A stretch of 64,000 nt of DNA from NCBI GenBank assembly GCA_036488085.1, contig DASXHZ010000029.1, positions 42,860-106,859 of the forward strand, read 5' to 3'. This document shows, piece after piece, positions 1-64,000 of this stretch (within the stretch, counting starts at the first letter, position 1; every line of letters begins with the position of its first letter). Origin of the DNA: Thermoanaerobaculia bacterium. Its GTDB lineage: Bacteria; Acidobacteriota; Thermoanaerobaculia; Gp7-AA8. Position numbers and translations under genes: made by a program. The notes beneath the pieces were generated by a model. The model was not told the origin of the DNA, did not search any database, and saw nothing but the letters and a program-made list of their open reading frames with translations.

Positions 1-203
1 TGTCCGCCGCTGACGATGCGGCGGACGTCGGCGCGCTGCTCGTCGTTCAGACGCGATCCGTGCTTCGTGAAGACCCAGTTGATCCTCGCTTCGACTTCGG
101 CGTTCGGCTGAATCTGTGCAGGCGCCGCCGGCTCGGCCGAGGCAGCGCGCGCCAACGCGCTGGCCGCGATGAGGCTGCCGAACGCCCTGCGCGAAATCCT
201 CAC
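1..203 (-). CDS. Partial CDS (N-terminal part only; continues past window start) with Tat-like signal peptide (SRRAFGSLIAASALARAASA); function unknown
   Basis: Reverse-strand translation from GTG at 203 gives VRISRRAFGSLIAASALARAASAEPAAPAQIQP... with no stop before the window edge. The GTG overlaps the stop of the upstream gene (GTGA). RR-x-F twin-arginine-like motif followed by a hydrophobic stretch and AxA. Confidence 0.3.
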   Translation of the reverse strand, partial: MRISRRAFGSLIAASALARAASAEPAAPAQIQPNAEVEARINWVFTKHGSRLNDEQRADVRRIVSGG

Positions 204-922
204 CGCCGCGCTCCGCGTCCGTGGAACTGCTCATGCCGTTGCGGACGGTCCGCCTTCGGGCGCCGCGGCTCGTTCTCCGCCGGCACGACCTCGACCCCTT
301 CGCTGCCCCGCCGTCCCGCACCGCCTCGCCGCGCCTTCTCGAGCGTCATCAGGAAGCCGAACGCCGGATCCTTGAACTGCATATGCCGCAGCAGGTTCCA
401 GTGCTTTCGCACGTACCGTTGCAGGTAGTCGAGCACATGACCGAGGGAGACGATCCGGCATGGAGGAACCTCGGAACCGGGGGGAAACGCGCCGAACGCG
501 ATGAGGCGCACCACGTAACCTGACCCGAGCGTGGCCGAGCCGGTGGCGAGCAGATCGTGGACGGCCCGCTCTTCCTCCCCGGCGTTCGGGACCAGGCGCG
601 AGATCACCACCTTCAGCACCGCGGGATCGCGGAAACCGGTGTTGATGTTGACGCGCCCCTCTTTCACTTCGCCGATGATCATGTCGACGCTGTCGGGAGT
701 CACGCCGAGGCCCGAGTCGACCTCGCTGACGTCGAGACCTTGCGGCTGGCGGCGCCGGCCCGGCGAGGGAAGGCCGCTCGGAAACCGGAATGCGAGGATG
801 TCGACGTCCGTGATCATCTGCGCGCCGTTGCGGCCCGCGCGCGCGATGATCGGATACTCCGCCGACGTGAAGTAGCCGTTGAGTTGAAGGTACGCCTGCA
901 CCAATGCGACAGCGTGATCCAT
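200..922 (-). CDS. Hypothetical protein with PD-(D/E)XK nuclease-like motif (DVDILAF ... IGEVKEG) and Arg-rich C-terminal tail
   Basis: 240-aa ORF. The D-x(n)-E-V-K pattern is reminiscent of restriction-endonuclease-like fold proteins. Start codon uncertain. Confidence 0.45.
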   Translation of the reverse strand: MDHAVALVQAYLQLNGYFTSAEYPIIARAGRNGAQMITDVDILAFRFPSGLPSPGRRRQPQGLDVSEVDSGLGVTPDSVDMIIGEVKEGRVNINTGFRDPAVLKVVISRLVPNAGEEERAVHDLLATGSATLGSGYVVRLIAFGAFPPGSEVPPCRIVSLGHVLDYLQRYVRKHWNLLRHMQFKDPAFGFLMTLEKARRGGAGRRGSEGVEVVPAENEPRRPKADRPQRHEQFHGRGARR

Positions 923-1017
923 GCGCGCATCATCGCATGGCTCCTGTTACCATGAAGGAACTCAGACGCCAGTGGCCAGTCGCCGGTTGACAGAGCTGTT
1001 TTCTGGCCACTGGCAAC

Positions 1018-1428
1018 TTGCCACCGGCCACCAAAACACGCATGGCCAATAACGGATCCGCGCCCAAGAAGCTGCTATACGACTGTTCCAAGTGCCCGGC
1101 GTACTGCTGCACGTACGACAGCATCGTCGTCGAGAGACGCGACCTGAAACGGCTCGCGAAGCACTTCGGAATCGACGAAGAGACCGCGCAACGCCGCTTC
1201 ACCAAGACCAAAGAAGGCGAGCAGGTCCTCCGTCACCACAAGGACGAGGTCTTCGGCAGCGCATGCATGTTCCTCGACCTCAAGACGCGCCGCTGCACGG
1301 TTTACGACGCGCGCCCGGGCGTCTGCCACGAATACCCCGACGCGGCGCGTTGCGGCTACTACGAGTTCCTTAGATGGGAGCGAACCCATCAGGGGGATGA
1401 CGAGTTCATCCCGATGAAGCCATACTAA
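1018..1428 (+). CDS. YkgJ/UPF0153-family putative zinc/iron-chelating protein (CxxCxxCC motif)
   Basis: CSKCPAYCC motif plus additional conserved Cys (RRCTVYDARPGVC). Size and pattern typical of PF03692-type proteins. True start may be the internal M at ~1042. Confidence 0.7.
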   Translation: MPPATKTRMANNGSAPKKLLYDCSKCPAYCCTYDSIVVERRDLKRLAKHFGIDEETAQRRFTKTKEGEQVLRHHKDEVFGSACMFLDLKTRRCTVYDARPGVCHEYPDAARCGYYEFLRWERTHQGDDEFIPMKPY

Positions 1429-1469
1429 GGAAAGAGCCGACTCGAGAGGAAGCGAACGGTAGTAGTTAT

Positions 1470-2447
1470 TTGTTGCACAGACGCATGAGGCAGGCGCTAT
1501 TGGTCGTGGCCGCCATGCTGCTCGCCGGCTGCGCGTTCGCGCAGGAGCAGCATTACGCCGAGAACGTCTCGGTCGGCTACGTCATGGTCCCGTTCACCGT
1601 CTTCGGCGCCCACAACGCGCCGCTCACCGACGTTCACGAAAAGGACGTGGAACTGTTCGTCGACGGCATACGGGTTAAGAGCGACCTCTTCGAGAGCGCC
1701 CTCAACGCGCCGATTTCCTACACCATCCTCCTCGACGGCTCCGGATCCATGGCCCTCGCGGGGAAGATGGAGGCAGCACGGGCCGCGATCGACGCCCTCA
1801 TGGCGCACCGGCAGCCTGACGACGATTTCGCGCTCTACGTCTTCGACGACAAAGAAGCGCATGAGGTCGTCCCGTTCACGAAGGACGGCAACGCCATCGA
1901 GACGGCGATCCGCGGCGTGAAGCCGTTCGGGAAAACGGCGTTTTTCGACGCCCTCGCCACGATGCCGGAGCGGAGCCGCCTCGGCCGCAACCCCACCCGC
2001 GCCATCATCCTGCTCAGCGACGGTATCGACAACAACTCTCACCTGACACGGGCCGAGCTCGACGGACAGCTCGAAGGGGTCGCGATTCCGATCTACGCCC
2101 TCGGTCTCCGCGAGCCGTCCGAGCTCAGCCTCGCCTCTACTGCGTCGGCATCGCCGAATGAGGCGCTCTCCGACATCCAACTCCTCGAGCAGATCTCGAA
2201 CGTCACCGGCGGGCGGCTCTTCCTCGGGAACGAGCCGCAACAACTCGCCGCCGCCGTCGATACGCTGAACCAAAATCTCCGAGCCCAATACTTACTCGGG
2301 TTTACTCCCACAGGAAAAGGTGCAGTAAAGTACCGCCGCATCTCGCTCAAGGTCGCCGGTCGCGTGCGTTCCGTCCGCGTCCGAGCGGGCTATCGCGGAA
2401 CTGAGCCGCCCACGCTCACCGCGGAAAAAGAAAGGAAGAAAAGCTGA
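1470..2447 (+). CDS. von Willebrand factor type A (VWA) domain lipoprotein
   Basis: Signal peptide with lipobox (LLAGCA). MIDAS motif DGSGSM and downstream conserved T/D residues (LLSDGIDN). Confidence 0.8.
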   Translation: MLHRRMRQALLVVAAMLLAGCAFAQEQHYAENVSVGYVMVPFTVFGAHNAPLTDVHEKDVELFVDGIRVKSDLFESALNAPISYTILLDGSGSMALAGKMEAARAAIDALMAHRQPDDDFALYVFDDKEAHEVVPFTKDGNAIETAIRGVKPFGKTAFFDALATMPERSRLGRNPTRAIILLSDGIDNNSHLTRAELDGQLEGVAIPIYALGLREPSELSLASTASASPNEALSDIQLLEQISNVTGGRLFLGNEPQQLAAAVDTLNQNLRAQYLLGFTPTGKGAVKYRRISLKVAGRVRSVRVRAGYRGTEPPTLTAEKERKKS

Positions 2448-3073
2448 TGAATCGATATGTCAAAGGACTGTCCCTCGGAATCCTCACGGCCGCGCTCGTA
2501 GGCTGCGCGACCAACAAGTCGGTCGACGAGAAGATCAACGCTCGCGTCGCCGAGACGGAAGCGAAGTCGAACCAGAAGATCGAGTCGGTCGCGGGTCAGG
2601 TCGAGCAGGTGCAGCAGCACCAGAAGGAACAGGACGCCCAGCTCGCCTCGCTCTCGCAGGAAGCGAAGGACGCCCTCAAGCGCGCCACCGACGCCGGCGT
2701 GCTGGCGAAAGGAAAAGTCGCCTTCCAGCAGACTTTCGGCGAAGACCGCGTGAAGTTCAAACTGAACAAGTATGAGCTCGACGACACCGCCAAGGCCGCT
2801 CTCGACGAATTCGCGACGAAGGTGAAAGGCCTGACCGATCAGTACTACATCGAGATCCAGGGCCACACCGACGACACCGGCGGAAAGCGCTACAACGAAG
2901 ACCTCGGCGAGCACCGTGCGGAAGCCGTCCGCCGCTACCTCTCGCGCTCGGCCAATCTCCCACTGATGCGCATGTCGACCATCAGCTACGGCGATACCCT
3001 CCCGGTCGCCCCGAACAAGACCCGCGCCGGCCGCGCCCAGAACCGCCGCGTCGTGATCGTGGTTCTGGAATAG
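2447..3073 (+). CDS. OmpA-family peptidoglycan-associated lipoprotein
   Basis: Lipobox LVGCA. Coiled-coil linker. C-terminal OmpA_C-like domain (YYIEIQGHTDDTGGKRYNEDLGEHRAEAVRRYL ... NRRV). ATGA start/stop overlap with the upstream VWA gene. Confidence 0.85.
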   Translation: MNRYVKGLSLGILTAALVGCATNKSVDEKINARVAETEAKSNQKIESVAGQVEQVQQHQKEQDAQLASLSQEAKDALKRATDAGVLAKGKVAFQQTFGEDRVKFKLNKYELDDTAKAALDEFATKVKGLTDQYYIEIQGHTDDTGGKRYNEDLGEHRAEAVRRYLSRSANLPLMRMSTISYGDTLPVAPNKTRAGRAQNRRVVIVVLE

Positions 3074-3085
3074 CCTCTCTCGTGT

Positions 3086-3116
3086 GGGCGCGGGCTGTCA
3101 GCCCGCGCCTTTTTGT
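3086..3116 (+). terminator. Rho-independent terminator downstream of VWA-OmpA operon
   Basis: GGCGCGGGC-tgtca-GCCCGCGCC hairpin followed by TTTTTG. Confidence 0.6.
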
Positions 3117-4321
3117 CAGTTCTGCGCTGGCGCGAGGGCATCAGCCACCGCCTCGGCTACGAGGCGATATCCGGCCGGTGAATAGTGCCCGTTGAAGAGC
3201 GATCCGACGCCATGCTGTTTCGCATAGGCAACGAGACGGGGGGTCGGGTCGATGATGTTGAATCCGCTCAACCGCTTCAGGTGTGCTTGCCAGGGATCGG
3301 GTTGTCCGTTCATCACACTCGTGATCGTGTCCTGGAGGGGCAGATAGACGAGGAAGAATGGCTTGCCGCTCCGCGTCACTTCGTCGCGGTAGCGTTCGAG
3401 CAGAGCGACCGTCACATTCGTTGACTCGCCGTACGGACCGAGGGCGGAAGCGGTGCGCGCCGCATCGGCAGCTTCTTTCTTCGCGACGAAACCGTCGACG
3501 AGCGTACAGATCAATTTGCTCGGCGCGAACCATCGACGCTGGTACTTGCTCCCGTAATACAGCTCGTAATGTGCGAGAGGCCACCTATCGAAGTTGCGCA
3601 AAGTTTTAACGACATCCTCGGGCGCCGGCGTCGGATCGTCGATCAATTGCAACGCACCGTTGCGGAGAAGGAATCTCGGCTTTGCGAACGGAATCCCAGT
3701 GCCCGGAAACGCCACGATCCGAAAAAGCGTGACGTCGCGCGTCAAGTTCTCCATTTGAAGGCCCTGCACGACGACGCTCGCGTCGAAGCGCGCAGCGTCT
3801 CGCGCGTAGCGTAAGTAGGCCTGATCGAACCCGTATCCGCCGACGGCGAAGTCGAGTACCTCGGCATTCTTGCCGCGCTCTTTGAGCAGACGCTCGACCT
3901 GTCGGGCGGGTGAATCCTCGAGACCGGCATTGAACCCGAACATGAACGAGTCGCCGGTCCAGATCACCCGATACGTTCCCGGCCGCATTGCGGCGGTGTA
4001 GTCGTCGTTGGAGCGCAAACCGTACGCGTTGACGCAATAGAGGTGATCGTCGGTACACGCTCGCGGACGGTTGGTCCACCCGAGCTGCGGGTCGTACATC
4101 ATGAAACCGTTCGGATTGGCGTTGTATTGGTCGATCAGCCTCTTCGCTTGGGCTACCGGCAGCGCGTATGGACGAACCGGCTTGTCGCGGAAGTAGAACG
4201 TCCCATCGGCGTCGAAATGACCCCGCATCCGGACGTAAAGTTCGCCCACTCCGACGGCGAGCGCGAGGGAGAGGAGAAAGAAAACGAGGCTGAAGATCGA
4301 TGCCCGACGCTGGTTCGGCAT
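3116..4321 (-). CDS. SGNH/GDSL-type hydrolase family protein (AlgX/AlgJ/DltD-like), N-terminal membrane anchor
   Basis: N-terminal TM segment. GDS block WTGDSFMFG. Overall SGNH architecture. Last gene of the carbamoyltransferase operon. Confidence 0.7.
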   Translation of the reverse strand: MPNQRRASIFSLVFFLLSLALAVGVGELYVRMRGHFDADGTFYFRDKPVRPYALPVAQAKRLIDQYNANPNGFMMYDPQLGWTNRPRACTDDHLYCVNAYGLRSNDDYTAAMRPGTYRVIWTGDSFMFGFNAGLEDSPARQVERLLKERGKNAEVLDFAVGGYGFDQAYLRYARDAARFDASVVVQGLQMENLTRDVTLFRIVAFPGTGIPFAKPRFLLRNGALQLIDDPTPAPEDVVKTLRNFDRWPLAHYELYYGSKYQRRWFAPSKLICTLVDGFVAKKEAADAARTASALGPYGESTNVTVALLERYRDEVTRSGKPFFLVYLPLQDTITSVMNGQPDPWQAHLKRLSGFNIIDPTPRLVAYAKQHGVGSLFNGHYSPAGYRLVAEAVADALAPAQN

Positions 4322-4327
4322 GCTGAC

Positions 4328-4480
4328 TCAGAAGAGCGAGTAAATGAACGGCGCGATCGCGGAGCCGGCTGTCAGAGTGATGATCGCGCTCAGCACGAGA
4401 AGGATGAGAAACACCGGTACTAGCCACAATTTCTTGCGCTCGCGCACGAAGTCCCAAAACTCGTGAAGAAAATCGATCAT
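4328..4480 (-). CDS. Small (50 aa) single-TM protein, DUF5989-like, conserved partner of SxtJ/carbamoyltransferase
   Basis: ATG at 4480, stop at 4328. MIDFLHEFWDFVRERKKLWLVPVFLILLVLSAIITLTAGSAIAPFIYSLF. Not in the ORF table (<60 aa). Tightly packed between the SxtJ stop (4485) and the SGNH start (4321). Confidence 0.6.
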   Translation of the reverse strand: MIDFLHEFWDFVRERKKLWLVPVFLILLVLSAIITLTAGSAIAPFIYSLF

Positions 4481-4484
4481 CGGA

Positions 4485-4898
4485 TCAGAACTGCTTCTCG
4501 ACGTGCCGGTCGCCGTACGAGTGCGGCTTCACCTCGATCCAGTACGAATCCGCACGCCGGTGTCGCTCGATCGGAGATTTTCGCAGCAGCCGCATGATGA
4601 TTCCGAGCGGCGTTACGACGAGGAAGAATACCACCGCCAGGATGATCGCGGTCTGCACCCTGCCGAGCACTTCCGCGAACGCCATCCAGGCTCGATAGAC
4701 CGGAGTCAGACGGAGCGGCGCGACTAAGCCGAGGACGATCAACAGCGCCCCGAGCAGCATGATGGCGAGGGACCACGTGGATGAATGACGCCACTGCCGA
4801 ATCGCGCCGAGGATGACGAAGCAGCCTCCTACGAGGAGCGCGAAGTGCAGCAGTGTCGTTCGCGAAATCACGGCGCTCTCAGTCGAGCTCGAACTCAT
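4485..4898 (-). CDS. SxtJ-family membrane protein
   Basis: The ORF frame 4485..5105 contains MSSSSTE... (M70), a hydrophobic membrane protein with the characteristic C-terminus ...RADSYWIEVKPH. It overlaps the carbamoyltransferase stop by ~20 nt. The upstream part of the listed ORF is an alternate-frame artefact. Confidence 0.65.
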   Translation of the reverse strand: MSSSSTESAVISRTTLLHFALLVGGCFVILGAIRQWRHSSTWSLAIMLLGALLIVLGLVAPLRLTPVYRAWMAFAEVLGRVQTAIILAVVFFLVVTPLGIIMRLLRKSPIERHRRADSYWIEVKPHSYGDRHVEKQF

Positions 4899-6699
4899 GC
4901 CGCTCCTTTCTCGCGACGGCGAGCCCGACTTGGTCCTTGCGCACGAGAAGACAGTGTCCGATGACGAGCGCGTCCATCTCCGTGTGTACGAAGCAGCGGT
5001 ACGCTTCGTCCGGACTGCAGACGATTGGCTCGCCGCGAACATTGAAGGAGGTGTTGACGAGAATGGGGCAGCCGGTGAGATCGCGAAATGCCTCGATGAG
5101 CGCATGAAAACGAGGATTTGTCTCGCGGTGAACCGTCTGCACGCGGGCGGAATAGTCGATGTGCGTGACGGCGGGGATCGTCGAGCGCGGCACGTTCAAC
5201 TTGTCGATGCCGAAGAGGTGCGACTCTTCTTCGCTCATCGCAATGCGGTGCTCCTCTCGTACGCTGGCGACGAGCATCATGTAGGGACTCTCGACGTCGA
5301 GGTCGAACCAATTTCGTGACTCTTCGGCGAGCACTGCCGGTGCAAACGGACGAAACGACTCCCGATACTTGATCTTGAGGTTCATCCGCTTCTGCATGTC
5401 GCGGTCGCGCGGGTCGCCGAGAATCGATCGCGCGCCGAGAGCCCGCGGGCCGAACTCCATACGCCCGCTCATCCAGCCGACCACCGCGCCCTCGCTGAGA
5501 AGCTTTGCGACCGCCGGAATCAGCTCGTCATCGCGCATCGCCGAGAAGGTCGCTCCCTCTTTCGTGAGTGCCGCTTCGATTTCATCGGCCGCGTACTCCG
5601 GCCCGAGGTACGAACCCTCCTGGGAGTCGGACGACCCGCCGGCCATCCGTTCGCTGCCGAGGTATTGATGCCACGCCGCGTAGGCAGCTCCAAGAGCGCC
5701 GCCTGCGTCGCCGGCCGCCGGCTGCATCCAGAGCTTTTCGAAAGGACCCTCGCGAAGAATGCGGCCGTTTCCGACGCAGTTGAGCGCTACTCCGCCGGCG
5801 AGGCAAAGGTTGGGAAGCTGGGTCACACGATGGACGTGAGCCGCGATTCGCAGCATGACGTCTTCGGTCACTTTTTGGATGCTGGCCGCGAGATCGAGGT
5901 CGCGCTGCGTCAGCTTCGACTCCGGATCGCGCGGTAGGCCGCCGAACAGGCGATGGAACCGTTCGTTCGTCATCGTCACGCCTTGCGCGAAGTTGAAATA
6001 GTCGAGATCGAGCCGGAACGAGCCGTCCTCTTTGATGTCGATCAGATGCTCGCGAATCGCCGCCTCGTAAACCGGCGATCCATATGGCGCCAGACCCATG
6101 ACCTTGTATTCACCGGAGTTCACCTTGAACCCGGTGTAGTAGGTGAACGCGGAATAGAGCAGGCCAATCGAATGCGGGAACCGAATCTCCGCCAGCGGCG
6201 TGAGGCGATTGCCCCGTCCCGTCCAGTAGCTCGTCGTCGCCCATTCGCCGACGCCGTCAAAGCAGATGACCGCCGCCTCGTCGAACGGCGAGGGAAAAAA
6301 AGCGCTCGCGGCATGCGCCTCGTGATGTTGCGTGAAGAGAATCTTCCCCTCGTAACCGGTGAACTGCCGGATCTCGCGCGGCATGTGGAGCTTTTCCTTG
6401 AGCCACAGCGGCATCGACTTGAGGAACGAGGTGAGGCCGAAAGGGGCGACGCCGACGTACGTGCTGAGGAGGCGCTCGAATTTCAGAAGCGGCTTGTCAT
6501 AGAAGACGAGGTAATCGACGTCGTTGATCGAGGAGAGGCCGCCCTGGCGCAGCACATAGTCGACGGCATGGATGGGAAATCCGTGGTCGTTCTTCTTGCG
6601 CGTGAATCGCTCTTCCTGCGCCGCGCCCACGAGTGCTCCGTCGCGCAGGAGGCACGCGGCCGAGTCGTGGTAGTAGGCGGAGATGCCGAGAATGTCCAT
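4879..6699 (-). CDS. Carbamoyltransferase (NodU/CmcH/Kae1-like N-domain plus C-terminal carbamoyltransferase domain)
   Basis: The real start is MDILGISAYYHDSAA, the typical Kae1/NodU N-terminus. HHEAHAASAF and other conserved blocks are present. 607 aa. The ORF table extends the frame upstream into the xth gene. Confidence 0.9.
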   Translation of the reverse strand: MDILGISAYYHDSAACLLRDGALVGAAQEERFTRKKNDHGFPIHAVDYVLRQGGLSSINDVDYLVFYDKPLLKFERLLSTYVGVAPFGLTSFLKSMPLWLKEKLHMPREIRQFTGYEGKILFTQHHEAHAASAFFPSPFDEAAVICFDGVGEWATTSYWTGRGNRLTPLAEIRFPHSIGLLYSAFTYYTGFKVNSGEYKVMGLAPYGSPVYEAAIREHLIDIKEDGSFRLDLDYFNFAQGVTMTNERFHRLFGGLPRDPESKLTQRDLDLAASIQKVTEDVMLRIAAHVHRVTQLPNLCLAGGVALNCVGNGRILREGPFEKLWMQPAAGDAGGALGAAYAAWHQYLGSERMAGGSSDSQEGSYLGPEYAADEIEAALTKEGATFSAMRDDELIPAVAKLLSEGAVVGWMSGRMEFGPRALGARSILGDPRDRDMQKRMNLKIKYRESFRPFAPAVLAEESRNWFDLDVESPYMMLVASVREEHRIAMSEEESHLFGIDKLNVPRSTIPAVTHIDYSARVQTVHRETNPRFHALIEAFRDLTGCPILVNTSFNVRGEPIVCSPDEAYRCFVHTEMDALVIGHCLLVRKDQVGLAVARKERHEFELD

Positions 6700-6760
6700 G
6701 TTCGAGCGGATGGTTCGAGCAAATGTTCGAGCGGATTCGCTGGGAGGATACTTCCTCGGC

Positions 6761-7510
6761 TCACTCGAACGTCGCCACGACCGGTGCGTGATCGCTCGTC
6801 CCGATCTCGCGGTACGACGGACACGCCGTCGCGCGCTCCGCAAGCGCGTTACTCGCGAGCACATAGTCGAGCCGCCAGCCGATGTTCCGCTGGCGCATGT
6901 TCCGCCACGGCGCCCACCAACTGAAGTACTCCTCGTCTGCGGGATAGAGCTTGCGGCCGACGTCGGCGAGGCCGCCGTCGCGCAGCAGCTCCTCGAACAT
7001 CCCGCGCTCTTCGGGCAACTGGCCGATCGCGCGCGGCTTCCGCTCCTTCGGATGAACGTCCATCTCGCTCCGTGCGATGTTCATGTCGCCGCAGATGACG
7101 AGCTGCCGCCCGGCCTCGCGCATCGACCGCGCGTACGCGATCAGCTCTCGGAAAAAAGCGATCTTCGCCGTGAAATCCTTGCCCCCATTCGGAACGTAAA
7201 CCGATGCAACCGTCGTCTCCCCGATTTCCGCCTGAACGATGCGCGTCTCGCTGTCGAAGTGCGGATGCGAGAACTTCGGCTCTCCCGGGAACGCCGCGCG
7301 CCGCACGTGCAGCCCGACGCCCGAGTAGGCTGCCTCGCCGTGCCAGTAACACGCATAGCCTTCGAGATCGCAGATCGAAGGCGGAATCTGCTCCTGCTTC
7401 GCCTTCAACTCCTGCAGACAGACGACGTCCGGCTGCTCCGCCGTGACCCAATCGAGGAACTGCTCGTGCCGGGCGCGAATCCCGTTCACGTTCCAAGTCG
7501 CGATTTTCAT
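6761..7510 (-). CDS. xthA: Exodeoxyribonuclease III
   Basis: MKIATWNVNGIRAR N-terminus. Full ExoIII/EEP-family signature through the C-terminal SDHAPV. Confidence 0.9.
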   Translation of the reverse strand: MKIATWNVNGIRARHEQFLDWVTAEQPDVVCLQELKAKQEQIPPSICDLEGYACYWHGEAAYSGVGLHVRRAAFPGEPKFSHPHFDSETRIVQAEIGETTVASVYVPNGGKDFTAKIAFFRELIAYARSMREAGRQLVICGDMNIARSEMDVHPKERKPRAIGQLPEERGMFEELLRDGGLADVGRKLYPADEEYFSWWAPWRNMRQRNIGWRLDYVLASNALAERATACPSYREIGTSDHAPVVATFE

Positions 7511-7519
7511 AGCGGGCAT

Positions 7520-7942
7520 TCTAGAGGGCGTGATCCGTGATCCGGGTCAGGGATCACGAGTAACGGGTAACGGCTCACGGGTGTCGACTGGCCCCGACGT
7601 GCTCTGCCATGGCACGTTCTTCCCTTCCACTGGCTAAATTGTTGATTCGACCGGCGCAAAGAGTGAAACGCACATCGCGAAATGACCCAAAATCAGCAGA
7701 AAGGTCCCTGACCGCGAGGGTCGAGACGCTCGCGATTACGTCAGAACGAGCTCGCGCTAAGGCCTAACCGGGTAACGGATCACGGATAACGGATCGCGCC
7801 CGAGTGACCCCTCACGGCGCCACGATGTCTCACGACGCGGACGCGTCGGCACGTAAGTCGCTGCAAATTCGGCCGAAATCCCGGCGCCACTTCTTGCAAG
7901 CGACCCGGGCGGCAGCTACCGCCGCACACTCAAGGAGCGTTC
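7520..7942. promoter_or_regulatory. 420-bp divergent intergenic region (xth <-> OMP gene) rich in short repeats
   Basis: Inverted repeat GTGATCC-N7-GGATCAC at ~7537-7557. Recurring GTAACGG / GATCACGG / GATAACGG units (7561-7580, 7769-7795). 10-bp palindrome TGCCATGGCA. GGAG RBS before the 7943 start. Confidence 0.3.
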
Positions 7943-8608
7943 ATGAAACGAGTCGTTCTTCTCATTTTCGCCGCTGTTCTCCTCACACCATCGCTGTTCG
8001 CACAGAACTGGCGCGGCCGCGGTTACTACGACAACCGCCCGCGCGACAACGCATTCGAGCTCGAGCCGTTCGTCGGCTACCGGTGGGGCGGGACGATCTT
8101 CGCCGACACCACCACCCTCTACGGCGGTCACGACGTCGACCTCCAGAGTTCCGCGAACCTCGGCCTCAACTTCGCCATCCCGACCGGCGTCAACGGGATG
8201 AAGGTCGAACTGATGGTGAACCACCAGTCGTCCACCCTCGGCCACGGCAGCGGAACACTCTTCACGCCTGGCAACAACGTCGGTGACTTCGGGGTCACCT
8301 ACTACCACGCCGGGCTGCTGGTGCCCTTCAACCAGTCGCGCGGCGCGACACCGTTCGTGATCGTCAGCGCCGGGATGACGAATCTCGATCCGAAGATGTC
8401 GGGCGTTTCGTCGTCGAACAAGTTCTCGGCCTCGGCGGGTATCGGCGTCAAGGTGCCGATCAATCCGAGCATTTCCCTTCGCGGGGAAGTGCGCGGCTAC
8501 TTCACCGCCGTCGGAAGTAACAGCGGCTGCAACCGTTGTTCGTACGGGTACTCGGACAACAACTTCTACCAAGGCGAAGCGAACCTGGGCGTAGTTTTCA
8601 GATTTTAA
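7943..8608 (+). CDS. Outer-membrane beta-barrel protein (OmpA-like TM barrel / porin family)
   Basis: Signal peptide (LFAQN). Alternating amphipathic beta-strand pattern. C-terminal aromatic signature ...GVVFRF. Confidence 0.8.
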   Translation: MKRVVLLIFAAVLLTPSLFAQNWRGRGYYDNRPRDNAFELEPFVGYRWGGTIFADTTTLYGGHDVDLQSSANLGLNFAIPTGVNGMKVELMVNHQSSTLGHGSGTLFTPGNNVGDFGVTYYHAGLLVPFNQSRGATPFVIVSAGMTNLDPKMSGVSSSNKFSASAGIGVKVPINPSISLRGEVRGYFTAVGSNSGCNRCSYGYSDNNFYQGEANLGVVFRF

Positions 8609-8620
8609 ACGACTTACCGT

Positions 8621-8642
8621 AGGGCGGGCCGCAGCCCGCCCT
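8621..8642 (+). terminator. Stem-loop downstream of OMP gene (possible terminator)
   Basis: AGGGCGGGC-cgca-GCCCGCCCT perfect hairpin. Weak T-tract. Confidence 0.4.
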
Positions 8643-8674
8643 ATCTGGCCCACCGGTTGCATACGTCCGCGTGT

Positions 8675-8878
8675 ATGAGCGGAACGGAACTGCACGAGCA
8701 ACGGATGGCGCTCGGATACAGCCGCAATCTTCTCGCTGAGATCCTGCAGGTCGAGCCGGAACAGCTCGCGTCGTGGGAGCGCGGTGATGCCGCGATCGAC
8801 GACGACGACATCCAGTTCGCCCTCCGGGCGCTGGCGCGCACCAGGCGCGGCGCCGCTACTGCCAGCGAAAGATTTTGA
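8675..8878 (+). CDS. Small XRE-family helix-turn-helix protein
   Basis: LHEQRMALGYSRNLLAEILQVEPEQLASWERGDAAID matches the HTH_XRE pattern. The 3' end overlaps the convergent ABC permease. Confidence 0.45.
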   Translation: MSGTELHEQRMALGYSRNLLAEILQVEPEQLASWERGDAAIDDDDIQFALRALARTRRGAATASERF

Positions 8879-9902
8879 GGCCAATCGCGAACGACGCCAC
8901 GCCCCACACCGCCAGCACCAGCAGCGGGCCGGTGAGGTGACTGAGCGGCACCGCCTCATTCATCACGCCGCGTAACGCGTCGTTCAACGCCGTCAACGGC
9001 AGCGCACGAATCACCGGTTTCACCGCATCCGGGAACCGCTCGTACGAAAAGAAGACGCCGGAGCAGATCCACATCGGCACCATCACCAGGTTCATGAGCC
9101 CGCTCACCGCCTCGATCGTCCGGGCGCGTGAGGCGCCGAGGATGCCCAGGCCGGAGAACGAGAAGCCGCCGACAAGGCAGACGAGGATCAGCAGCGCGAT
9201 CGAACCGTTCACCCGCACGTTGAAGACGATCCATCCAAACGCCACGAGGATCGTCACCTCGGTCACGAGGAACACGAGACGCGAGAGGAACTGCGCGAAG
9301 AGGTAGTCCGTCTTCTTCATCGGCGTCGCGACCAGACGCTTGAGCAGCTTCCGCATGCGCGCGTTCACGATCGTGAAGCCCATCCCCCACATACCGGTCG
9401 ACATCAGGTTCATCCCGATCAGTCCAGGCATCAGGAAGTCGATGTAGCGCGATCCCTGCTCGGTGACGTGCACTTCGCTCGCGCGGAACACGTCGCGGCG
9501 CCCCGCCGCCCTTTGCAGCGCGTCGTCCGCCTCGATCCGCGCCGTCCGCGCCTCGGGGCGTGTCTGATCGAGGTGGAAGACGGGCATTGCGTCGCCGTCT
9601 ATGAGCAGCGAGATTTTCCCTGTCCGCAATTCCGCGCGCCCTTCGTCGGCACTGACGAGGCGCGGAAGTAGCGCGGGCGACTGCGCCAGGGCACGCATAC
9701 GCGCCTGCGCCGCCGGCCCGTTCACCACCGCGATCGGAACGCGGTCGGGCGCTTTGGCGCGGAAGGCGAAGCCGAGCGCCAACGCGAGCAGCAGCGGGAA
9801 TCCGAAGACCCAGAAGATCGCCTCGGTTTCGCGCAGGAACTCCTTCGTGCGAACGCTCGTGAGCTCCACGAGCGGGGAACGCACGCCGCCGTTGCTACGC
9901 AT
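8856..9902 (-). CDS. ABC-2 type transporter permease
   Basis: Six predicted TM segments. ABC-2 family topology. 8-nt overlap with the upstream ATPase gene. Confidence 0.85.
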   Translation of the reverse strand: MRSNGGVRSPLVELTSVRTKEFLRETEAIFWVFGFPLLLALALGFAFRAKAPDRVPIAVVNGPAAQARMRALAQSPALLPRLVSADEGRAELRTGKISLLIDGDAMPVFHLDQTRPEARTARIEADDALQRAAGRRDVFRASEVHVTEQGSRYIDFLMPGLIGMNLMSTGMWGMGFTIVNARMRKLLKRLVATPMKKTDYLFAQFLSRLVFLVTEVTILVAFGWIVFNVRVNGSIALLILVCLVGGFSFSGLGILGASRARTIEAVSGLMNLVMVPMWICSGVFFSYERFPDAVKPVIRALPLTALNDALRGVMNEAVPLSHLTGPLLVLAVWGVASFAIGLKIFRWQ

Positions 9903-10812
9903 CGCGAAGCTCCCTTCCCGTCAGCGAGACGAACAAGTCTTCGAGCGACGCCGCATGGGTCGAGAGTGTGATGAGCTTCGAGCCGCTCCGCCCGATCACG
10001 CTGATGAGTTGCGGCACCGCAACCGCCAGCGAGTCGACGCGGAGCTGCCATGAATTGCCGCGCGGTGAGCAGCCGTGGCACCCGGGCAGGTCGTTGAACA
10101 CCTCGGGCGGCAGCGGCGGATCGCTCGTGAACTCGATGATGTTCGCCGCCTCGAGCTTCGCGATCAGGTCCTTTGGCGTGCCGAGGGCGATGAGATGGCC
10201 GTGGTCGACGATCGCGATGCGGTCGCAGAGCCGCTCCGCCTCTTCCATGTAATGCGTCGTGAGCAGGATCGTGCCGCCACGCTCGCGGAATCGCTGCACC
10301 ACTTCCCACAGCTGCAGCCGCGACTGCGGATCGAGGCCGGTGGTCGGCTCGTCGAGGAAGAGAACGTCGGGGTTCCCGACGAGCGCGCATGCCACCGCGA
10401 GGCGCTGCTTCTGGCCGCCGGAGAGCTTGCCGAAACGCGCATTCCGCTTCTCGTCGAGCGACAAGTCGCGCATCAGCTCCTCGGGATCGCGGCCGTTCCG
10501 GTAGAACGAGCGGAAGAGCGTCAGGATCTCGATGACCGTGAGCTTCTCGTGAAGCTGCGTCTCCTGGAGCGAGATCCCGATGCGCTCGCGCAACTCCTGC
10601 GCGTGCCCGTTCCACGTCAGTCCGAGGATGCGGACGTCGCCGGAGTCGGCGGGCTGCAAGCCTTCCAGGATCTCGATCGTCGTCGTCTTGCCGGCGCCGT
10701 TGGGGCCGAGCAGGCCGAACGTCTCCCCTGCCTCGACGACGAGGTCGAGTCCGTCGACGGCCTTCACGTCGGCGTAGTACTTCCTCAGGTTGAGACACTC
10801 GATTGCGGGCAT
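9895..10812 (-). CDS. ABC transporter ATP-binding protein
   Basis: Walker A GPNGAGKTT, signature LSGGQKQR, Walker B LFLDEPTTGLD, H-loop. Start placed at ATG 10812 (MPAIECLNL...). Confidence 0.9.
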   Translation of the reverse strand: MPAIECLNLRKYYADVKAVDGLDLVVEAGETFGLLGPNGAGKTTTIEILEGLQPADSGDVRILGLTWNGHAQELRERIGISLQETQLHEKLTVIEILTLFRSFYRNGRDPEELMRDLSLDEKRNARFGKLSGGQKQRLAVACALVGNPDVLFLDEPTTGLDPQSRLQLWEVVQRFRERGGTILLTTHYMEEAERLCDRIAIVDHGHLIALGTPKDLIAKLEAANIIEFTSDPPLPPEVFNDLPGCHGCSPRGNSWQLRVDSLAVAVPQLISVIGRSGSKLITLSTHAASLEDLFVSLTGRELRDA

Positions 10813-10839
10813 TGGACCGCGGGAACATAACATGCTGGG

Positions 10840-11793
10840 ATGCGCGCCGCGATCGTCGAGGGTAAAGAGTTCCGCATTGCTGATGTCGACCCCCCGAAGC
10901 TCGGGCCGAACGACTTGAGGATTCGCGTGCGTGCCACGGCGGTGAACCGCGCCGACCTGCTACAGCGCGAAGGCCACTATCCACCGCCGCCCGGTGCGTC
11001 GGACATCATCGGACTCGAATGTTCGGGCACGGTCATCGAAAGCGGCGATAACGTGCGCGGATGGTCCAAAGGCGATCGTGCGATGTCGCTGCTGCCAGGC
11101 GGAGGGTATGCGGAGGAGGTGGCCGTCGACGCTGGATCGGCGATGCATGTGCCGGAGGCGCTGAGCGACGAAGAAGCGGCAGCGATCCCGGAAGTGTTCC
11201 TCACCGCATTCAGCAACATCTTCCTCTTCGCGCGGGCCAAGCGCGGTGAGTCGATCCTCATTCACGGCGGCGGGAGCGGCGTCGGCACCGCGGCAACGAC
11301 GCTCTGCAAGCTGAATGAGATGCGGGTGGTCGTCACCGCCGGCTCCGACGAGAAATGCGCGCAGTGTCTCCAACACGGAGCCGACGTGGCGATCAACTAT
11401 CGAACCGAGGATTTCGCGGAGAAGGCGAACGGCGTCGACATCGTGCTCGACCACATCGGAGCGAAGTACCTCGCCCGCGATCTCGATGCGCTGGCCGCCG
11501 GCGGGCGGGTCGTGGTCATCGGCTCGATGGGCGGCGAGAAGGTCGCGACGATCGACGTGAGCCGGCTGCTCGGCAAGCGGCAGCAGATCATCGGCTCGAC
11601 GCTTCGTGCACGTCCGGTCGAGGAGAAGGCCGCGATCGTCACGGCATTCATCGACCGCTTCGGCACCGCGCTCAGCCACGGCCGGATCAAACCCGCCATC
11701 GATCGCATCTACGAGCTGCACGAAGTCGAAGAAGCGCACCGCCGCATGGCCGCCGACCACTTTGGCAAAGTCGTGCTGCGCGTGAGCCGTTAA
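10840..11793 (+). CDS. NAD(P)H:quinone oxidoreductase, PIG3/MDR family
   Basis: Zn-independent MDR pattern. GxGxxG-like GGGSGVGTAA. Quinone oxidoreductase-like N-terminus. Confidence 0.85.
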   Translation: MRAAIVEGKEFRIADVDPPKLGPNDLRIRVRATAVNRADLLQREGHYPPPPGASDIIGLECSGTVIESGDNVRGWSKGDRAMSLLPGGGYAEEVAVDAGSAMHVPEALSDEEAAAIPEVFLTAFSNIFLFARAKRGESILIHGGGSGVGTAATTLCKLNEMRVVVTAGSDEKCAQCLQHGADVAINYRTEDFAEKANGVDIVLDHIGAKYLARDLDALAAGGRVVVIGSMGGEKVATIDVSRLLGKRQQIIGSTLRARPVEEKAAIVTAFIDRFGTALSHGRIKPAIDRIYELHEVEEAHRRMAADHFGKVVLRVSR

Positions 11794-12302
11794 CGGAGCA
11801 AGGAGACGGAGCTGCACCCCTTGAGCTTTGCCCACCTCCGCCAACGTGGCGTGATCTCGCGAGGAGCGTGGCCGGCGATCAGGGCGCGGACGGTGTCGTC
11901 CTGGCAACTGAAGAGCGTGAAACGGTCGATGTCCGTCATGCCCGAGACCGCGTAGTCGACGGCCGTCCAGCCGTCTAAATCGCGAAGGCCGGGGTTGGCG
12001 CCGCGCGCGAGCAGAAGGCGGACGATCGGCGTATAGCCGTAGCCGGCCGCCATCATCAGCGGCGTCATGCTGTTGACGGCGAGATTCGGGTCGGCGTGAC
12101 CGTCGAGCAGCGCCTCCACCGAGCCGAGCTGGTTCTTGTGAATGGCGTGCAAGAGCGGCGTCCAGTCGTTGACCCCTTCGGCCGCATTCGGATCGGCGCC
12201 GCGCGCCAGCATCGCCCTCACTGCCTGGACGTCGCCGCTCCGGACGGATTCGATGAAACCGCTTATCGCGAGCAGGAGGATGAAGGAAATGAGCCGTCGC
12301 AT
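11790..12302 (-). CDS. Ankyrin-repeat protein with signal peptide
   Basis: Repeated G-x-TPLH/A-x-x-G-H-x-x-hh-x-hLL-x-x-GAD/NPN motifs. N-terminal signal peptide MRRLISFILLLAIS. Confidence 0.8.
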   Translation of the reverse strand: MRRLISFILLLAISGFIESVRSGDVQAVRAMLARGADPNAAEGVNDWTPLLHAIHKNQLGSVEALLDGHADPNLAVNSMTPLMMAAGYGYTPIVRLLLARGANPGLRDLDGWTAVDYAVSGMTDIDRFTLFSCQDDTVRALIAGHAPREITPRWRRWAKLKGCSSVSLLR

Positions 12303-12333
12303 GCCGCTAATGTGCAGCGCAGAAGCCCGCAAG

Positions 12334-12843
12334 TCAAGCGCTTGCTGTTACAAAGTGAAGCCCGCCCCAGAGCTTCAGATCGACGAGCACGCCTTCCCTC
12401 TCACGCTCCCGAAGCCACCGCTCGACTTTCGCGCGCGGCACGACGTGAACGGTGATCTTCTCGCCTTCGACACCGCCGCCCTTGCCCGCGTGCGTGACGC
12501 CATACGCGCGGTAGAAACTGACGATTTCCGATGTGATTCCCGGCGAGGACGGTCCCCGTGCGAGCAACTCGACGCGCTCGCAGCGGAAGCCGCTCTCCTC
12601 TTCGAGCTCCTTCTTCGCGGTCGCCGCCGGATCGTTCTCTCCGTCGTCGCCGACCAGTCCGGCGGGCCAGTCGATCACCCGCGCATCGACGGGACGCCGG
12701 TACTGTTCGGTGAGGATGACCTCGTCATCCTCCGTCAGCGCGATCACCGCGACCGCCTCGGTCGCCTTCTTTCGCTCGACGTACTCCCATTCATCGCGTT
12801 CGAGAACGAGTATCCGTTCTCCTTCGAAAATCTGGTGCGTCAT
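12334..12843 (-). CDS. NUDIX hydrolase
   Basis: Nudix box GLVGDDGENDPAATAKKELEEESG. Confidence 0.85.
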   Translation of the reverse strand: MTHQIFEGERILVLERDEWEYVERKKATEAVAVIALTEDDEVILTEQYRRPVDARVIDWPAGLVGDDGENDPAATAKKELEEESGFRCERVELLARGPSSPGITSEIVSFYRAYGVTHAGKGGGVEGEKITVHVVPRAKVERWLREREREGVLVDLKLWGGLHFVTASA

Positions 12844-12852
12844 GGGGGATGC

Positions 12853-13896
12853 TCAATCAAAGAGCGTTCCCTGCGCCGTCTGGCGGCGGAACGCGGCCGC
12901 AGAGAGGTGCCAATCTCGTTCATTGAGACCGAGCCGCCGGCAGGTGACGTCGAAAATCGCCTCGATCTGCTGCGCGAAGATGCCGCGTCCGCGGCCGCGC
13001 ACCCCCCACTGCGCCTCGTAGAGCGCACCGCCGCGCAGCTCGCGAATGCGGTTGAGGACCTTCTCCTTGCGGTCGGGGAAGTGTTCCTCCAGCCACCGCT
13101 CGAAAAGCGGGGCGACGGCCCACGGAAGACGCAGCACGACGAAGCCGGCGAAGCTCGCGCCGGCATCGCGCGCCGCCTCCAGGATCTTCGGAAGCTCGTG
13201 CTCGTTGATCGCCGGGATGAGCGGCGCGACCATGACGGTGGCGGGAATCCTGTTCTTCGCCAGCGTCTCGATGGCCGCGAGGCGCCGCTCCGGTGTCGAC
13301 GCCCGCGGCTCCATGATGTTCGCGAGCTTCGGATCGAGCGTCGTGATCGAGACGGCGACCGACGCTGCGTCGTACTGCGCCAGCGCGCCGAGGTGATCGA
13401 CGTCGCGCGTGACGAGGTGGTTCTTGGTGATCATCGCCGTCGGATTGCGGAAGTCGGCGAGGACGGCCAGACAGCGCCGCGTGATCTCCAGCTTCCGTTC
13501 GACCGGCTGGTAGGGATCGGTGACGCCGCTGATCGCGATCGTCTGGGGCTGCCACTTCGGCGAGAGCAACTCTTCACGCAGTAGCTCGGGCGCGTCTTCC
13601 TTCACCATGATCTTGGTCTCGAAATCGAGGCCGGCGGAGAACCCAAGATACTCATGCGTGGGGCGCGCGAAGCAGTACGAGCAGCCGTGCTCGCAGCCGC
13701 GATACGGGTTGACGCTGTAATTGAAGCCGACGTCGGGCGAGTCATTGCTCGTGATGATCGTACGCGTCGGATCGCGGAGATAGACCGTCCGCGGCACGCT
13801 CTCATCGCGCTCCGCCTCATCGTCGACGACGTACGCGAGCTTTTCGAATCGATTCTGAGGATTCCAGCTCGCACCCCTACCGTGGATCGCACTCAT
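12853..13896 (-). CDS. Radical SAM protein, PA0069 family (SplB-like DNA-repair photolyase-type)
   Basis: Start ATG at 13896 (MSAIHGRGASWNPQNRFE...). CxxxCxxC motif CEHGCSYC. The ORF table merges this with an upstream antisense artefact (to 14919). Confidence 0.85.
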   Translation of the reverse strand: MSAIHGRGASWNPQNRFEKLAYVVDDEAERDESVPRTVYLRDPTRTIITSNDSPDVGFNYSVNPYRGCEHGCSYCFARPTHEYLGFSAGLDFETKIMVKEDAPELLREELLSPKWQPQTIAISGVTDPYQPVERKLEITRRCLAVLADFRNPTAMITKNHLVTRDVDHLGALAQYDAASVAVSITTLDPKLANIMEPRASTPERRLAAIETLAKNRIPATVMVAPLIPAINEHELPKILEAARDAGASFAGFVVLRLPWAVAPLFERWLEEHFPDRKEKVLNRIRELRGGALYEAQWGVRGRGRGIFAQQIEAIFDVTCRRLGLNERDWHLSAAAFRRQTAQGTLFD

Positions 13897-13931
13897 GACC
13901 GTTCCGAGCGTATCGCGCCCGTCAAGAAATT

Positions 13932-15167
13932 CTACGTGGCGTGGATTTCGCGCACTTCGCGTAGTTTCTTGGAGCGAAGCAGCACGGTGGCCACCACGAT
14001 CAGGGTCATGGTTCCGCCGAAAATCACGGAAGGGACGGTACCCATGAGGCGCGCGGCGACGCCCGACTCGAAGGCGCCGATCTCGTTCGAGGCGCCGATG
14101 AAAATCTGGTTCACGGAGGAGACGCGGCCGAGGAGGTTTTGCGGCGTGATGGTCTGCAGCAGTGTCCCGCGAATGATGACGCTGACGTTGTCCGCCATGC
14201 CGCTGACCGTCAGGAGCGCGAGCGAGAGCCAGAAGTTGCGCGACACCGCGAACGCGATCATCGTGACGCCGAAAATCGCGACGGCGGCGAACAGCGAGTA
14301 GCCGGCGCGGCGCATCGGCGGACGGTGCGCGATGATCATTCCGGTCACCAGCGATCCGATCGCGGGCGCCGCGCGAAGAATCCCGAGCCCTTGCGGTCCG
14401 ACGCCGAGCAGCTTCGCGAAGATCGGCAACAGCGCGACCGCGCCGCCGAAGAGCACCGAGAAGAGGTCGAGCGTCATCGCGGCCAACAACACGGGCTGAT
14501 TCCAGATGAAGCGGATCCCGACCCGCAGGCTCTCGGAGATCGGCATCTCCTCTTTCACTTGCGGACGGCTGCGGTGCGTCACGATCGTGAGCGCGAAGAG
14601 GCCGAGCGCATAGAGGACCGTGACGCCCCCATACGCGAGCCGCGCGCTGCCGAAGCCATACGCGAGACCTCCCGCCGCGGGGCCGACCACCGCCGCGAAC
14701 TGCCACGTCGAGCTGCGCCAGGCGACGGAGTTCGGATACAACTCGCGCGGCACGACGTCCGCCGTGAATGCGTTGAACGCCGGCCGCGTGAAGCTGCGCG
14801 CAATTCCGCTGACGAAGATGACGAGGTAGATCGGCCAGACGTGTCCCTGCGCGATGAGGCCCATCTGCGTGAAGACCAGCAGCGCGATGCCCGACAACAG
14901 CATCCCGAACGTGCCGCATAGAGCTATGAAGCGCCGCTCCGCGCGATCCGCCACATGTCCCGCATAGAGCGCCACGCTGATGAACGGCAGCGCCTCAGCG
15001 AGACCGATCATGCCGAGCGAGAGCGGGTCGCGCGTTACCTCGAAAACCTGCCAGCCGACCACGACGATCTGCGCCTCGCGCGCGACCGTGGTGGTCGCGT
15101 AGCTGAGGATGAGGCGGAGAAAGTTCGGGATTCGTAAGGACGCGTAGGGGTCGTGGTCCAAGCTCAA
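13932..15167 (-). CDS. MFS transporter
   Basis: 12-TM MFS pattern starting ...LRIPNFLRLILSY. The listed ATG at 15296 would overlap the divergent tetR by 100 nt. A TTG at 15167 or 15161 fits better. Confidence 0.8.
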   Translation of the reverse strand: MSLDHDPYASLRIPNFLRLILSYATTTVAREAQIVVVGWQVFEVTRDPLSLGMIGLAEALPFISVALYAGHVADRAERRFIALCGTFGMLLSGIALLVFTQMGLIAQGHVWPIYLVIFVSGIARSFTRPAFNAFTADVVPRELYPNSVAWRSSTWQFAAVVGPAAGGLAYGFGSARLAYGGVTVLYALGLFALTIVTHRSRPQVKEEMPISESLRVGIRFIWNQPVLLAAMTLDLFSVLFGGAVALLPIFAKLLGVGPQGLGILRAAPAIGSLVTGMIIAHRPPMRRAGYSLFAAVAIFGVTMIAFAVSRNFWLSLALLTVSGMADNVSVIIRGTLLQTITPQNLLGRVSSVNQIFIGASNEIGAFESGVAARLMGTVPSVIFGGTMTLIVVATVLLRSKKLREVREIHAT

Positions 15168-15170
15168 ATT

Positions 15171-15185
15171 CGAACTATAGTTTCG
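15171..15185. promoter_or_regulatory. Palindromic operator candidate CGAACTATAGTTTCG in TetR/MFS divergent region
   Basis: Perfect 10-bp palindrome AACTATAGTT centred between the MFS start (15167) and the tetR ATG (15193). Typical autoregulated TetR-efflux arrangement. Confidence 0.4.
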
Positions 15186-15192
15186 CAGAACG

Positions 15193-15801
15193 ATGCAACG
15201 GGAGGAGAAATCGGAGCGAAGCCGCAGGCTCGTCCTCGATTCCGCGCTGCGGCTCTTCTCGACCGGCGGCTTCCGGGCGACGAGCGTCCGCGACATCGCG
15301 GAGGCCGCCGGCGTGTCTACCGGAAACCTCTACCACCACTTCCCCGACAAAGAAGCGATCTTCCGGACGCTGCTCGACGAATATCGCGAGATCGTCTCCA
15401 CGGACCAGTTCCCGCTCTATCGCGCATTACAAGGCGGCAGCTTTCCCGACAATCTCGAGGACCTCGGCTTCGCCGCGCGTGACTCGGTCAAACAGTACCG
15501 CCGCTACATGCTGCTGATCTTCGTCGACGTCATCGAGTTCGATGGAACTCACATTCGCGACTTCTACAAGAGCCTCGCGAAGCGTTTCGCGGAGATCGTG
15601 CAGCAGCACCCCGAGGTCAGTGAGCGCGTCCGCGAGAACGTCTCCCCCGCCGCGGCGATGCAGCTCGTGGCGCGAACGTTCATCAGCTACTTCCAGCTCG
15701 AGGTGCTCTTCGGCGTCTCCGAGCCATTCGGCAAGGAGTCGAAGCAGATCGTCACCGACATCGCGGACATGCTTCGCTGCGGAGTCGCGCGGCAGAAATG
15801 A
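15193..15801 (+). CDS. TetR/AcrR-family transcriptional regulator
   Basis: N-terminal HTH FSTGGFRATSVRDIAEAAGVSTGNLYHHF. 202 aa. Confidence 0.9.
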   Translation: MQREEKSERSRRLVLDSALRLFSTGGFRATSVRDIAEAAGVSTGNLYHHFPDKEAIFRTLLDEYREIVSTDQFPLYRALQGGSFPDNLEDLGFAARDSVKQYRRYMLLIFVDVIEFDGTHIRDFYKSLAKRFAEIVQQHPEVSERVRENVSPAAAMQLVARTFISYFQLEVLFGVSEPFGKESKQIVTDIADMLRCGVARQK

Positions 15802-16541
15802 CCTGGAATCCGAGCCAGTACGAGCGCTTCAAGGCGGAGCGCAAACAGCCATTCGTCGATCTCCTCTCCCTCGTCGAACATCGGCCCCACATGCGCGTCG
15901 TCGACCTCGGCTGCGGCACCGGCGAGCTGACGCGCGAGCTGCAGGAGACGCTGAATGCCGAGGAGACCGTCGGAATCGACAACTCCGAGACGATGCTGCT
16001 GAAGTCGAGCAGCTTCGGCGGTGAGACGCTCCATTTCGAGCGCGGCGACATCGAGGCGTTCGTCACCGACCGGCCCTACGACCTCATCTTCTCGAATGCC
16101 GCGCTGCACTGGGTCGAGGACCACGAGTCGCTCTTCACCCGGCTCACGACCTTCCTCGCGCCGCACGGCCAACTCGCAGTGCAGATGCCGGCGAACGAGA
16201 CGCATGCATCTCATCAGACCGCAATGGATGTGGCACGCGAGCTCGGACTCGAGCCACGACGCTCGCCGATGCAGCCTCCTGAGCGGTACGCTGAGATCCT
16301 CCATCGCCTCGGGTTTGCGCGGCAGCACGTGCGCCTGCAGATCTACGGGCACGTGCTCGACTCATCTAGCGACGTCGTCGAGTGGGTCAAGGGAACGCTG
16401 CTCACCGACTACGAGCGCCACGCCGGCGACCGCTGGCCCGAGTTCCTGAAGCGCTACCGCGAGCTCCTTATCGAGCGCATCGGCGAGGGGCACCCGTACT
16501 TTTTCACCTACCGCCGCATCCTGATCTGGGGCAGCCGCTAG
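15798..16541 (+). CDS. tam: Trans-aconitate 2-methyltransferase-like SAM-dependent methyltransferase
   Basis: MTWNPSQYERFKAERKQPFVDLL... start diagnostic of Tam. Motif I VVDLGCGTG. ATGA overlap with tetR. Confidence 0.85.
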   Translation: MTWNPSQYERFKAERKQPFVDLLSLVEHRPHMRVVDLGCGTGELTRELQETLNAEETVGIDNSETMLLKSSSFGGETLHFERGDIEAFVTDRPYDLIFSNAALHWVEDHESLFTRLTTFLAPHGQLAVQMPANETHASHQTAMDVARELGLEPRRSPMQPPERYAEILHRLGFARQHVRLQIYGHVLDSSSDVVEWVKGTLLTDYERHAGDRWPEFLKRYRELLIERIGEGHPYFFTYRRILIWGSR

Positions 16542-16999
16542 TCTTCCGCCAGGATCGTGTGCAGGGCAACGCCGATGGTGATCGACGAGAGGACAAAGAC
16601 CATCGCGAAAAAGGTCACCGACAGCGAGGCCGCCTCTCCCGCGTTCTGAACGAACGTCGCGGGCGTGAAGCTGTGCAGCAACGCCTGAAGCGCCACCCAC
16701 TTCCACGCCATGACCGCTGTCCATCCTCCGGCGACGATCACGTAGGAGAACATCTGAAAGATCTTCAAGGGCCGCGTGGCGCGCTCCGCGGTCATCGTGT
16801 TGCGGAGGAGCTGTGCCTTCAACCAGACGACCTGCGGATCGGGAAGCGGGTGCTCGCGCATGTCGACCGAGGCGAGCTCCTTCATCTGCGGCGACACCAG
16901 CATCGCCGCTTCGCAGTCGGCGCACTGCGCGACATGGGCGCGGAGCGAGTCGGTCCACCGGCCGGCGATCACGTCACGTTCGAATCGGCATTCACTCAT
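16538..16999 (-). CDS. Anti-sigma factor (zf-HC2, membrane-spanning)
   Basis: H-x3-C-x2-C motif (HVAQCADCEA) followed by TM segments. Overlaps the ECF sigma stop by 4 nt. Confidence 0.7.
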   Translation of the reverse strand: MSECRFERDVIAGRWTDSLRAHVAQCADCEAAMLVSPQMKELASVDMREHPLPDPQVVWLKAQLLRNTMTAERATRPLKIFQMFSYVIVAGGWTAVMAWKWVALQALLHSFTPATFVQNAGEAASLSVTFFAMVFVLSSITIGVALHTILAED

Positions 17000-17538
17000 C
17001 GCGATGCCTCCGGTCGGATTCCCGCCTTCGTGAGAAGGTCGGCGAGCCGCTTGCGCGCGCGGAACAGCAGGACGCGGACGCTTCCCGACTTGACGCCGAG
17101 CGCTTCGCCGATCTCAGCATGGTCAGCTTCTTCGACGTGTGCGAGCCAGAGCAGCGCTCGCTCGCGCGGCTTCAGCTCGCCGAACGACCGTGACAGGTCT
17201 TGACGCAGCTCGCCGCGGTCGGCGATGGACGGATTCCGCGGGATCAATGCGTCGAGCTTGATGCGCTCGCGCTTCGCCTCGCGGAAGTGATCGAGCGCCA
17301 GGTTCGTCGCAGCGCGGAACGCGTACCGCCGCGCGTGCTCATCGCTCTCGAACGTCGGGTTCGCACGCAGGAAACCGAGGAACGTCTTCTGCAGCAGGTC
17401 GTCCGCCGTGGCGGCATCGCCCGTCATGCGGAAGATGTACGACCAGAGGCTTCCGGCCGTCTTCCGATAGAAGGCTTCGAACTGCGCTTCGTTCATTGGT
17501 CTTTGCGGCGCGCGCCGGCCGCCGCTGACCTGTTCCAT
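16996..17538 (-). CDS. RNA polymerase sigma-70 ECF-subfamily factor
   Basis: Region 2 (FEAFYRKTAGSLWSYIFRMTGDAATADDLLQKTF) and region 4 HTH (LKPRERALLWLAHVEEADHAEIGEALGVKSGSVRVLLFRARKRL). Alternative ATG starts at 17496 and 17577. Confidence 0.85.
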   Translation of the reverse strand: MEQVSGGRRAPQRPMNEAQFEAFYRKTAGSLWSYIFRMTGDAATADDLLQKTFLGFLRANPTFESDEHARRYAFRAATNLALDHFREAKRERIKLDALIPRNPSIADRGELRQDLSRSFGELKPRERALLWLAHVEEADHAEIGEALGVKSGSVRVLLFRARKRLADLLTKAGIRPEASR

Positions 17539-17584
17539 TTCTAGCGACGCTGGCAACACGAGAGCCTCGGCAAACATGGGGATG

Positions 17585-18046
17585 CTACGGCTGAGTCGGT
17601 GGCTGCTGAGGCTGATCGAAGACGCCCCATTCGCGCCCCAGGCGCTTCGTGAGAATGACACTCGCGAGATAGCCGAGACCGAGGGCCAGAAGGAGCAGAC
17701 CCGGGTAGAGCATGCCGCGCTCGTACGTCACGAGCGAGAGAATGATGAACGCACAGCCGAGGAACGAGAGCACCGTCGCGTTGCGAATGCCGCTCAGCAT
17801 CCGGTCCTGCGTCATCATCTTCGGCGCGGACTCGATCTCGCCGAGGAACTTGCGGCCCTGCGGCGACTGCAGGAAGCTGACGAACTCCGGACCGCTACCG
17901 AACTTATCGATGAGGCGCGCCTGCACCTCTGCTTGATAGCGAACCTTGTCGCTCTTCGATTTCGAGCTGAAGTAGGAGATCGCGATCATCATCGCGCAGA
18001 ACCCGAGCCCTAATGTGATCGGGATCATGTAGACGCTCATTTCCAT
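17585..18046 (-). CDS. Membrane protein of unknown function, first gene of the ECF sigma operon
   Basis: Start ATG 18046 preceded by GGAGG. Two TM segments flank a soluble loop (MEMSVYMIPITLGLGFCAMMIAISYF ... LLLLALGLGYLASVIL). The upstream part of the listed ORF is not coding. Confidence 0.55.
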   Translation of the reverse strand: MEMSVYMIPITLGLGFCAMMIAISYFSSKSKSDKVRYQAEVQARLIDKFGSGPEFVSFLQSPQGRKFLGEIESAPKMMTQDRMLSGIRNATVLSFLGCAFIILSLVTYERGMLYPGLLLLALGLGYLASVILTKRLGREWGVFDQPQQPPTQP

Positions 18047-18112
18047 GACTGAAGCCTCCGGTGTTTCTTGCACGCTAATACGTGCCCCAGGCCATTTGGT
18101 TAACATCGGGGC

Positions 18113-18544
18113 ATGAGGTTCTCCGTCTCCGAGTACGTCCGATGGGAAGACATCGACGCCGCCGGCATCATCAACTATCAGGCGTACCTCCGCTTTTTCG
18201 GTTTGGCCGAGGTGGAGCTGTTTCGCTCCTGTGGGCTGTCGTACAAGACGCTGAGCGAGGAGATTGGGATCTGGTTGCCGCGGGTGCACGTCGAGTGCGA
18301 CTTCTTCCATCCGGTGACGCTCGATGAGCTGCTGGTCGTCGACGCCTACTTTGGTCACCTCGGGACGAGCTCACTGCACGTGAACTTCGAGGTGCGGTGC
18401 GACTCTGCGCCGGCAAACGTCGTCGCAAAGGGGAAGTACATCGTCGTCAGCGTGAAGAAAGGCGAGTTCGCGCCGACGCCGATACCGCCGCTCGTGCGCG
18501 AAAAGATCGCGGCGTACGTGGAACCGGCGGTCAGAAGCCGATGA
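18113..18544 (+). CDS. Acyl-CoA thioesterase, hotdog fold (YbgC/4HBT family)
   Basis: VRWEDIDAAGIINYQAYLRFF... 4HBT N-terminal signature. 143 aa. Confidence 0.8.
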   Translation: MRFSVSEYVRWEDIDAAGIINYQAYLRFFGLAEVELFRSCGLSYKTLSEEIGIWLPRVHVECDFFHPVTLDELLVVDAYFGHLGTSSLHVNFEVRCDSAPANVVAKGKYIVVSVKKGEFAPTPIPPLVREKIAAYVEPAVRSR

Positions 18545-19541
18545 AGTTCGGCTCCGGGTGCAGCTCGATCCCGAACTTCTCACGCACGCGGGTCTGCACC
18601 AACTCCACGAGTGCGAGGACGTCGCGGGCGGTGGCGCCGCCGCGGTTGACCACCGCCAGGGTGTGCTTTGACGACAAGCCGGCGTTCCCGAGGGTGAACC
18701 CCTTCTCGAATCCGGCGTGCTCGATGAGCCACGCGGCCGAGAGCTTCACCTTCCCATCGCCTGCCGGATAGCTCGGCATCTCTTCGGTCGTGACCGACGG
18801 TTCGACGATCGGGTTCATGAAGAACGATCCGTCGCTTCGCGTGTCGGGATCGTTCCGGTCGAGCACCATACCTTTGCGTTTCCTGATCGCGATCACTGCC
18901 TGGCGGACGGCGCGCAGGTCATCGCCGTCAACCGCCTTCTGCAACTCCGGATAGCGCACGGTCGCGGAGCCGCCCACCTTCAGCCGAAATGTCACCGCGG
19001 TGACCACGTACCGGTCGCGCTCATAGTTCTTGAACAGGCTGGAGCGATATCCGAAGCGGCAATCCCAGTTCGTGAGCGTCTTCACGAGACCATCGCGACG
19101 GTCGAGGACCTCGACGCGCGCGATCGTCTCGCTCACTTCCTGCCCATACGCCCCGACGTTCTGGATCGGCGTCGCTCCGACGCTCCCCGGAATCCCGGAG
19201 AGGCACTCGATCCCCGCCCACCCGCGCAAGACCGCGAATGACACGAAGTCATCCCACACCTCTCCCGCCGCGACGCGGACCATCGCGTACTCGTCCCGGG
19301 CCTGTACCGTCACGCCGCGCAGGTCGACGTGAACGACGAGACCGTCGAATCCGCTGTCCGCGATCAGGAGGTTGCTGCCGCCGCCGAGGATGAAGAGGGG
19401 AAGGGAACGTTCGCGAGCCCAATCGATTGCCTCGCGGAGGGCGTCGATGTCCCTCGCCCGGACGAAGTAGCGCGCCGGCCCGCCGATCCCGATGGTCGTG
19501 AAAGGGGCGAGCGGCACGTGTTGCTCAACGGTGACGGTCAT
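18531..19541 (-). CDS. murB: UDP-N-acetylenolpyruvoylglucosamine reductase
   Basis: FAD-binding L-x-PFTTIGIGGPA ... LGGGSNLL. C-terminal MurB domain. Start chosen at ATG 19541 to avoid a head-on overlap. Confidence 0.9.
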   Translation of the reverse strand: MTVTVEQHVPLAPFTTIGIGGPARYFVRARDIDALREAIDWARERSLPLFILGGGSNLLIADSGFDGLVVHVDLRGVTVQARDEYAMVRVAAGEVWDDFVSFAVLRGWAGIECLSGIPGSVGATPIQNVGAYGQEVSETIARVEVLDRRDGLVKTLTNWDCRFGYRSSLFKNYERDRYVVTAVTFRLKVGGSATVRYPELQKAVDGDDLRAVRQAVIAIRKRKGMVLDRNDPDTRSDGSFFMNPIVEPSVTTEEMPSYPAGDGKVKLSAAWLIEHAGFEKGFTLGNAGLSSKHTLAVVNRGGATARDVLALVELVQTRVREKFGIELHPEPNFIGF

Positions 19542-19569
19542 TCGCGGCGCGCATGTTAACGTTGCCGCC

Positions 19570-20898
<1,329 letters not shown>

Positions 20899-20903
20899 GT
20901 CCG

Positions 20904-21713
20904 CTAGGGCGCCGTCCCCGCGACGGCGAGCTCGTCCCATGCGTCGCCGGTGACGTTGTTGATCGTCGAGCCGTAGGCGGTCCAGCGATTCGACTTCGTG
21001 GCAGCGGGCGTGATGTTGATGATGGAGATAGGGTTGATGCAACACGCGCCGTTCGTGGAAACCTGCGTCATCGTCATCGGCGGCAGCGTAAACGCCGTTC
21101 CGGTCTGCACGGGTGATCCGAGCGGTGGCCCCCATGTGACTCCGAACGTCTGCGCATTCACTGGGTCGAGATTCACGACACCAATGTTCGTGCGGTAGCT
21201 GACCGGATCGTCGGCACCGCCCATCGCAAAGACTCCGGCCGCCGGCGTGTTGATGGTCGCGAGCGGAATGGCAGGCAAATCCTGCGACGTCGTTCCGTTC
21301 GTACCCGGTTGCGGCGTCCAGATACGCGAACTAACGAAAAGGGCGCCGGTCTGATCGATCCCCGTTCCGTCCGAGTTCAGCGCAGCGGTGACGATGATTG
21401 CGCCGAGACCAGTCTGATTCAGATAGTCGCGGACAAAATCGGCGGAACGGATCCCGGTGGAGGCCTTGAGCGTCAGTAGCACCGGCTGTGGCGCTGACAG
21501 ACCGGGCTGCGGCAGCCATTGCAGTTGGACGGTCTGATCGTGATTCGCGAGATTGGCGATCGAGATGTCGGACCGGTAGAACGTCCCGTTCACACCCGGC
21601 GTGCTGCCGGCGGCCGGGATGAGAAGCTGATAACCGGCGCCGAGCGGCTGGACGACGGCGGCCGTCAACGACGTCGCGGCGAGGAGAATTGCAAAAAATG
21701 TGAGTACGCGCAT
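20904..21713 (-). CDS. Secreted protein of unknown function (signal peptide, Gly/Thr/Pro-rich)
   Basis: Signal peptide MRVLTFFAILLAATSLTAA. No recognisable domain. Confidence 0.55.
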   Translation of the reverse strand: MRVLTFFAILLAATSLTAAVVQPLGAGYQLLIPAAGSTPGVNGTFYRSDISIANLANHDQTVQLQWLPQPGLSAPQPVLLTLKASTGIRSADFVRDYLNQTGLGAIIVTAALNSDGTGIDQTGALFVSSRIWTPQPGTNGTTSQDLPAIPLATINTPAAGVFAMGGADDPVSYRTNIGVVNLDPVNAQTFGVTWGPPLGSPVQTGTAFTLPPMTMTQVSTNGACCINPISIINITPAATKSNRWTAYGSTINNVTGDAWDELAVAGTAP

Positions 21714-21748
21714 ACGTCTGACACAAAGCGTACTGCGTGCCACGAAGC

Positions 21749-22267
21749 CTAAAACGAGCGCAACAGGATGCGCTGTTCCCCTTCGTCGGCCACATGCATG
21801 CGGCTGACGCCGGAATTCCAGAAGGCCCAGTCGTGGCTGACGCCGGTGACCATGAGCGACTCGTCGGGGCAGAGCTCGCCGAGGGCGAGGCCGAGGGTCT
21901 GGACGTCAGTCGAGTCCTCGCTGCGTACGACGAATGTCGACTCGAACGGCAGCTCGACGACGACGCCGAGCCGTTCGATTGCTTCGTGCAGTTGCCGGTA
22001 ATCGGCGCCGGGCGTCAGGCTGTGACGGATCAGAAGGAAGTCGCGCGAGGTCGAGAACTGAGTCCGCGCCACGAGCAGCCGGGCATCATGGGCGACGTGC
22101 GAGCGCATCCAGCGGACCAGCAGGGCGGCATGACGAGACTCGTGGAGCCACACCTGCCAGCTTTGATCGAAATTCGGCTCGGCCCCGAGGCGGCGCATCG
22201 CGTGCGAAACGTCGACGGTCAACTCGCCTTCGTAGCAGATCTGGAACAGCTTGATCTCCCCCATCAC
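21749..22267 (-). CDS. Hypothetical cytoplasmic protein
   Basis: 172-aa ORF with coding-like composition. No motif recognised. Confidence 0.45.
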   Translation of the reverse strand: MMGEIKLFQICYEGELTVDVSHAMRRLGAEPNFDQSWQVWLHESRHAALLVRWMRSHVAHDARLLVARTQFSTSRDFLLIRHSLTPGADYRQLHEAIERLGVVVELPFESTFVVRSEDSTDVQTLGLALGELCPDESLMVTGVSHDWAFWNSGVSRMHVADEGEQRILLRSF

Positions 22268-22304
22268 ACCCTCCCAAGGTCAATGCTGTTGGATCAATCG
22301 TAGC

Positions 22305-23600
22305 ATGGCGACGGCGCGCGGCTTCACGAAGAAGAACGTGCTCGACTACTACCGCCGCGCGGCCAGGGTGCTGCTGCCGCACCTGAAGAACGTGCCGCTG
22401 TCGTTCAAGCGCTATCCCGACAGCATCGACGGCGAGTCGTTCTGGGAAAAAGACGCGCCGTCGTTCACGCCGAAGTGGGTGAAGACCCTCGCCGTGTCGC
22501 GCCGCGGCGAGGGAGAAGGCGACATCCACTACATCGTCGTGAATGACGTCAAGACGCTGAGGTGGCTCGTCGAGGTCGGCGGGATCGAGCTGCATCCGTT
22601 TCTGCATCGTGCGCCGAAGCTCGACGTCGCGACGAGCGTGGTCTTCGATCTCGATCCCGGCAGCGGCACGGACATCGATGACTGCTGCGACGTCGCACTG
22701 GTCCTGCGAGACGCCCTCGCGACGCTGAAGCTGAAATCGTTCGCGAAGGTGAGCGGGTCGAAGGGCGTGCAGGTCTACGTCCCGCTCAACACGAACGCCA
22801 CCCATGAAGCGACCGAGGCGTTCGCACGGTTCGTCGCGGACACGCTCGCACGAGCACACCCGAAGGGGATCGTCTCGAAGATGGCGAAGCAACTCCGTAC
22901 GGACCGCGTCTTCATCGACTGGAGCCAGAACGCCGATTACAAGACCACGGTCGCGGTGTACTCGCTCCGCGCCAAGCGCGAGACGCCGTTCGTCTCGATG
23001 CCGCTAGCGTGGAGCGAGGTCAAGAAACACGCGCCCCTCGAGTTCCCACCCGACGCCGCGCTCCGCAGGATCGCGAAGAAGGGCGACCTGTTCGCACCGG
23101 TGTTGAAGCTGAAACAAAAGCTGCCGCGAGGTTTTGGTGTAGCGCCGCCGACTCGGCGGCGTCCAGGCGGCGAGTCGGCGGCGCCACACAGAAGCCTCCC
23201 AAAGGAAGGTTCCCAATCTGGGCGCCGCCTCTTCGTCGTCGTCAAGACCGACCAGGCGGGCGACGAGCTGTGGCTCGACGTCGGCGGCAAGTTCGAGCGG
23301 TGGATCCTCCGGCCGGACCGCGAAGGCGGCTCCAGCCTCATCGCGCGGTTCGCCGGCCAATTCCCTGTCCAGAAGGAGTACTACGCCGGCAAAGTGCCGC
23401 CCGAGTGGCGCAAACGCGTGAAACTCGAAGACGCGGGCGCGTATGAGGTGATCGAGGGGAGCTACGAGCGGCTTCGCCTCGATCTCTGGTTCACCGGGAA
23501 GGTCCTTTTGGGCCAGTGGATTCTCGAAAAGATCAACCCGGAAGAGACGCATCGAAGCTGGCGATTGTCACCCGTCTTGCGTCTACACTCTTCCCGATGA
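22305..23600 (+). CDS. NHEJ-type DNA polymerase/primase, LigD polymerase-domain protein with ~150-aa C-terminal extension
   Basis: LigD-Pol blocks VVFDLDPGSG and SGSKGVQVYVPL. Start MATARGFTKKNVLDYY. C-terminal tail shows weak phosphoesterase-like similarity (see findings). Confidence 0.8.
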   Translation: MATARGFTKKNVLDYYRRAARVLLPHLKNVPLSFKRYPDSIDGESFWEKDAPSFTPKWVKTLAVSRRGEGEGDIHYIVVNDVKTLRWLVEVGGIELHPFLHRAPKLDVATSVVFDLDPGSGTDIDDCCDVALVLRDALATLKLKSFAKVSGSKGVQVYVPLNTNATHEATEAFARFVADTLARAHPKGIVSKMAKQLRTDRVFIDWSQNADYKTTVAVYSLRAKRETPFVSMPLAWSEVKKHAPLEFPPDAALRRIAKKGDLFAPVLKLKQKLPRGFGVAPPTRRRPGGESAAPHRSLPKEGSQSGRRLFVVVKTDQAGDELWLDVGGKFERWILRPDREGGSSLIARFAGQFPVQKEYYAGKVPPEWRKRVKLEDAGAYEVIEGSYERLRLDLWFTGKVLLGQWILEKINPEETHRSWRLSPVLRLHSSR

Positions 23601-25033
23601 GCGACCCCGCCCCCCAGCCCGAGCCGCCGGTGCGCGAGCAGCGCGACACGTGGCTCACGCGCTTCCGTGAGACGCGGCTGATCGTCTGGGGATGGCTGAC
23701 CGACCCCGCGGTGCTCGTCTATCGGCGTGAGGCGACCGGCCGCCACAAGGCGCGCGTCCTCACCGTGGAGTTCTTCCTCTTCGTCCGCGAGGTCGCCCGC
23801 GAGTTCTACGAGATCCAGGGGACGTCGCGCGCCGCGTCACTCGCCTACACGACGCTTCTCTCGCTCATCCCGCTGCTCGTCGCCTTCACCCAGGTCCTCC
23901 GCCGCTACTTCGGAACGCTGTTTCCCGACTTCCAGTCGCAGATCGACAGCGTCCTGAACGTCGTCATACCCTACCAGTCGCCGACGCTCACGTACCACCT
24001 CGCCCGCTTCGCCGAGAACGCGCAGGCCGCCTCGACCCTCGGCGCGATCACGTTCATGGTCATCGCCTTCCGCCTCTTTCTCGCGGTCGAGTCGACCGTG
24101 AATCAGATCTGGAAGGTGCGGAGCGCGCACGGATACCGCCAGAAGATCATGGCGTTCACCATGCTGTTCTTCTGGGGCCCGCTGCTCATGGGCCTCTCGT
24201 TCACGACCACGACGATGCTCGAGCGCAACCGCTACCTGCGCGTGTTGCTCAAGCACGACATCATCTTCGCCATCGCGCCGGTGGTCATCCTCTTCATCGC
24301 GTTCACGATGCTCTTCTGGCTCGTCCCCTCGGCCAAGGTGAAGCTGGAGTCGGCCGCCATCGGAGCGCTCGTCACAACGTCGCTCTTCACCCTCGTCCGC
24401 TGGGCCTTCGGCGTCTACTCCAATCACCTCTTCAGCGGCCGCTTCAACCTGATTTACGGCGCCGTCGGTCTCGCGGTCATCTTCCTGATCGCGATCGAGA
24501 TCATGTGGGTGGTCATCCTCCTCGGCGTCGAGATCAGCTACGTCTTCCAGAACCTCTACGGCGTCCTGCGCGCCACCGAGCAGCGGATCGGCGACGAGCC
24601 GCGCTACGACGTCTACTACGCTCTTCGCGCCCTCATCGAAGTCTGCCGGCGCTTCGACCGCCGCGAAGACATCCCGTCGTCGTACCGCCTCGCCGAGCAG
24701 TTCGGAACGACCGATCCGCAAATGCTGCGCGTGATGCGGAAGCTAGAAGACGCAAAGCTCGTCAAGGTCGTCGGCGGCGACTACCCCGGCTACCTCCCCG
24801 CCTGCGATCCCGACCGCATCACGGTCGAAGAAGTCGTGATGCAGGTGGAGGGCGCGCGGCGCGACATGCCGGAGCTCGAATCCGACAGCGAAGAGCGCCG
24901 CCTCATCCGCGAGCTGATGGACCGCCTCAACGTCTGCCTGACCTCCGCCCTCGACCGCACCACCGTCGGCCAGATCGTCCGGCAGCTTTACTCGCCGCGG
25001 GCGGCGCGGCGGGATGACGCGGCGTCGTCGTGA
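23597..25033 (+). CDS. YihY/BrkB-family inner-membrane protein
   Basis: Conserved YihY core (RAASLAYTTLLSLIPLL ... FLIAIEIMWVVILLGVEISY). Start at MSDPAPQ overlapping the ligD-pol stop. Confidence 0.85.
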   Translation: MSDPAPQPEPPVREQRDTWLTRFRETRLIVWGWLTDPAVLVYRREATGRHKARVLTVEFFLFVREVAREFYEIQGTSRAASLAYTTLLSLIPLLVAFTQVLRRYFGTLFPDFQSQIDSVLNVVIPYQSPTLTYHLARFAENAQAASTLGAITFMVIAFRLFLAVESTVNQIWKVRSAHGYRQKIMAFTMLFFWGPLLMGLSFTTTTMLERNRYLRVLLKHDIIFAIAPVVILFIAFTMLFWLVPSAKVKLESAAIGALVTTSLFTLVRWAFGVYSNHLFSGRFNLIYGAVGLAVIFLIAIEIMWVVILLGVEISYVFQNLYGVLRATEQRIGDEPRYDVYYALRALIEVCRRFDRREDIPSSYRLAEQFGTTDPQMLRVMRKLEDAKLVKVVGGDYPGYLPACDPDRITVEEVVMQVEGARRDMPELESDSEERRLIRELMDRLNVCLTSALDRTTVGQIVRQLYSPRAARRDDAASS

Positions 25034-25043
25034 CGCGTCACGA

Positions 25044-25286
25044 TTACTCGCGTGCGACAGCCGCGGCCAATTCTGTGATGTCCTCGAAGTAGTGCCGATG
25101 CGTTTTTCTCAACGCATCTTCGCTTTCGGCCTGAAGCAAGACGACTTCTCGTTGTATTCCGTCGCGATGCAACTGAAGCTCGCGCTCGAGCCCCGCATTC
25201 TGGGCCAAGAGACGATCACTGTCTGCGTAAGGCCGGATGCTCAAGAGCTCTCCACGTGAGCGATCGTATTCAAGCAAGAAGATCAT
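25044..25286 (-). CDS. Small hypothetical protein (80 aa) overlapping the 3' end of the RelA/SpoT-domain gene; candidate cognate partner
   Basis: ATGA-type overlap region at 25295-25298. Lies in the same low-GC island. No known domain. Confidence 0.45.
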   Translation of the reverse strand: MIFLLEYDRSRGELLSIRPYADSDRLLAQNAGLERELQLHRDGIQREVVLLQAESEDALRKTHRHYFEDITELAAAVARE

Positions 25287-25294
25287 TCGGAACC

Positions 25295-25990
25295 TCAACC
25301 GGGTTTGACCGGCCCGTCAAGCAACAATTGTATGGCTTTCAGAAGCTCATTCCGGCCTGCTCGTAGTCCTTGGGCAATTGCGGCACGGGCTGCGTCAGCT
25401 TGGGCAGGATCCGCCTCCAGTTTTTCGACTTCTTCGATCACTCCAGACGCAACGTCGAGCGCGCGCCTCGTCGATTCCGGACCCCCGCCGTACTTGATTG
25501 CCGGATCGTTCAGGCCGGCGAACTTCTCGCACATTTCAGCCCAAGCATGCTGAAGAGCAGTGCGAATCTGAACTTCGATCGTTTTCCCGCCCTCGCGGAC
25601 GACGAGATGAACTGCTCGGTATCCATGGCTCGGCTTCAGCCGTCGATCCAATACCGTAACGTCATTAAATGCGCGCGCTATTGCTTCGACGGTGCGATCC
25701 TGCTCCCCCATGTCGTCCACAACTGCTCTGCAGCCTGCGATGTCCTGCATCTGCGATAGACGAATCGATTCGCGCTTGAGCTTTTCGGCTATCGAACTGG
25801 TCAGTTTTGAGGGACGCCCTGTGACCGACAAACACGTCACGCGATAGATGCGTTCGACAACCAGGTTGTAGGCCGGTTCGAACGTGAGCTTATATTCATC
25901 AAGAGTTCTCAGGTCAGCCTCATCAAACTCTTGCCGACGCAACCGATCTCCGAGACGGTCGATCTGCGCGTTGCTGAGATGTTTCGCCAC
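25295..25990 (-). CDS. RelA/SpoT-domain protein (small alarmone synthetase-like nucleotidyltransferase; toxSAS-like)
   Basis: Synthetase-domain blocks KLKRESIRLSQMQDIAGCRAVV, GYRAVHLVV, EVQIRTALQHAWAE. 231 aa. No HD hydrolase domain. Locally low GC. Confidence 0.8.
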   Translation of the reverse strand: MAKHLSNAQIDRLGDRLRRQEFDEADLRTLDEYKLTFEPAYNLVVERIYRVTCLSVTGRPSKLTSSIAEKLKRESIRLSQMQDIAGCRAVVDDMGEQDRTVEAIARAFNDVTVLDRRLKPSHGYRAVHLVVREGGKTIEVQIRTALQHAWAEMCEKFAGLNDPAIKYGGGPESTRRALDVASGVIEEVEKLEADPAQADAARAAIAQGLRAGRNELLKAIQLLLDGPVKPG

Positions 25991-26022
25991 GACGGCGAAA
26001 TCTTATCGCGATGATTCGTCTC

Positions 26023-26799
26023 TCAAGTGCGGCGGCGGCCCGCCGCCGCCCCACTGAGCTCCTGACGCCGCTTCCGGATGATGTAGACGCGGCGGAAGGT
26101 CTCGTAGGCGACGGTAGTCATCGTTACCCATAGGAGGCCGGCGGTGACCCCGGCGCCGACGTCGCTGATCCAGTGGACGCCGAGGTAGACGCGAGAGAGG
26201 GCGACGCCGATGACGAGCGTCGTCGCGAGGGCGAGCGCGGCGGCCTTCCAACGCCAGCGGACGTGGGCGCGCAACGCGAGGTACGCGAGCGCACCGAAAA
26301 CGACCGTCGATCCCATCGCGTGGCCGCTTGGGAACGAATAGCCGCTCGCGCGCATGAGCATCTGCGCGACGTCGGGCCGCGCACGCGCGAAGTAGCGCTT
26401 CAGCTCCCAGTCGAGAGCGCCGCCGCCGAGCGACGTGAACCCGAGGTACAACGCCCATCGAAAGCGCTTCCGCACGAGAAAGACGATCAGGACGATGCCG
26501 CCGATCACCGCGACGCCGACCGGCCCGCCGATGGTCGACATCACGTCGAAGAACGATGTCGCACTCGCGAACCGCTTCGCGACCGCCCAGTCATGGACGC
26601 GGGTGTCGATCTTCTGGAGCACGGGACTCTTCGAGTGGACGAGCTCTGCCAGATCGAGGAACTGGTCTCCGGCCCATGCCAAGAGGAGGCCGGCGGCGAC
26701 GAAGATGACGACCACCGGCAGGTAGTCGTGAAATCGCCACCGCGACGCCATCCGGTTCGCGATCACCTTGCCGAACCGGCCGATCGGCGGATGGACCAC
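26023..26799 (-). CDS. PAP2-family phosphatase (membrane)
   Basis: PAP2 motifs KRYFARARP, SFPSGHA, SRVYLGVHWISDV. Confidence 0.85.
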   Translation of the reverse strand: MVHPPIGRFGKVIANRMASRWRFHDYLPVVVIFVAAGLLLAWAGDQFLDLAELVHSKSPVLQKIDTRVHDWAVAKRFASATSFFDVMSTIGGPVGVAVIGGIVLIVFLVRKRFRWALYLGFTSLGGGALDWELKRYFARARPDVAQMLMRASGYSFPSGHAMGSTVVFGALAYLALRAHVRWRWKAAALALATTLVIGVALSRVYLGVHWISDVGAGVTAGLLWVTMTTVAYETFRRVYIIRKRRQELSGAAAGRRRT

Positions 26800-26854
26800 G
26801 CTGAAAACGCCCCAGAGGAGTAGAAAGACAGCGAGGAAGGCGACGTAGAGCAGG

Positions 26855-28657
26855 TTAGAACCCGCCGCTCATGTACTTCCACTGCACGATCTTCTCGTTG
26901 ATCTCGCGCAGGCGTCGGGAAATCATGCGGCAGAGGAGGTTGAGGAACTGCAGCGACGCGTTCGGATCCATCGAGAGGATCTCGTTCAGCGTGGCGCGAT
27001 CGATCGATAGCACCGTGGCGTCGCCCTCGTGCGCCTTGGCGTCGGCGGAGCGCGGCTTGTCGTCGATCAGCGCCATCTCGCCGAAGAAGTCGCCGCGGTC
27101 GAGCACCGCGAGCGCTTCCTCGCCGACGCCGGGGATGAACTTCGAAATGCGGATGCGGCCGTCGAGGACGATGTAGAGCTTCTCGCCCTTCTCCCCCTCG
27201 CGGAACATCATCGACCCCTCGCGGAAGCGCTCTTCGCTGGAGAACGTCGCGAGGAGCTTCATTTCCGCCGCGGAGAGGCCGCGCTCCTTGAAGAGGTCGA
27301 CCTTCTCCTCCGACTTAACGGTGACCTGCGCCATCTCGCGCTTCTTCCCCTCGTCGCGCTTGCGGCCGGCGCCGCGCTTCGCGTCCTCCTGGAAGAAGAG
27401 CTTGAGCTGTTCGTTCGCGTCGCGAACCTTCTCGGCGAGCGACCGCCAGAACGCCCAATGCAGCCCGACGGCGATCTCTTTGTCCTCATCCATCATCTGG
27501 TCGAGGGCGCTGAAGGAGAAGGTGTAGCAGGACGACGACTCCGTCGCGATAGCGTCGCTGGAGCGGTGCGTCCGGTCGATGAAGTTCATCTCCCCGAAGA
27601 TCTGGTCGCCCATCAGCGCGCCGAGGATCTGCGGCCCGAACGGAGTCTCCTTGCGGACCTCGAAACGACCATCGCGGACGACGTAGAAGTCCATCGAACG
27701 GTCATCCTCGCGGAAAACGTAGTCGCTGGAGAGGAACGCGTCGATGTGCGTGAAGCGCGAGAGCCGGAAGATCTGCTCGTCCTTCATGTGCTGGAAGACG
27801 GTGAGCTTCCGGAGCTCGGACGAGACCTGGATGAGGTTCTCGCGCTTCTCGGCGTCGCGCGTGATCTTCTGCGTGATCAGCTTCAGGTCGCGCGAGTCGA
27901 CGCGGAAGAGGCTCTCTTTGCGGCACTCGAGGCGCTCGGTGTGGATCTGCAACTGCTCGACGCGCAGCTTGATCCGCGCGTTGAGCTCCTTCGTCTCGAT
28001 GTTGCTGATGCGCTTGATGGTGTTGATCATCCTGCGCACCGCCTCGGTCGACTCGCCTTTCTGGTCGGTGGCGAGGAGGAACGCGTCGATGAAGTCGTCG
28101 AGCGACTTCTCGAAGTTCTTCAGCTCGAACTCCACGCGGCCCGAGAGCTCCGCGAGACCGCGGTCGAACGGGTTGAGCTGGCGCGACTTCACGATCTCCT
28201 CGTGCGCCGCCGTCCACTCGCCCTGCGAGTAATAGAGGCGGCAGAGGATCTCGTAGACGCGATAGTTGTTGGGCGTCTTCAGCTTCGCGATCTCCAGCAA
28301 TTCGATCGCCTTCGCCGTCTGGTCCTTCGCCATGTGGTACTGCGCGAGGCCGACGTACTGCGAGGCGTCGATCTCATCGCGTGCCCGCTCGGCGGCGACT
28401 TCGAGGCGCACGTCGGCGAACCGCGACTCCTCCGCCTCGCGCTTCTGGTCGCGAACGCGGGCGAGGTTGATGCGGATGGAAACCGAGCCGGGGCGGAGCT
28501 TCTCCGCCATTTCGTAGAGGTGGATCGCCTCGTCGAACATCGACTGGTCGGCGTACCGCCGCGCGAGCGCAAGGATGTCATCGGCATCGATCGCGATCGA
28601 TGCCTCGGGCGTCAGCGTGCGAAACCGCGCACGCGAACCCACCGGCTGCTCGGCCAT
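26855..28657 (-). CDS. TPR-repeat protein with two cyclic-nucleotide-binding (cNMP) domains
   Basis: N-terminal TPR-like helices. Two copies of the cNMP-binding pattern (GDQIFGEMNFID ... and GDFFGEMALIDDKPRSADAKA). Confidence 0.8.
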   Translation of the reverse strand: MAEQPVGSRARFRTLTPEASIAIDADDILALARRYADQSMFDEAIHLYEMAEKLRPGSVSIRINLARVRDQKREAEESRFADVRLEVAAERARDEIDASQYVGLAQYHMAKDQTAKAIELLEIAKLKTPNNYRVYEILCRLYYSQGEWTAAHEEIVKSRQLNPFDRGLAELSGRVEFELKNFEKSLDDFIDAFLLATDQKGESTEAVRRMINTIKRISNIETKELNARIKLRVEQLQIHTERLECRKESLFRVDSRDLKLITQKITRDAEKRENLIQVSSELRKLTVFQHMKDEQIFRLSRFTHIDAFLSSDYVFREDDRSMDFYVVRDGRFEVRKETPFGPQILGALMGDQIFGEMNFIDRTHRSSDAIATESSSCYTFSFSALDQMMDEDKEIAVGLHWAFWRSLAEKVRDANEQLKLFFQEDAKRGAGRKRDEGKKREMAQVTVKSEEKVDLFKERGLSAAEMKLLATFSSEERFREGSMMFREGEKGEKLYIVLDGRIRISKFIPGVGEEALAVLDRGDFFGEMALIDDKPRSADAKAHEGDATVLSIDRATLNEILSMDPNASLQFLNLLCRMISRRLREINEKIVQWKYMSGGF

Positions 28658-28679
28658 AGAGCCCGATATTATCTCGACA

Positions 28680-29771
28680 ATGCAGAAAGCGCTCGTCGTC
28701 CTCCTTTCTGCCCTCTGCCTTCTGCATTCTGCATTCGAGGCCGACAGGCCCGGCCCCGACGGCTTCCTCCTCGCCCTCCCCGGCTACGACTATGCGTTCC
28801 CCCGCGACCACGGCTCGCACGACGGCTACCGCACCGAGTGGTGGTACTACACCGGCCACCTCCGGACGCACGACGGCCACCGCTACGGCTTCGAGCTGAC
28901 GCTTTTCCGCGTCGGTGTTGATCTGAAGCCGGCGGAATCGAATTGGGACCTCCGCCACCTCGCGCTCGCGCACTTCGCGATCACCGACGTCAACGGCAAG
29001 AGCTTCCGCTACTACGAAAAGCTGAACCGCTCGTCGCCGTACACGGCACGCGCAGCGGCCGGCTACCTCGACGTGTTCAACGAAGGATGGCGCGCGATCA
29101 CGTTGCGCGACGGGTCGTGGCGTATCGTCGCGAAGCAGGGGGACGACGCGATCGATCTCGTGCTGCGTTCTCGCAAACCGCCGGCAATCCACGGTGAGAA
29201 CGGCATTTCAGTGAAAGCGGCGGGCGAAGGCTACGCCTCGCACTACTACTCGATGACGCGTCTCGAAGCCTCGGGGAGCGTGAATGGCCATGCATGCATC
29301 GGAGAAGCGTGGATGGACCACGAGTTCGGTTCCTCCTCACTCCGCGAAAACCAGCGCGGGTGGGACTGGTACTCGATCCAGCTCGACAACGACGCCGAGG
29401 TCATGCTGTACGTCATCCGCCGTGCCGACGGGACGCCGGACACCACCTCCTCGGGCTCGGTGATCACCGCCGACGGCCACGTGATACCGATTCATCACGA
29501 CCAGATGCACATCACGTCGAAGCGGCGCTGGACATCAAAGAAGAGCAGCGCAACTTACCCCCTCGACTGGAACGTCGCCATCCCCTCCCTCGGCATCTCG
29601 CTCGCGCTCCATCCGCTCCTCGACGATCAGGAGCTCGTCACCCGCGAGTCGACGCGCGTCACCTATTGGGAGGGGGCGGTGAACGTCACCGGATCGTTCG
29701 ACAACATCGGCGTGAGCGGCGAGGGCTACGTCGAGATGACGGGATACGACCACGCCTTCCGCGCGCCCTGA
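28680..29771 (+). CDS. AttH/CrtC-family (hydroxyneurosporene synthase-like, lipocalin-like) secreted protein
   Basis: Signal peptide. Family signature YDYAFPRDHGSHDGYRTEWWYYTGHL. Confidence 0.75.
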   Translation: MQKALVVLLSALCLLHSAFEADRPGPDGFLLALPGYDYAFPRDHGSHDGYRTEWWYYTGHLRTHDGHRYGFELTLFRVGVDLKPAESNWDLRHLALAHFAITDVNGKSFRYYEKLNRSSPYTARAAAGYLDVFNEGWRAITLRDGSWRIVAKQGDDAIDLVLRSRKPPAIHGENGISVKAAGEGYASHYYSMTRLEASGSVNGHACIGEAWMDHEFGSSSLRENQRGWDWYSIQLDNDAEVMLYVIRRADGTPDTTSSGSVITADGHVIPIHHDQMHITSKRRWTSKKSSATYPLDWNVAIPSLGISLALHPLLDDQELVTRESTRVTYWEGAVNVTGSFDNIGVSGEGYVEMTGYDHAFRAP

Positions 29772-29802
29772 TTCTCTGGTATGTGGAGCCGGCCCCACAC
29801 AC

Positions 29803-31929
29803 TCACACGTTAGCTATGGTCCGCTGCTGGCCGATGCGGCGAATCTCGCGGATGAGTTGGGCGCGGGCGCTCTTGCCCTTCTGCACGAAGCTGGTGACTT
29901 TCGTCTGCAGGTCGCGGCGCTCGTCGGCGGAGATCTCTTTCGAGGTGAGCACGAGGATGGGGATGTTCGCGGTGAGTGGGTCTTCCTTCAGCGTGTCGGC
30001 AACTTCGAAGCCGCTCATGCCAGGCATCATCAGGTCGAGGATGATGACGTCGGGGATGTTCTCGCGGGCGGCGAGGAGTCCCTGTTCGCCGCTGAACGCG
30101 CTCTCGATCGCGAAGCCGGCTGTAGTCAACTCGACGTCGAGGAGCGAGTGCACCGCCGCGTCGTCGTCGATGAGGAGCAGCCGTGGGCGCGCGTCACTGC
30201 GCGTGGCGAGGGAGCGGACGCGCTCGATCAGGCGCTCGCGATCGACCGGCTTCACGAAATAGTCGTCGGCCCCGAGGGCCATGCCGAGGTCGCGGTTCTC
30301 GACGACCGAGATGATGATGATCGGGATGTCGCGCGTCGTGCCGTCCGCCTTCAGGCGCTTGAGCACTTCCCAGCCGTCGAGGCCTGGAAGAACGAGATCG
30401 AGCGTGATCGCCAACGGCCGGAGATCGCCGGCGAGCTTGATCGCCTCCTCGCCGTAACGCGCGCGCGCCGCGGAGTAGCCGGCGGAACGGAGCGCCGAGG
30501 CGATGAGGTCGTAGGCGTTCGGATCGTCTTCGACGACGAGGATGCGATCTTCCGCGGGCTCGAACTCGACCTTGCGCCAGACAACGGCCGCGCGTGAGCG
30601 TACCGGCAGGCGGAATGAGAATGTCGATCCGCGTCCCGGCGAGCTCTCGAGCGCCACGCGACCGCCTTGCAGCTCGACGAACCGTTTGACGAGCGCGAGA
30701 CCGAGGCCGGTGCCGCCGAACTCGCGCCGCACCGTGGCGTCGATCTGCCGGAACTCCTCGAAGATCATCTCGTGGTGGCGCGGATCGATGCCGATCCCCT
30801 CGTCCGCCACCGAGACGTTGATCGATCCCTCCTCCTGCGTCGCGCCGATGAACCGCGCCGAGATCGTGATCGTACTGTCGGCCGGCGAGAACTTGATCGA
30901 GTTCGAGACGAGGTTGAAGAGCACCTGCTTGAACTTCGCGAGGTCGGTCTCGATCAGCGGCAGATCGTTCGGGACGTCGACGACGAAGCGCGGGTACGAC
31001 TTCGTCATGCCGCGGATCATTTGGCAGACGCTCTCGATGACCGGCGCGATCGAGAAGTACTCGGGGAAGATCTCCATCTTCCCGGCCTCGATCTTCGACA
31101 GATCGAGTATGTCGTTGATGATGCCGAGCAGGTGCTGCCCCGAGGCGTGGATGTGCTTGAGGAAGCCGTAGTGCTTCGCCTCAATGGTCGGTTCCAGGCG
31201 GTCGACGAGAATCTCCGAGAAGCCGATGATCGAGTTGAGCGGCGTCCGCAGCTCGTGCGACATGTTCGCGAGAAACTGGCTCTTGAGACGGTCCGACTCC
31301 TGGATGCGGCGGTTGGCGGCCGCGAGCTCGTCGGTGAGGCGCCGTAGCTCGCCGATCTGCTCCTTCTCCTCCGACTCGAGCGCGCGGATGCGGAGCCGCT
31401 TCTGCTGCAGGTCGGCGATCCCCGCCAGGAAGTAGAACGAGGCGCCGAAGAGGAAAAGCATGCGCGTCAGCGCGCGGAAGAAAACGGCGTCCAGCGGCGT
31501 CGCCTGATCCGCGAGCATGAGCATGCCGAGGTACGCGACGGCCGAGCCGGCGCAGACCGCATATGCCGTCCGCTTGTTCGCCGCGAATGCCGCGGCGGCG
31601 GCGGGAGTCAGGTAGAAGAGGTACCACGGGCTGTCGATACCGCCGGTGGCGAATATCGCGGCGGTCACAAGGATGACGTCGGTGGTGAGCCAGAGCGGGT
31701 TCAGAACGTCGCGCGATATCCGGCGACGGAACAGCTCGTAGAACAGGAACGCGATCGCCGACGACGCGATCCAGGTGAAGACCGCGAGCTCGATGCGGAG
31801 CGGAAAGACGCCGAGCGCCGACCCGATGAGCGACACCGCCAGCGCGCCGGTGTAGACGAAGATGTGGCTCTTCTGAACGGCAAGGTCGAAGCGCACCACG
31901 CTTTCGCGCGGCTCGTTGCTGGCTACCAT
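29803..31929 (-). CDS. Hybrid sensor histidine kinase / dual response-regulator receiver protein
   Basis: N-terminal multi-TM sensor. HisKA H-box (FLANMSHELRTPLNSI). HATPase_c N/G boxes. Two REC domains with conserved D (ITLDLVLPGLDG; VIILDLMMPGMSG). Confidence 0.9.
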   Translation of the reverse strand: MVASNEPRESVVRFDLAVQKSHIFVYTGALAVSLIGSALGVFPLRIELAVFTWIASSAIAFLFYELFRRRISRDVLNPLWLTTDVILVTAAIFATGGIDSPWYLFYLTPAAAAAFAANKRTAYAVCAGSAVAYLGMLMLADQATPLDAVFFRALTRMLFLFGASFYFLAGIADLQQKRLRIRALESEEKEQIGELRRLTDELAAANRRIQESDRLKSQFLANMSHELRTPLNSIIGFSEILVDRLEPTIEAKHYGFLKHIHASGQHLLGIINDILDLSKIEAGKMEIFPEYFSIAPVIESVCQMIRGMTKSYPRFVVDVPNDLPLIETDLAKFKQVLFNLVSNSIKFSPADSTITISARFIGATQEEGSINVSVADEGIGIDPRHHEMIFEEFRQIDATVRREFGGTGLGLALVKRFVELQGGRVALESSPGRGSTFSFRLPVRSRAAVVWRKVEFEPAEDRILVVEDDPNAYDLIASALRSAGYSAARARYGEEAIKLAGDLRPLAITLDLVLPGLDGWEVLKRLKADGTTRDIPIIIISVVENRDLGMALGADDYFVKPVDRERLIERVRSLATRSDARPRLLLIDDDAAVHSLLDVELTTAGFAIESAFSGEQGLLAARENIPDVIILDLMMPGMSGFEVADTLKEDPLTANIPILVLTSKEISADERRDLQTKVTSFVQKGKSARAQLIREIRRIGQQRTIANV

Positions 31930-31944
31930 AGGGATGGGAGGATT

Positions 31945-33000
31945 CTAATGCGTCCGGGCGGCGGCAAACCGCTTCAGGAGGTCGCGCAGCTCGGCGCCGA
32001 CCGCTTTTGTTGCCGATTCGCTTGAGGCGTTGGTCGACACCGCGACGGCGACGTTGTCGTGCGGCGCGATGGCGATCACGGTCACGAACGTGTCGGCGCT
32101 GCCCGAATGCGTGGCAACGTCCTCCAAGCCGGCGAAAGTCGCGACGCCGAACCCGAGACCGCTCTTCTTCCGCTTCGTGTGCATCACGGTGGCGGTGGCG
32201 GGTGAGATCAGCGTTTTCTCCCCGCGCATGGCGAGGAGGTGCGCGCGGAGGAACATCGCGAGATCGTCGGTCGACATGTGGAGGTCGCCTGCGGGCGCGA
32301 TGAAGTCCTGGAGCTGATACTTGCCGTGCGGATCGACCGGCTTGAACGCGCCGTTCGCTTCCTCATGCCCCCAGACGCGCGCCGGCCACCCGATTCCCGC
32401 CGACGTCATGTGCAGTGGATCGAAGATGCGGGTGCGAACGAGATCCTCCCACGACCGCTTCGACACCTTCTCGGCGATCGCGGCCGCGACGACGTAGCCG
32501 GCGTTCGAGTATTGGAACTGCGTGCGCGGAGCAACCGCCGGCGGCTGGCTCAGGACGTATTCGGCGAACCCACGGCGGCGCTCCGTCGCGTTTCCCTTCA
32601 GCGGAGGAAGCTTCGCGATCTCCGCGTCTTCGCCGTACGGCGGGAGTCCCGCCTCGTGCGCGAGCAGGTCGGCGACCGTGACGTCCTTGTAGTCAGCGCG
32701 AATCTTCCACTCCGGGAAGACGTCTGCGACCTTCGTCTCCCACCCGACGCGCTTCTCCTCCACCAGCATCGCGATGATCGTTGCCGTGAACGGCTTCGTG
32801 CACGAACCGATATGAAACGCGTCCGCGTTCGTGACCTGCTCCGTCGTCCCAAGCTTCGTCACCCCCGCCGACCCATGCGCCACGATCCCCTCACTCGTCA
32901 CGACCGTCGCCTGCATCGCCGGCAAGTGCACAGCATCAATGCGAGTCTTCAGCTCCGCGGAAAGGTCGACAGTCGCAGCGAGGATGAATGCGGCAAGCAT
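31945..33000 (-). CDS. Serine hydrolase, beta-lactamase (class C / AmpC-like) family
   Basis: SxxK motif (FHIGSCTKPFTA). Signal peptide. Confidence 0.8.
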   Translation of the reverse strand: MLAAFILAATVDLSAELKTRIDAVHLPAMQATVVTSEGIVAHGSAGVTKLGTTEQVTNADAFHIGSCTKPFTATIIAMLVEEKRVGWETKVADVFPEWKIRADYKDVTVADLLAHEAGLPPYGEDAEIAKLPPLKGNATERRRGFAEYVLSQPPAVAPRTQFQYSNAGYVVAAAIAEKVSKRSWEDLVRTRIFDPLHMTSAGIGWPARVWGHEEANGAFKPVDPHGKYQLQDFIAPAGDLHMSTDDLAMFLRAHLLAMRGEKTLISPATATVMHTKRKKSGLGFGVATFAGLEDVATHSGSADTFVTVIAIAPHDNVAVAVSTNASSESATKAVGAELRDLLKRFAAARTH

Positions 33001-33048
33001 TGTGTGAAGTACGGTCCCGACGCGATCGGGTTTCGATCGTTCACGCGC

Positions 33049-34449
33049 CTATTTCGGCGAGCGGATGCGCGGGATCCAGGAGGCATCCGCCGTCTGGCCG
33101 GTGGCGAGGTTTTCGCCGTCGATCGTGAAGCCGATGAAGGCGATGGCCATCTCGTCGGTGGTCGACTCGCCCCAGGAGACCGGCTTCGGGGGGTAGTTCG
33201 GGTTGCGGAGGTTGTTCTCCGAGTTGTCGAAGGTCGCGGTCATCTTGAAGGTGGTGAACGGATAGACCGGCACCGGATTGACGAATCGGTAGACGCCCTG
33301 CCAGTTGAAGTCCCAGTCGTCGATGTTGATCAGGCAGGACTTTTCGCTGCCGAACGACATGTCGACGTTCATCTTCCTGCCGAGGAGGTGCATGTGCGGC
33401 GCGATGAGCCAGAGGTGCGCGGCGACGGGGGTCGTGAATGACGCGGTCACCGGATATGCCGGGTCGTTCGGCGGAATCGTGAACGTGTCGTTGATCAGCG
33501 GCAGGATGCGGAGGAGCTGCTTCGGCTTCTGTTTCGCGAAGTAGATGCCGATCGACGTCTGGTCGGGCTTCGGGGAGCTGTCGTGCGGGTGATAGTGCAC
33601 CTGCAGGACGACGCGCGAATTCGCGGGAAGAAGGAACGCGACGTCCGACGGCAAACTCATCGCCCGCATGCCGGGCGCCCAGCCGCCGAGCGACGCGGCG
33701 CTCGGGTTCTCAATCGTGAAGCCGGGGCCGCCGAACGAGGTGTAGCCGGGACCGGGGTCGTTGGCGTCGAGCGTTGCCGACTCGCCCGTCGTATCGATGT
33801 AGGCGATGACGTGATGGACGCTGGCGCGGTCACCGGGATGGATGTCGATCGCGGAGACGTACGTGTCCGCCGGCAGGTTGGTCGGCAGCGTGAAGCAGCG
33901 ATACATGTCGCCGCTCGCCGGCGGCGTGTACGGGTCGGGATTGGAGAGAACAAGATCGGGCTGGCCGAGGGTCCAGCCGCTGGAGAAATCGATCGGCGTG
34001 GGGAGGTCCTTCGGATCGCCCTCCGGAGCCCCGCCGTTCACCCACTTCACGAGGGTGTCAATGTCGCTCTGCGGCAGCGGCCCGCGCGCTTCGGCGAACT
34101 CGTTGCAACCCTGCACCGGCTTCCACGGCGGCATCTGGTGCGTCTGCACCATGTAGCGGATGTCGAACGCCTCCGGTTTCGCGCTCGCGTAATCCATCAA
34201 CGAGAACGGCGCGATGTCGCCCGGGTGATGGCAGGTCTGGCAGTGGTCCTGAAAAATCCGGACGACTTCCTTGTTGAATGTGGGCCCCGCCGGCACGACC
34301 GGATGCACGACGGCACGTTGCCGCGCGCCGATGAACGTCAGCGCGATGACAGCGGTTGCGAGAAGTGCAGCGGCGCGGTTCAACCGTTTTTTCAGAAGGG
34401 GGGGCAATCTAGTTCCTTTGTTGGAAGGGTAACAACGCGCCCGACACAA
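33049..34449 (-). CDS. Cytochrome c domain fused to copper type II monooxygenase-like (PHM/DBH-like) domain protein
   Basis: CxxCH haem motif (CQTCHH). Downstream HH ... H ... HMH ... M spacing resembles the CuH/CuM ligand pattern of peptidylglycine monooxygenase-like proteins. Confidence 0.55.
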   Translation of the reverse strand: MCRARCYPSNKGTRLPPLLKKRLNRAAALLATAVIALTFIGARQRAVVHPVVPAGPTFNKEVVRIFQDHCQTCHHPGDIAPFSLMDYASAKPEAFDIRYMVQTHQMPPWKPVQGCNEFAEARGPLPQSDIDTLVKWVNGGAPEGDPKDLPTPIDFSSGWTLGQPDLVLSNPDPYTPPASGDMYRCFTLPTNLPADTYVSAIDIHPGDRASVHHVIAYIDTTGESATLDANDPGPGYTSFGGPGFTIENPSAASLGGWAPGMRAMSLPSDVAFLLPANSRVVLQVHYHPHDSSPKPDQTSIGIYFAKQKPKQLLRILPLINDTFTIPPNDPAYPVTASFTTPVAAHLWLIAPHMHLLGRKMNVDMSFGSEKSCLINIDDWDFNWQGVYRFVNPVPVYPFTTFKMTATFDNSENNLRNPNYPPKPVSWGESTTDEMAIAFIGFTIDGENLATGQTADASWIPRIRSPK

Positions 34450-35956
34450 CCTTCCCGTCGACCATCGTCATCGTGGCGCGCGTCTCCGGAAGGCTCGACG
34501 ACGCGATGTGAAAGATGTCCTGCGTCAGCACCGCGAGGTCGGCGAGCTTGCCGGGAGCGAGCGTCCCTTTGTCCTTCTCCGCCATCTCCGCATACGCGCC
34601 GCCGGCGGTGAGGGCGTCGACCGCCTGAGCCACCGTGAGCGACTCGGCGCCGTTGTTCACCGCGTTCTGGATCGCGACGAACGGATTCGACGACCCCCCC
34701 TCGGACCCGAACGCCAGCGGGATCTTGTTCGCGAGGATCGTCTTCAGCGCGAAGACGTTCTGCTGGGCCGGGTAGAAGGAGCGCAGCCCGAAACGCGCCG
34801 GCGTCGCCACGATCACCACGCCCGCCTTCGCGGCGCGCGCGAGGAGGTCCCCGGTGACGCCGTCGCCACGGTCGAGCCGGACACGTGTCGCCGGAGGAAC
34901 CGCCGCCCCGTCGATGGCGTCGAGCACGATACGGATCGCGCGGTCGCCCGCGACGTCGAACAGCGGCTGCTGCACCGACTGCTTCGTCGCGTTCAGCATC
35001 GCCTTGAGCTGGTCGGTCGTGAAGTTGACCTTCCCGTTCTCGTCCTTCGTGCCGGGATAGACCCCGCTGATCGCCGCCGTGTGGTCGAGCGGCGTTCCGT
35101 CGACGACGTACTCCGTCGGATGACCGGCGCTCGACGGCTCGCCGGGAAGCACGAGCTCCATCTCGCGCAGCCGCGCCGCGACCCCCGCGCGCATCGTGGC
35201 TCGATGGAAGCGGGCGTACGGCAGCAGCGAGACGTTCTGGAGCGTCGTCACGCCGTGCAGCAGCGCATCGGCGCCGGCGTCGTGGATCACGGTCTGAACC
35301 TGCTCGTCGTCGGCGAGATCGGCGAGCCGCTGTTTCAGCAGGAAGTGGGCGTACTCGTACGCTTTGCCGTCGACCTTCCCCTGCGCGTCGTGGCCGAACC
35401 AGCCGCCCGCCGGGTCGGCCATGCTGCCGGCGTGAATGCTCGTGAGCGCGCTGTCGCTCCAGACGCCCGCGTGGCCGCTGTTCGTCTCGAGCATCACCCG
35501 CCGGTGTTTGGTGATCGTATCGAGGAACGCCGAGGTCATCCGCGGGTCGCGCAATACCTCGGGGCCGATGATTCCGCCCACCCACACGTCCCCCGCCGAC
35601 TCGCTCGTGATCCATTCGAGCCCGGCGCGCACCTCGTCGAAGCTTGCCGCTTCCGTCGTGGAGATGCGCTGCCGGTCCGGACCGATCGCCAACTGCACGT
35701 GCGCGTCGTTCATACCCGGGATCACCACCGCGCCGCTCAGGTCGTACTTTGACGTGTTGTGGTCGGAGAGCGCGTCGATCTCCGCATCCGTGCCGACCGC
35801 CAGGATCCGCTTGCCGGAGATGGCGATCGCCTGCGCGAAGTGCGCCGGATCGCCGGTGTACACCTTCCCGTGGAGCAGCACGGTGTCGGCGGTCTCGGCG
35901 TAGAGGGGAAGGGAAAGAAGAGAGAGGACGAGGGGAAGGAGGCGGTTCATTGCCAT
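34409..35956 (-). CDS. Amidohydrolase-family (Amidohydro_3) metallo-dependent hydrolase, secreted
   Basis: Signal peptide MAMNRLLPLVLSLLSLPLYA. Metal-binding ...IPGMNDAHVQL and C-terminal amidohydrolase blocks. Confidence 0.8.
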   Translation of the reverse strand: MAMNRLLPLVLSLLSLPLYAETADTVLLHGKVYTGDPAHFAQAIAISGKRILAVGTDAEIDALSDHNTSKYDLSGAVVIPGMNDAHVQLAIGPDRQRISTTEAASFDEVRAGLEWITSESAGDVWVGGIIGPEVLRDPRMTSAFLDTITKHRRVMLETNSGHAGVWSDSALTSIHAGSMADPAGGWFGHDAQGKVDGKAYEYAHFLLKQRLADLADDEQVQTVIHDAGADALLHGVTTLQNVSLLPYARFHRATMRAGVAARLREMELVLPGEPSSAGHPTEYVVDGTPLDHTAAISGVYPGTKDENGKVNFTTDQLKAMLNATKQSVQQPLFDVAGDRAIRIVLDAIDGAAVPPATRVRLDRGDGVTGDLLARAAKAGVVIVATPARFGLRSFYPAQQNVFALKTILANKIPLAFGSEGGSSNPFVAIQNAVNNGAESLTVAQAVDALTAGGAYAEMAEKDKGTLAPGKLADLAVLTQDIFHIASSSLPETRATMTMVDGKVVSGALLPFQQRN

Positions 35957-35978
35957 CTCATTTGGACGGGCGATGAGT

Positions 35979-38534
35979 CTACTCGGTCTTGGTGGCGCTC
36001 GCGAGGTCGATGCGCCCGGCGAGCCGTGCCGGGACGAGGCCGGCAAGCACGGAGGCGGCGAACGTGATCGCGAGCGAGGCGGCGATCAGGGCGGCCGGCG
36101 TGTGAAACTCGATCGTCCAGCCGAACGACTGCTTGTTGATGACGTTGATCAGGATCCAAGACAGTGCGTACCCCATGACGACGCCGGTGAGCGTCGCGGC
36201 GATGCCGAGGAGCGCCGACTCGAGGAGCAGCATCGTGCGCAACTCGCGGAGCGACATGCCGGCGACGCGGAGGAGCGCCAGCTCGCGCGTCCGCTCCAGG
36301 ATCAGCGCCGAGAGCGTGTTGATGATGCCGAGGACCGCTACTACGATCGCGACGCCGAGGAGTGCGTACGTGATGAGGAACGTCTGGTCGAAGATATTCA
36401 TCACCTCGCGGCGGATGGCCGCATTCGTAACCGTGAACGCGCCGTACTTCGCCCCGAACAGCGCCTCGAGACGGCGGCGTGCGGCGTCGCGGTCGACGTT
36501 CGGCTTCAGGTAGAGGATGACCGTGTTGATCCGGTCATCGTCGTACGCGGCGATGTAGTCGGGGCGGTTCATGACGACGACGCCGCGGTCGTTCGAGTAG
36601 TCGCGGTAGATGCCGCAGATCGTGTAGGTGCGCGGGCCGTGCGCGGTCGGAAGCGTGAGCGCGTCGCCGACACCTTTGCCGAACTTCAGCGAGAAACTCT
36701 CCGAGACGAAGACTCCGTGGACGCGGATCATCTCGTAGAGCGCCGGCTTCGATTGGCGCGGCGTCACCATTGGGATGTTGCCGAAAGCGGCCGCCACGCG
36801 CGTGTCGCCGCTGCCGATCGTGACGTAGGCGTCGCGGTAGATGATGTCGCGGCCGTGCACCGGGTCGGCGGCGGCGATGAAGGCGACCTTACGCAGGTCG
36901 TCGAGAATCGCCGGCGGGAAGAGCGCGACGTCGGCGTTGGTGAGCCCCTTCGCCGGACGCAGCCAAAGGTCGGAGCGGACGGTCTGGTCGATCCAGGTGT
37001 TCACCGTGACGCGGAAACTGCCGACCATCAGCGCGACCGCGACCATCATTCCGGTTGCCAACGCGAGCGCGGCAGTGGCGATCGCGGTGCGGCGCAGCGA
37101 GGCGTTTAGCGAGCGCGCCGCGAGCTGGCCGACGATGCCGAACAGGCGACGGAAGGGCGGCGCGGCGATCGCCGCGATGCCGCGCACGATGGCGGGGGCG
37201 AGCATCGAGAAGCCGGCGACGACGAAGAGGACGGAGATGTAGCCCGCGACGGCGATGCCTCTGACAGGTGGGATCCTCGCGACAAGTGCGGCTAGAACGA
37301 AAAACAGTGTAGAGCCGCCGACCTCGGCGGCTCCTCTCCGCCGCCGAGTCGGCGGCGCCACACTGAGGCCGCGCATCATTGACAGGGGGCGGATGCGCGA
37401 GGCTTCAATCGACGGCGCGATGGCGGAGAGGAGGGAGAGCACCACACCGACCGCCACCCCGAGCACGATCACGTCCGGCGTCAGCACGATCGCCTCGGGG
37501 CGCGAGGTCACGTACAACGCATTCACCGTCCGTCCGATGAGCGACAGAATCCCCTCGGCGAGCACGTTCCCGAGGGCGATGCCGAGGACCGAGCCGATGG
37601 CGCCGAAGAGCAGGCCTTCGGAGAGGAAAGCGGCGAAGATCTGCCGCGGGGCGGCGCCGAGCGTCTTGAGAATCCCGACGTCGCGGCGGCGGCGCAGGAT
37701 CGAGATCAGCACCGTGTTGTAGACGAGGAACATCCCGACCAGCAGCGCCACGCCGGCGAGCGCGAAGAGGTTCACGCGGAAGGCACGCAGCATGTTCTCC
37801 ACGCGCTCGTTCCGTCGCGAGGGGCGCTCGAGGCGCGTCGAGGGAGGGAGCGCACGCGCGATCCGCATCGCGATGGTGTCGTCAGGGACGAGCATGTCGA
37901 CGCGCGAAAGGCGGCCGAGCATCCCGAACGCCTTCTGCGCCGTGGCGATGTCGCAGACCACGATCGCGCCGTTGAACGCCGTCGCCGGGCCGCGCGCTTC
38001 GAGAATGCCGCGCACCGTCATCGTCCGCCGGATGCCGAGGATGCTGAGCGTCAGCGGCGAACCGAGCGCCAGGTGATGTTCGCGCGCGTACGGCGCCGGA
38101 ACGATCACCGCGTCGGGTTGAAAAAACGACTGCAGCGCCGCGCCCTGAATGCGCGCGTAGCGATAGTCGCGGAAGTGGAGGTCGCTCAGCAGGTCGACGG
38201 CGAGCATCCGGACCGGTTGCTGGGTGGCGGCTTCCATCCCCTCGACGTCGATGCCTTCCACGTCGATCACCGGCGCGAAGCGGACGCCGTCGTCCCAGAA
38301 GGGCTGCAGCTTCAGCAACAACTCCTCGGGGAGCGTCCCCGCTTCCGGCACGATCTGATAATTCGCGCGGCCGGCGACCGCGTCGACCGACTCGCGGAAC
38401 GCCCGCAACGCGCTCTGGTTCGCGAGCTGGATGGCGACGATGACCGCGACGCCGACGGCGATCCCTGCGACCGTAAGCGCCGTCCGCGTTTTCTCACGAA
38501 CGATCGGGCGGAGGACGAGCGCGCGCGCGATCAT
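35979..38534 (-). CDS. ABC transporter permease, duplicated FtsX/MacB-like domains
   Basis: 851 aa with two FtsX-type 4-TM modules and large periplasmic loops. Overlaps the ATPase gene by 4 nt. Confidence 0.85.
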   Translation of the reverse strand: MIARALVLRPIVREKTRTALTVAGIAVGVAVIVAIQLANQSALRAFRESVDAVAGRANYQIVPEAGTLPEELLLKLQPFWDDGVRFAPVIDVEGIDVEGMEAATQQPVRMLAVDLLSDLHFRDYRYARIQGAALQSFFQPDAVIVPAPYAREHHLALGSPLTLSILGIRRTMTVRGILEARGPATAFNGAIVVCDIATAQKAFGMLGRLSRVDMLVPDDTIAMRIARALPPSTRLERPSRRNERVENMLRAFRVNLFALAGVALLVGMFLVYNTVLISILRRRRDVGILKTLGAAPRQIFAAFLSEGLLFGAIGSVLGIALGNVLAEGILSLIGRTVNALYVTSRPEAIVLTPDVIVLGVAVGVVLSLLSAIAPSIEASRIRPLSMMRGLSVAPPTRRRRGAAEVGGSTLFFVLAALVARIPPVRGIAVAGYISVLFVVAGFSMLAPAIVRGIAAIAAPPFRRLFGIVGQLAARSLNASLRRTAIATAALALATGMMVAVALMVGSFRVTVNTWIDQTVRSDLWLRPAKGLTNADVALFPPAILDDLRKVAFIAAADPVHGRDIIYRDAYVTIGSGDTRVAAAFGNIPMVTPRQSKPALYEMIRVHGVFVSESFSLKFGKGVGDALTLPTAHGPRTYTICGIYRDYSNDRGVVVMNRPDYIAAYDDDRINTVILYLKPNVDRDAARRRLEALFGAKYGAFTVTNAAIRREVMNIFDQTFLITYALLGVAIVVAVLGIINTLSALILERTRELALLRVAGMSLRELRTMLLLESALLGIAATLTGVVMGYALSWILINVINKQSFGWTIEFHTPAALIAASLAITFAASVLAGLVPARLAGRIDLASATKTE

Positions 38535-39211
38535 GCGCGCGTCACGCGTCCATCCGCGACGTCGATCACCGACTGTCCGAACGAGGCGGCGCGCTCCGAG
38601 TGCGTCGCCATCACGATCGTGGCGCGCGTCGCGGCGTGAACGTCGCGCAACAGCTCCAGCACCCGCTCGCCGTTGCGCGAATCGAGATTGCCGGTCGGCT
38701 CGTCGGCGAGGACGAGCGCGGGGCGGTGCACGATGGCGCGGCCGATGGCGACGCGCTGCATCTCGCCGCCGGAGAGCTCGTTCGGCGAATGCGTCGCCCG
38801 GTGCGCCAGGCCGACCTGCTCGAGCACCTCGGACACCCGCGTCCGAACCTCTTCACGCGGACGCTTCGCGAGCGAGAGCGGGAACGCCACGTTCTCGAAC
38901 ACCGTGAGGGTCGGAATCAGATTGAAGAACTGGAACACGAAGCCGAGCCGCAGCCGCCGGAGAGACGTGAGCTGCGCCTCCGACATCGCCGACGTCTCGT
39001 CGTCGCCGAGGAAGAGGCGGCCGGAGGTGGGACGGTCCACGGCGCCGATCAGATTGAGGAGCGTCGACTTACCGCTCCCCGAGGCGCCGCGCAGCACCGC
39101 GAACTCCCCCGTGGCGATCTCCAGCGATACGTCGTCCAGCACCTGCACCGCCGCCGACTCCGCGGTCGGCGAATACGTGTGCGTGACGTGTTCGAGGCGG
39201 ACGCGCATCAT
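38531..39211 (-). CDS. ABC transporter ATP-binding protein (MacB/LolD-like)
   Basis: Walker A GASGSGKST, signature LSGGEMQR, Walker B LVLADEPTGNLD. Confidence 0.9.
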   Translation of the reverse strand: MMRVRLEHVTHTYSPTAESAAVQVLDDVSLEIATGEFAVLRGASGSGKSTLLNLIGAVDRPTSGRLFLGDDETSAMSEAQLTSLRRLRLGFVFQFFNLIPTLTVFENVAFPLSLAKRPREEVRTRVSEVLEQVGLAHRATHSPNELSGGEMQRVAIGRAIVHRPALVLADEPTGNLDSRNGERVLELLRDVHAATRATIVMATHSERAASFGQSVIDVADGRVTRA

Positions 39212-39276
39212 TTGATTCTACGTTGGGCAAATTTCTGCATATGCTTCTCGCGCTGTGAACGAAGGAGGTTTCTCCC

Positions 39277-39576
39277 ATGGTGGAAGAGACGACAACCGCG
39301 AGCCCGGGCGACGGGGCTGACGACAACACCGATGAGACCGCCGGCCGCTTCGGCCGCGCGAAAGACTACGTGAACGAGCAATACGGCCGGGCGTCGGGCA
39401 AAGTGCGCGACGGCTACAACAGCGTGCGCGAGAAGGTCGAAGACGTCGACTTTGGCGCGATCACCGACCAGGTACGGAGCTACGTCCGCTCCAACCCCGG
39501 CAAGGCGCTCCTGATCTCGGTCGGCGTCGGATTCGTCGTCGGCCTGATGCTGCGCCGCGACGACAACGGGGACTGA
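39277..39576 (+). CDS. DUF883/ElaB-YqjD-family membrane-anchored protein
   Basis: Hydrophilic N-terminus, conserved ...NPGKALLISVGVGFVVGLML C-terminal TM anchor. Confidence 0.65.
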   Translation: MVEETTTASPGDGADDNTDETAGRFGRAKDYVNEQYGRASGKVRDGYNSVREKVEDVDFGAITDQVRSYVRSNPGKALLISVGVGFVVGLMLRRDDNGD

Positions 39577-39911
39577 TGATGGCGACGCGCAACAAAGACG
39601 ACGACTTCGAGCGCTCGGCGGCGGGGATGGACTACGAGGACCCGATCCGCGAGCGTGCCGCATCGATCGGCGCCTCCATCGCCGAAAACGGCCCCGAGGT
39701 GATCTTCGAGGAGATCGAGAACCTCTTGCCGGAGGAGTGGCGCGAGCAGATCAAGACCTTCCCGCTCGCCGCGATGCTCCTCGGCCTCGGCGTCGGCATC
39801 TTTCTCGGGATGAAGAAAGGCGACGACATCATTGCCGCCGGCTCCGCTCTCGTGACCTCCGCGGCGATGTCGAACGTGAACGAAGTACTGGGGAAAGTGG
39901 GCAGCCGGTAA
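39576..39911 (+). CDS. Small membrane protein, possible second ElaB-like paralogue
   Basis: Acidic N-terminus plus C-terminal TM (PLAAMLLGLGVGIFLGM). ATGA overlap with the previous gene. Confidence 0.5.
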   Translation: MMATRNKDDDFERSAAGMDYEDPIRERAASIGASIAENGPEVIFEEIENLLPEEWREQIKTFPLAAMLLGLGVGIFLGMKKGDDIIAAGSALVTSAAMSNVNEVLGKVGSR

Positions 39912-39960
39912 TCTGGACACTTGTCACGGCATCGCGCGGACCGCACAATAGGAACGCGCG

Positions 39961-40413
39961 ATGCCGCCGATGCTCCCGCTGCCCGATAACGCCCGGAACT
40001 ACCTCGAGTCGCTGGCTGGCGACGTCCACCGGGCGTATTTTTGGAAGGTGCCGCCGCTGCCGGTGCGGTGGGGGCAGCAGATCACGCGGAAGCGGCGGCG
40101 TTCGATCCGGCTCGGGTCGTACAACCATGTGACGACCGAGATCCGGATCCATCCGCTGTTGCGTGGGGCGAACGTGCCGGCGTACGTGCTCGAGTCGATC
40201 ATCCACCACGAGTACCTGCACCACATATTGGGGCCGCACCACAACCGTCGGTTCCATGCGAACGAGCGGAAGTTCCGGTACTACCGCGAGTCTCAGGAGT
40301 GGATCCGGCGACATCTGTTCCTGCTGCTGGGGCGGAAGCGGAGCGAGCTGCGGTCGCGGAGGGAGATCGCGCCGGCGGCCGAGACGCCGCGCGTACAGCT
40401 CGCGCTGTTCTAG
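39961..40413 (+). CDS. HExxH zinc-metallopeptidase-like protein (DUF45/YgjP/SprT-like)
   Basis: HEYLHH motif within a YgjP-like context. Basic C-terminus. Confidence 0.55.
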   Translation: MPPMLPLPDNARNYLESLAGDVHRAYFWKVPPLPVRWGQQITRKRRRSIRLGSYNHVTTEIRIHPLLRGANVPAYVLESIIHHEYLHHILGPHHNRRFHANERKFRYYRESQEWIRRHLFLLLGRKRSELRSRREIAPAAETPRVQLALF

Positions 40414-40419
40414 CGGTAC

Positions 40420-40645
40420 GGCACCGCGGCACGTGAACTCTCTAAGAGTACAACTGTACTTTATGAGAGTACGCTACGGATCTCAATGCGTACAATTGCC
40501 GTCCCGAGTATGACAGTCGTACATCTTAAGCGTCCGTATCTACTTTTCACCCGCCTATATCTACTCTCAGAGATCCTATTTGTATGTGAGAGGCTCGCAG
40601 TTGTACTTCACATGAGTACATCTGTACTGTCCGTGAGTACGACGG
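40420..40645. repeat. AT-rich (~45% GC) convergent intergenic region with GTAC-rich palindromes
   Basis: AGTACAACTGTACT (40447-40460) and AGTACATCTGTACT (40615-40628), both perfect 6+2+6 palindromes. Additional imperfect copies (TATGACAGTCGTA, GAGTACGACGG). Direct repeat TATCTACT x2. Confidence 0.5.
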
Positions 40646-42244
40646 TCAAACCTCAGCGTCCATGAGGGCGCGAAGGTCCGCGAGTGACGCTGCGTCAACG
40701 CGCTCGCGAGACATCGCCGCGACCATGCGCTCCACGCCCGCTTTATGCCGGCGGTCGAACCGATCGTCGACAGCGACCGGAAACCGCGTGATCGCAGCGG
40801 CTTTCGTCACACGTGGGCGGAGCGTTGAAGCTGCAGGCAGCACCTCCGCCGGCGAGAGCGGCTTGAGAAACTCGCGCCGGACGCGGTTCTTCGCCGCGAT
40901 CGTGGCGACAATCTTCGTCTCGCCGCCGCGCGGCAGGAAGTAGATGGCCCGGACGTTGTCGCGCGTCTGCCCGATACGGTGCGCGCGTCCGTTGCGTTGA
41001 TCGAGCCTCGCGGGGTTCCACGGGATGTCGTAATGCACAACCACGGCGGCGCGCTGCAGGTTGAGCCCCTCGCTGGCGAAGTCGGTGGTGACGACGACGT
41101 CGATCGCGCCGCGCTGGAACGCGTCGATCGCGCCGCGGCCGTCGCGTGCGGTCGCGACGCCGCAATGCAAGCCAGCGGCGACCTGGCGCGCTGTCGCCAC
41201 CGATCCGGTGAAGATCAGCGCCGGCTCGGTCGGTAGCGCGGCGCGCAGAAGGTCCAGTTTGTTCGAACCGTTCCGCTCCGCGAAGGACTGCACGGCGGCG
41301 AGTCGCTGCATTTCGTCGCGGATGGCGCCGGTATCGAGATCCGACGCCGGAGCCCAGACGTCCCAGAAGAGGACCTGCTGAAACGGCTCCCCTTCCTCCT
41401 CGTGCGCGAACGCGCGGCGGTACTCGCGTTTCGTGAGCGGACGCCCGCTCTCGAGCACCCGCTCGTAGAAGCGGAGCTGGCGTTTCACCGACTCGATCAA
41501 TGCGGCCTCGCTCGACTCGAGCCGGCGCCAGAGGAAACGTCGCAGCAGCGGCGCGGCGCCGGTGAGCGGGAACTGCAGCGCGTCGATCGGCGCCGCGACG
41601 ACCGCGTGCCGGATCACGCGCCGCTCGAGGGAACCGAACTGCAGACGCTCCGGAAGGACGCTGCGGTCGCGGCGGATGAGCAGCGCGCCGAGGATGCTTC
41701 CGATCGCGTCGCGATCATGGGTCTCGAATGCGAGATCGATCGACGCCACGCCGCGGCCGAGGAGAATGTCGTCGCGGGCGATCAACGCGAGCAGAGAGTG
41801 AAGGTCACGCGCCGAGTTGCAGAGCGGCATTGCGGTGACGAGGAGGACGCGCGCGGCGAGGGTCCGCCTCGCCAGCGCGTCGTAACGCTGGGTCGCCGGA
41901 TTCCGGAACGCATGCGCCTCGTCGACGATGACGAGACGCGGAACCGCAGGATCGGCGATGCGCGGCGAGCGCGCGAGTGTGTCGTGCGTCTCGATCCGCG
42001 CGTCGACGCCGAATTGCCGGAGCGTCTGCTGCCACTGCACGACCAGCGATGCGGGGACGATGAGCTCCACCTCACCGGCGAATCGTTTCGCCACCGCGGC
42101 GGCAACGAACGACTTCCCGAGGCCCGCCTCGTCGGCGAGGATGACTCCGCCGAACGCGTCGATGGCGGCGACGGCGCGGGAAACCGCCTCGACCTGGTGC
42201 TCAGCGAGCAAGGCGGTGGTCGACGAAGCGGCGGAGCGTCGCAA
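40646..42244 (-). CDS. SNF2-family (SF2) helicase/ATPase, compact form without accessory N-terminal domain
   Basis: Q-motif/motif I ...HQVEAV...ADEAGLGKS, motif II VIVDEAHAFRN, helicase-C block HYDIPWNPARLDQRNGRAHRIGQ. The start is a non-ATG codon (TTG at 42244 or 42211), overlapping the methyltransferase gene. Confidence 0.85.
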   Translation of the reverse strand: MRRSAASSTTALLAEHQVEAVSRAVAAIDAFGGVILADEAGLGKSFVAAAVAKRFAGEVELIVPASLVVQWQQTLRQFGVDARIETHDTLARSPRIADPAVPRLVIVDEAHAFRNPATQRYDALARRTLAARVLLVTAMPLCNSARDLHSLLALIARDDILLGRGVASIDLAFETHDRDAIGSILGALLIRRDRSVLPERLQFGSLERRVIRHAVVAAPIDALQFPLTGAAPLLRRFLWRRLESSEAALIESVKRQLRFYERVLESGRPLTKREYRRAFAHEEEGEPFQQVLFWDVWAPASDLDTGAIRDEMQRLAAVQSFAERNGSNKLDLLRAALPTEPALIFTGSVATARQVAAGLHCGVATARDGRGAIDAFQRGAIDVVVTTDFASEGLNLQRAAVVVHYDIPWNPARLDQRNGRAHRIGQTRDNVRAIYFLPRGGETKIVATIAAKNRVRREFLKPLSPAEVLPAASTLRPRVTKAAAITRFPVAVDDRFDRRHKAGVERMVAAMSRERVDAASLADLRALMDAEV

Positions 42245-45206
42245 GCTCCTTCTGCGTGACGCCGTACAGCTTCGCCACCGCCTGATCGACTTCGTCGTCC
42301 ATGTCCCGGCCGGCGTGAGCGCGACGGGCGAGGCGCGTCAGCGTGGCAGCACTTTCGATCGGCACCAGCGGAAGTTGCGCAACGGTGCGGCCGAACATTC
42401 GAAAATGTGCATCCTTCGCGCGCTCGGCAACGGCGAGCAGCAACGCATTGGCAATGGTGGAGTTGAGGATCGCGCTGAGCGCGTACGCCTCGTCGAGCGA
42501 GGCCGCGTCGATCGAGTAAAGCGTCTGGTTGGGAACGAGCGGCACCGCGCGGCCGTTTACGTCAACGGAGTCGGGCAGCACCGCGGCGGTCATTCCGCGC
42601 GAGACGTCCTTCCACGCGACCTTGATCCCGACATGCTCCGGCTTCACGTAGGCCAGCGAAAAATCAGAAGGGTCGACGCCGCGCGCTGCGGCGAGGTTCC
42701 GCAGCCAACGCGGAGGAGTCTTCCAACCTTTTCGCGGCGGCCACACCATCCACTCCGAAGCGCCGGCACTCCAACGTTTGAGATCGCGTCCGCGCACGCA
42801 GCGCGCGACATGCGCCAGCGGGATGCAGTGGCGTTCACCCGTGATGAGCGCCGAGCCGCGGACGCGGCATTCGCCCAGGAAGAACGCGTGGTTGTCGCCC
42901 GTCTTCACGCCCATGAGCGGGCGGCGGCCGAGCGTGATCGCGAGCGGCCGGTGGGCGGCACGAAGACGGCGCAAAACGGCGGCGGCATCGGTCGGTACGA
43001 GCGCCCACTCGCAGGTCGCCGCGAGGTCTTCGTGCGTGAGGCGAAAGGAAACATCGTCGTCGACGACGAGCACCTGCCCGCGCGGTCGTCTCTTCGCGAG
43101 CGTCAGACCGAGCGGGAACGTGTCGGCGTCGAAATGACGCTTCGCGCTCGCGCTCCAGTCTTCGATCGCAACGACGTCATGCTGCATCGCCGCGCGACGC
43201 AGAGGCGCGGCATATCCGGCATTGAGAATCTTCGCCGGCATCAGCATCGACACGACGCCGCCCTCGGCTGCAAGCGAGAGGGCACGCTCGAAGAAGGCGA
43301 GCGAGAGATCGGGCTGGTGAAATGCGGCGCCGCCGTACGCAGGCCGGAAGAACGCGTATCGATCCGCCACCATCCGTTTCGCGCGCGCGTCGATGCGCGC
43401 GTTGCGGACCCAAGGCGGATTGCCCGCCACGACGTCGAAGCCGCCGCCCGCCATCACCGGCGCGAAGTGGACGTCGAACGAGAAAAAGTCGAGCGTCCCA
43501 TCTTCGATGCGATCGAGCGTGCGGCGATGATCGGCGATACGCGCGTGCAGCTCACGGCAGCGTTCGAGGTCGGCGTTCAGCGCCCGTCCGAAGAGATCGT
43601 GTTGCGGAGCCGTGAGGTGCCGCAACTCCGCCTCATCGGCGTCGATGGAGCGCGCCACGAGATCCGACGCCAGGCGGCGATCGTTCTCGCGAATCAGACG
43701 CGCGAGCGCCGGCCGCTCGTCGCGCGGCGAGTGACGATAGCGGTTGAGCAGGTCGCTCTGCGCGCGCAACGCGTAGACCCATTCGCGATAGATCTCGCCG
43801 CGCGAGTCGCCGAGAAAGTCGGCCGGGCCGAGGAGGGAATTGCCCTGGAGAATGTTCCGGTCGAGGTTCGGAAGGGGCGGGATGTCTTCAACCTCGGCGT
43901 CGGTCGTCGAGACGATGGCGAGCCAGAGCCGCAACTCGCAGAGGCGGACCGCTTCCGGCTTGAGATCGACGCCGTAGAGCGATCGCTCCACGATCTGCTG
44001 GCGAAGGTTCGCGGCAACCGGTACGTTCGCGTCGCCGCTCAGCGTTCGCGTCAGCCGCTCGATGACGCCGAGCGACGACAGCAAGAATGCCCCCGAGCCG
44101 CACGCGGGATCGAGAACCGTGATCGACTCTAGTCGCCCGAGCTTCTCCAGCGAGTCGCCTTCGCCGAGCCACTCGACGACCGCCCGTTCGGTGAGCACGT
44201 CGACGATCTCTCGCGGCGTGTAGAAGCTGCCGCTTGCCGCACGTTCGCCGGCGGCCATGAGCGACTCGAACACTTTGCCGAGCATCTCCGGGTCGACATG
44301 CGTGCCGGCGGAGTCGCGTTCGTTGCTCGAAAAGTCGAACCGTTCGAAAACGTCTTCGATGATGCGGCGCATCAAATCGTCATCGACGTCGAGCGACGGC
44401 TGCCGCCATTCGAATGCCGACGGCTCGAAAAGACCGCCATTCAGATACGGGATGCGGCCGAGCCGCAGCGCGGTGATATCGCGATCGCGCAGCGGCGTGT
44501 TGAGACAGCCGAAGAAGAGTGGCGAGAGCACAGTCGCGAAAAATTCGCGCTGCTGCAGCCGGTCGAACAGGAACCGGCGCTCGCCGTTGAGCCACCCTTT
44601 CTCCTGAACGAACGACAGAAACAGCAATCGCGACAGGATCAGCAGCGCCTCGGCGTCACACGCATCGCGCGACTCCTGGGCGCAGCTCGCGGCAAGCGAC
44701 TTCGCAACCTCTCCTACGGCGTCGCGGAATCGCTCGAAGAATCGCCGCGTGACCGATTCGCGGTCGAGCGCGAGGTCGAAGACCTTCGCCAGCGCGTTCG
44801 GCTCCGTCGCCGCGAGGAGATTGAGGCGGTCGATCGCGTGCGATGACGGCGATTCGAGATCGACGTCGAGACGCCGAAGCGTGCGATGTGGCGACAGGTC
44901 GTAGACCGATAATGAGCCATGGCGCTCGTGCAGCACGGCGGACTTCGTCAGCACGTTGTACTCGCGATACGTCTTCAGGAACTCGAACAGCGCTCCCTCT
45001 TCCGCGTCGCCGCGGAGATGAAAGAGATCGAAGCGGCGCAGGCGCGCCGCGAGTGAGAACGAAGACGTACCGTTCCAGCCAACGGCAACACCGGCGCGGC
45101 GCCACTCGGCGGGATCGATGGCCACCGACGCAATCGCGTACCCGAGGTCGCGAAAGAGGGCGAGGGTGTCGCCGTGCAGCTCACGGATGCGCGCGGCGGT
45201 CAGCAC
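42201..45206 (-). CDS. PglX/MmeI-like (Type IIL / BREX-type) gamma-class N6-adenine DNA methyltransferase, 1001 aa
   Basis: Motif X/I FYTPREIVDVL ... LDPACGSGAFL. Motif IV VVAGNPPWV. Upstream helical block LLILSRLLFLSFVQEKGWL typical of the MmeI/PglX family. Characteristic C-terminal ...AKLYGVTQKELATL. Confidence 0.85.
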   Translation of the reverse strand: MLTAARIRELHGDTLALFRDLGYAIASVAIDPAEWRRAGVAVGWNGTSSFSLAARLRRFDLFHLRGDAEEGALFEFLKTYREYNVLTKSAVLHERHGSLSVYDLSPHRTLRRLDVDLESPSSHAIDRLNLLAATEPNALAKVFDLALDRESVTRRFFERFRDAVGEVAKSLAASCAQESRDACDAEALLILSRLLFLSFVQEKGWLNGERRFLFDRLQQREFFATVLSPLFFGCLNTPLRDRDITALRLGRIPYLNGGLFEPSAFEWRQPSLDVDDDLMRRIIEDVFERFDFSSNERDSAGTHVDPEMLGKVFESLMAAGERAASGSFYTPREIVDVLTERAVVEWLGEGDSLEKLGRLESITVLDPACGSGAFLLSSLGVIERLTRTLSGDANVPVAANLRQQIVERSLYGVDLKPEAVRLCELRLWLAIVSTTDAEVEDIPPLPNLDRNILQGNSLLGPADFLGDSRGEIYREWVYALRAQSDLLNRYRHSPRDERPALARLIRENDRRLASDLVARSIDADEAELRHLTAPQHDLFGRALNADLERCRELHARIADHRRTLDRIEDGTLDFFSFDVHFAPVMAGGGFDVVAGNPPWVRNARIDARAKRMVADRYAFFRPAYGGAAFHQPDLSLAFFERALSLAAEGGVVSMLMPAKILNAGYAAPLRRAAMQHDVVAIEDWSASAKRHFDADTFPLGLTLAKRRPRGQVLVVDDDVSFRLTHEDLAATCEWALVPTDAAAVLRRLRAAHRPLAITLGRRPLMGVKTGDNHAFFLGECRVRGSALITGERHCIPLAHVARCVRGRDLKRWSAGASEWMVWPPRKGWKTPPRWLRNLAAARGVDPSDFSLAYVKPEHVGIKVAWKDVSRGMTAAVLPDSVDVNGRAVPLVPNQTLYSIDAASLDEAYALSAILNSTIANALLLAVAERAKDAHFRMFGRTVAQLPLVPIESAATLTRLARRAHAGRDMDDEVDQAVAKLYGVTQKELATLRRFVDHRLAR

Positions 45207-45301
45207 CGCTGTTCACCCGTCGCGAACGCCCGCCAGATCGCCGGCCCGTCGATGCGGACATCCTTCGCTCCTCGGAAGAGGACGAATAGACTTCGCCCCC
45301 G

Positions 45302-46966
45302 ATGGTCCGATGGGCGTACATGAAGCGGTTCCTGGCAGGGGCGCTCTTCGGCCTCTACGCCGCGCACCTCCTCTATCTGCTCAACCCGCAGGTGGAGGTC
45401 ACGCCCGCGAAGCTCATCGGCGTCACGCTCTTCTACGCCGCCATCGGCGGTCTCCTCTTCGGCACCGCCCTCTGGCTCCTGCGCATCGCGCGCGTCCGCC
45501 TCTTCGGCAAGCCGGCCACGAACGGCTACCGCCCCCACGGCTTCGGCTTCATCGTCCTCGCCGCCTTCATCGCCGCGACGGTCTACTGGATCCACCTCGA
45601 CGCCGTGCGCGCCTATCTCCCGATCGACGCCGTGCACCTGCTCATCAAGGCGACGAACCTGATCACACTCGTGGCGTTCATCTTCCTGCTGCTCTGGTTC
45701 TTCGAGCGCAACGCAAGCCGGCGCGTCTCCCGCGCCATCTTCGTGACCGCGCTGCTCACCGTGGTCGTCTCGTCGGTCTTCCTCTACGAGCGCCGCGATA
45801 CGTACCGGACGGAGAAGAAGAGCGTGGTGGTCGCGAACATCGGGACGATCGCCGGCGAGCGGCCGGTGATCGTGGTCGCGATCCGCAGTCTCCCCTACGA
45901 CTGGATCGTGCAGCTCGCCGGCGAAGGGAACCTCCCGTTCTTCGACGCGGCCCGCCAGCACGCCTACTTCGCCCGCATGGAGCCGTTCGCCACCTCGAGC
46001 GACAAGGCGCTGTGGGCCTCGCTCGCGACTGGGAAGCTGCCATACCGGCACGGCGTGACCGGGAGCTACTCGTATACGACTCCGCTCAACCGCGACGAGC
46101 CGTTCCTGCTCCTGCCGAGCGGCGTCGGCTTCCACGTCTGGGGCCTGCTCCCCCCCGTGGAGCGCATCTCGGCCTCGCTCCCCTCGGGGAACGCGCTGCC
46201 GCTCTGGACGATGTTCGAGCGCCTCTCGTTCCACGCCGCCGTCGTGAATTGGCCGAAGGCACAGCGCGGGAGCGCCAGCATCGTCGTGACGGACGCCGCG
46301 ATCCGCACCGCCCCGTACGTGAACGTCGCCAATATCGCGACGCTCGCGCAGAAGTTCGACGGCACCGGGAAGGCACGGCCGCGCATCCTCCGCGGGCTGG
46401 CGGCCGACGTCGATGCCGTCAATATGCTCCGCAGCATCGCGGCGCAGCGGACGCTCGGGCTGAACGTCGTCGCTTTGGACGGCTTCTCGGAGGCGCAGCG
46501 CGCGCTGCACATCTACGCGAACGCTCTCCCTCCCCGCACTTCGATGAAGGGGGAGGCGCTCCGTGCCTACGTCGTGCAGCTCGATGCGCTGCTCGCCGGC
46601 GTCGCCCGCGACTATCCGGACCATGTGCTGGTGGTGACTTCGCCCAGCGGCCCGGCCGCCCCTCCCCTCCCCGTCACGCCGTACGCGTTCGTCCGCGAGG
46701 CGCTCGCGGTCGACGATCCCGGCGCCGACGACGGATTCGTGGTGATCACCGGCATCGGCACCACGCACCGCGACAACCCCGCCGCGGCGAAGGTCGACGA
46801 CATCGTGCCGACGACGCTGTTCGCCGCCGGTCTCCCCGCCGGCCGCGACATGGACGGCTCGGTGCTCACCGCCGCGTTCGACGACGCTTTCCTGCGGCGC
46901 AATGCGCTCTCGCTCATCGCCACGTATGAGGCGAAGCAGATCGTGGTGCGGCGGGGCGGTCCGTAG
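45302..46966 (+). CDS. Membrane-anchored alkaline-phosphatase-superfamily protein (nucleotide pyrophosphatase/phosphodiesterase-like)
   Basis: Four to five N-terminal TM helices. AP-superfamily block ...SLATGKLPYRHGVTG. The long minus-strand ORF 45200..47050 is an antisense artefact. Confidence 0.65.
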   Translation: MVRWAYMKRFLAGALFGLYAAHLLYLLNPQVEVTPAKLIGVTLFYAAIGGLLFGTALWLLRIARVRLFGKPATNGYRPHGFGFIVLAAFIAATVYWIHLDAVRAYLPIDAVHLLIKATNLITLVAFIFLLLWFFERNASRRVSRAIFVTALLTVVVSSVFLYERRDTYRTEKKSVVVANIGTIAGERPVIVVAIRSLPYDWIVQLAGEGNLPFFDAARQHAYFARMEPFATSSDKALWASLATGKLPYRHGVTGSYSYTTPLNRDEPFLLLPSGVGFHVWGLLPPVERISASLPSGNALPLWTMFERLSFHAAVVNWPKAQRGSASIVVTDAAIRTAPYVNVANIATLAQKFDGTGKARPRILRGLAADVDAVNMLRSIAAQRTLGLNVVALDGFSEAQRALHIYANALPPRTSMKGEALRAYVVQLDALLAGVARDYPDHVLVVTSPSGPAAPPLPVTPYAFVREALAVDDPGADDGFVVITGIGTTHRDNPAAAKVDDIVPTTLFAAGLPAGRDMDGSVLTAAFDDAFLRRNALSLIATYEAKQIVVRRGGP

Positions 46967-46971
46967 CGCGC

Positions 46972-47571
46972 TCAACGCTCCACCCAATTCTTTCCGCCGA
47001 GATATCGGAGGATGCGCACTTTGGCGCTGACGCCGTACACCCGCGCACACCAGATCTCGCCGTTGCTGTCAGTGAGGTAGATGCTCCCGGACGTCGCCGC
47101 GCCGATGGGGGAAAAAGAGCAGATGGCCGAGGTGCCGAATTGCACCGGCGAGTCGGTCGGCTTGAGCTTGTCGCCGTCGGGATCGATGATCGTCTTCGAC
47201 GGGACGGCGATGGAGGCGAAACGGACGGTGTTGAGGACCCGCTTCGGCCGCGCGATCATTTTGTCGATGCCGCTGTCGATCTCCGCGGTCTTGATGCCAT
47301 TGCCGTTGCGGTCGTCGTAGAGGGAGTACATCCAGACGGCGCCGCTCTTCGTGAAGCGGACGCCGACGTTGCGCCCGCTCGTGATGGCGCGCATGCGCGC
47401 GCCGCGAAAGACGCTCTGCAGTTCCTCGGCTGCCGCATGGACGGCGGCATGCCGCTGCAGCGTGAGCCATGACGGCATCGCGATGGCGCTGAAGAGGCCA
47501 ACGATGGCGATGACTGTGAGGAGCTCGGTGATGGTGTAGCCGGAGTTGAGGTTCGGTCTGCGATTGGACAC
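46972..47571 (-). CDS. Prepilin-type N-terminal cleavage/methylation domain protein (pseudopilin, GspH/FimT-like)
   Basis: Class III signal GYTITELLTVIAIVGLFSAIAMP. Confidence 0.75.
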   Translation of the reverse strand: MSNRRPNLNSGYTITELLTVIAIVGLFSAIAMPSWLTLQRHAAVHAAAEELQSVFRGARMRAITSGRNVGVRFTKSGAVWMYSLYDDRNGNGIKTAEIDSGIDKMIARPKRVLNTVRFASIAVPSKTIIDPDGDKLKPTDSPVQFGTSAICSFSPIGAATSGSIYLTDSNGEIWCARVYGVSAKVRILRYLGGKNWVER

Positions 47572-47604
47572 ACGTTCTCCTTTCTGGGTTGCGGGGTTGC
47601 GTGG

Positions 47605-47669
47605 GATGCGCGCCGCGTTACTCGGCGGCGCGCATCGAAGGTAAGAGCGCGCCGCGTTCGCGGCGCGCT
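47605..47669. repeat. Two tandem GC-rich perfect hairpins sharing core GCGCGCCGCG...CGCGGCGCGC
   Basis: Hairpin 1: 11-bp stem GATGCGCGCCG / CGGCGCGCATC (47605-47636). Hairpin 2: 11-bp stem AGCGCGCCGCG / CGCGGCGCGCT with TT loop (47646-47669). Located between the comEA stop and the pilin-like gene start. Confidence 0.5.
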
Positions 47670-47685
47670 TAGGTGGTGGGACGGC

Positions 47686-48030
47686 CTACTTCGAGGCCGT
47701 GGGGGTGGGCTTGCGCGTCTTGCGCGGGGAGGAGACTTTCGCCGTCAGCGTCGTCTTGCCTTCGACGGCGAGGTAGGCGCTCAGCTTGTCGAACCGCTTC
47801 TGGCCGAAGCCTTTCACCTGCATCAGGTCCGTCGCCTTGTGGAACGGCCCGTGCGCGGTGCGGTAGTCGATGATCTGCTGCGCTGCCTTGACGCCGATGC
47901 GCGGGAGGTATCCGAGTTGCGCGGCGTCGGCGGTGTTGAGGTTGACCACACCCGGCACGTCGGCGAGGGCCGCCGTGGCGAGCGAGAGGATGAGGATTCC
48001 GAGAAGCAGGATCGCGGGGGACTTCCGCAT
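47686..48030 (-). CDS. comEA: ComEA-family helix-hairpin-helix DNA-binding protein
   Basis: Signal peptide plus HhH block VNLNTADAAQLGYLPRIGVKAAQQIIDYRTAHGPF...KGFGQKRFDKL. Confidence 0.8.
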   Translation of the reverse strand: MRKSPAILLLGILILSLATAALADVPGVVNLNTADAAQLGYLPRIGVKAAQQIIDYRTAHGPFHKATDLMQVKGFGQKRFDKLSAYLAVEGKTTLTAKVSSPRKTRKPTPTASK

Positions 48031-48310
48031 GGGTCTTGTTCTCCTTTCGATTGTTTTGGTTGTGTTGTTTGGTTGACTGTCGATGCGTTGTTTGGCTGAT
48101 TACCCACACTTGAACTTCCATCTGTCTCTTCTGATCACGCCTTATCTCTCTTCGGCACCACCTCCTTTCGCCGGGACGTAGTTCAAGCGGTCCGCCGAAG
48201 TGGCAGATCAGCGCAAGTGGTTGCGCGGTTACGGGGTTACGCGGTTTGGAGGGGTTGGCGGGGCGTCAAGAAACGACTACGCGGGGGAGCGGACGCAAAG
48301 GTTCTTGACG

Positions 48311-49960
48311 TCAGCGTCTGACGAATCGCAGCTTTCGGAGGCGGACGTTCAGCGCGTCAACGGCGATCACTCTGTAATGACGATCGCGGACGAAGTGCAG
48401 AAACCATTGGCCGCTCTCGTAGCCGTCGGCGAAGAGCTGCGTGAGAGGCTCGTCATCGAACCGCGGGCGGCGAAGTACGAGGTGGCCGTTCTGCACGAGG
48501 AATGTCCATGACGCACCGACCTCGTCGGACACATAGAGGCCCGCGATATCGCGGGATACGGCATGGTCGTGCGATCCGCTCTGCATGCGAACGAACGACG
48601 TCACCGCCGATCCGATATGGCGCTCCAGGCGCCGCGGCAATGCGTCACCAGCCGGCGAGAAGGCGAGAAAAATGTCCGGCGGCTCTCCCTTTACGCCGAA
48701 GACATTGGGGTTGACCGGAACCAGCTCGTACGTGTCGTGGTCTGAATCCGTCACCATCACTTTCCCGGCGGCGACGGTCACGACGTTGTAGCTGCCATCG
48801 CGATCGTTCCAGTAGGTGCCGGCGACGCGCGCGAGCTCGGCCGGCGATACCGTCACCTGCGCAGACCCGGCTGCGGCTGTCGCCGGTTGCGTATCGAGGC
48901 CGAGGACGGCGCCCGCGATTTGCCGCGGAAGCTGGTGTGCGTTCCGGCGGACGTTGCAGAGTTGAGCGATGGCGAGATGGTCGTCCGGGAACATCATCAA
49001 GTCGCCCACATACCCCGCCTGCGCACCGTCATGCTGGATCACACGGTGACCGCGGTAGGTGCGCAGTTCGAGGCCGCCTGCGTAACCGGTCGGCGTACCG
49101 TCGGCGAGATGTCCCTCGCGCTGCAGGTCGTCCATTGCCGCACCAAGGATCGCCGGATGCTCGAAGCTCGCCGCCCAGATGGCGAGATCGTGGCCCGTCG
49201 TGAAGAGATTGGCGGCGCCGACCTGGGAGGAGTCCGGAATTGCGATGTGGAGCGCATCGTGCTCGCGGACATAGCCCGATGCGCGTCCCGGAACCGGCTC
49301 CGAAGCGTCATCGCGGAAGAGCGTCTCCGTCATCCCGAGCGGCTTGAAAATGCGCTCGGCTGCGAAGGCACGGAGTGACTTGCCCGACACGCGGCGGACG
49401 ATGATCGCCAGAAGGTCGTAGCCGGTGTCGCTGTAGAGAAACTCGCTCCCCGGCGCGAAGTTCGCCGTCCGCTGACGCGCGATAATCGAGAAAACATCCG
49501 CCTCCGTAATGTGGTCTTCCCAGGTGTGGAGTCCCGCGGCCTTCAGCAGCTCCATGTCGTCTTTGAGGCCGCTGGTGTGTCCGAGAAGCTGCCGGATAGT
49601 GACGGGACGCGCGTACACGGGAAGCTCTGGAAGGTACCGGCGAACGTCGGCGTCGATGTCGAGCCGTCCCTCCCTGGCGAGAAGGAACACGGCGAGCGCC
49701 GTGAACTGCTTGGCGATCGATCCGGCGAGGAAGACCGTATGGTTGTTGATTGGCACTCGGAGCTCGACGTTCGCAAGGCCGACGGAGCGCTCATAGACGA
49801 TTGCACCGTCCTGAACGACGGCCACGGAACATCCCGGCTCGCCGGCCGATCCCGTCTTCGAGACTAGGTCGTCGACGATTGCCGCCGGTTTCCAGTCGGC
49901 CCGCGCCGCCGCGGCAAGGAACGCGACCACGATGACGAACGCCGCTCTAAAGCGTTTCAT
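48311..49960 (-). CDS. Serine hydrolase, beta-lactamase/PBP4-like family, with C-terminal extension
   Basis: Signal peptide. SxxK (LAGSIAKQFTA). YxN-like and HxG-like blocks. 549 aa. Confidence 0.8.
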   Translation of the reverse strand: MKRFRAAFVIVVAFLAAAARADWKPAAIVDDLVSKTGSAGEPGCSVAVVQDGAIVYERSVGLANVELRVPINNHTVFLAGSIAKQFTALAVFLLAREGRLDIDADVRRYLPELPVYARPVTIRQLLGHTSGLKDDMELLKAAGLHTWEDHITEADVFSIIARQRTANFAPGSEFLYSDTGYDLLAIIVRRVSGKSLRAFAAERIFKPLGMTETLFRDDASEPVPGRASGYVREHDALHIAIPDSSQVGAANLFTTGHDLAIWAASFEHPAILGAAMDDLQREGHLADGTPTGYAGGLELRTYRGHRVIQHDGAQAGYVGDLMMFPDDHLAIAQLCNVRRNAHQLPRQIAGAVLGLDTQPATAAAGSAQVTVSPAELARVAGTYWNDRDGSYNVVTVAAGKVMVTDSDHDTYELVPVNPNVFGVKGEPPDIFLAFSPAGDALPRRLERHIGSAVTSFVRMQSGSHDHAVSRDIAGLYVSDEVGASWTFLVQNGHLVLRRPRFDDEPLTQLFADGYESGQWFLHFVRDRHYRVIAVDALNVRLRKLRFVRR

Positions 49961-49996
49961 GCGGTAGAGAACCGTCGCTTATACTCATTTCCAGAC

Positions 49997-51031
49997 ATGA
50001 AAGAAAAGCGTGAGATCTATCGCTTTCTTCACGTCACTCCCCGCCGGATCTTCGAACAGCTCGATCAGTACGTGGTCGGGCAGCGCCACGCGAAGGAGGC
50101 GCTCGCAGTCGCGGCGTACAACCACCTCAAACGGATCGAGTACCTCAAGTTTGGCGGCGAGACGACCATCCGCAAGTCGAACATCCTGATGATCGGGCCC
50201 TCGGGATCGGGCAAGACGTACCTGGCCCGCACGCTCGCGAAGATCCTCGACGTTCCCTTCGCCTACAACGACGCCACCGCGTTCACGGAAGCGGGCTACT
50301 ACGGCGAGGATGTGGAAGTCGCCATCGGACGCCTCCTCCACAGCACGAACCAGAACGTGGACGCGGCGGAGAACGGGATCGTCTTCATCGACGAGATCGA
50401 CAAGATCGCACGCCGCGGCGGCGGTCCGCGCACCGGCGCCGGCAATCGCGACATCGGCGGCGAAGGGGTGCAGCAGGCGCTCCTCAAGCTGCTGGAAGGC
50501 GAGAAGGTCTTCGTGCCGATGAACGTCACGGCGCACTGGAACAAGTACGACTATGTCGAGGTCGACATCTCGAACGTGTTGTTCATCTGCGCCGGCTCGT
50601 TCTCGGACCTCAACGACGCGCCGGAAACGAAGCCGATCGGGTTCTTCGGCGAGGGGATCGGCCGCGACCGCGAGCCGACGAACGATGATCTCGTGAAGTA
50701 CGGCTTCGTCCCGGAGATCCTCGGCCGCCTACCGATCCGCGTCCGCCTCGAGCCGCTCGGCGCGAACGAGCTGGTGTCGATCCTCACGGAACCGCGCGAG
50801 GCGATGATCCCGGAGTACCAGCGCCTCTGCGCCCTCGACCAGATCCAGCTCGACTTCACGCGCGACGCGCTGCTCGAGATCGCGGGCGCCGCGATGCACC
50901 AACGCCTCGGCGCCCGCGCGCTGCGCGCGATCATGGAGAAGGTGATGCATCCGATTCTCTTCTCCGGCCCGGAGCGCGCCGGCGAGCGCATCACGATCGA
51001 AGCCGATCAGGTACGGCGCGCTCTCGCGTAG
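49997..51031 (+). CDS. ClpX-family AAA+ ATPase lacking the N-terminal zinc-binding domain
   Basis: ClpX core conservation. Walker A GPSGSGKT, Walker B FIDEIDKI, GEGVQQALLKLLEG, an IGF-like loop (PIGFFGEGIG), sensor-2 GARALR. No C4 zinc-finger N-domain. Confidence 0.8.
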   Translation: MKEKREIYRFLHVTPRRIFEQLDQYVVGQRHAKEALAVAAYNHLKRIEYLKFGGETTIRKSNILMIGPSGSGKTYLARTLAKILDVPFAYNDATAFTEAGYYGEDVEVAIGRLLHSTNQNVDAAENGIVFIDEIDKIARRGGGPRTGAGNRDIGGEGVQQALLKLLEGEKVFVPMNVTAHWNKYDYVEVDISNVLFICAGSFSDLNDAPETKPIGFFGEGIGRDREPTNDDLVKYGFVPEILGRLPIRVRLEPLGANELVSILTEPREAMIPEYQRLCALDQIQLDFTRDALLEIAGAAMHQRLGARALRAIMEKVMHPILFSGPERAGERITIEADQVRRALA

Positions 51032-51042
51032 ACTCTCGAATC

Positions 51043-51906
51043 ATGCAGATGATCGCGATCACGGCGAAAGCGACTTCAGCCGCGGCGCTCGATTACGCGC
51101 GCCATGTCGGCGAGGAGCTGGCGCAACGCGGGTTCACCGTCATCTGGGACGACGTCACCGCCGCGGCGCTCGGCGACGGGCTGCGCTCCTGTCCGAAGAC
51201 GGAGCTCGCGGCGGCCGCCGACCTGCTCATCACGTTCGGTGGCGACGGCACGCTGCTCTCCGTGGCGCGCCACGCGCCCGAGCACGTCCCAATCCTCGGC
51301 GTGAACATGGGAACGCTCGGCTTCCTCACGGAAGTGCGCGTCGAGGAGTTTCCGGAGATGCTGGAGCGCGTGCTCGCCGGCGAGCATTTTGTCGAGCCGC
51401 GCGTGACGTTCGACGTCTCGATCCGCGGCCCGCAACGCGATGAGTCGGCGCGCTACCGCGTGCTGAACGACGTCGTCATCAATAAGGGCGCGGTGGCACG
51501 CATCATCGAGATGAAGGTGACGGTGGCGGGGAACTTCGTCTCGACGTTCCGCGGGGATGGGCTGATCGTCTCGACCCCGACCGGCTCGACGGCCTACAAC
51601 CTTTCGGCGGGCGGTCCGATCATCTATCCGACGATGGGGGCGGTGGTGCTGACGCCGATCTGTCCGCACATGCTGACGAACCGGCCGATCGTGCTGCCGG
51701 ACGAGTTGGACGTCGAGATCGCGATCACGAAGGATGTCGAGGGGCATGACATCTATCTCACGCTTGACGGCCAGCAAGGAATCGCAGTGACGCCCTCGGA
51801 TCGCATCTGCGTCCGCAAGTCGGCGCATCCGATCCTGCTGGTGCAGTCGCCCGACAAGAATTACTTCGACGTGCTGCGGAACAAACTGAAGTGGGGGGAA
51901 GCGTGA
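51043..51906 (+). CDS. nadK: NAD(+) kinase
   Basis: GGDGTLL and NxGxLGFL motifs. 287 aa. Confidence 0.9.
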   Translation: MQMIAITAKATSAAALDYARHVGEELAQRGFTVIWDDVTAAALGDGLRSCPKTELAAAADLLITFGGDGTLLSVARHAPEHVPILGVNMGTLGFLTEVRVEEFPEMLERVLAGEHFVEPRVTFDVSIRGPQRDESARYRVLNDVVINKGAVARIIEMKVTVAGNFVSTFRGDGLIVSTPTGSTAYNLSAGGPIIYPTMGAVVLTPICPHMLTNRPIVLPDELDVEIAITKDVEGHDIYLTLDGQQGIAVTPSDRICVRKSAHPILLVQSPDKNYFDVLRNKLKWGEA

Positions 51907-53594
51907 TGAGTTGCCGGTTGCCAGTTGCCGGTTGCCGGATCGCGGCCCTCCTTGTGCTCGCCGCCTGCACGAATACGCCAGCACCCAAAAGCATGACGAA
52001 GACGAACGACTTGATCCTCATCGGCGGCACGGTGGCCGTCGGTCCGCAGCAGACGCCGCAGAAGTACGTCGCGATCTACGTGAGCGACGGCGTGATCCGC
52101 GACATCGGTACGCCGGACGCGATCCGGAAGGCGCATCCGAACACGAACGAGATCGGCGCGCCGAACGCCACGATTCTTCCCGGTCTCACCGACGCGCACG
52201 GGCACCTCTACGGCCTCGGCCTGTCGCTCGATCTCGTGAATCTGGTCGGATCGGCTTCGTATGACGAAGCGATCGCACGGGTGAAAGAGCGCACGGGCAG
52301 CGTTCCCGCGGGTGACTGGGTGCGTGGACGCGGATGGGACCAGAACCGCTGGCCGGTGAAAGAGTTCCCGACCGCCGCGCCGCTCGACGCCGCGATCCCC
52401 GATCATCCGGTGTGGCTCAAGCGCGTCGACGGCCACGCGGGCGTCGCGAACAGTGCCGCGATGCGCGCGGCCGGCATCACGCGCGAGACGAAGGACCCCG
52501 AGGGGGGGCGGATCATCCGCGATGCCTCAGGGAATCCAACTGGGACGTTCATCGACGACGCGCAGGAGCTGATCGAGAGCAAGATCCCGGCGCCGAGCTT
52601 CGCGCAGCGGAAGCAGCAGGTGCTCAACGCCGCGAAAGACATCGCGCGCAACGGCCTCACGGAGATGCACGACGCCGGTGCGGACGGCGAGACGATCCGC
52701 GCGATGCGCGAGCTGGTCGACGAGGGCCGCTTCCCGATCCGCATCTACACGATGCTTTCCGGTGACGACCCGAAACTGCTCGCGGAGTGGTTCGCGAAGG
52801 GAACGCTGATCGACCACGGCGGACGGCTGACGATCCGCTCCGTCAAGCTGTACGCGGACGGCGCGCTCGGCTCGCGCGGCGCGCTGCTGCTGGCGCCGTA
52901 CAGCGACGATCCTTCCAACACAGGTTTGCACGTCACGAAGCCGGAGGTCATCGGCGCCATCGCGAAGGAGGCGCGGACTCACGGGTTCCAGGTGAACACG
53001 CACGCAATTGGCGACGGCGCCGTGCACGAGGTGATCGGCGAGTACGAGACGGCGGGCGTGACGCCGCAGGACCGCTTCCGGATCGAGCACTTTCAGATCG
53101 TGCCGCCCGAGGACTTCGGGCGCATCGCGCGCGACGGGATCATCGCGTCGATGCAGCCGACGCACGCCACGAGCGACATGCCGTGGGCGGAGCGGCGCGT
53201 CGGACCGGAACGGATCAAGGGCGCCTACGCGTGGCGGACGGTGCTCAACAGCGGCGCGCGGCTGGCACTCGGATCGGACTTTCCCGTTGAAGACGTGAAT
53301 CCGTTCTTCGGTATCTACTCGGCGGTGACTCGCCAGGACCAGCAAGGCAATCCGCCCGGCGGCTGGATGCCGGAGCAGAAGCTGACGCTGGCCGAGGCGA
53401 TCCGTGGGTTCACGAGCGACGCTGCGTATGCGGCGTTCCAGGAAGACTCCCGCGGCACGATCGAGGTCGGCAAGCTCGCCGACTTCACGATCGTCGACGG
53501 CGATCTCTACACCGCGCCGGCGAGCACGCTGTTCAAGACGAGGGTGATGTACACGATCGTGAACGGCGAGGTGGTTTACCAGGCACCGTCCTAG
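51906..53594 (+). CDS. Amidohydrolase-family (Amidohydro_3) lipoprotein
   Basis: Start ATG 51906 overlapping the nadK stop. Lipoprotein signal ...LLVLAAC. HGH... metal-binding and C-terminal amidohydrolase blocks. Confidence 0.85.
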   Translation: MSCRLPVAGCRIAALLVLAACTNTPAPKSMTKTNDLILIGGTVAVGPQQTPQKYVAIYVSDGVIRDIGTPDAIRKAHPNTNEIGAPNATILPGLTDAHGHLYGLGLSLDLVNLVGSASYDEAIARVKERTGSVPAGDWVRGRGWDQNRWPVKEFPTAAPLDAAIPDHPVWLKRVDGHAGVANSAAMRAAGITRETKDPEGGRIIRDASGNPTGTFIDDAQELIESKIPAPSFAQRKQQVLNAAKDIARNGLTEMHDAGADGETIRAMRELVDEGRFPIRIYTMLSGDDPKLLAEWFAKGTLIDHGGRLTIRSVKLYADGALGSRGALLLAPYSDDPSNTGLHVTKPEVIGAIAKEARTHGFQVNTHAIGDGAVHEVIGEYETAGVTPQDRFRIEHFQIVPPEDFGRIARDGIIASMQPTHATSDMPWAERRVGPERIKGAYAWRTVLNSGARLALGSDFPVEDVNPFFGIYSAVTRQDQQGNPPGGWMPEQKLTLAEAIRGFTSDAAYAAFQEDSRGTIEVGKLADFTIVDGDLYTAPASTLFKTRVMYTIVNGEVVYQAPS

Positions 53595-53661
53595 GTCAAC
53601 ATCAGAACGAAGCCGGGTATACTTCCCGCACAGCATCTCCCCTTAAATCTGGAGGACACCC

Positions 53662-54705
53662 ATGGCCGAGCGGTCGAATACCGCCGGGTTGATCGAGTTT
53701 GCGATCAACTTGAAACGAAGTTCACACCAACTGCTCAGTTGCCTTGACGTGGTTTACGGTGCGTTCCTCTCATATTTTCTCTGGGTCGTTGGTCAGACGA
53801 TTACTTCCTATTTTGAGCGGCCAACTGCTCCGGCCGGCTTTAAATTAGTGTGCATGTCGTTGATGTTTCTCTTCATCATCGAGGACTTCAGGGACGTGAA
53901 GCTCATCACGTCCATCTGCGGCTATCACCTCTCGTCATTTCGATTCTTCCTCGACATCGCCATAGTCCTTATACTTTTTACGACTACTCTTTTCCTGTTT
54001 GGCAAGAACCCCAATGCGCAACCTAACAGAAACTTTCTGTTTTCCTTTGCCATCGTTTTCTTTCTGTGCACAGCTTGGGCTCTTCTGCTCACGAAAGACA
54101 AACGTGACGTTCCGCCAAACTACAGTGTCGCCGTCGCTGCATCTCACTTTGTCGTGGGGTGCACTTGGCTGGTTCTCTGGGCGTTCGTTTCGCAGGCCGG
54201 AGTGCTCTGGCGACTCCCGCTCGTGAGTCCGGCCGTGCGCCTCATCATGATCGCCGTGTTTTCCATCTACTACATCATGGCGTCATGGCTCTTCGGATCG
54301 CTACGACGTCGCGGCATACCAGTGGACGACTACGGCGAGATGATCGTGCCGAAAGTAGCGCGAAACGTCGTCGCGCTCTTCCGGTCGGCGGCAGGCGTGT
54401 TCCGCAGCGGTCTCTCACGCGGAGAGCCTAGATGGAGATGGTTTCGCGGTCAGCCCCGCTCGACTTCTAATCACTACGTCGTCGTGGCGCAATTTGCTGA
54501 CGGCACCTCGACGCCGATGCAGCTCACCGACTATGTCAACCTTCAGGTACGCCGCGGTCACCACTGTGTTTATGTAACTGAAGACGGCGCCGCGCATGAG
54601 GGTGACGGAGCTACAATTCGGTTAACGGCCACCCCAGAACAGGACCAAAAGGCTCAGTTTCTCGTACAAGAGAAGAATCCGCCTTCTGAAAGGCATCGGA
54701 CATGA
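53662..54705 (+). CDS. Multi-TM membrane protein of unknown function with ~100-aa C-terminal soluble domain, low-GC island
   Basis: GGAGG RBS 8 nt upstream. About six hydrophobic helices. Local GC ~50% versus ~68% genome-wide. No recognisable domain. Confidence 0.55.
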   Translation: MAERSNTAGLIEFAINLKRSSHQLLSCLDVVYGAFLSYFLWVVGQTITSYFERPTAPAGFKLVCMSLMFLFIIEDFRDVKLITSICGYHLSSFRFFLDIAIVLILFTTTLFLFGKNPNAQPNRNFLFSFAIVFFLCTAWALLLTKDKRDVPPNYSVAVAASHFVVGCTWLVLWAFVSQAGVLWRLPLVSPAVRLIMIAVFSIYYIMASWLFGSLRRRGIPVDDYGEMIVPKVARNVVALFRSAAGVFRSGLSRGEPRWRWFRGQPRSTSNHYVVVAQFADGTSTPMQLTDYVNLQVRRGHHCVYVTEDGAAHEGDGATIRLTATPEQDQKAQFLVQEKNPPSERHRT

Positions 54706-54872
54706 GTACGTTGTATTATTTTGTTTTCGCTGTTGGCCTTGTCGGGATCGTCCTTGGTTTCGTCGGCCTTCACCTCAGCCTTCGGCGTTTCGAGGACGAT
54801 TTCCACGACGAAGTGCGCCATCATGCCGACGGCGGCAATCAGATGACCCTCCCCCGCCTCCAGATAAAGAAC
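54702..54872 (+). CDS. Small (56 aa) single-TM protein overlapping the upstream gene (ATGA)
   Basis: ATG 54702 overlaps TGA 54703-54705. MSTLYYFVFAVGLVGIVLGFVGLHLSLRRF... Below the ORF-table size cutoff. Confidence 0.35.
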
Positions 54873-54877
54873 AAGGG

Positions 54878-56098
54878 CTAGCGCATCGCCTGTTTTTCGA
54901 ACCAGCGCTTGAGCGGGAGCGTCTTCGCCAGCGCGGCGCCGTGGAGAAAGTGCTCGCGGGCGCGTTCGGTGTCGCCGGCGCGGCGGGAGAGCTCGCCGAG
55001 GGTGGAGTAGAGGGGGATGTAGTCGCGGAGGTCGTTCGCCAGCGGGATCGCGGCGGCGAGGCCGTGCTCCGGACCTTCGACCATCGCGAGCGCCACGGCG
55101 CGATTGAGCGCGACGACCGGCGACGGGGCGATCTGCATCAGGTCGTCGTAGAGGCCGAGAATGTGCGGCCAGTTCGCCGGCTCGTTGAGATGCTCGACGG
55201 CGATCGCGGCTTCGATGTGGAAGCGCGTGAGCTCGTCGCCCGCCGCGGCGAGTCCGAAGTGCTGCAGGCCGCGTGCGATCGCGTCGCCGTCCCACTGCGA
55301 GCGGTCCTGCTCGTCGAGCAGCAACATGTCTCCCGCGGCATCGACGCGGACGGCGAGACGGGCGCGCTGGAGGTGCATCAGCGCCGCGAGCGCATGAATC
55401 TTCGGCAACGATGTCGCCTCATGCGCCGTCAGCTCCTCGGTGAGTCGGATCGCCTCCTCGACGAGATCGCGGCGCACGAGGTCGTCGCCTGCCGTCGCGG
55501 AGTAGCCCTCGTTGAACATCAGATAGACGACGTCCAGGAGAGAGTCCAACCGCCGCGGCAGTTCGTCGCGCGACGGGAGCTCCAGCTCGATCGTGTTCTC
55601 GCGGAGGAAGCGCTTCGCGCGGACGAGCCGCTGCGCGATCGCCTCGGGCTTCGCGAGCAGCGCCCGCGCGATCTCGTCGACGCCGAAGCCGCAGACGCAT
55701 TTGAGCGTCAGCGCGAGCCGCGACTCCGGCGGGAGCTGCGGGTCGCAGCACATGAGCATCATCTGCAGGTCGTCGTCTTCGAGCTCGTGCGAGAAGCGGC
55801 CGCCGGTCTCGGCGCGCGCGGTGAAGGCGTCGACGATGGCGCGCTCTTTCTCGCGAAAGTTGGTGTCACGGCGCAGGCGGTCGATGGCGCGGTTCCGTGC
55901 GACGCGAAAGAGCCACGCGGCGGGATCGTCCGGCACGCCGCCGAACGGCCACTGCGCCAGGGCGGTTGCCATCGCCTCCTGCACGACGTCCTCGGCGAGA
56001 TCGAGCCGATCGGCGCCGAGGACGCGTGTCAGGGTGGCGGTGATCCGTGCCGCGTTGCGGCGGAACAGGTGATCGACCAGCGCCGGAACGTCGCTCAC
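54878..56098 (-). CDS. RNA polymerase sigma factor (ECF-type with large C-terminal extension), YciI-associated
   Basis: Region 2 (DVVQEAMATALAQW...WLFRVARNRAIDRLRR) and region 4 (LPPESRLALTLKCVCGFGVDEIARALLAKPEAIAQRLVRAKRFL), followed by a ~230-aa C-terminal domain. Confidence 0.8.
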   Translation of the reverse strand: MSDVPALVDHLFRRNAARITATLTRVLGADRLDLAEDVVQEAMATALAQWPFGGVPDDPAAWLFRVARNRAIDRLRRDTNFREKERAIVDAFTARAETGGRFSHELEDDDLQMMLMCCDPQLPPESRLALTLKCVCGFGVDEIARALLAKPEAIAQRLVRAKRFLRENTIELELPSRDELPRRLDSLLDVVYLMFNEGYSATAGDDLVRRDLVEEAIRLTEELTAHEATSLPKIHALAALMHLQRARLAVRVDAAGDMLLLDEQDRSQWDGDAIARGLQHFGLAAAGDELTRFHIEAAIAVEHLNEPANWPHILGLYDDLMQIAPSPVVALNRAVALAMVEGPEHGLAAAIPLANDLRDYIPLYSTLGELSRRAGDTERAREHFLHGAALAKTLPLKRWFEKQAMR

Positions 56099-56451
56099 GG
56101 ACGGCGCATGTCCTCCACTTCGCGGATCTCGACGGTGCCGAAGTCGAAGTGCGGGCAGTCGCGGACGAGATCGATCACCTCGTCGTAGTTGTCGGCCTCG
56201 ATCGCGAAGTAGCCGCCGAGGATCTCCTTCGTCTCCGTGTATGGGCCGTCCATCACCACGATCTTCGAGTCGTCGCGGCGGAGGACGCGGCCCTGATGGT
56301 CGCGAAGCTTGTCGCTCGCGACGTACTTGCCTGTCTTGCGGAGCTTCTCGCTCCAGGCGCCGTAACGCGCGATGAGGTTCTGGATCTGTTCGGGGCTGAG
56401 GTTGTCGAGGCCGTGTCCGTCGCCGCGGAGGAGTAAGAGGTATTTCGCCAT
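56095..56451 (-). CDS. YciI-like (YCII/DGPF-related) protein
   Basis: MAKYLLLLRGD... 118 aa. Canonical partner upstream of this sigma class. ATGA overlap. Confidence 0.8.
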   Translation of the reverse strand: MAKYLLLLRGDGHGLDNLSPEQIQNLIARYGAWSEKLRKTGKYVASDKLRDHQGRVLRRDDSKIVVMDGPYTETKEILGGYFAIEADNYDEVIDLVRDCPHFDFGTVEIREVEDMRRP

Positions 56452-56536
56452 GGTGTTTCTCCTTTCGTCAGTTTAGAGACGAACGAGAGATGGCGGAATC
56501 GACACGAGTCTGTGCAGCGCCGCCGAGTCGGCGGCG

Positions 56537-57454
56537 CTACACCTCGACATCTTCGAAATGCGTCAGGGCGCGGAAAGCCTGGTAGCGCTCGTGGATGTCG
56601 TTGAGGGTGATCTCGCGGAGGCGGTCGAGGGAGAACTTCTCGACGGTGAACGACGCGAGGACGCTGCCGAAGACGATGGCGCGGCGCATCTCGCGCTCGT
56701 GGACGTGCTCGCGCGAGGCGAGGTAGCCGAGAAAGCCGCCCGCGAAGGTGTCGCCGGCGCCGGTCGGATCGAAGACAGTCTCGAGCGGGTACGCGGGGGC
56801 GGCGAAGATGGCGTCGCGCGTCACCATCAGCACGCCGTACTCGCCGCGCTTGATGACGAGCGTTTGCGGCCCGAGCGTGAGGATCTGCCGCGCTCCCTTC
56901 ACGAGGTTCGCCTCTTCCGTGTACTGCCGCACCTCGGCCTCGTTGATGATGACGAGATCGACCTCGCGGAGAATCCGCGTGAGCGAGCCCTTCGCCGTCG
57001 CGATCCAGAGGTTCATCGTATCGAGGGCCACGACGCGCGGCCGCTTGCACTGGTGCAGAACGTCGTGCTGCAGGTCCGGCTGGATGTTCGCGAGGAAGAG
57101 GACGTCGGCGTTGCGCTGGCGCTCGCTGAGCTCCGGCCGGAAGTTCGCGAAAACGTTGAGCTGCGTCTCGCGCGTCTTCGCGACGTTGAGGTCGAATCCG
57201 TACTCGCCGCTCCAGAAGAAGGTCTTCTCCCCTGCGACGCGATGCAGCCCCTCGGTATTGATATTGCGGCCGCTGAAGATCGCCGCGTCGTTCTCGCTGA
57301 AGTCGTCGCCGACGACCGCCACGAGATCGACTTCCGTGAAGAACGACGCCGCGACGGAGAAGTAGGTGGCGGAGCCGCCGAGGCATCGCTCGACCTTTCC
57401 GAAGGGAGTCTGGAGTGCGTCGAATGCGACGCTGCCGACGACGGTGATGGGCAT
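56537..57454 (-). CDS. PfkB-family carbohydrate/nucleoside kinase
   Basis: Ribokinase-fold. C-terminal DPTGAGDTFAGGFL anion-hole motif. Confidence 0.8.
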   Translation of the reverse strand: MPITVVGSVAFDALQTPFGKVERCLGGSATYFSVAASFFTEVDLVAVVGDDFSENDAAIFSGRNINTEGLHRVAGEKTFFWSGEYGFDLNVAKTRETQLNVFANFRPELSERQRNADVLFLANIQPDLQHDVLHQCKRPRVVALDTMNLWIATAKGSLTRILREVDLVIINEAEVRQYTEEANLVKGARQILTLGPQTLVIKRGEYGVLMVTRDAIFAAPAYPLETVFDPTGAGDTFAGGFLGYLASREHVHEREMRRAIVFGSVLASFTVEKFSLDRLREITLNDIHERYQAFRALTHFEDVEV

Positions 57455-57463
57455 TGCTGTCCT

Positions 57464-58327
57464 TTAGAAAATGTATTTGCCGATGATGGGAGCGAGGTCC
57501 TGCACCGCCTTCGGCGAGATGCGCGTCCGGTCTGTGATGATGGCGTACTGCAGCGCACTGCCGCAGCCGCAGTCGCGCTTCCGCTTGGCGGCACGCGGGA
57601 CGGTGGCACGGATGATCTTCTGCGCCATCTCGGCGTTGGCGCGGAGGTAGCCGAGGATCTGCTCGACGCTGACGTCGCCGGACTCGTGCCAGCAGTCGTA
57701 GTCGGTGACGAGCGCCATGGTGACGTAGCAGAGCTCCGCCTCGCGCGCGAGCTTCGCCTCGGTCAGGTTGGTCATGCCGATGACGTCGACGTTCCAGGAG
57801 CGATACAGGTTCGACTCGGCGCGGGTCGAGAACTGCGGCCCTTCCATGCAGATGTACGTGCCGCCTTCGTGGATCTTCGCCCCCTGCTCCCGGCCTGTTT
57901 CCGCCATGAGCATCGCGGCGCCGGCACAGATCGGATCGGCGAACGCCACGTGCGCCACGATCCCGTTGCCGAAGAAGGTGTCGGGCCGATGGCGCGTGCG
58001 GTCGATGAACTGATGCGGGAAGACGATGTCGGTCGGCGCGTAGGCTTCTTTCATCGAGCCGACCGCGCTCGCGGAGAGGATCGTGTGCACGCCGAGGGTC
58101 TTGAAGCCGTAGATGTTCGCGCGGTAATTGACCTCGGTCGGCGTGTAGCGATGGCCACGGCCGTGTCTCGCAAGGAACGCGACCTTCACCCCGTCGATGT
58201 CGCCGAGAACGTAGGCGTCCGAGGGATCGCCGAACGGCGTCGGGATCACGAGCTCCTTCATGACGTTCAGACCGTCCATGTCGTAGAGGCCGGAGCCGCC
58301 GATGATGCCGATGGGGATTTCTGTCAT
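57464..58327 (-). CDS. mtnP: S-methyl-5'-thioadenosine phosphorylase
   Basis: IGIIGGSGLY N-terminus. PNP/MTAP family blocks. ATGA overlap with the upstream oxidoreductase. Confidence 0.9.
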   Translation of the reverse strand: MTEIPIGIIGGSGLYDMDGLNVMKELVIPTPFGDPSDAYVLGDIDGVKVAFLARHGRGHRYTPTEVNYRANIYGFKTLGVHTILSASAVGSMKEAYAPTDIVFPHQFIDRTRHRPDTFFGNGIVAHVAFADPICAGAAMLMAETGREQGAKIHEGGTYICMEGPQFSTRAESNLYRSWNVDVIGMTNLTEAKLAREAELCYVTMALVTDYDCWHESGDVSVEQILGYLRANAEMAQKIIRATVPRAAKRKRDCGCGSALQYAIITDRTRISPKAVQDLAPIIGKYIF

Positions 58328-59256
58328 CGCTTGAACTTCCTCATCGATTCGTCGATCGCGGCGGCGACACGGATGGCGAGATCGACGGCGGCGAGGCCGT
58401 CTTCACCGGCGACGATGGGGCGGAAGCGGTCGCGGACGCAGCCTAGGAACGCTTCGAGCTCGGCGCGGAGCGGCTCCTTCTTCTCGACCGTGATCTCGAG
58501 CGGGCGAATGCTGCGCTCCACGAGCTTGTAGCCCTTCACTTCCTGCTCTTTCGTGTCGACCGAGATGTAGGAGTCGCTGCCGAAGAAGCGGACCTTGCGC
58601 ACGCGATCCTGCGAGACGCGGCTCGCTGTGAGGTTCGCGACCGCGCCGTTCGCGAGCTCGAGGCGGACGTTCGTGATGTCGACTTTGTCGGTCAGCACCG
58701 GAACGCCGACGGCGCGGATGTCCGACACCTCCTGCCTCAGGAGCGACAGGACGAGGTTGATGTCGTGAATCATGAGGTCGAGCAGGACGTCGACGTCGAG
58801 CGAGCGGGAGACGAAGACGCCGAGACGCTCGGCCTCGAAGTAGCGAACCTGTCCGAGGTGATCGGCAACTGCCGTGATCGCCGGGTTGTAGCGCTCGACG
58901 TGGCCGACCTGGAGCACGCGGTCATGCTTCTTCGCGGCATCGATCAGCTTCTGCGCGTCGGCGACGGTCGCCGCGATCGGCTTCTCGACCAGGACGTCGA
59001 CGCCCGCTTCGAGCAACTCACCCGCAACCGCGAGGTGCGAGGTCGTCGTCGTGGCGACGACGGCGGCATCGATCTCTTTCTTCAGCGCCGCGACGGAGTC
59101 GAAGCGGCGGATGTTCAGCGTCGACGTCACCTCGTTCGCCGCGTCATCGCGCGGATCGACGAAGCCGACGACCGTCGCCTCCGGCATCTCGGTGAGGATC
59201 CGCGCGTGCACGCGGCCGAGGGAGCCGGTGCCGATGATGCCGACTCGTGTCGTCAA
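58324..59256 (-). CDS. Gfo/Idh/MocA-family NAD(P)-dependent oxidoreductase, translationally coupled to lpxA
   Basis: TTG start at 59256 overlapping the lpxA TGA (TTGA). Rossmann block RVGIIGTGSLG. The upstream 88 codons of the listed ORF overlap lpxA in another frame. Confidence 0.8.
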   Translation of the reverse strand: MTTRVGIIGTGSLGRVHARILTEMPEATVVGFVDPRDDAANEVTSTLNIRRFDSVAALKKEIDAAVVATTTTSHLAVAGELLEAGVDVLVEKPIAATVADAQKLIDAAKKHDRVLQVGHVERYNPAITAVADHLGQVRYFEAERLGVFVSRSLDVDVLLDLMIHDINLVLSLLRQEVSDIRAVGVPVLTDKVDITNVRLELANGAVANLTASRVSQDRVRKVRFFGSDSYISVDTKEQEVKGYKLVERSIRPLEITVEKKEPLRAELEAFLGCVRDRFRPIVAGEDGLAAVDLAIRVAAAIDESMRKFKR

Positions 59257-60032
59257 CGGATCACGCCTCTCTTCGAGCTGCGCACGAACTCCACCAGGTA
59301 TCGCGCCTCGGGATAGAGGCCGAGATCGTTCTCGATCTGGAGCAGCGCATCCTCCGTCTTCAGCTTCGACCGGATGAGGAGCTTGTATGCGCGCTGCAGC
59401 GCCTCGATCGTCTCCTTCGGGAAGCCTTTCCGCTCGAGGCCGATCGTGTTGATGCCGTAGCTGCCGTTGTCGCGCGCGGCGACCGTCTTCGCGTACGGGA
59501 GGACGTCCTGCGTGCACATCGTGCCGCCGCCAATGAACGCATGCTCGCCGACGCGGCAGAACTGATGGACCGCGGAGAAGGCGCCGACCTGCGCGTAGTC
59601 GCCGACTTCGACGTGTCCCGCAAGTGTGGCGCAGTTGGCGAAGATCGTGTTGTTGCCGACGTGGCAGTCGTGCGCCACGTGCGCGTACGCCATGAAGAAG
59701 TTGCTGTTGCCGATCGTCGTGAGGCCGCCGCCGCCGGCCGTGCCGCGGTTCAGCGTCACGAATTCGCGGAAGACGTTGTCGTTGCCGATCACGAGCTCGG
59801 TGCGCTCTTCGTGGTACTTGAGGTCCTGCGGCGGACCCCCGATCGACGCGTGGCCGTAGAAGTGATTGCGCTCACCGATCGTGGCCGGACCTTCGATCCG
59901 TGTGTACGGGCCCACGGTGGTACCGCTGCCGATCGTGACGCTCGGACCGACCAGTGCGAACGCGCCGACGGTGACGTCATCGGCGAGCAGGGCATCAGGC
60001 GAAACGGATGCAAGAGGATCGATCCGCGTCAT
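59253..60032 (-). CDS. lpxA: Acyl-ACP--UDP-N-acetylglucosamine O-acyltransferase
   Basis: Left-handed beta-helix hexapeptide repeats. Start [12 protein letters not shown]. Confidence 0.9.
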   Translation of the reverse strand: MTRIDPLASVSPDALLADDVTVGAFALVGPSVTIGSGTTVGPYTRIEGPATIGERNHFYGHASIGGPPQDLKYHEERTELVIGNDNVFREFVTLNRGTAGGGGLTTIGNSNFFMAYAHVAHDCHVGNNTIFANCATLAGHVEVGDYAQVGAFSAVHQFCRVGEHAFIGGGTMCTQDVLPYAKTVAARDNGSYGINTIGLERKGFPKETIEALQRAYKLLIRSKLKTEDALLQIENDLGLYPEARYLVEFVRSSKRGVIR

Positions 60033-60472
60033 GCCGGCCGCTCCGTCATCACGCTGAGCATCTCGGCCTCGGCCACGATCGCGCCGTCGACTTTCGCCTC
60101 GCCGCGCATGCGCACGGTGCTCGCGCGCTTCTGCAGGACGGTGCACTCCATGATGAGTTGATCGCCGGGGATGACCGGCTTGCGGAAGCGCGCCTTGTCG
60201 ACACCGCCGAAGAGGAAGAGCTTCTTGTCGCGGTCTTCAATGTCCTTCAGAAAGAGCACTGCACAACACTGCGCCATCGCCTCGACGATGAGGACGCCGG
60301 GCATGACCGGATTGCCGGGGAAGTGGCCCTGGAAAAACTGCTCGTTCGCCGACACGTTCTTGAGGCCGACGATGCGTTTGCCGTCCTCGTATTCGAGGAT
60401 GCGGTCGACCAGCAGCATCGGATAGCGATGCGGCAGGAGCTTCATGATCTCGAGGATGTTCAACATAGTCAC
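60029..60472 (-). CDS. fabZ: 3-hydroxyacyl-ACP dehydratase
   Basis: [13 protein letters not shown] ... [13 protein letters not shown] hotdog signature. Confidence 0.9.
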
Positions 60473-61449
60473 TTTCTCTTGGTGAGCCGCCGCAACGCGC
60501 CTTCGCGCCGCGCGAACTCGCGGAACGGTACCGCCGGAATGCCCATCACCTTCGCGCCATCGGGAACGTCTTCGAGGACGGCGCTCTTCGCGGCGACCTG
60601 GACGTGGTTGCCGATCTTGAGGTGTCCCGCGAAACCCGACTGCCCGGCGACCATCACGTAGTTGCCGATCTCGGTCGAGCCGGCGATGCCGACCTGGGAG
60701 ACGAGGAAGCAGTGCTTCCCGATCTTCACGTTGTGGCCGACCTGCACGAGGTTGTCGATCTTCGTCCCCTCGCCAATCACCGTCTCGCCGAGGGCGGCGC
60801 GGTCGATCGTGGAGCCGGCGCCGATTTCGACATCGTCTTCGATGCGGACGATCCCGACCTGCGGAATCTTGTGATGGCGTCCGCCCGAAGTGGCGAACCC
60901 GTAGCCGTCACTGCCGATCACCACGCCGCTGTGCAGGATGCAGCGCTTGCCGACGCGGCACGCGTGGTAGACGGAAACGTGCGGATAGAGGATCGAACCG
61001 TCACCGATGGTGGCGCCGTCTTCGATCGCCACGTGGGAGTAGATGGTGACGTCGTCGCCGACCACGACGTCGTTCCCGATCGACGTGAAAGCGCCGACTC
61101 GGACGTTCGAGCCGAGCTTCGCCGAGGGAGCGACCGAGGCCATCGCGGAAACGCCGACGGGCGGTTTCGGCCGGTTGTCGAACCACTTCGCAAGCGTCTG
61201 AGCCATCGCGAGGTAGGGGTCTTTCACCCGGATCCATCGCACGTCGTCGCCGGGAAGATCGTTCGAGACGAGGATCGCCGCCGCGCGGGTCGAGCCGACC
61301 TGCGGCGCGTACTTGGGATTGTGCAGGAAACTGATCTGCCTTTCGGTGGCGTCGGCGAGCGCAGCTACGCCTTCGACGCGCTGCTCGCGCGGGCCATGAA
61401 ACGTGCCGCCGACGAAGTCGGCGATCTCACCGAGAGTCACCTCCGACAC
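60469..61449 (-). CDS. lpxD: UDP-3-O-acylglucosamine N-acyltransferase
   Basis: Hexapeptide-repeat LbH domain. Start set at GTG 61449 ([12 protein letters not shown]), downstream of the skp terminator. Confidence 0.85.
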
Positions 61450-61470
61450 GGGCGCGCATTCTAGGCCAAA

Positions 61471-61500
61471 ACGCAAAAAAGCCGCGGTTTCCCGCGGCCT
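61471..61500 (-). terminator. Rho-independent terminator after skp (minus strand)
   Basis: On the minus strand GGCCGCGGG-aaa-CCGCGGC is followed by TTTTTTGCGTTTT. Confidence 0.55.
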
Positions 61501-61522
61501 TTCACAGGTGCGATGTCCCTTG

Positions 61523-62053
61523 TTACTTGGCGGGAGCCGGCGACTGCGCCGCATCGAACCGCTTGATCACCGGCTCGGTGATGTCGATCGCGTCGGAGGC
61601 GTAGACGAGGCCGGACTCGAACTTGTTGAAGATCGCCGCGAGCCCCATCTCCTTACCGATGGCGTCGATGACCGGCTTGATCTTCAGTTCGAGGGCGGCG
61701 AGCTCCTTGTCGCGGGCCTCACCGACCTCCCGGTCGGCGTCCTGCGCGTAGCGCTGCATCGAGATGCGCTTGTCCGAGAGCTGTTTCTGCAAGTCCGTCA
61801 GCTTGTCTTCGGAGAGCGAGAGTTTCTTGGTGTTGATGTCGTTCTCGAGCGCCTTCGCCTCTTCGTCCATCTTCTGGGCGCGGGCGACCCGCTCGTCCTG
61901 CATCTTCTTCAGGCGCTCGTACGCGGCCTTGCCCAACGTCGAGCTCTGGAGCACACGCTGTACGTCGATGACCGCGATCCGCTGCGGCGCGCCTTGCGCG
62001 AAGGCGGGGACCGACAGCGCCGCCACCGCGACTGCAACTAGGAACTTCTTCAT
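61523..62053 (-). CDS. skp: OmpH/Skp-family periplasmic chaperone
   Basis: Signal peptide. Coiled-coil-rich Skp-like sequence. Position between bamA and lpxD. Confidence 0.85.
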
Positions 62054-62144
62054 GGGGGATCTCCTTCTTGCTGATTCACGCCGTGGACGGCGCCGATTAT
62101 TCGCTGGCTTTGGACCGGTTGCGGAAAACTAAATAGAACGCTTC

Positions 62145-64000
62145 TTAGTACGTATTCCCAATCGTGAACTGGATGCTCTGGAACTTGTCGCCCGGCTGCG
62201 GCCGTATGTTGTGCGCGAAGATGAAGCGCAGCGGGAACTGGAAAATCGGCAGGAAAATGCGCAGCTCGGCGCCTGCCGTGTAGCGCGTCTTCGAGAGTTG
62301 CCACTTGTCCGCGTAACCGTAAGCCTGGCCGGCGTCAGCCCAGATGACGAAGCGGAGCGGGTCGTTGATCTTGATGATGTATTCGCTGTTGACGACGTCG
62401 TACTTATATCCGCCCGCCGGCTGCGTGATGCCGCCGATGACCTGCGTCGGCCCGAGGGTGTAGCTCTCGAATCCGCGAACGGAGTACTCGCCGCCGACGA
62501 GGAAACGCTCCGTCTCCGGAACGCAGAGCTCCTTGTTCGTCGCCTCGAGCTCCTCGCGGCTGTTCGAGCAGTCCTTGGAGAGCGGATAGATGCGCCCTGC
62601 CTCGGCGTTGATGCTGAACGTCGTCCGCTTCGACTGGCGGAAGAACTTAGTGAGGTTCAGCGTCGGCTTCAGCGCGTGAATCGAGCCGCCGAGCGGGCCG
62701 CCCGAATACGCCAGGGAGAAGACCGCTTTGCCGCCGCGCGTGGTGTCGTACGGGTTGTCGCGCGAGTCGAACGCATACGACGGCGCGACGCTCGACACGG
62801 TGTAGTTGTAGTCGGCGATGTCGGCGACAGGAACGTTGCCGTTCGAGTCGGGAGCGGACGTGATCTCGTAGTGGATCTTCGCGCGCTCCGCTGCATAGAC
62901 GAGCGAAAGGCTGTCGAAGCGATGGAGGCGATAGCCGTAAGCGATCGAGCCGCCCTTGCCGCGGTTCTCGTATCCGACCGCCGCCGGGTAGACCGTGTTG
63001 CGGTTGAAGATCGAGATGCCGAGGGAGTTCGGCGTGTCCATGAACCAGGGATTGGCGTACGACAGTGCGTAGTACGTGACGCGAGTGCCCTTCTGGGCGC
63101 TCAGCGAGAGGTTCTCCCCTTGCCCGAGGAAGTTGCGCGTCGCGAACTGCGACTGCAGGAAGAAGCCGCCGCCCTCGGAGTAGCCGCCGCCGAACTGGAC
63201 GTCGTTCTTCCCTTCCTCGTTGCCCTTCACGTTGATGTCGACCGTCTTCGTGTCGGGGTTCACCTTGAAGTCGGGGTTGTCCGTCACCTTGAAGTAGCCG
63301 AGCTGGCCGAGCTTGTAGAGGCTCTGCTTGAAGGTCTCCATGTCCATGATCGAGCCTTCCTCGAGGAAGATCTCGCGGCGGAGCACCTTGTCCTTCGTGA
63401 CGGTGTTGCCCTGGAACTCGAGGCGGCCCATGCGGAACTGGTCGCCTTCGTAGACGTTCAGCTTCACGTCGATGACGTTGTTCGGCTTGTTGACGTACTC
63501 GGGGTTCACGTACGCGTAGATGTAGCCGCGCATGCGGTACGCCTCGCCGAACGCGTCGACGCGGTCCTGGATCGGTTTGCGGCGGATGACCTGGCCCTTC
63601 TTGGTCGGCCAGTTTCCGATGATCTCCTGGTTGGTGAAGACGCTGTTCCCGGACACGCTGACGTCGCCGAATGTGTGGACGGTACCTTCCGTGATCGGGA
63701 TGAGGAGCTTCACGCGCGGCTTCTTGGTGTTCTTGCCGACCGTCGTGATCTTCGGATCGCCGAATACGACGTCGAAGTAGCCGAAGTCCTCGTAGTAGTT
63801 CTTCAGTCGCTCCATGTCCTCGTCGAGCTTCGACGGGATGTAGAGGTCCTTCTTTCGAATCCAGGTGATGATGTTGTGGGTCTTGATCTCTTTCATCTCC
63901 GAGCGAAGGCGGCGCGAGGAGAAGTGGTGGTTGCCCGTGAAGTCGATCGCCGCGATCTTCGCCTTGATGCCTTCGTCGATGTTGAAGAGGATCTTCTTCT
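62145..64000 (-). CDS. bamA: Outer-membrane protein assembly factor BamA (C-terminal part; N-terminal POTRA region runs off the window)
   Basis: C-terminal beta-barrel ending ...FTIGNTY. POTRA-like sequence upstream. The reading frame stays open to position 64000. Confidence 0.85.
   Translation of the reverse strand, partial: KKILFNIDEGIKAKIAAIDFTGNHHFSSRRLRSEMKEIKTHNIITWIRKKDLYIPSKLDEDMERLKNYYEDFGYFDVVFGDPKITTVGKNTKKPRVKLLIPITEGTVHTFGDVSVSGNSVFTNQEIIGNWPTKKGQVIRRKPIQDRVDAFGEAYRMRGYIYAYVNPEYVNKPNNVIDVKLNVYEGDQFRMGRLEFQGNTVTKDKVLRREIFLEEGSIMDMETFKQSLYKLGQLGYFKVTDNPDFKVNPDTKTVDINVKGNEEGKNDVQFGGGYSEGGGFFLQSQFATRNFLGQGENLSLSAQKGTRVTYYALSYANPWFMDTPNSLGISIFNRNTVYPAAVGYENRGKGGSIAYGYRLHRFDSLSLVYAAERAKIHYEITSAPDSNGNVPVADIADYNYTVSSVAPSYAFDSRDNPYDTTRGGKAVFSLAYSGGPLGGSIHALKPTLNLTKFFRQSKRTTFSINAEAGRIYPLSKDCSNSREELEATNKELCVPETERFLVGGEYSVRGFESYTLGPTQVIGGITQPAGGYKYDVVNSEYIIKINDPLRFVIWADAGQAYGYADKWQLSKTRYTAGAELRIFLPIFQFPLRFIFAHNIRPQPGDKFQSIQFTIGNTY

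Follow-up and report, generated by a model that had tools for sequence, protein, structure and literature searches.

The 64,000-nt window analysed here (a stretch of a Thermoanaerobaculia genome, soil Acidobacteria) contains two overlapping genes, which code for a protein with six transmembrane (TM) helices and for a small single-pass partner. Our preferred interpretation, which is held tentatively, is that they form an accessory membrane module of two genes, which belongs to an undescribed family and moves horizontally, and that this module is channel-like with a likely role in biological conflict.

The features of the locus are listed in Table 1. An earlier note on this DNA had described a 347-aa protein with about six TM helices, a C-terminal domain of ~100 aa and a GGAGG ribosome-binding site, located between an amidohydrolase gene and a sigma-factor gene. 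This description agrees with the open reading frame (ORF) call, with AF2 and hydropathy (a C-terminal domain of ~95 aa) and with the flanking genes, which code for an Amidohydro_3 protein and an ECF-type sigma factor with DUF6596. The overlapping single-TM ORF of that note is also present, with its ATGA overlap and one TM helix, but it has 59 aa rather than the 56 aa given. The promoter candidate lies in the 67-nt spacer 3' of the amidohydrolase stop (one site, with 0.4 expected in shuffles). At its 3' boundary, the module has zero intergenic space before the sigma-factor gene (minus strand). No terminator-like site was found at the 3' end of the module, and an Rfam search of the locus gave no match.

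Table 1. Coordinates of the two-gene module and its signals in the window
Feature	Position	Strand	Remarks
Sigma-70-like promoter candidate (TCAACA-16 nt-TATACT)	53596..53623	+	consensus match only
GGAGG ribosome-binding site	53651..53655	+	6 nt 5' of the ATG of the 347-aa ORF; read from sequence
Six-TM gene	53662..54705	+	347 aa; long form of the proposed new family; ORF call and homologues
TM core	53722..54309	+	residues ~21-216; six helices (AF2, hydropathy)
C-terminal soluble domain	54421..54702	+	residues 254-347
ATGA	54702..54705	+	overlap of the 347-aa and 59-aa ORFs
Small partner ORF	54702..54881	+	59 aa, single-pass; ORF call and homologues
CTAG palindrome	54878..54881	.	stop of the small ORF (+) overlaps stop of the sigma-factor gene (-)

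In the six-TM protein, the TM core is followed by an amphipathic helix (residues 224-253) and the C-terminal soluble domain. According to the positive-inside rule, its topology is predicted to be N-in/C-in. Eight residues are invariant in ten family members (Y38, D75, Y88, R94, D98, W139, L143 and Y154). The family shares a motif at the start of TM1 (hhD[VL]xYG[AIL]xxSY), another at the end of TM2 ([IV][IV]ED[FY]) and a third at the start of TM3 (SSFRFxxD). The AF2 model has a pLDDT of 80-96 at residues 20-210. Its input consisted of 10 sequences only, the pTM is 0.64, and the C-terminal domain is modelled poorly.

Among billions of proteins, about 16 relatives were found. A single-TM small ORF is located directly 3' of the six-TM gene in 11 of the 12 distinct loci, which bears out the two-gene membrane module proposed in the earlier note. 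At locus L001, the six-TM homologue is 43% identical and is overlapped by a 64-aa ORF. Locus L005 has a 58-aa small ORF with a GTGA overlap, locus L009 has a 35-aa small ORF that starts 10 nt 3' of the large gene behind a GGAGG, and a small single-TM partner is also present at L004. There are short-form relatives, which lack the C-terminal domain (L010, L011, L103, L104, L105 and L106), and all of them have a downstream single-TM ORF. Overlaps of the ATGA/GTGA type occur in the window, L001 and L005, while gaps of 10-199 nt are seen at other loci; an SD-like purine-rich stretch precedes the small ORF in most loci. Conservation of both ORFs in other genomes rules out chance ORFs: they are genuine genes that are kept as a pair. 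The homologues are thus clearly not core housekeeping proteins devoid of the small partner, the outcome that would have spoken against the module: they are rare and patchy, and the partner is there in 11 of 12 loci.

The small partner of the window has one TM helix (residues ~7-25), followed by the motif RRFEDDF on the predicted cytoplasmic side. Its counterpart in L001, the 64-aa ORF at the same position, shares 39% identity with it. The same architecture, a TM helix and R[RK]hE[DEQ]DF, is found in the partners from L005 and L009. Across the family, the partner motif follows the clade of the large protein, being R[RK]hE[DEQ]DF, G[IV]R[HY]DM[KR][KR]M or [FW]LD[KR]R[KN]Q, and the small partner co-diversifies with the six-TM subunit. 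Its ORF is predicted to be translationally coupled to the six-TM gene via the ATGA overlap.

The tight coupling of a small hydrophobic ORF to a polytopic membrane protein is also what a toxin-immunity or bacteriocin cassette would look like, with the small peptide being toxic or exported and the six-TM protein providing immunity or processing. This was among the readings offered in the earlier note, and one relative (L104) is near an RHS toxin. We consider it very unlikely. Neither a leader nor a double-glycine motif was found in the small proteins. In these proteins, basic residues come after the TM helix; by the positive-inside rule, this suggests that they stay in the membrane as N-out/C-in anchors and are not exported. 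No gene for an ABC exporter or for processing is conserved in the neighbourhood, and the six-TM protein lacks the CPBP/Abi (PF02517) signature: no member has a match at E<=1, and the conserved motifs differ from EExxxR, FxxxH and HxxxB. In addition, the gene order is large-then-small, and most bacteriocin-immunity pairs have the opposite order.

The earlier note had found no recognisable family, and this holds at family thresholds for Pfam, PADLOC, PHROGs and NCBIfam, none of which has a match for the module proteins. PADLOC-DB v2 gave no matches at E<=10 for either protein of the window and none at E<=0.1 for P0004, P0005, P0007, P0008 and P0011. No relatives of the six-TM module were found in GTDB representative genomes or IMG/VR, nor in PLSDB plasmids or INPHARED phages when queried with the long and short forms. 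A PDB sequence search with three profiles and the C-terminal domain, and a search of the BFVD viral folds, also gave no relatives, and a metagenome scan returned only duplicates of already known loci. The family thus appears to be previously undescribed, with a rare and patchy distribution. Two candidates were discarded. A 492-aa repeat protein (P0006), in which six stretches match residues 278-329, was judged to have a repeat-inflated score and to be no homologue, and it was left out of the alignments. Membership in Pfam 8xMP (PF24838) was indicated for P0005 only, with 19.5 bits against a cutoff of 30, and was dropped; a literature search on "8xMP" gave unrelated matches only.

The two-gene region has 54.4% GC (minimum 46% in 300-nt windows), compared to a window mean of 64.6% and 67-70% in the flanks. 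Among all 1242-nt windows, it has a z of -4.3, and only two are lower in GC. GC3 is 0.64 for the 347-aa gene and 0.68 for the 59-aa gene, versus 0.87-0.91 in neighbouring genes. Low GC as a by-product of the hydrophobic amino-acid make-up is rejected because the 347-aa protein, when recoded with host codon usage, would still have 64% GC and a GC3 of 0.91. The remaining membrane proteins of the window have a GC3 of ~0.90. The GC deficit comes mainly from codon choice. In most loci, the six-TM gene is lower in GC than the remainder of its own locus, and non-host codon usage is seen in both Thermoanaerobaculia copies (window and L001). The sliding-window and codon checks proposed in the earlier note thus confirm a composition that is not like the average. 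Its foreign island stands as to low GC and foreign codons; the contrast of ~50% versus ~68% was overstated, being 54 versus 65-69%.

The pair is an accessory insertion, and the two conserved genes on its sides enclose a variable slot. Their convergent amidohydrolase/PfkB junction is retained in about 26 related Thermoanaerobaculia genomes, none of which has a homologue of the pair. Their slot is empty or contains an NTP_transf_5/AbiEii-like nucleotidyltransferase, an AraC gene with a membrane protein, or other cargo. The pair occupies this slot only in the window genome and in the L001 genome, which are not nearest relatives according to a PfkB comparison. Since a 43%-identical copy occupies the same slot in a different genome, the acquisition is not recent. 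Horizontal acquisition, as claimed in the earlier note, is in agreement with the foreign codons and with the presence/absence pattern relative to the ~26 genomes. The locus does not add mobility genes or flanking repeats to this: there is no integrase or transposase between the NAD kinase and PfkB genes, and no convincing direct-repeat pair or att site was found that brackets the module. The junction is a cargo hot-spot of Thermoanaerobaculia, where AbiEii-like nucleotidyltransferases, an AraC cassette, a pair of ECF sigma and YCII genes or the six-TM module can be found. The phylum has hardly any genetics, and the junction could be mined for further accessory genes.

The module immediately adjoins the ECF-type sigma gene, and anti-sigma factors are typically single-pass membrane proteins. 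A membrane pair that regulates the adjacent sigma factor as an anti-sigma system is, however, extremely improbable. The sigma gene is convergent with the module, so that the two are not co-transcribed. No sigma factor is encoded at any other family locus. The sigma factor carries a C-terminal DUF6596/TPR extension and is accompanied by YCII, and ECF sigma factors with this layout are regulated by their own extension. The reading is effectively refuted, and was rejected, because L001 has the pair but no sigma gene, with PfkB directly next to the pair.

We infer the functional class of the module from genomic context only. The search for homologous pairs in defence islands, which the earlier note had suggested, was successful at L103, where the pair is located between PDC-S06 (E 4e-219) and AbiEii (E 6e-49), both within 2.5 kb, with a Dam-type methylase near. 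At L104, the pair is on an element with an integrase, Replic_Relax, a DUF87 ATPase and the RHS toxin. HerA/mad8-like ATPases are encoded near the module at L104 and at L006 (as a neighbour gene), and the surroundings at L106 include an HTH_31 and a CapP-like gene. Housekeeping-looking neighbours are found at L004 (GatD, GlnA) and L105 (a two-component system). By raw count, roughly four of about eight informative loci have a conflict context. From the company kept, a defence or toxin role is plausible. The earlier note had taken the module for a signature of abortive-infection, toxin-immunity or bacteriocin-immunity cassettes; the defence island at L103 and the integrase/relaxase element at L104 are in line with this, but homology to known Abi, toxin-antitoxin, bacteriocin-immunity or PADLOC families is absent.

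Alternatively, the six-TM protein may be an accessory ion channel or transporter to which the partner contributes as a small auxiliary subunit. The module would then serve ordinary physiology (K+/H+ or osmotic homeostasis in soil) and would have spread horizontally as a niche-adaptive gene. We regard this as unlikely, though it is the alternative to be taken most seriously. The extreme rarity and patchiness of the family would be unusual for a useful homeostatic channel. The defence-island and mobile-element contexts (L103, L104 and L106) and the persistence of non-host codons in both Thermoanaerobaculia copies also argue against it.

As a lead, TMEM175 is the fold that the six-TM model seems to resemble most; a Foldseek search against PDB gave no relatives and did not recover TMEM175. 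TMEM175/DUF1211 potassium channels (bacterial CmTMEM175, 5vre; MtTMEM175, 6hd8) also have a six-TM subunit, and the AF2 model and hydropathy suggest a likeness in size, in N-in/C-in topology and in a polar network at the cytoplasmic face. In TMEM175, such a network anchors the subunit interfaces, and an RxxxFSD motif is described as essential (PMC7141809). Both families have an acidic residue at the cytoplasmic start of TM1, with small or hydroxyl residues at +4 and +8 (register FSDGxxAxxxT). A permissive hhalign path with the TM-only profile is colinear over the six TMs and places D29 on the Asp of FSD, at a probability of 0.34%. The differences are substantial. Of RxxxFSD, the Arg, Phe and Ser are absent from the six-TM family, the Arg position being Q/E/N/S, and only the Asp and the +8 Ser/Thr correspond. 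Also absent are the Trp/His of TM2 (WxNHH) and the Asn of TM3, which take part in the interface network of TMEM175 and are invariant (W61, H64 and N82) in the comparison set of eight annotated plasmid TMEM175 proteins. At the Ile constriction of TMEM175 TM1 (position D+5), the family has mostly Ala and a few Ile/Leu, in a register that is devoid of statistical support. Compared with TMEM175, there is an additional amphipathic helix and C-terminal domain in the module, and a conserved single-pass partner is not annotated beside the eight plasmid TMEM175 genes inspected. PF06736 gave no Pfam match at E<=1 for any of the ten six-TM members, and hhalign of the family against TMEM175 detected no profile similarity (probability 0.2-0.3%). 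On these grounds (hhalign, motifs), membership in TMEM175 was rejected, and the likeness is kept only as a lead at the fold level.

In the preferred reading, the module is probably an effector of a channel-like kind that is regulated by its small subunit. The invariant polar cluster (D75, Y88, R94, D98, W139 and Y154) would be located at the cytoplasmic membrane face of the six-TM protein, which would oligomerise in the manner of the TMEM175 fold to form a channel-like pore. The co-translated N-out/C-in partner may bind to the cytoplasmic face through its charged juxtamembrane motif, as an obligatory regulatory or auxiliary subunit, and the cytoplasmic C-terminal domain of the long form may act as a sensor or gate. 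The module would have its role in conflict, as a phage-defence system that depolarises the membrane or as a toxin/antitoxin-like pair.

The same D/R/D/Y/W cluster could be the active site, at the cytoplasmic leaflet, of a membrane-embedded enzyme (e.g. for lipid or envelope modification) with a small stabilising subunit. This is quite improbable. Neither Pfam and NCBIfam nor the PDB sequences show a similarity to an enzyme family, the loci have no metabolic partner gene in common, and the best structural match of the model seems to be a channel.

With respect to a channel-like conflict module, there are parallels to membrane-effector Abi and defence modules (RexAB; the TM effectors of CBASS, Pycsar and retrons), which are likewise small operons with a polytopic membrane protein. 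Atypical composition and an occurrence in variable slots, defence islands and mobile elements are further common traits. By analogy, membrane depolarisation is a plausible output of the module. In contrast to those systems, it has no PADLOC homology and no cyclase, reverse transcriptase or nuclease sensor. The task of sensing would fall to the small partner or, in the long form only, to the C-terminal domain. A literature search found no papers that join TMEM175 with anti-phage activity.

It is tempting to speculate, as a rather improbable extension, that the module represents a new two-component channel class. Its TMEM175-fold pore would be gated by an obligatory single-pass micro-protein, joined in the long form by a cytoplasmic sensor domain, and the module would move via defence hot-spots as a self-contained Abi/defence effector. 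If it is a channel-type effector with a micro-protein subunit at all, the module would be a new and very compact membrane-acting system in the defence/toxin repertoire, and it would provide a first accessory-gene context for the TMEM175-like fold. As the family is extremely rare, the practical importance is limited.

Channels and transporters with single-pass micro-protein subunits are known, e.g. KdpF with KdpABC and KCNE with KCNQ1. These have no sequence relationship to the module. The analogy lies in a tiny protein with one TM helix that is encoded together with a polytopic transport-type protein and probably assembles with it. The layout is also toxin/antitoxin-like: from the overlaps and gaps, the two genes are predicted to be co-transcribed and translationally coupled.

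The low-GC region between an amidohydrolase gene and a sigma factor gene very probably encodes a genuine accessory membrane module of two subunits (coordinates in the table). The earlier note had described a 347-aa multi-TM protein behind a GGAGG motif, overlapped by a 56-aa ORF. The large ORF and the GGAGG are present as described, and both hydropathy and the AF2 model give six TM helices plus an amphipathic helix (residues 224-253) and a C-terminal domain of ~95 aa. The ATGA overlap also exists and couples the two genes translationally, but the small ORF codes for 59 aa. Domain matches (Pfam) confirm both neighbors: an Amidohydro_3 protein gene lies upstream, and a convergent ECF-type sigma factor gene (Sigma70_r2/r4_2 and DUF6596), followed by a YCII protein gene, lies downstream. 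Loop charges (positive-inside rule) suggest an N-in/C-in topology for the 6-TM protein.

Coordinates of features in the window and at two loci from other genomes (L103, L104)
Feature	Position	Strand	Basis
6-TM membrane protein gene, 347 aa	53662-54705	+	ORF read from sequence
GGAGG, upstream of 347-aa ORF	53651-53655	+	read from sequence
Small ORF, 59 aa, start within ATGA overlap	54702-54881	+	ORF read from sequence
CTAG palindrome common to stop codons of small ORF and sigma gene	54878-54881		sequence
Sigma (DUF6596, TPR-like C-terminus)/YCII gene pair	54878-56451	-	
Stand-alone RelA_SpoT-domain protein, 231 aa	25295-25990	-	PF04607, E 7e-15
401-aa protein	3116-4321	-	weak GDSL-lipase match below Pfam cutoff
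PDC-S06 candidate-defense ATPase	L103:3114-5702	-	E 4e-219
AbiEii toxin	L103:9472-11022	-	E 6e-49
Partner, 42 aa, single-TM, missing from source annotation	L104:7732-7860	+	

The region is essentially the lowest-GC patch of the 64-kb window. The contrast reported in the earlier note (~50% within ~68% GC) thus holds, but not its figures: GC is 54.4% against a window mean of 64.6% (z = -4.3, with an sd of 2.4% among window stretches of equal length). GC3 is 0.64 and 0.68 for the two ORFs and 0.87-0.91 for neighboring genes. The deficit is mostly codon choice, because rewriting the same protein in host codons gives 64% GC and a GC3 of 0.91; two other membrane proteins in the window have a GC3 of ~0.90. 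In most loci of the family, the 6-TM gene is lower in GC than the remainder of its locus.

Neither protein matches any Pfam, NCBIfam, PADLOC or PHROG model at family thresholds, in line with the earlier view that no family is recognizable. Searching 5.8 billion clusters with a word index returned one homolog of the 347-aa protein besides itself; phmmer, run exhaustively over 1.84 billion representatives, returned ten proteins besides the query, and a profile built from short members added six further relatives. No relative was found in phage, plasmid, IMG/VR or GTDB-representative collections. One of the ten phmmer proteins, P0006 (492 aa, metagenomic), was set aside as a repeat artifact. It has six near-identical ~57-aa repeats (QQHVNFVDARGHVCELVWKDGSGWGFTDLTG...), and its match to residues 278-329 (E 1.6e-10) is probably a repeat-inflated score on a short beta-hairpin-like segment. 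This very small family comprises a long clade with the C-terminal domain (P0001-P0005, 347-433 aa), short clades A and B (~230 aa each) and one divergent, AT-rich member (P0011). Within the scope of the libraries and searches used, family and pairing are undescribed; small membrane operons located in variable islands are, as a kind, already familiar.

Directly after the 6-TM gene and on the same strand, 11 of 12 distinct loci have an ORF of 33-70 aa with one N-terminal TM helix. The partner at L001 (64 aa, ATGA overlap) is 39% identical to that of the window; the others overlap by GTGA (L005, 58 aa), follow a 10-nt gap with GGAGG (L009, 35 aa) or lie 45-199 nt downstream (L004, L010, L011, L103, L105, L106). 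The partner at L104 is homologous to that of L103 (44 aa), with the common motif GVWLD[KR]RNQ. Only P0004 (L006-L008) has no convincing small partner. The partner's juxtamembrane motif varies with the clade of the large protein: R[RK]hE[DEQ]DF in the long clade, G[IV]R[HY]DM[KR][KR]M in short clade A and [FW]LD[KR]R[KN]Q in short clade B. Such co-diversification would be expected for physically interacting subunits. It is very improbable that the two genes form a peptide toxin/immunity cassette.

In L001, a 6-TM homolog (43% identity) occupies the same slot: the upstream amidohydrolase has a C-terminus 68% identical to that of the window, and the convergent PfkB kinase (76% identical) follows the pair directly. 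This pair is likewise GC3-poor (0.74-0.75 against 0.90-0.92). The sigma/YCII genes are missing there, which effectively refutes an anti-sigma function. With PfkB as probe, ~35 Thermoanaerobaculia loci were fetched from GTDB species representatives; in ~26 of these, amidohydrolase and PfkB are convergent neighbors at variable spacing, and none of these slots has a 6-TM homolog. The slot contains no gene in eight genomes (19-111 bp) and is 180-360 bp long in five. Ten genomes (L024, L027, L029, L030, L035, L044, L046, L049, L052, L061) carry a ~200-aa nucleotidyltransferase with an NTP_transf_5 match, a weaker AbiEii match and lowish GC3 (0.6-0.79); L053 has a truncated remnant of it, and one genome has an AraC regulator with a membrane protein. 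The junction behaves like a hot-spot for cargo genes. Judged by PfkB identity, the genomes of the window and of L001 are each nearer to pair-less genomes than to one another, so that the pair either entered twice or was lost many times; it is accessory under both histories. No repeats, integrase or tRNA mark an insertion at the window locus, which is therefore not a fresh, scar-bearing one.

The sigma/YCII pair has a host-like GC3 (0.90) and is also missing from the slot of the ~26 related genomes. It is shared only with L023 (PfkB 93% identical), where the contig ends within the sigma gene.

At L103 (short clade B), the pair (P0010, short form) lies in a defense island, between a full-length PDC-S06 protein and an AbiEii toxin, with a Dam-type methylase nearby at the contig edge. 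The L104 pair belongs to an element that also encodes a phage-type integrase, Replic_Relax, a methylase and a DUF87/HerA-like ATPase; an RHS toxin lies 2 kb from the pair. A HerA/mad8-like ATPase adjoins the 6-TM gene at L006, and L106 has a CapP-like gene and an HTH_31 gene among numerous small ORFs. The neighborhoods of L004, L005 and L105 show no defense or mobile signal. This guilt by association, in a locus sample too small for statistics, is suggestive, and a conflict role is plausible but somewhat less likely than not. A physiological accessory channel is rather unlikely.

Eight residues are invariant over ten members (Y38, D75, Y88, R94, D98, W139, L143, Y154); given the predicted topology, nearly all map to the TM2-TM3 loop or to those ends of TM2-TM5 that face the cytoplasm. 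We propose that the 6-TM protein oligomerizes into a channel-like pore, and that the charged juxtamembrane segment of an N-out/C-in partner docks on the polar, cytoplasmic D75/R94/D98 cluster as gate or assembly factor. In the long form, the C-terminal domain would sense a cytoplasmic cue, and the output would be ion leakage and depolarization in defense or a TA-like conflict. This composite is plausible, a little short of an even chance; that the protein is a channel is, taken by itself, doubtful. That the 6-TM protein is a membrane enzyme, with the small protein as its subunit, is improbable.

TMEM175 was considered as a parent family, using eight annotated genes fetched from plasmids and aligned. 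Profile-profile comparison gave a probability of 0.2%; with permissive settings, a colinear path through six TMs placed D29 on the FSD Asp, though at a probability of 0.34%. The defining features (RxxxFSD motif, TM2 Trp/His, TM3 Asn, isoleucine gate; PMC7141809) are absent, save the Asp and a Ser/Thr at +8, and the protein is therefore outside this family. It may have a TMEM175 fold, the channel analogy resting on one structural method, and may, by that analogy, be a pore-forming oligomer with a rigid cytoplasmic polar network.

Low-GC DNA occurs elsewhere in the window as well. One patch (0.55-0.59 against 0.65), probably the first island of the earlier note, contains the RelA_SpoT-domain gene, whose product resembles small alarmone synthetase/toxSAS-type toxins. 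The gene for the 401-aa protein lies within a mildly low-GC stretch (~0.59 over 1 kb).
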